This document shows positions 1 through 7,450 of a stretch of 7,450 bases of DNA, piece by piece. The DNA comes from a virus. The notes below the pieces were generated by a model. It had not been told where the DNA came from and ran no database searches. It saw nothing but the letters and a program-made list of their open reading frames with translations. The stretch covers positions 1 through 7,450 of the IMG/VR virus record IMGVR_UViG_3300044997_000678; one strand, given 5' to 3'. Each line of letters starts with the position of its first letter. Positions within the stretch are counted from its first letter, which is position 1. Both the position numbers and the translations under genes were made by a program.

Positions 1-127
1 TAAAGATTAATTGGCACTTGAACGTCAGGAGGACAAGAAGCAGACCAAGAAATTGCATTTTCTTGTAATTCAGGAATAGGTAATTCTGTTACTTCATTGG
101 TCTGATTGTCAGGTAATTCAGAGTCGT
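1..127. repeat. Terminal direct repeat, copy 1 (identical to 7324..7450)
   Basis: I compared the two copies base by base. taaagattaattggcacttgaacgtcagg...tcagagtcgt occurs at both window ends, with position 1 corresponding to 7324. Confidence 0.98.
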
Positions 128-1136
128 TTTTAGTCCAATCGAGCCATTCTTTAAAAGAAGTCCATGATGAAGATATTGCTTGGGTTGCAGTATTCCACCA
201 GTTTTCAACAGTTGTAGGAAATTTTATAGCAGACTGTGCAGCTTCACAGACAATTGGTGCCCAACCACAGAAAACTGGGAAAGTTATTTTTATATTTGTT
301 CCAGCTTCGGGAGCTGCTGGGTCTTTTGGAGTTGCTTCTGCTGCTGCTTGTTCTGAAGTTTGGGTTTTTGAGTTTGTATTTAGTTGTGTTTCTACATCGG
401 ATTGAGTTGCTGAATCATTTGCAAGCATATCTTGAGCTGCTGTAGTTGTTGCTACTTGTGCACCAACTTTTTTATCTTGATCAGTATGTGTGTCAGCATT
501 GGATATGACTTGAGCTGAAACTATATCTAGGGGTAAAGTTTTCTTTTCTTCTGTTGGTCCGTCTTTGATTGCAGTGCGATAAAATTCATATGAAGGAATG
601 TTTGTACATTGTTGTGTGCCCTGATAGCAAGAATAAGTAATTTTTGCTGAACATATTACAGAAACACCACCATTTTTTACTGTTACAGTTTTATTTTCTA
701 TCTTGTTATAAGTCAAGTTTGAAAAATATGCATTACATACAGCATCGGGACCATTGTAGTCAATTCCCTTGAAGTTATAGACGTATCGTTGATTTGGGTC
801 TATCGGCTTTGTATAAACAATTTGATTATTGGCAGGGTCAAGTACCCAATCAACAGAGCCGAGTAGCTGTTCAACTGCTACAGAAAGAGCATATCCAGCA
901 GCACCACGAGCTAGTACTTTTGAGACTGCACTGACACTCGGAGTTATTTTAGCAGTTGATGTTTTAACTACACTTGCACCGTTGATTATTGATGTTTTTG
1001 TAGCAGTGATAGCTGTAGAAGCACCTTGGGCAATTTGTTGTGTGATAGTCCAACCACCAAGGGAAAAATTTGCAAAAGCATAAGTTGGAGCTAGAACGAT
1101 GTTGAAACAAAGAAGAAGTACAAGTATTTTTTTCAT
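1..1136 (-). CDS. pIII-like minor coat / adsorption protein, N-terminal part (gene wraps the circular junction; remainder at 7323..7197)
   Basis: Hand translation from ATG 1136..1134 stays open down to position 1 and continues in frame through 7323..7197 to TGA, giving 1263 nt or 420 aa. It starts MKKILVLLLCFNIVLAPTYA/FANFSLGGW, a signal peptide. Cys-containing N-terminal domains follow (DAVCNAYF, SVICSAK, YSCYQGTQQCTN). A T/A/Q/E/P-rich linker comes next (TTTAAQDMLANDSATQSDVETQ...EQAAAEATPKDPAAPEAG). The gene sits between the coat terminator and the pVI-like/zot genes, like Ff gIII or CTXphi orfU. It is absent from the ORF track because it has no stop at the window start. Confidence 0.7.
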   Translation of the reverse strand, partial: MKKILVLLLCFNIVLAPTYAFANFSLGGWTITQQIAQGASTAITATKTSIINGASVVKTSTAKITPSVSAVSKVLARGAAGYALSVAVEQLLGSVDWVLDPANNQIVYTKPIDPNQRYVYNFKGIDYNGPDAVCNAYFSNLTYNKIENKTVTVKNGGVSVICSAKITYSCYQGTQQCTNIPSYEFYRTAIKDGPTEEKKTLPLDIVSAQVISNADTHTDQDKKVGAQVATTTAAQDMLANDSATQSDVETQLNTNSKTQTSEQAAAEATPKDPAAPEAGTNIKITFPVFCGWAPIVCEAAQSAIKFPTTVENWWNTATQAISSSWTSFKEWLDWTKNDSELPDNQTNEVTELPIPELQENAISWSASCPPDVQVPINL

Positions 1137-1207
1137 TTGACCATCACCGTTACTGCTATGATTAATATGATAGGAATCAACCAATTAAAAATAGATACCG
1201 TATCCAT
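1133..1207 (-). CDS. 24-aa hydrophobic micro-ORF (MDTVSIFNWLIPIILIIAVTVMVK), possible pVII/pIX-like minor virion or assembly peptide
   Basis: ATG is at 1207..1205, preceded by GGTGG 4 nt upstream. It has a single TM-like core. Its TGA (1135..1133) overlaps the pIII-like ATG (1136..1134) as ATGA. It is too short for the ORF track. Confidence 0.35.
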   Translation of the reverse strand: MDTVSIFNWLIPIILIIAVTVMVK

Positions 1208-1226
1208 AAAGCCACCATTTAATTAG

Positions 1227-1246
1227 AAAGGGGGCGAACCCCCTTT
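1227..1246 (-). terminator. Rho-independent terminator after the major coat gene
   Basis: The sequence aaaggggg-cgaa-cccccttt forms an 8-bp stem (5 G:C pairs) with a 4-nt loop. It starts 4 nt after the coat stop codon. The minus-strand RNA reads AAAGGGGGUUCGCCCCCUUUCUAAUU. Ff phages have a terminator in the same place, after gVIII. Confidence 0.75.
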
Positions 1247-1249
1247 TTA

Positions 1250-1504
1250 TTACTTTGCAGCAGCTCGTAGATTGCGCCAAATAGCGATGCCAGCAGTGAA
1301 GCCAAGCCAAGCAACACCGATTGTTGCAGCAGCAGTAACAGCAAGACCCAAGTTTGTAAGAATGTCAGTTACATCATAAGCTGCCATTGTCAAAGAACCT
1401 GTAGTCGCAGCAGTTAAAGCAACAGCACCACGATTAAGGTATTTTTGTAAGCGATTAGGTTTTTTTTGAACTAAAATTAAACCCATTTTTTGTTGTTCAG
1501 TCAT
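1250..1504 (-). CDS. Major coat protein precursor (pVIII-like), 84 aa
   Basis: ATG at 1504 has a GGAGA 9 nt upstream. The leader ends ...TGSLTMA. The predicted mature ~43 aa is AYDVTDILTNLGLAVTAAATIGVAWLGFTAGIAIWRNLRAAAK. It has an acidic N-terminus, a hydrophobic core and a basic C-terminus, the classic inovirus coat layout. A strong terminator follows. Confidence 0.85.
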   Translation of the reverse strand: MTEQQKMGLILVQKKPNRLQKYLNRGAVALTAATTGSLTMAAYDVTDILTNLGLAVTAAATIGVAWLGFTAGIAIWRNLRAAAK

Positions 1505-1694
1505 GAGATTTTTCTCCAATTTGACATAGTTTATTAAAGACAGCAGCAACAACAATTACAAGTGAAGCAGCCATCCCGATTTGTGCAGCCTGAGCCGCAG
1601 TTATTCCGAACAAGTCATTTATAGTGAGTTGTTCTACCCATTCAACGCATGTCTGAATACCGTCATTTTCAGCTAGAGTTTTGCAGACATACAT
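1497..1694 (-). CDS. 65-aa small protein with hydrophobic C-terminal half, candidate minor coat/assembly protein
   Basis: ATG at 1694 has AAGGA about 9 nt upstream. The hydrophobic stretch is ITAAQAAQIGMAASLVIVVAAVF. It lies between the ssDNA-binding and coat genes, like Ff gVII/gIX. It overlaps the coat ATG by 8 nt. Confidence 0.5.
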   Translation of the reverse strand: MYVCKTLAENDGIQTCVEWVEQLTINDLFGITAAQAAQIGMAASLVIVVAAVFNKLCQIGEKSHD

Positions 1695-1789
1695 TGAAAG
1701 AATCCTTTTAACCGTTGCAACGTGAAATATGGATTTTTATAAATCCTTGATGAAAATAGGAGCCACATTTAGAGCAAATAACTTGGTTA

Positions 1790-2095
1790 TCACCCTGCAT
1801 TCGGTTTTGTTGCTTGTTTGTGTGGAATTAAATCAAGAATGATCAAAGTTGAGTTTTTACCGTTTGATACTTGCTCTAAAACAACGTCAGCATTCAAAGG
1901 AAATTCAAGGTCTTTAATCTTTTTGAAGTTCTCACTTGTACCCCATTTGATTTGTTCACCGACTTCACCAGCGAAGTTGTCGCCCTCTTGTAGATCGGCT
2001 TTATAGAAAACAGTAGTGCTATCATATGGCTTTCCTTGATAGTCACCTTTTGAGCTTTTTGCGCCTAGAACTGTCATGGTTGTCTTAAATTGCAT
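1790..2095 (-). CDS. ssDNA-binding protein (gV / RstB-like), 101 aa
   Basis: It lies immediately downstream of rep and overlaps it by 11 nt. GAGGG sits 8 nt upstream of the ATG. Size is about 100 aa. The N-terminal ...KGDYQGKPYDSTTVFY... resembles the G-K-P-Y region of vibrio-type inovirus ssDNA-binding proteins. That resemblance is by eye, not searched. Confidence 0.65.
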   Translation of the reverse strand: MQFKTTMTVLGAKSSKGDYQGKPYDSTTVFYKADLQEGDNFAGEVGEQIKWGTSENFKKIKDLEFPLNADVVLEQVSNGKNSTLIILDLIPHKQATKPNAG

Positions 2096-3596
2096 GAGTT
2101 AAACCCTCATAAAAGATTTCGTTTGATGTAAGAAAAGGAACACCCTCAAATAAAGGTGTTTCAGTGATAGTTTTGTTTTGAATCGGTTGACCAATGCGCA
2201 AAGCTTGCATAACAGCAGCATGAGAAAAGTTAAGACGCTTTGGTACAACGTCCTTATCTGATGAAATCAGATTGAGAAGATCAGAATCACTAATAAATTT
2301 TCTGAACTGGCGTATGTATTTGCCGAATTGAACTTTGACGATATCAAGAGCTTTATCTACATTGATATTTGCTTGTTTTTCAATGAGTTCACATTTTTCA
2401 GGTGCTACGAAATCATTTAACTGATTCATAAGCATCTCTAATGCAGGATAAGCACCTTTGAAATATGTACTTGGAGATAAAAGAATATCTAGAGGTAAAT
2501 AACGATCGGTGGATTTAAGCTCCAATTCAGCACGTGTCCAAAGGCTTAAGGAATCTCCCTCTTTTTTGCCACGCTCATAAAAACGAAGAAATTTAGAGCT
2601 TGAACGGTTGCCAATAGTAAGAGTTCTGCCCTTTCCATTGATACGCTTCCAGTCACCAAGTTTATTGATTTCTGAATTACGACCACCGCACCAAAATAAA
2701 TCCTGAGAATCCCATTGATCAGCTAGATCAACAGAAACCCATTCTGATTCAAAGTCATCAAAAGCGATATCAACACGATTTAATTTTGGTGAAATAGCTT
2801 GTACTTTTAAGAACTTATATAACTGCTCATTCCAACCCTTGCGAGCTAGAGCGCAACCAGTACCATTGATTTGTACAGTAATTCGCTTGTTATTGTGACC
2901 GTAAAGAATTAAGCCTAAATTATCTTGTAAATCATAACCATACTTGTTGAAATGCATACCCTTTTCACGTTTTTGGGATATACCGAAGCCAAAGATTTCA
3001 AAAAGGATTTGATCAAGATAAGTTTCAATAGATTCGCCAACAGCATCATCTACATGTTCAGGCTTTAAACCAGCGCATTTATCACCTAGAGTTGTTTGGC
3101 AAAAACTAAATGTAACCCAATCAAGACCACATGGTGAACCATCGACTGGAGCAGCCTTAAGGACTGGAACAACACCTTGAGGAGTTGAAATTAAATTGTA
3201 ATTATCAAGATTTCTTGGGAAAGCATAAGATTCAAATGTATTGAACGTATATTCATGAGAATAGCTACTATCCGCTACCCCTATATTATAAAAAGGGGTG
3301 CTTTCTGCCGTATTTAACACGGTATTGGCTACTTTTTGAGCAAATATTTCTTGAATAGAAGAATCTGATTTAGAAGAAGAAGATTTAGAGTTGACCAATT
3401 GATCTACAGCATCGAGTTTATTTTTTACAATGCCATTAAGTAGATTTTTTAGAGTTTCACCATCTGACAAGGAAACGTCACCAAAAGCAGTATGTGCAAA
3501 AATGTCATCGTGTATGGCTTTTTGTTGTTCGAATATTTCAGAAAGAGATAGATTTGAGTTATCAAGATTTTGGATTTGAGCTAATAGATTTTTCAT
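2085..3596 (-). CDS. Rolling-circle replication initiator, Rep_trans (pfam02486, RstA/gII-like) with ~155-aa N-terminal extension, 503 aa
   Basis: Rep_trans-like motifs are present: GLDWVTFSF, ITVQINGTGCALA, NRVDIAFDD and GRTLTIGNRSSSKFLRFYERGKKEG. It is the largest ORF and precedes the ssDNA-binding gene. Confidence 0.88.
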   Translation of the reverse strand: MKNLLAQIQNLDNSNLSLSEIFEQQKAIHDDIFAHTAFGDVSLSDGETLKNLLNGIVKNKLDAVDQLVNSKSSSSKSDSSIQEIFAQKVANTVLNTAESTPFYNIGVADSSYSHEYTFNTFESYAFPRNLDNYNLISTPQGVVPVLKAAPVDGSPCGLDWVTFSFCQTTLGDKCAGLKPEHVDDAVGESIETYLDQILFEIFGFGISQKREKGMHFNKYGYDLQDNLGLILYGHNNKRITVQINGTGCALARKGWNEQLYKFLKVQAISPKLNRVDIAFDDFESEWVSVDLADQWDSQDLFWCGGRNSEINKLGDWKRINGKGRTLTIGNRSSSKFLRFYERGKKEGDSLSLWTRAELELKSTDRYLPLDILLSPSTYFKGAYPALEMLMNQLNDFVAPEKCELIEKQANINVDKALDIVKVQFGKYIRQFRKFISDSDLLNLISSDKDVVPKRLNFSHAAVMQALRIGQPIQNKTITETPLFEGVPFLTSNEIFYEGLTHAI

Positions 3597-3715
3597 TTGA
3601 TAGACCCCATAAATTCATCTGACCAAAACCATTCGCAAGAAGAAAAAGAAATCCAATAAGAATCTGTAAATAAAAAAGAAGTTTTTGGTGCATAAGGCTT
3701 ATGTTTAAAAATCAT
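3593..3715 (-). CDS. 40-aa micro-ORF upstream of rep (MIFKHKPYAPKTSFLFTDSYWISFSSCEWFWSDEFMGSIK)
   Basis: ATG at 3715 has GGAG 9 nt upstream. It starts 2 nt after the stop of the upstream ORF (TAATTATG). Its TGA overlaps the rep ATG as ATGA. It fills the otherwise empty 121-bp gap. It is not in the ORF track. Confidence 0.45.
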   Translation of the reverse strand: MIFKHKPYAPKTSFLFTDSYWISFSSCEWFWSDEFMGSIK

Positions 3716-3717
3716 AA

Positions 3718-3972
3718 TTATTCTCCAAAAGCTTCTATTAATTCAGAATTAGATTGCTTATAGAGTTCTGCATAAGCATCAATTTTTGAAGAATCATAAG
3801 ACCAGTCGTGAGCCACTAAAGCGAGATGAAATAAACACTTTTCAGCAGAGATAGCAGGTGTTAAAGATTCGAGACACGGTTGGGCGTGATCTGAGACAAT
3901 TTTAGCTACTTGATCGAAAGCAGCTTGAACAAATTCTGCCCTATTTCTGAAATTCAAATGGTCATTGTTCAT
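3718..3972 (-). CDS. Hypothetical acidic helical protein, first gene of the rep operon (84 aa from ATG 3972; 89 aa if GTG 3987)
   Basis: This is track ORF 3718..3987. The listed start is GTG, and an in-frame ATG lies at 3972. Neither has a clear SD. The predicted promoter puts the TSS near 3998. I recognise no family. Confidence 0.5.
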   Translation of the reverse strand: MNNDHLNFRNRAEFVQAAFDQVAKIVSDHAQPCLESLTPAISAEKCLFHLALVAHDWSYDSSKIDAYAELYKQSNSELIEAFGE

Positions 3973-3981
3973 TTTATGATT

Positions 3982-4087
3982 TATCACAAATGATATTTGA
4001 GTGTTTTATAACATGTAATTTGTGATATCGCAACATATCATAAAATATAAATCAGATATGATGTGTCACTTTTCAGGAGAAACCGAA
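3982..4087. promoter_or_regulatory. Divergent promoter/operator region between the rep operon (-) and the RHH regulator (+)
   Basis: The minus-strand promoter has -35 TTGCGA (4033..4028), a 17-nt spacer and -10 TATAAA (4010..4005). A 10-bp inverted repeat, tatcacaaat (3982..3991) / atttgtgata (4018..4027), brackets the -10. Further gatatg/catatc repeats occur at 4035..4070. A plus-strand promoter (TTGTGA 4020..4025 with TAAAAT 4041..4046, 15-nt spacer) is weaker. Confidence 0.45.
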
Positions 4088-4282
4088 ATGGCAGTTACAG
4101 TTAGACTTAGAGACGATGAAGAAGAAATGGTGAAAGAAGCAACTTTAGAAATGATGTTTGAGACGAAAATTAGAATTAAAGAGTCTGATGTTATTCATAC
4201 ACTTATAAGAAAATATATAAGAGATATTAAAACAGAAGATGTTATGAAATACAGAGCTGAAATTCTTAAAAAAGACGATTAA
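4088..4282 (+). CDS. Ribbon-helix-helix (CopG/Arc-like) DNA-binding protein, 64 aa; candidate phage repressor/regulator
   Basis: AGGAGA (4075..4080) lies 7 nt before ATG 4088. MAVTVRLRDDEEEMVKEATLE... shows an N-terminal beta-strand (VTVRL) followed by two helices, as RHH proteins do. It is divergent from the rep operon, the position rstR holds in CTXphi. Confidence 0.68.
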   Translation: MAVTVRLRDDEEEMVKEATLEMMFETKIRIKESDVIHTLIRKYIRDIKTEDVMKYRAEILKKDD

Positions 4283-4316
4283 TTATTTTTGTTGATCCTG
4301 ATTATTAGGAAAAAGT

Positions 4317-4736
4317 ATGAGTCATATCATTTTTTTGATCTTTGGAATAGCCATTGGCTATTTCATTGGAATAAACAAGAAAAAAGAAGAACATAAAGTA
4401 AAAAGAAAAAGAGTAATAAGTTATTCAGAAAGGCAGTTAGCTAAAGTAAGTTACGAAACAGACTCAGACAGAATAAGACAATTAAATTTGCTGTCACCGA
4501 ACGAAAGTAAATTTATGAGACTACTTCAACACGAATTCGAAAAACAAAAAGTAATAGTAAAAGACAGAAGATTTTATATTGCAGATCAGGACAACTACCC
4601 TATTGCAATTTTTGAGTACAGAGATGGAACAAAGCAAATAAAATCAAAAGATATTGAAGATGGTTTGCCTATTTTTATATATAAATCAATAATATCAAAA
4701 GAAGAAATAAGAAAAGACAAAGAAGAACTAGCATGA
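4317..4736 (+). CDS. Membrane-anchored 139-aa protein; C-terminal domain weakly resembles DUF2726 / PD-(D/E)xK-like folds
   Basis: AGGAAA lies upstream of the ATG. The N-terminal TM segment is HIIFLIFGIAIGYFIGI, followed by a Lys-rich linker. The motif LLSPNESKFMRLLQHEF...RRFYIADQDNYPIAIFEYRDG resembles L-[ST]-x-x-E-x-x-F...D...E-x-[KR]. That resemblance is by eye only. The stop codon overlaps dif-like site A. Confidence 0.55.
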   Translation: MSHIIFLIFGIAIGYFIGINKKKEEHKVKRKRVISYSERQLAKVSYETDSDRIRQLNLLSPNESKFMRLLQHEFEKQKVIVKDRRFYIADQDNYPIAIFEYRDGTKQIKSKDIEDGLPIFIYKSIISKEEIRKDKEELA

Positions 4737-4837
4737 TTTCGCATAATGCAGATTGATGTTAAATAACGCTGTTTTGCAATGGTAGATATTATTGCAAAAC
4801 AGCTATGTAACATAATCGCGCACACATTATGCGAAAT
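4736..4837. other. attP candidate: two inverted dif-like XerC/XerD sites flanking a 13-bp perfect palindrome, foldable into a forked hairpin (CTXphi type)
   Basis: Site A (4736..4764) is atttcgcataa-tgcagat-tgatgttaaat. Site B (4805..4837, reverse complement) is atttcgcataa-tgtgtgcgcga-ttatgttacat. E. coli dif is GGTGCGCATAA-TGTATA-TTATGTTAAAT. The XerC-type arms are identical to each other, and each XerD-type arm matches 10/11. The central regions are 7 and 11 nt. The inner stem is gctgttttgcaat (4768..4780) / attgcaaaacagc (4791..4803). Confidence 0.75.
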
Positions 4838-4856
4838 TTAAGTATAAAAAATATCA

Positions 4857-5220
4857 TGGATAAATTCACCTGGTATGAGACCTGGTGCCAGGATAAAAGA
4901 CCTGGATAAATTCACCTGGTGTGAGACCTGGTGCCAGGATAAAAGACCTGGATAAATTCACCTGGTGTGAGACATGGTGCCAGGATAAAAGACCTGGATA
5001 AATTCACCTGGTGTGAGACCTGGTGCCAGGATAAAAGACCTGGATAAATTCACCTGGTGTGAGACCTGGTGCCAGGATAAAAGACCTGGATAAATTCACC
5101 TGGTGTGAGACATGGTGCCAAGATAAAAGACCTGGATAAATTCACCTGGTGTGAGACCTGGTGCCAGGATAAAAGACCTGGATAAATTCACCTGGTGTGA
5201 GACATGGTGCCAGGATAAAA
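4857..5220. repeat. Tandem array of 8 x 46-bp direct repeats (7 full units plus a 42-bp unit), non-coding
   Basis: The unit is tggataaattcacctggtgtgagacctggtgccaggataaaagacc. Units start at 4857, 4903, 4949, 4995, 5041, 5087, 5133 and 5179. There are only 5 substitutions: 4875, 4974, 5112, 5121 and 5204. Each unit holds the palindrome CACCTGGTG, the inverted repeat CCTGG-TG-CCAGG, and two CCWGGATAAA sub-repeats. Confidence 0.97.
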
Positions 5221-5260
5221 ACAGTAATCAGAGGGTCGAGATTTCGAATATTTATAGTTC

Positions 5261-5312
5261 GCTTGCTAGACAGCAAGCTCTAGCAGGCATACGCCTGTTA
5301 GTTCTAGGAGCT
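5261..5312. other. Stem-loop cluster, candidate ssDNA origin / packaging-signal structures
   Basis: SL1 is gcttgct-agac-agcaagc (5261..5278). SL2 is agctc-tag-caggc-atac-gcctg-ttagtt-cta-g-gagct (5276..5312). They lie in the only large non-coding region, where inoviruses place the origin and packaging hairpins. Confidence 0.35.
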
Positions 5313-5334
5313 GTAAAGTGATTCTTTTATAACG

Positions 5335-5361
5335 ATAAGTTTTTTTTGTTAAAAAACTTAT
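5335..5361 (-). terminator. AT-only 11-bp hairpin just downstream of the last operon gene, weak terminator candidate
   Basis: The sequence ataagtttttt-ttgtt-aaaaaacttat starts 6 nt after the stop of the 117-aa ORF (5367). The stem has almost no G:C pairs and no clean U-tract follows on the minus strand, so it is weak. Confidence 0.3.
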
Positions 5362-5366
5362 AACAC

Positions 5367-5720
5367 TCAGAGAGTGTTAAACGAGAGTTTTGATAAATAA
5401 AAAGCTTGAAGAAGTATGAATAAAATAAGGATAAAAATAGCAATAATATAAGAATAATTAACTTTGTTTTTATGTTTAATACGAGAAATAAATATTTGTT
5501 TTTGTTTAATTATTTCTTCATTAGTCACGTATTTATTTTTAAATCTGTATAGATAGCCTGAATCAGTTTTAATTCTCGAGGGTCTAGAGATTTCAGAAAA
5601 TAGAATTGATTTGATTGTTGATAATATTCCAGAGCAGATCGCACCAACAACAACGCCAGTTGTAAAAATAATAAAGATCATTTCTTGCAATGCAGTTAAA
5701 TCAGATACAGAAAGACTCAT
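5367..5720 (-). CDS. 117-aa two-TM membrane protein translationally coupled to zot; function unknown
   Basis: ATG 5720..5718 overlaps the zot TGA 5719..5717 as ATGA. GAGG lies 7 nt upstream. Hydrophobic segments are IFIIFTTGVVVGAICSGILSTI (N-terminal) and YIIAIFILILFILLQAFYL (C-terminal), with a basic loop between them. Confidence 0.6.
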   Translation of the reverse strand: MSLSVSDLTALQEMIFIIFTTGVVVGAICSGILSTIKSILFSEISRPSRIKTDSGYLYRFKNKYVTNEEIIKQKQIFISRIKHKNKVNYSYIIAIFILILFILLQAFYLSKLSFNTL

Positions 5721-6853
5721 AGTGAAACCTCAGAAGATTGTGATTGTTGGTTATTTTGTGGAATTGTACTTGGAGCAGGATTTTGGCGTTGTAATGTTTG
5801 AGCAGAGTAATCAAAAGGTCTATAGCCATTCATGTATTTTTTACAATCAGATTGAGAGATTGATGACATGTAATTGCCCTGCTGGTCTATACCAACGAGT
5901 TGACCGTTAGAAAGAGTCATGCAGCCTGAAAGGCGAGGATAATCATTTACTTGAATAGTGAAATTTTCAGGTAATTGGGTTTCGTATGGTTTATTTGGAT
6001 TATAGGTTATTGATGTTTTTTCTACAGATGAACCGCTACTGGAGAGATTGTTGAACCACTCAACACATTCAGGCTTTTCAACATTAACGCCCTTGCGACA
6101 CTCTATGTCTAAGTTTGTTAGTTTGTCAGTAGTAACACTAGCAGCTTGTGAACCTACAACTTGATTAGGTTGCTTGTTACCGCTTGCAATATCGGCATTT
6201 TCTTTGATTTTAGATGCAGATAAAAAAGGGTTATCAGAGCCAAAAACCATATATGAGATAAGTAAAATAACAGCGAGTAGAAAACCACCTAACTTGAAGT
6301 AGATCGGAGGTATTTTAAGTTTATGTGTATCAATTGTTGTGGATTTATATTGATCAAAGATTTTTGAATCAGGTTTAAATTTTTCGTGTGATTCAGCTTT
6401 GTTTTTGCCACCCGTTGAGTCAGGTTGCATGACAGCATAACGCCATAAAAAAACATCAGCATAGCCACGCCCATAAGCACGGTGTAAATGGTAATGCATA
6501 CCAACAAGGCTTAAGACATGATTGTGAATGAAGTTTGGAGATTGAGTAACGAGGATAATATCGTGACCAGTATGACGATGTACTTCTAATTCTTTTACTC
6601 GTGCATCTGATGATAATTTTTCACGTCCTTTATATTGAAAAAAATCGAACTGCTGAGCTTCATCATAAATGATGACAGAGCCGTCAGGGGTTTGTCTCCA
6701 GTCGTTGTTATCAGGTAGCTTTTGAACGCCATCATAATCAAATTCGTCAATATTTGTGTAAACAGGTCTACCCTCTTTTAAATATTGAATTGCGAGAGAA
6801 GCTGTTTTAGCTGTTTTGAACGAACCAGGCTTACCTGTGATAAGAGTTAACAT
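5717..6853 (-). CDS. zot: Zot-like / pI morphogenesis ATPase, 378 aa
   Basis: The N-terminal P-loop is MLTLITGKPGSFKT; V. cholerae Zot has GAPGSYKT. The Walker B-like motif is VIIYDEAQ. A central TM segment is GGFLLAVILLISYMVFG, followed by a C-terminal periplasmic domain. AGGAG lies 8 nt before the ATG. The gene follows the pVI-like gene. Confidence 0.92.
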   Translation of the reverse strand: MLTLITGKPGSFKTAKTASLAIQYLKEGRPVYTNIDEFDYDGVQKLPDNNDWRQTPDGSVIIYDEAQQFDFFQYKGREKLSSDARVKELEVHRHTGHDIILVTQSPNFIHNHVLSLVGMHYHLHRAYGRGYADVFLWRYAVMQPDSTGGKNKAESHEKFKPDSKIFDQYKSTTIDTHKLKIPPIYFKLGGFLLAVILLISYMVFGSDNPFLSASKIKENADIASGNKQPNQVVGSQAASVTTDKLTNLDIECRKGVNVEKPECVEWFNNLSSSGSSVEKTSITYNPNKPYETQLPENFTIQVNDYPRLSGCMTLSNGQLVGIDQQGNYMSSISQSDCKKYMNGYRPFDYSAQTLQRQNPAPSTIPQNNQQSQSSEVSL

Positions 6854-6867
6854 GTTTTTTTCTCCTA

Positions 6868-6934
6868 CGTGACACGCCCCACGCTACGCACACCGACAGG
6901 CGCGCGGTGCGTGTAAGCGCGTCACGCTTTTTTT
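6868..6934 (+). terminator. GC-rich (~70%) imperfect ~60-nt hairpin followed by T7; intrinsic-terminator-like on the plus strand, antisense to the structural operon
   Basis: The outer stem is cgtgac (6869..6874) / gtcacg (6921..6926). Inner pairings are acgcac/gtgcgt or caccg/cggtg. ttttttt follows at 6928..6934. By hand count 42/60 bases are G+C, in an AT-rich genome. It overlaps the pVI-like stop codon and abuts the zot SD. Confidence 0.5.
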
Positions 6935-7200
6935 ATAGAGACATTGGCAGCAAGTATTGTTGCTCTAGCTACAAGAGCGCCTATGATGATTGAAATTGCA
7001 TGGTCTAAGCCTGAAATGCTTAGCAAGCCTAAATAAGTTGGGTCTATTGAGCTTGAAGCTGATATAGCTTTATTTATGTATGTTGAAAGTATTGCGTTTA
7101 TTACTGCACCCGATACAAGAGTTACACCAGCACCAAGCAGAACTTTTTTTGCAAAGTTAGATAAAAGCCAACTTGTAAGAGCAAATAGCATTTGTTTCAT
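6922..7200 (-). CDS. pVI / Ace-like hydrophobic minor coat protein, 92 aa
   Basis: It is strongly hydrophobic, with multiple TM-like segments. ATG 7200..7198 overlaps the pIII-like TGA 7199..7197 as ATGA. Its position between the pIII-like gene and zot matches Ff gVI and CTXphi ace. Confidence 0.65.
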   Translation of the reverse strand: MKQMLFALTSWLLSNFAKKVLLGAGVTLVSGAVINAILSTYINKAISASSSIDPTYLGLLSISGLDHAISIIIGALVARATILAANVSIKKA

Positions 7201-7450
7201 GTTCTAAGCCCCAAAACGATGAAAGCAGCACCGATATAAGCAGAAGCGATAATTGCAGGCTTAATGATGTTTAAAAGCTGGCACCAAGGAGACCAAGAAA
7301 AAGTTAGTGTAGATGATTGACCATAAAGATTAATTGGCACTTGAACGTCAGGAGGACAAGAAGCAGACCAAGAAATTGCATTTTCTTGTAATTCAGGAAT
7401 AGGTAATTCTGTTACTTCATTGGTCTGATTGTCAGGTAATTCAGAGTCGT
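7197..7450 (-). CDS. pIII-like adsorption protein, C-terminal part (7324..7450 duplicates 1..127)
   Basis: It is in frame with 1..1136 across the junction. The sequence reads ...SCPPDVQVPINLYGQSSTLTFSWSPWCQLLNIIKPAIIASAYIGAAFIVLGLRT, then TGA at 7199..7197. It has a C-terminal membrane anchor, as pIII does. Confidence 0.7.
   Translation of the reverse strand, partial: DSELPDNQTNEVTELPIPELQENAISWSASCPPDVQVPINLYGQSSTLTFSWSPWCQLLNIIKPAIIASAYIGAAFIVLGLRT
7324..7450. repeat. Terminal direct repeat, copy 2 (identical to 1..127)
   Basis: Same comparison as copy 1. Exactly 127 bp matches a maximal assembler k-mer overlap on a circular contig; that link is inference. Confidence 0.98.

What the first reader, a model, noticed from the sequence alone, without database searches (positions are those of the whole stretch)
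4736..4837. CTXphi-type attP: paired inverted dif-like sites folding into a forked hairpin, in a genome with no integrase
Two sites share the identical XerC-type arm ATTTCGCATAA, and each has a XerD-type arm matching TTATGTTAAAT at 10/11. They are inverted around a 13-bp perfect palindrome with a 10-nt loop. Folded as ssDNA, the XerC arms pair perfectly (13 bp including TG/CA) and the XerD arms pair at 9/11. The central regions (7 nt versus 11 nt) form an unpaired bubble. This is the architecture established for CTXphi attP(+), where host XerCD integrates the single-stranded genome at dif. It implies a temperate, integrase-free IMEX lifestyle that is irreversible by excision. The arm sequences predict the host dif. 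The ATTTCGCATAA arm and the AT-rich genome point to a low-GC gammaproteobacterium, but that is inference only. Site A overlaps the stop codon of the 139-aa gene, so integration places that gene at the prophage edge.
Basis: partly seen in the sequence, partly recalled or inferred. Interest (0 to 1): 0.75.

Follow-up and report, generated by a model that had tools for sequence, protein, structure and literature searches.

The report
CTX-type hairpin attachment site, Acinetobacter phage
This 102-base segment of a small filamentous phage of Acinetobacter is very probably the site the phage uses to insert its single-stranded genome into the host chromosome with the host's own XerC/XerD enzymes, as the cholera-toxin phage does; it is a new example of a known trick, not a new trick.

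Summary
The window is a circular 7,323-nt inovirus of Acinetobacter that has no integrase. Positions 4736-4837 hold two inverted dif-like sites, with central regions of 7 and 11 nt, which fold into a forked hairpin. More than 45 related contigs have the same design, and the inner stem shows compensatory changes.

Prophage arrays of relatives were found in Acinetobacter chromosomes and IMG/VR contigs. Their recombination breakpoints lie within ATAA|TGT(A), at the XerC-arm/central-region boundary of site B, read on the strand that encodes the phage genes (the packaged strand). A hybrid site is left on one side and a regenerated dif (C arm-TGTATA-TTATGTTAAAT) on the other. This is the CTXphi pattern.

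In the window the predicted crossover is between 4827 and 4826 on the minus strand. Use of ssDNA, XerC-only catalysis and irreversibility remain inferences, and no integrated copy of this exact phage was found. Verdict: a new member of a known kind.

Side findings are more unusual. A sister attP class has breakpoints in the XerD arm and loads on the other side of dif. There are RS1-like mini-elements, and many relatives carry an internal dif-like site.

The parts
4736..4837 (-). Complete attP(+) region. On the packaged strand (window minus) the order is site B, stem-loop, complement of site A.
   Evidence: Sequence. ssDNA folds. Same architecture in 39 distinct hairpins of relatives.
4827..4837 (-). 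XerC-binding arm of site B (ATTTCGCATAA). The predicted XerC cleavage and crossover point is between 4827 and 4826 on the minus strand.
   Evidence: Breakpoint mapping in relatives brackets the crossover to ATAA|TGT(A). Hairpins that are otherwise identical differ only in this arm.
4816..4826 (-). Central region of site B (TGTGTGCGCGA, 11 nt). Its first 3 nt, TGT, match the Acinetobacter dif spacer TGTATA.
   Evidence: dif sequences come.
4805..4815 (-). XerD-type arm of site B (TTATGTTACAT).
   Evidence: arm conserved; position 9 is C in 17 of 18 aligned relatives, T in L063.
4736..4746 (+). XerC-type arm of site A. Its complement forms the bottom strand of the XerC-arm duplex in the hairpin.
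   Evidence: helix 1 is 96.6% paired.
4747..4753 (+). Central region of site A (TGCAGAT, 7 nt). Its TG pairs with the first two bases of the site B centre, and the rest forms the bubble.
   Evidence: TGMAGAT is conserved in all class I loci.
4754..4764 (+). XerD-type arm of site A (TGATGTTAAAT). It has a conserved G at position 2, which gives one of two conserved mismatches in the XerD-arm duplex.
4768..4803 (.). Inner 13-bp stem and 10-nt loop that bring the two sites together.
   Evidence: 7 of 13 pairs show compensatory changes in 18 relatives, with 0/500 shuffles reaching this.
2085..3596 (-). Rep_trans (PF02486, which I recall is also the family of CTXphi RstA) rolling-circle initiator. 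It defines the coding (packaged) strand and would regenerate ssDNA from tandem prophages.
   Evidence: Homologues are in Acinetobacter prophages.
4022..4282 (+). 86-aa ORF on the opposite strand, next to attP and in the position of rstR. It may be a repressor with a ribbon-helix-helix-like N-terminus; this is inference only.
   Evidence: phrog_5219. Homologues lie directly beside the hairpin in L045, L064 and others.
4317..4736 (+). 139-aa ORF of unknown function with an N-terminal hydrophobic segment (phrog_23897). Its stop codon overlaps site A by 1 nt. It is an accessory gene that is absent from most relatives.

Best explanation
Positions 4736-4837 are the attachment site of a CTXphi-type integrative element that exploits Xer (IMEX). 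The phage packages the strand that encodes Rep, ssb, coat and Zot, which is the window minus strand. On that strand site B (4837->4805) and the complement of site A (4764->4736) fold back on each other, helped by the 13-bp inner stem. The stem then offers host XerC/XerD four features in order: a perfect 11+2-bp XerC-arm duplex, a bubble (9 nt over 5 nt), a 9/11 XerD-arm duplex, and then the inner stem-loop. XerC cuts the phage strand between 4827 and 4826 and cuts the top strand of the Acinetobacter dif site after ...CG(T/C)ATAA. It swaps the two strands, and the swap is stabilised by the shared TGT. Replication turns this one-strand junction into a prophage. The left end (attL) is the host C arm plus the phage 11-nt centre, the hairpin sequence and the 139-aa gene. 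The right end (attR) is the phage C arm plus TGTATA plus TTATGTTAAAT, a working dif that can accept the next element. In double-stranded form neither site (11-bp and 7-bp centres, non-consensus TGAT) should recombine, so excision is not expected, and new virions would come from tandem copies by Rep-driven rolling-circle replication.

Shown here: the architecture, its conservation and covariation, the position and polarity of the breakpoints in relatives, integration at dif, tandem and mixed arrays, and the absence of an integrase.

Inferred: ssDNA as the substrate, XerC-only catalysis, resolution by replication, and irreversibility.
For: (1) The architecture is confirmed and is non-random.

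(2) It matches the published CTXphi attP. That site has attP1 with a 12-bp centre and attP2 with a 5-7-bp centre, inverted and about 90 bp apart, lying between the cargo end and rstR. It uses XerC only, and specificity is set by the bases next to the XerC arm (PMC4246890).

(3) The site-A motif occurs in 45 IMG/VR contigs. 39 distinct hairpins keep the design although their loops are 36-101 nt long. Five unrelated 6-9-nt sequences directly inside the XerD arms are each self-complementary. The inner helix has 7/13 pairs with compensatory changes, and cells paired drop from 95% to 31-42% when the partners are slid.

(4) Breakpoints were mapped from pairs of loci. Pairs that share the left flank but not the right diverge 3-6 nt after the C-arm/centre boundary of site B. 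Pairs that share the right flank but not the left diverge 4 or >=11 nt before it. For example...TTTACCACAGC-ATTTCGCATAA is joined to TGTATA-TTATGTTAAAT+flank in L090, to the hairpin with centre TGTAGTCCAGA in L059, and to the hairpin with centre TGTGTGCAGGA in L052/L076.

(5) A. bohemicus ANC 3994 (L045) has host genes on both sides. Its attL has the host-type arm ATTTCGTATAA, its attR is ACTTCGTATAA|TGTATA-TTATGTTAAAT plus the conserved host flank, and the un-integrated junction of a closely related variant of this element (L082) has ACTTCGTATAA.

(6) The dif orientation relative to the phage genes is the one expected if the coding strand integrates.

(7) Tandem and mixed arrays occur (L085, L052, L071, L092, L123).

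(8) There is no integrase.
Against: No integrated copy of this exact phage, and no copy of its specific site B or predicted attR, was found in IMG/VR or JGI metagenome contigs. The junction evidence therefore comes from relatives that share the attP design, some of which have only 40-60% Rep identity or a different Rep family. Junction sequences alone cannot separate ssDNA-hairpin integration from a double-stranded XerC-first (VGJ-type) reaction at site B. A palindrome bound by a dimeric protein would also covary. Both strands fold equally well. Relatives closer in Rep (87%, A. haemolyticus and A. junii) carry a different attP class with a different breakpoint, so the attP type is a swappable module and must be read from the site itself. 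The circular contig could be an episome or a collapsed tandem prophage.
Confidence: 0.78

Rival explanations
1. Double-stranded, VGJphi-type attP. Site B alone, in the replicative form, recombines with dif through a XerC-first exchange, and site A with the stem is there for another reason.
For: The junction topology (attL = host C arm + phage centre; attR = phage C arm + dif centre) is identical for ds and ss substrates.
Against: Site B centres are 8-13 bp in relatives and 11 bp here, whereas known ds Xer substrates have 6-7 bp. CTXphi attP1, with a 12-bp centre, is reported to be inactive as dsDNA (PMC4246890). The inverted partner, the conserved mismatches and the covarying stems are maintained in all 39 hairpins.
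Confidence: 0.1
2. The hairpin is mainly a minus-strand origin or packaging signal, and the dif-like arms serve to resolve replicative-form dimers, like plasmid Xer sites. The phage would be purely episomal.
For: Inovirus intergenic regions carry origin and packaging hairpins. The window is a circular contig. Acinetobacter plasmids are rich in Xer sites (PMC11705084).
Against: Relatives with this design are integrated at chromosomal dif, with breakpoints at the XerC cleavage position. Two inverted sites with 7- and 11-bp centres cannot resolve dimers. A dual role as origin or packaging signal is not excluded.
Confidence: 0.06
3. Integration uses site A on its XerD-arm side, as in the sister 'class II' attP of the same phage family. 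That would put the prophage in the opposite orientation to dif.
For: Class II relatives (A. junii L026, A. haemolyticus L024/L123, A. gerneri L034) have breakpoints inside the XerD arm of site A. Some of them are the closest Rep relatives of the window (87%).
Against: The window's sites are class I in every diagnostic feature: site A centre TGCAGAT with arm TGATGTTAAAT, and a long site B centre that starts with TGT. None of the class I loci shows a site A breakpoint.
Confidence: 0.04
4. It is an inactive relic of an ancestral attP.
For: No integrated copy of this exact phage was found.
Against: Both XerC arms are perfect and identical. The centre keeps TGT. The stem is intact and is the most stable of the short-loop type bar two.
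Confidence: 0.02

Closest known systems
CTXphi attP(+) of Vibrio cholerae (also RS1, and the predicted sites of YpfPhi and CUS-1Phi)
   Same: Both have two inverted dif-like sites, one with a long centre (12 bp in CTXphi, 11 here) and one with a short centre (5-7 vs 7). In both, the sites fold on the (+) strand into a forked hairpin and lie between the end of the structural/cargo module and a divergently transcribed regulator. The Rep belongs to Rep_trans, which from my memory is also the family of CTXphi RstA. There is no integrase. Short homology follows the XerC arm. The crossover is on the XerC side, dif is regenerated at the right end, and tandem arrays and short Rep-only satellites occur (PMC4246890).
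   Different: The host is Acinetobacter and the arm sequences differ. The spacer between the sites is much shorter (40 nt vs about 90), although relatives reach 101 nt. Nothing has been tested biochemically. In relatives the same attP module is also attached to a Phage_CRI-type Rep.
VGJphi-type double-stranded attP
   Same: It depends on Xer, the exchange is on the XerC side, and it has the same junction topology.
   Different: VGJphi has a single 29-bp site with a 7-bp centre that acts as dsDNA and is reversible. Here the exchanging site has an 11-bp centre and an obligatory inverted partner.
TLCphi / GGI type (XerD-first)
   Same: It integrates at dif using host Xer enzymes.
   Different: The first exchange is on the XerD side. 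That pattern fits the class II sister sites in this phage family, not the window.
Acinetobacter pdif (plasmid dif) modules
   Same: The host Xer system is the same, the XerC/XerD arm sequences are very similar, and there is evidence of module shuffling at the sites.
   Different: pdif sites are double-stranded with 6-bp centres and sit on plasmids. They have no hairpin partner and do not integrate at chromosomal dif.
Af filamentous prophages of A. baumannii (PMC11209303)
   Same: They are Acinetobacter inoviruses. Some are flanked by replication/regulation modules, occur in tandem, and were suggested to use XerCD and dif.
   Different: That paper describes no attP, hairpin or junction. Other Af phages use an IS110-type transposase.

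Membership tests
CTXphi-type IMEX attP | Two dif-like XerC-centre-XerD sites in inverted orientation, a short distance apart, in a filamentous phage genome | tested here: met
   The sites are 40 nt apart.
CTXphi-type IMEX attP | Neither site is a plausible dsDNA substrate: one has a long centre and one a 5-7-bp incompatible centre | tested here: met
   The centres are 11 and 7 nt, and site A has TGAT in place of TTAT. The criterion comes from PMC4246890. Inactivity was not tested experimentally.
CTXphi-type IMEX attP | The packaged (+) strand folds into a forked hairpin with a XerC-arm duplex, a bubble and a XerD-arm duplex | tested here: met
   In silico only: fold of -29.2 kcal/mol, z = -7.2, and covariation in relatives. 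The strand was assigned from gene polarity.
CTXphi-type IMEX attP | Integration at host dif, with the crossover at the XerC cleavage point of the hairpin's top strand and a regenerated dif at the right end | tested here: met
   Met in relatives with the same attP design (L045, L090, L052, L059, L092, L123). It could not be tested for this exact phage because no integrated copy was found.
CTXphi-type IMEX attP | Homology between attP and dif immediately 3' of the XerC cleavage site | tested here: met
   TGT is shared between the site B centre and TGTATA, and TG is paired on the bottom strand.
CTXphi-type IMEX attP | No phage-encoded integrase | tested here: met
   Ten ORFs were scanned against Pfam-A and gave only Rep_trans, Zot, coat B and DUF2523. 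The end-spanning pIII-like ORF was not scanned; it was named by length and position and by the weak Neisseria_TspB hit on its counterparts in relatives. The rest are small ORFs.
CTXphi-type IMEX attP | ssDNA is the substrate, only XerC catalysis is needed, and the junction is resolved by replication | not testable with these tools
   This needs in vitro cleavage assays and in vivo assays with catalytic mutants.
CTXphi-type IMEX attP | Integration is irreversible, and virions are produced from tandem prophages or satellites | tested here: inconclusive
   Tandem arrays and RS1-like mini-elements are common in relatives. Excision itself cannot be assessed from sequence.
VGJphi-type ds attP | A single dif-like site with a 6-7-bp centre that is active as dsDNA | tested here: not met
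   The site at which breakpoints map (site B) has an 11-nt centre, 8-13 nt in relatives.
TLCphi/GGI-type (XerD-first) | Crossover on the XerD-arm side | tested here: not met
   Class I breakpoints are on the XerC side. Only the class II sister sites show XerD-arm breakpoints.

The most novel reading that the evidence does not exclude
The window's attP is one half of a two-class system in Acinetobacter inoviruses. Class I hairpins (this one) exchange the top strand at the XerC arm and stack up on the XerC side of dif. Class II hairpins, in close Rep relatives, have breakpoints exactly in the XerD arm of the other site and stack up, in inverted orientation, on the XerD side of the same dif. If class II also integrates as a folded single strand, it would be a mirror-image, XerD-catalysed ssDNA integration, which to my knowledge has not been described. 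In addition, the conserved 'host' flank of Acinetobacter dif, which carries an inverted degenerate dif-like site about 95 nt away, would then be a fixed footprint of such phages.
Probability: 0.2. Interest if true: 0.75.

Novelty: new member of a known kind. Interest (0 to 1): 0.45.

Why it matters
It extends the CTXphi single-strand integration paradigm, so far established in Vibrio and predicted for Yersinia and E. coli phages, to Acinetobacter. That genus includes a major hospital pathogen, and its Xer system is already implicated in shuffling resistance genes. The finding gives a nucleotide-level, testable prediction for this phage: crossover at 4827|4826, attR ending ...ATTTCGCATAA-TGTATA-TTATGTTAAAT, and dependence on the TGT homology. 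It explains the tandem and mixed filamentous prophage arrays seen at Acinetobacter dif. It also shows that the attP hairpin is a portable module found with at least two Rep families. Finally, it provides a natural series of 39 hairpin variants for studying what XerC/XerD need in a folded substrate.

Tried and rejected
- Megablast of the whole window against INPHARED phages gave no match.
- Exact-sequence look-ups of Rep and of the 139-aa protein found nothing on record.
- Searches for this phage's own site B in IMG/VR, for its predicted attR in IMG/VR, and for site B, allowing the close TGTGTGCGTGA variant, in JGI metagenomes returned nothing or only the already known L075. No integrated copy of this exact phage is therefore available.
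- The single genome-contig scan, seeded with a Rep alignment, gave only one class I integration (L045). Rep similarity turned out not to track the attP type. In hindsight a DNA pattern of the attP would have been the better use of that scan.
- I first expected the A. junii and A. haemolyticus tandem prophages (87% Rep identity) to show CTX-type junctions. They do not: the crossover lies in the XerD arm of site A. They had to be set apart as a second attP class.
- I considered assembly chimeras as the cause of the mosaic junctions and rejected the idea. The shared segment is only 11-15 nt, and several cases come from isolate genomes, including a 3.4-Mb chromosome-sized contig.
- The fact that site A C arms all read CGCATAA was not used as evidence, because the search pattern forced it.
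- A. soli, A. chinensis and A. towneri relatives carry their own tyrosine integrase and lack dif-like sites, so they are not informative for this site.
- Pfam, PHROGs and NCBIfam gave no function for the small ORFs.

Full report
WHAT THE WINDOW IS

The first 127 bases repeat at the end, so the window is a circular genome of 7,323 nt. Almost all genes lie on the minus strand:
- Rep_trans initiator (2085-3596)
- a 101-aa protein in the position of the ssDNA-binding protein
- coat protein B (1250-1555)
- a 436-aa pIII-like ORF that spans the window ends
- DUF2523, pVI-like (6922-7200)
- Zot, pI-like (5717-6853)

Two small ORFs of 86 and 139 aa are on the plus strand. No integrase is present. This is an inovirus. 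By the rule that holds for characterised inoviruses, the packaged (+) strand is the coding strand, which here is the window minus strand. Rep homologues at 60-98% identity are almost all from Acinetobacter species, so the host genus is Acinetobacter.

THE OBSERVATION

The XerC-type arm occurs only twice in the window, both times here. None of 1000 dinucleotide-preserving shuffles contains even one complete dif-like site. As ssDNA both strands fold into the forked hairpin at about -29 to -30 kcal/mol with z about -7. Folding therefore cannot tell which strand is used.

CONSERVATION

Paired inverted dif-like sites occur in most Rep relatives. A pattern for the complement of the window-type site A (ATTTAACATCAATCTNCATTATGCG) hits 45 IMG/VR contigs. 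I call this design class I. Its features are:
- a site A centre TGMAGAT with arm TGATGTTAAAT
- a site B centre of 8-13 nt, usually starting TGT, with arm TTATGTTAYNT
- two mismatches in the XerD-arm duplex (positions 2 and 9) that stay unpaired in all 18 aligned relatives, although the base at site B position 9 is C in 17 and T in L063

There are 39 distinct hairpins. The segment between the sites is either a simple 36-41-nt stem-loop or a branched 70-101-nt structure. In the long forms, the 6-9 nt next to the XerD arms are complementary, with five unrelated sequences. In an alignment of 18 short forms, 7 of the 13 inner-stem pairs carry compensatory changes. 95% of cells are paired, against 31-42% when the partners are slid, and 0/500 shuffles reach the observed values. 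Selection therefore maintains the fold.

WHERE RECOMBINATION HAPPENS

In loci oriented on the phage coding strand, the order is: Zot, small ORF, site B, loop, complement of site A, regulators (on the opposite strand), Rep.

Many contigs are arrays of different elements. I mapped the breakpoints from pairs of loci:
- Pairs with the same left flank but different right flanks stay identical for only 3-6 nt past the C-arm/centre boundary of site B.
- Pairs with the same right flank but different left flanks stay identical for 4 nt (up to the C/T polymorphism in CG[C/T]ATAA) or for 11-16 nt before it.

All crossovers thus fall within ATAA|TGT(A), which is the XerC cleavage position.

Concrete cases support this. 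One phage end...TTTACCACAGC-ATTTCGCATAA, is joined in L090 to TGTATA-TTATGTTAAAT plus flank, in L059 to one hairpin, and in L052/L076 to another. Hairpins that are otherwise identical differ only in the site B C arm (L051/L055, L052/L059, L088/L092).

In A. bohemicus ANC 3994 (L045) the element lies between host genes: FAD monooxygenase, MaoC and MarR on one side and a LysR regulator on the other.
- Its attL has the host-type arm ATTTCGTATAA.
- Its attR is ACTTCGTATAA|TGTATA-TTATGTTAAAT, followed by a flank conserved in several Acinetobacter species.
- The un-integrated junction of a closely related variant of this element (L082) has ACTTCGTATAA.

Published Acinetobacter dif sites have the same TGTATA spacer, the same XerD arm and the same right flank 'agaatatc' (PMC2731167; PMC10132070). 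The orientation of dif relative to the phage genes is the one expected if the coding strand carries the cleaved top strand. The shared segments are too short (11-15 nt) for assembly chimeras, and several cases are from isolate genomes.

COMPARISON WITH WHAT IS KNOWN

The review of Vibrio phage integration (PMC4246890) describes the CTXphi site as follows. It has attP1 with a 12-bp centre and attP2 with a 5-7-bp centre, inverted and 90 bp apart, located between ctxB and rstR. The sites fold on the (+) ssDNA. XerC alone catalyses the exchange, and specificity comes from the bases next to the XerC arm. Replication resolves the junction. The prophage cannot excise, and virions come from tandem copies or RS1. 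A new dif forms to the right of each integrated element (PMC9226527).

The window matches every sequence-level feature, and its relatives match the junction-level features. What cannot be shown here is that ssDNA is the substrate, that only XerC catalysis is needed, and that integration is irreversible. A double-stranded XerC-first reaction at site B would give the same junctions. It is unlikely given the 11-bp centre and the conserved, covarying partner site.

The only paper found on Acinetobacter filamentous phages (PMC11209303) merely suggests XerCD/dif use for some tandem prophages and describes no attP. This is therefore a new member of a known kind.

PREDICTION FOR THIS PHAGE

- The crossover is between 4827 and 4826 on the minus strand.
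- attL is the host C arm plus TGTGTGCGCGA-TTATGTTACAT, the stem-loop, the complement of site A, and then the 139-aa gene about 100 nt from the edge.
- attR is ...TATACTTAA-ATTTCGCATAA-TGTATA-TTATGTTAAAT.
- No copy of these strings was found in IMG/VR. The metagenome scan covered only site B, not the attR string, and also found nothing new.

THINGS OUTSIDE THE FINDING

(a) A second attP class (class II) occurs in the closest Rep relatives, the A. junii, A. haemolyticus and A. gerneri prophages. Site A has a perfect XerD arm and a centre that starts with C. Breakpoints lie 0-2 nt after, and exactly 11 nt before, the XerD-arm/centre boundary. The prophage is inverted relative to dif. In L051, L065, L069, L092 and L123, class I elements sit on the XerC side and class II elements on the XerD side of one dif core.

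(b) Many class I relatives, but not the window, carry an internal site, C arm-TGTATA-ATATGTTAAAA, between the ssb-position gene (counterpart of the window's 101-aa ORF) and the structural genes. Elements of 2.1-2.5 kb (hairpin, regulator, Rep, ssb) end exactly there, joined to the host XerD arm. They look like RS1-type satellites or deletion products.

(c) The conserved flank on the XerD side of Acinetobacter dif contains an inverted degenerate dif-like site and resembles class II phage loops.

(d) Other Rep relatives carry their own integrase.

(e) A 46-bp x 7.9 non-coding array lies 19 nt from site B and is unique to this phage.

Noticed in passing
L026 2285-2313, 8752-8903, 15342-15492; L024 8920-9070, 15440-15489; L034 9069-9098, 15705-15733, 18158-18185; L123 15576-15604: There is a second attP class in the closest Rep relatives. 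Prophage breakpoints fall inside the 11-bp XerD arm of site A (0-2 nt after and 11 nt before the arm/centre boundary), and the phage genes are inverted relative to dif. This implies an exchange on the XerD side, either on dsDNA or on the bottom strand of the hairpin.
   Followed up: partly
L051 3754-7500; L069 2053-6400; L092 5650-9026; L123 15380-18150: A single chromosomal dif core is flanked by class I elements on its XerC side and by class II elements, in inverted orientation, on its XerD side. The two attP classes therefore load on opposite sides of dif.
   Followed up: partly
e.g. L067 909-936, L071 5343-5370 and 11743-11770, L092 1130-1157 (absent from the window): Many class I relatives carry an internal dif-like site with a 6-bp TGTATA centre and a degenerate XerD arm (ATATGTTAAAA) between the ssb-position gene (counterpart of the window's 101-aa ORF) and the structural genes. 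The downstream sequence is conserved and the upstream sequence varies, so this is a hotspot for module exchange or deletion.
   Followed up: partly
L045 9180-11494; L092 5650-8203; L054, L072, L079, L089 (whole contigs): Mini-elements of 2.1-2.5 kb (hairpin attP, regulator, 89-aa ORF, Rep, ssb-position gene) end at dif. Some assemble as circles, which could be free circles or collapsed tandem arrays. They resemble RS1 of V. cholerae, or products of Xer deletion between the internal site and dif.
   Followed up: partly
L045 11495-11600; L034 18040-18157; L024 8918-9041: The conserved 'host' flank on the XerD side of Acinetobacter dif contains two small hairpins and, about 95 nt away, an inverted degenerate dif-like site (ATTTCKGCATAA-CTTAKA-TTATGTTCMTT). 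It resembles the loop and site B of class II phages. It may be a fixed phage footprint or the source of those attP sites.
   Followed up: no
window 4857-5220: A non-coding tandem array of 7.9 copies of a 46-bp unit (97% identical) begins 19 nt from the XerC arm of site B. Each unit has short palindromes (CCTGGTGCCAGG, CACCTGGTG), and as ssDNA it folds with z = -5.8. None of the roughly 120 related loci has it. Its function is unknown; an accessory-sequence or protein-binding role is pure speculation.
   Followed up: partly
window 4317-4736 (+): The 139-aa ORF beside attP has an N-terminal hydrophobic segment and matches only phrog_23897 (unknown function). It is absent from most relatives, and a 68%-identical fragment lies beside the hairpin in L067. 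It behaves like an accessory gene at the prophage edge.
   Followed up: partly
L123 15640-18100: A class I-type hairpin attP is attached to an element whose Rep is of the Phage_CRI family, not Rep_trans. The attP hairpin is therefore a module shared between unrelated replication systems.
   Followed up: no
L028 16355-17179; L120 16232-17065; L124 13024-13848: A. chinensis, A. soli and A. towneri relatives (70-76% Rep identity) carry their own tyrosine integrase after Zot and have no dif-like sites. This is a third integration mode within one Rep family.
   Followed up: no

Follow-up and report, generated by a model that had tools for sequence, protein, structure and literature searches.

Organization of the locus

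The DNA analyzed here (the window) is a stretch of 7,450 nt, positions 1 to 7,450 of IMG/VR virus record IMGVR_UViG_3300044997_000678. Because its two ends overlap by 127 nt, we take the genome to be 7,323 bp long. It belongs to a circular Acinetobacter inovirus with a CTX-type attP. The features that matter for this analysis are listed below in window coordinates.

3975 to 4042, no strand assigned: five WATCAYW heptads, including a contiguous set of three, within the divergent promoter of the RHH-like protein
4088 to 4282, plus strand: 64-aa RHH-like protein (MAVTVRLR... followed by three helices; fold predicted)
4317 to 4736, plus strand: 139-aa membrane-anchored protein, whose stop codon overlaps the XerC arm of attP site 1
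4736 to 4837, minus strand: CTX-type attP, two inverted dif-like sites (shared arm ATTTCGCATAATG) flanking an inner 13-bp hairpin
4838 to 4856, no strand assigned: left junction TTAAGTATAAAAAATATCA, kept in the related contigs L064 and L059
4857 to 5220, no strand assigned: tandem array, 7.9 copies of TGGATAAATTCACCTGGTGTGAGACCTGGTGCCAGGATAAAAGACC, with 27 CCWGG and 14 CCWGGATAA
5221 to 5240, no strand assigned: right junction ACAGTAATCAGAGGGTCGAG, which includes the backbone landmark GTAATCAGAGGG
5241 to 5300, no strand assigned: conserved hairpin region (GCTTGCTAGA/TCTAGCAGGC, GCAGGCATACGCCTG)
5335 to 5379, minus strand: terminator-like hairpins closing the Zot/117-aa operon
6825 to 6829, no strand assigned: sole CCWGG beyond the array, located in Zot at the K-P-G codons of its Walker A motif

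As single-stranded DNA, the attP folds into a forked hairpin (z = −7.0), and it is conserved in four related loci (L008, L053, L059, and L064). The array begins 19 nt from the XerC arm of attP site 2, and at the left junction, the first CCTGG has decayed to CATGG (4855-4859). On the other side lies the conserved hairpin region, a possible candidate for an origin or packaging element. The placement given in the initial annotation, between attP and hairpins, was therefore accurate, as the array is flanked by a genuine CTX-type attP and by hairpins.

The 139-aa protein is also encoded by relatives without the array. By eye, it had suggested a nuclease-type domain, which would have tied it to CCWGG, but its model (pLDDT 88) gave no fold match in the PDB, and we set this candidate aside.

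Anatomy of the array

Tandem Repeats Finder placed the array at 4857-5220 with a period of 46, 7.9 copies, 97% matches, 0 indels, and a score of 693. A unit-by-unit comparison yielded five substitutions: 4875 G>A; 4974, 5112, and 5204 C>A; and 5121 G>A. Both results agree with the initial annotation, which had described near-perfect 46-bp tandem repeats with five substitutions over the same interval and a recurrent C-to-A change in units 3, 6, and 8; we recovered that change at the same positions. Recounting also returned its 27 CCWGG pentamers, and we found in each unit the two CCWGGATAA(A) sub-repeats and the CCTGG-TG-CCAGG 5-2-5 inverted repeat that it had reported. Its perfect 9-bp palindrome needs rewording, as CACCTGGTG is a 4-1-4 interrupted palindrome with the reverse complement CACCAGGTG and is not strictly perfect. 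The units are near-identical copies, and the substitution positions indicate that one variant has spread block-wise through the array. Counting from the five substitution positions, there are 3 mismatches in 226 nt at a shift of 138 compared to 8 in 318 nt at a shift of 46, which lends weak support to a three-unit pattern but leaves the proposed higher-order array at that. Each unit also holds three ACCTGG direct repeats.

We agree that the array is non-coding, although the accompanying statement that it contains no open reading frame does not hold, as minus-strand frames of 31-44 aa are listed inside it. We still call the array non-coding because these frames are overlapping, frame-shifting artefacts of the repeat. 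Promoter and terminator scans predicted none inside the array, and a search against Rfam returned no match at E ≤ 1. The units stand head-to-tail without the unique spacers that a CRISPR array would have between its repeats. Inspection of the unit for sigma-54, CRP, NtrC, ArgR, IHF, and KOPS motifs found none that fit. DnaA boxes were likewise rejected on inspection, since TTATCCWGG agrees with TTATCCACA at no more than 6-7 of 9 positions, and the critical ones are among the mismatches.

Because a short read cannot span the array and all k=31 assemblies break inside it, we considered whether the true state is a single unit and the array an assembly artefact. We give this almost no credence. 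No 127-mer occurs twice in the array, where exact self-matches reach 107 nt at most, so its path is resolvable at k=127, anchored by the variant positions. An independent scaffold, L064, carries at least 6.5 tandem units. Moreover, contigs break exactly where the repeat predicts: L031, a Logan contig 100% identical to the window, ends exactly 30 nt left of the variant at 5204, and the related contigs L040, L053, and L064 likewise end within such units. Array composition varies between samples whose flanks are identical, and the copy number of 7.9 is best read as a minimum.

Distribution and versions of the cassette

The array is the amplified form of a non-coding, accessory cassette that always follows attP site 2. 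Tandem 46-bp units occur in the window and in three other contigs, which break in such units. L053 has a 46-like unit, and the cassette of L064 is built of 26-bp tandem units with a 52-bp higher-order repeat. A non-tandem cassette of ~230 bp is found in L059 to L062 and in pANC7912.4 (L084), a record annotated as a plasmid, where the cassette core is 84% identical and lies directly after that element's own attP. The cassette versions are homologous, and their position is the same from one lineage to the next: in the window, L064, and L059, attP site 2 is followed by the same left junction, YTMAGWATAAAAA(A)TATCN-TGGATAAAT. With flanks diverged by ~10-13% and units of differing length, the array must have persisted and been remodelled. 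What distinguishes the 26-bp unit from the 46-bp unit is a deletion between GACCTGG repeats.

Judging by how the versions differ, CCWGG is what the cassette keeps, since variation in L064, L053, and L059/L084 spares the pentamers. The variable positions of L064 fall outside CCWGG and GGATAAA, the spacer of L053 is altered (CCTGG-AA-CCAGG) with its pentamers intact, and the A/T exchange at the central base that sets L059 apart from L084 still reads as CCWGG. A small open reading frame in the conserved 140-bp core of the L059/L084 cassette was discarded, as neither its start nor its stop codon is conserved by eye.

The cassette is absent from L054, L056, L063, and L008, the shared parts of which are 86-98% identical. 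We regard it as accessory because such close relatives lack it, one of them with a Rep protein 98% identical to that of the window. At the position of the right junction, the array-less L054 has GCCAGGAACAAAAAAGCAGTAGTCAAAGGGTCGAG, which corresponds to the retained end of a unit. The cassette is also independent of any particular phage protein; the genomes that bear it differ in Rep family, and their RHH-like proteins are 34-43% identical. Among more distant loci encoding homologues of the 139-aa protein (L085-L089), no cassette was found.

Reading from the sequence, the cassettes of L053 and L059 are bounded by dif-like sites in direct orientation, the far one a canonical 11-6-11 site, and other cargo lies between the cassette and the GTAATCAGAGGG landmark. 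L063 resembles L053 minus two cassettes. The window cassette has a Xer site on the attP side only, and its other flank carries no more than a degenerate ATTTCGAATAT. In these respects, the cassette recalls the pdif (dif) modules and IMEX stacks of Acinetobacter: in L053 and L059 it is one of several dif-separated segments, and it is gained and lost as a block and common to unrelated backbones. It differs from them in that its sites are direct rather than inverted, it carries no gene, and the window has a Xer site on one flank only.

Searches beyond these relatives returned little. Scanning for the exact unit pattern, we obtained 0 matches among 185,579 species genomes and likewise 0 in collections of metagenomes and viruses, and so no sign that the unit is an intergenic repeat picked up from a host by chance. 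Neither the whole genome nor the array had a BLAST match in phage and plasmid records, and a left-junction pattern scan of viral contigs gave chance matches only, in unrelated AT-rich genomes. An attP-pattern scan returned L008 again and L058, which shares the attP alone. Literature searches on Acinetobacter filamentous phages and inovirus tandem repeats found the term only as "tandem prophage," and those on CCWGG with Acinetobacter found nothing relevant. The original remark that no such inovirus element had been described is thus in line with our searches, as neither sequences nor literature yielded a comparable element.

CCWGG is avoided outside the cassette

The window contains 28 CCWGG, 27 of them in the array, compared to 5.07 ± 2.26 (maximum 11) expected from dinucleotide shuffles. 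The remaining one lies in the Zot gene, in which relatives also have a CCWGG. Across 43 contigs totaling 300 kb with cassettes masked, CCWGG had an observed/expected ratio of 0.29 (73 vs. 252), the second lowest of 512 pentamers and level with GGWCC; for GGTACC, the ratio in related phage contigs was 0.06. Most relatives that we checked have 0-2 CCWGG per genome, and the cassette supplies 27 of 28 in the window, 5 of 6 in L059, 6 of 7 in L053, and 5 of 9 in L084. Because CCWGG is among the two most avoided pentamers in these phages, the cassette amounts to a CCWGG island. By contrast, all other pentamers of the unit occur at ordinary frequency, and host flanks in L032 are not depleted of CCWGG. 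In ~480 kb of related loci, CCWGGATAA outside cassettes appeared only as single chance matches.

AjnI (CCWGG) and Acc65I (GGTACC) are both Acinetobacter enzymes. The inner cytosine of CCWGG is the base methylated by Dcm/EcoRII-type enzymes, and the scorable differences that destroy CCWGG (only ~5 events) all strike this cytosine on one strand or the other. A CCWGG-rich decoy for host restriction or modification had been the third option of the initial annotation. It now gains real support from the avoidance of this pentamer across the phage group, although the decoy role itself stays putative.

Alternative explanations

The idea that had led initially, a cooperative platform, centromere, or silencer for the 64-aa RHH protein, now seems very doubtful. 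An RHH fold is plausible for this protein from its model (pLDDT 87), in which an extended N-terminal segment is followed by three helices; RHH proteins generally bind repeat arrays, and degenerate TCAC/GTGA half-sites can be read in the unit. As in parC/ParR of R1, the omega heptads of pSM19035, and ParG sites, tandem short repeats here share a small replicon with a small RHH-like protein. However, the protein has no significant fold or sequence match in the PDB and no RHH match in Pfam. Omega-like WATCAYW heptads, its likely operator, lie in its own promoter at 3975-4042 with 0 in 4857-5220; the array unit is 46 bp compared to 7-11 bp in the RHH-bound systems; and no unit k-mer of ≥10 nt occurs elsewhere in the genome. 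The TCAC/GTGA half-sites coincide with the variable positions of the L064 26-bp array. Pfam and PHROG scans of ten open reading frames gave no ParA/ParM-type NTPase as a partition partner, the only P-loop protein being Zot. Nor does the array track the RHH allele: the RHH-like proteins of cassette-bearing genomes are only 43% and 34% identical to that of the window, L053 (with the array) and L054 (without it) share one allele that is 43% identical to the window's, and the window allele has 107 homologue clusters in Acinetobacter assemblies while very few contigs were found to carry the cassette. The same annotation had also offered iterons for Rep, or an enhancer of replication, beside the plus-strand origin; this option is weakened and now a very improbable reading. 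On the viral strand, the array does lie directly downstream of the conserved GTAATCAGAGGG/hairpin region, in a layout resembling, by analogy, domain B of the Ff origin. Still, L008 has no array despite its near-identical Rep, nor does L054, whose rep region is ~90% identical in DNA; the pANC7912.4 cassette coexists with an unrelated Rep annotated as II/X family; and other cargo splits the cassette from the landmark in L053 and L059. Scarcer still is the case for a sponge RNA, in which read-through transcripts of the RHH and 139-aa genes with 16 GGAUAAA motifs would titrate a CsrA-like protein. The plus-strand motif C(A/U)GGAUA does recur, and the stretch from the 139-aa gene to the array lacks a predicted terminator. 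Against this highly improbable reading, no promoter, terminator, or Rfam match (at E ≤ 1) defines an RNA, the GG of each motif is paired in predicted folds, and half of the motifs are CUGGA.

Two explanations take their cue from the neighborhood of attP. The cassette could be a nucleoprotein scaffold steering the direction or topology of XerCD at attP or at stacked dif-like sites, much as cer and psi place a few hundred base pairs of non-coding DNA directly on the XerC-arm side of a XerCD site. The cassette always adjoins the XerC arm (in the same position in L059, L064, and L084), and both the direct dif-like sites bounding it in L053 and L059 and the resemblance of L063 to a cassette-less L053 would fit. 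However, Xer recombination as a mere insertion route explains this adjacency equally well. Integration of the CTX type proceeds through a folded single strand, for which accessory DNA is not known. Neither an ArgR nor an ArcA box, which beside PepA sites would mark a cer/psi-type sequence, could be seen on inspection, and phages with the same attP dispense with the cassette. We therefore consider a Xer accessory role improbable. An element acting in single-stranded DNA, such as an auxiliary complementary-strand origin or priming signal (cf. sso cassettes) or a modulator of attP folding, is unlikely as well, if a little easier to entertain. On the packaged strand, each unit forms a pair of small hairpins whose stems are CCWGG; folding exceeds that of shuffled sequence on either strand and to a similar degree (z = −6.3 and −7.5), and a CCWGG stem with an ATAA-containing loop can be read in the window, L059, and L084. 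The intergenic location beside attP and hairpins and the accessory, cassette-like distribution also fit the sso elements of rolling-circle plasmids and the Ff minus-strand origin, which are likewise non-coding, dispensable, exchangeable, intergenic, and structured as single strands. Yet the stems are only 5-7 bp, and no promoter-like hairpin emerged from the promoter/terminator scan. The L064 array has CCTGG in one orientation only, with no perfect hairpins conserved, and a fixed orientation would follow from site-specific insertion anyway. Such an element would also leave the use of an avoided word without explanation.

A proposed platform for a host CCWGG reader

Setting these alternatives aside, we tentatively favor an array that serves as a multivalent double-stranded platform for a host CCWGG-reading protein and that has been enlarged by slippage. 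The cassette would then be a mobile non-coding accessory element that some Acinetobacter inoviruses carry beside attP site 2, next to its XerC arm, and its key part would be the word CCWGG, mostly as CCWGGATAA(A). It would act in duplex DNA, whether replicative form or prophage, and serve a host-encoded reader as platform or sink, the leading candidate for this reader being the methyltransferase or endonuclease of a CCWGG restriction-modification system. Pressure from such systems could have purged CCWGG from the remainder of these genomes. Slippage between the internal GACCTGG direct repeats would have created and resized the 26-bp and 46-bp units, lifting the site count from about 5 to at least 27. 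We infer that a protein binds the array and that it is host-encoded and of restriction-modification type. Some features sit less easily with this platform. We know of no mechanism by which clustered cleavable sites help a phage, and under ordinary restriction kinetics more sites mean less escape. A pure CCWGG reader does not account for the conserved ATAA(A) tail of the motif. Moreover, purifying selection on every CCWGG site is not evidently strong because four of the five array substitutions destroy one.

These substitutions speak for the array as a neutral or selfish minisatellite, which is a real possibility, though we hold it with less conviction than the platform. The ancestral non-tandem cassette may then have some function, and tandem amplification would be incidental, arising from slipped-strand mispairing or unequal exchange while the genome replicates as a rolling circle, and tolerated since filament length is flexible. 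Because the unit contains internal direct repeats, slippage is likely without any selection, and the GACCTGG-repeat deletion separating the 26-bp and 46-bp units points the same way. The near-identical units with one variant spread block-wise, the differing array composition among samples with identical flanks, and the close relatives that manage without the array are all consistent with neutrality. However, at least five contigs, each from a different sample or record, contain arrays whose flanks have diverged and whose units have been remodelled, and CCWGG and GGATAAA are invariant where other positions vary. Repetition of a strongly counter-selected word should also carry a cost, so neutrality seems unlikely on this point.

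A more specific proposal is that the cassette is a DNA-level counter-measure to, or sensor of, CCWGG restriction-modification enzymes, a "methylation or decoy island." Dozens of otherwise purged CCWGG might sequester or recruit the host endonuclease or methyltransferase and thereby change the outcome of infection or lysogeny, either as duplex DNA or as viral-strand CCWGG-stem hairpins with a mismatched centre. We consider this unlikely in so specific a form, on a par with the single-stranded element. With the nucleic-acid decoys of other phages (RNA anti-CRISPRs and solitary repeat units), it shares the concept alone, many copies of a defence recognition element; those decoys are RNAs mimicking CRISPR repeats, whereas the element here is DNA. 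To our knowledge, no DNA decoy for a restriction-modification enzyme has been described. A related element near an inovirus attP is known from CTXphi, in which the TTTTGAT heptads upstream of ctxAB are likewise a tandem repeat of variable copy number within cargo and bind host ToxR. Those heptads sit in a promoter, while both genes neighboring the present array point their 3′ ends at it.

Inovirus cargo beside attP is usually thought of as genes, such as toxins and toxin-antitoxin systems. Here, by contrast, the cargo contains no gene: it is a cassette that travels among unrelated phage backbones by way of Xer sites, that amplification has reshaped time and again, and whose building block is a word that hardly any other exceeds in how strongly these phages avoid it. 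Should a host protein read the cassette, it would represent a new type of non-coding phage-host interface, and if it does act as a decoy island, a non-coding, Xer-mobilised anti-defence cassette. Even if neutral, the array would be a useful marker of recombination at phage Xer sites. It also serves as an assembly warning, since every k=31 assembly breaks within it.

The phage genome and its attP region

The first 127 nt of the window are repeated at its end, so that it represents an entire inovirus genome, circular and 7,323 bp long, with the following genes.

Predicted genes of the inovirus genome
2085-3596, minus strand: Rep_trans replication protein
5717-6853, minus strand: Zot
minus strand: 89-aa gene
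minus strand: 101-aa protein at the ssDNA-binding gene position
minus strand: coat protein
minus strand: DUF2523 (pVI-like) protein
minus strand: 117-aa membrane protein
4088-4282, plus strand: 64-aa ribbon-helix-helix (RHH)-like protein
4317-4736, plus strand: 139-aa membrane-anchored protein

Relatives of Rep with 64-80% identity occur in the chromosomes of A. corruptisaponis, A. gerneri, A. bereziniae, and A. rongchengensis, with a 52% match in A. johnsonii, and we therefore assign the host genus to Acinetobacter. The 139-aa protein combines an N-terminal membrane helix with a conserved domain and has >200 homologue clusters, the named ones nearly all from Acinetobacter. Its structural model is confident (pLDDT 88), yet a PDB fold search returned no match. 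Its gene ends in a stop codon that shares bases with the XerC arm of attP site 1. Judged by its sequence, 4736-4837 is a CTX-phi type attP, in which two inverted dif-like sites with the common arm ATTTCGCATAATG flank an inner 13-bp hairpin, and as ssDNA the region is predicted to form a forked hairpin (z = -7.0). Elsewhere in this 36% GC genome, the gap between the pVI-like and Zot genes contains a GC-rich 62-nt hairpin (6859-6920, z = -4.2). Similar GC-rich palindromic stretches were seen by eye at differing positions in four relatives (L008, L053, L059, and L084), and the hairpin may be a packaging signal or other mobile structured element.

Anatomy and assembly of the array

The array at 4857-5220 has a period of 46, 7.9 copies, 97% matches, and no indels (Tandem Repeats Finder), and its unit can be written as CCTGGATAAATTCA / CCTGGTGTGAGA / CCTGGTG / CCAGGATAAAAGA. 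The initial annotation had counted five substitutions and 27 CCWGG words here, and both counts were exact. The substitutions are at 4875, at 4974, 5112, and 5204 (identical C>A changes), and at 5121; the array accounts for 27 of the 28 CCWGG in the window, for which shuffles predict 5.1 ± 2.3. The remaining one (6825) belongs to the codons for K-P-G within Zot's Walker A motif. The array's description as non-coding also held, as ORFs crossing it were only short, frame-shifting artefacts, and no promoter, terminator, or Rfam family was found within it.

No 127-mer is repeated in the array, and the terminal overlap of the window is also 127 nt. The assembly path is therefore consistent, and eight copies are best taken as a minimum. 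L031, a 100% identical contig from an independent k=31 assembly, ends exactly 30 nt left of variant 5204, where a repeat predicts a contig break. This also implies that in its sample the variant is limited to the last unit, so that array composition varies between samples.

The array as the amplified form of a mobile cassette

Related loci were gathered from viral contigs and species genomes via Rep, Zot, and the 139-aa protein. Among these, no comparable non-coding array was found except in L040 (IMGVR_UViG_646206269_000001, 92% identical), which ends within a terminal unit bearing the same CATGG variant as the window. Of its 7,473 nt, 4,264 were examined, and that part stops within the terminal repeat unit, perhaps because the scaffold of that isolate genome has a gap at the array. 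Exact-pattern scans and BLAST revealed no further occurrence of the unit.

More cassettes came from contigs encoding close homologues of the two array-flanking proteins. L053 (~90% identical) ends within a 46-bp-like unit with CCTGG-AA-CCAGG. In L064, attP and the 19-nt junction seen in the window lead directly into an array whose 26-bp unit, TGGATAAATTNACCTGGTGTRAGACC, is present at least 6.5 times, with a higher-order repeat of 52 bp. Nucleotides 1-26 of the window's 46-bp unit are identical to it, the two units being related by a deletion between direct repeats of GACCTGG. Four contigs that are 94% identical to the window over the RHH/139-aa/attP region (L059-L062) have a ~230-bp non-tandem cassette in this position, behind the same junction, with five CCWGG, four of them as CCWGGATAA. 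A copy of its core, 84% identical, immediately follows attP in pANC7912.4 (L084, NZ_CP156799.1; 6,373 bp), annotated as a non-mobilizable Acinetobacter plasmid. Given its Zot, DUF2523, TspB-like protein, II/X Rep, and CTX-type attP, this is evidently an inovirus replicative form. Its Rep is unrelated to that of the window (annotated as II/X family), its RHH-like protein is merely 34% identical, and no 139-aa homologue is annotated.

The cassette was absent from the close relatives L054, L056, L063, and L008, the last with a 98% identical Rep; in L054, only GCCAGGAACAAAAAAGC remains where the sequence meets the conserved backbone landmark GTAATCAGAGGG. In L053 and L059, it is one among several segments with direct-orientation dif-like sites between them, and L063 resembles L053 minus two segments. 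From these variants and the cassette-less close relatives, we conclude that the array is a mobile accessory cassette in amplified form and no core element of the origin or packaging type.

All versions lie in one orientation behind attP site 2 and contain the word CCWGG, most often extended to CCWGGATAA(A). Changes in L064 are confined to positions other than CCWGG and GGATAAA, L053 has an altered 2-nt spacer with intact pentamers, and L059 and L084 have A and T exchanged at the central position of one site, which leaves CCWGG intact. Elsewhere in ~480 kb of related loci, CCWGGATAA gave isolated single matches only.

The region from attP site 2 to GTAATCAGAGGG is modular (L053 8005-8307; L059 3780-4300; L063 tail), with direct-orientation dif-like sites (...TTATGCGAAATCTCAG) between non-coding cassettes and small ORFs, and entire segments gained or missing among close relatives. 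At the array's position, a 21-bp palindromic unit (TGCAATATTAAAATATTGCAT) occurs three times in L054 (6836-6895) beside small cargo ORFs, for which it may serve as an operator.

CCWGG avoidance outside the cassette

Across 43 non-redundant related contigs (L001-L059, L084, and the window; 300 kb pooled, cassettes masked), CCWGG occurred 73 times vs. 252 expected under a maximal-order Markov model. This ratio of 0.29 is the second lowest among 512 pentamers. GGWCC stood level at 0.29 and GGTACC at 0.06, and the remaining pentamers of the unit had ordinary ratios. Most relatives checked hold 0-2 CCWGG per genome, and outside cassettes the word recurs in the Zot gene. Host DNA flanking the L032 prophage is not depleted (11 in 4 kb). 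The cassette holds 27 of 28 CCWGG in the window, 5 of 6 in L059, 6 of 7 in L053, and 5 of 9 in L084, and is thus a CCWGG island within CCWGG-poor genomes. Such strong avoidance of palindromic restriction-type words is the classic signature of restriction pressure, and AjnI (CCWGG) and Acc65I (GGTACC) are Acinetobacter enzymes. The earlier suggestion of a restriction-modification decoy is strengthened by this avoidance across relatives and concentration in the cassette.

Possible roles of the array

The initial annotation had favored a binding platform, centromere, or silencer for the 64-aa protein. An extended N-terminal segment (MAVTVRLR) followed by three helices makes the modeled protein compatible with an RHH fold, with no significant match in Pfam, PDB sequence, or fold searches. 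Five WATCAYW heptads occupy 3975-4042, in the divergent promoter that separates the 89-aa and RHH-like genes; three of them are exactly contiguous, on alternating strands, and the cluster is likely the protein's operator, of apparent omega type. The arrangement resembles that of the omega repressor of pSM19035, and the N-terminal strand TVRLR resembles omega's TVRVR. The array contains none of these heptads, and none of its k-mers of ≥10 nt was found in the rest of the genome. The unit's degenerate TCAC/GTGA half-sites are the variable positions in L064, the RHH allele does not follow cassette presence, and no partition NTPase was found among ten ORFs screened. Heptads that cluster in the protein's own promoter and are absent from the array, variable half-sites, an untracked allele, and the missing NTPase together disfavor an RHH or centromere model. 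Iterons or a replication enhancer are unlikely because near-identical Reps lack the array and the cassette coexists with an unrelated Rep.

Genomes with the cassette have different Rep families and RHH alleles, and array-less relatives encode the 139-aa protein as well. No phage-encoded DNA-binding protein tracks the cassette, so any reader would most simply be host-encoded, and as CCWGG is the sole feature separating the cassette from the rest of the genome, the reader should recognize CCWGG. The reading we favor, though only tentatively, is that the cassette would act as a multivalent double-stranded-DNA platform or sink for such a host protein, most plausibly of restriction-modification type, with site number adjusted by slippage. 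This reading has serious weak points: any benefit to the phage is putative, more cleavable sites should reduce restriction escape, and the ATAA tail is not accounted for. A further weak point is that, of the five substitutions found in the array of the window, four abolish CCWGG.

The main rival, a neutral product of slippage, seems rather unlikely, as arrays persist, remodelled, in several diverged lineages and an avoided word implies a cost. A role as ssDNA, to which two small predicted hairpins per unit (z = -6.3 and -7.5) would point, is improbable given that L064 does not keep them. We assign a slightly lower probability still to an Xer accessory role, whose fitting geometry is equally accounted for by insertion via Xer recombination. 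The literature searched contained no description of such an element. The array only partly resembles RHH-bound repeat arrays, cer/psi accessory sequences, pdif modules, sso cassettes, and ctxAB heptads, and could be assigned with confidence to none of these classes. We would place it as an unusual variant with Xer-site cargo cassettes or protein-binding repeat arrays; the cassette content is unusual and open to testing.

In all scorable differences that destroy CCWGG, the altered base pair includes the inner cytosine of either strand.

Inner-cytosine changes at CCWGG sites
Window 4974, 5112, 5204
Window 5121
Junction site (window 4855): CCTGG in L059, CTTGG in L064, CATGG in the window
CCTAGG in L059 vs. 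CCCAGG in L084

Dcm/EcoRII-type enzymes methylate the inner cytosine. By our own estimate (~5 events, two of five positions per site), the chance probability of this pattern is ~0.01-0.03, so it is no more than suggestive of a possible 5-methylcytosine hotspot signature.
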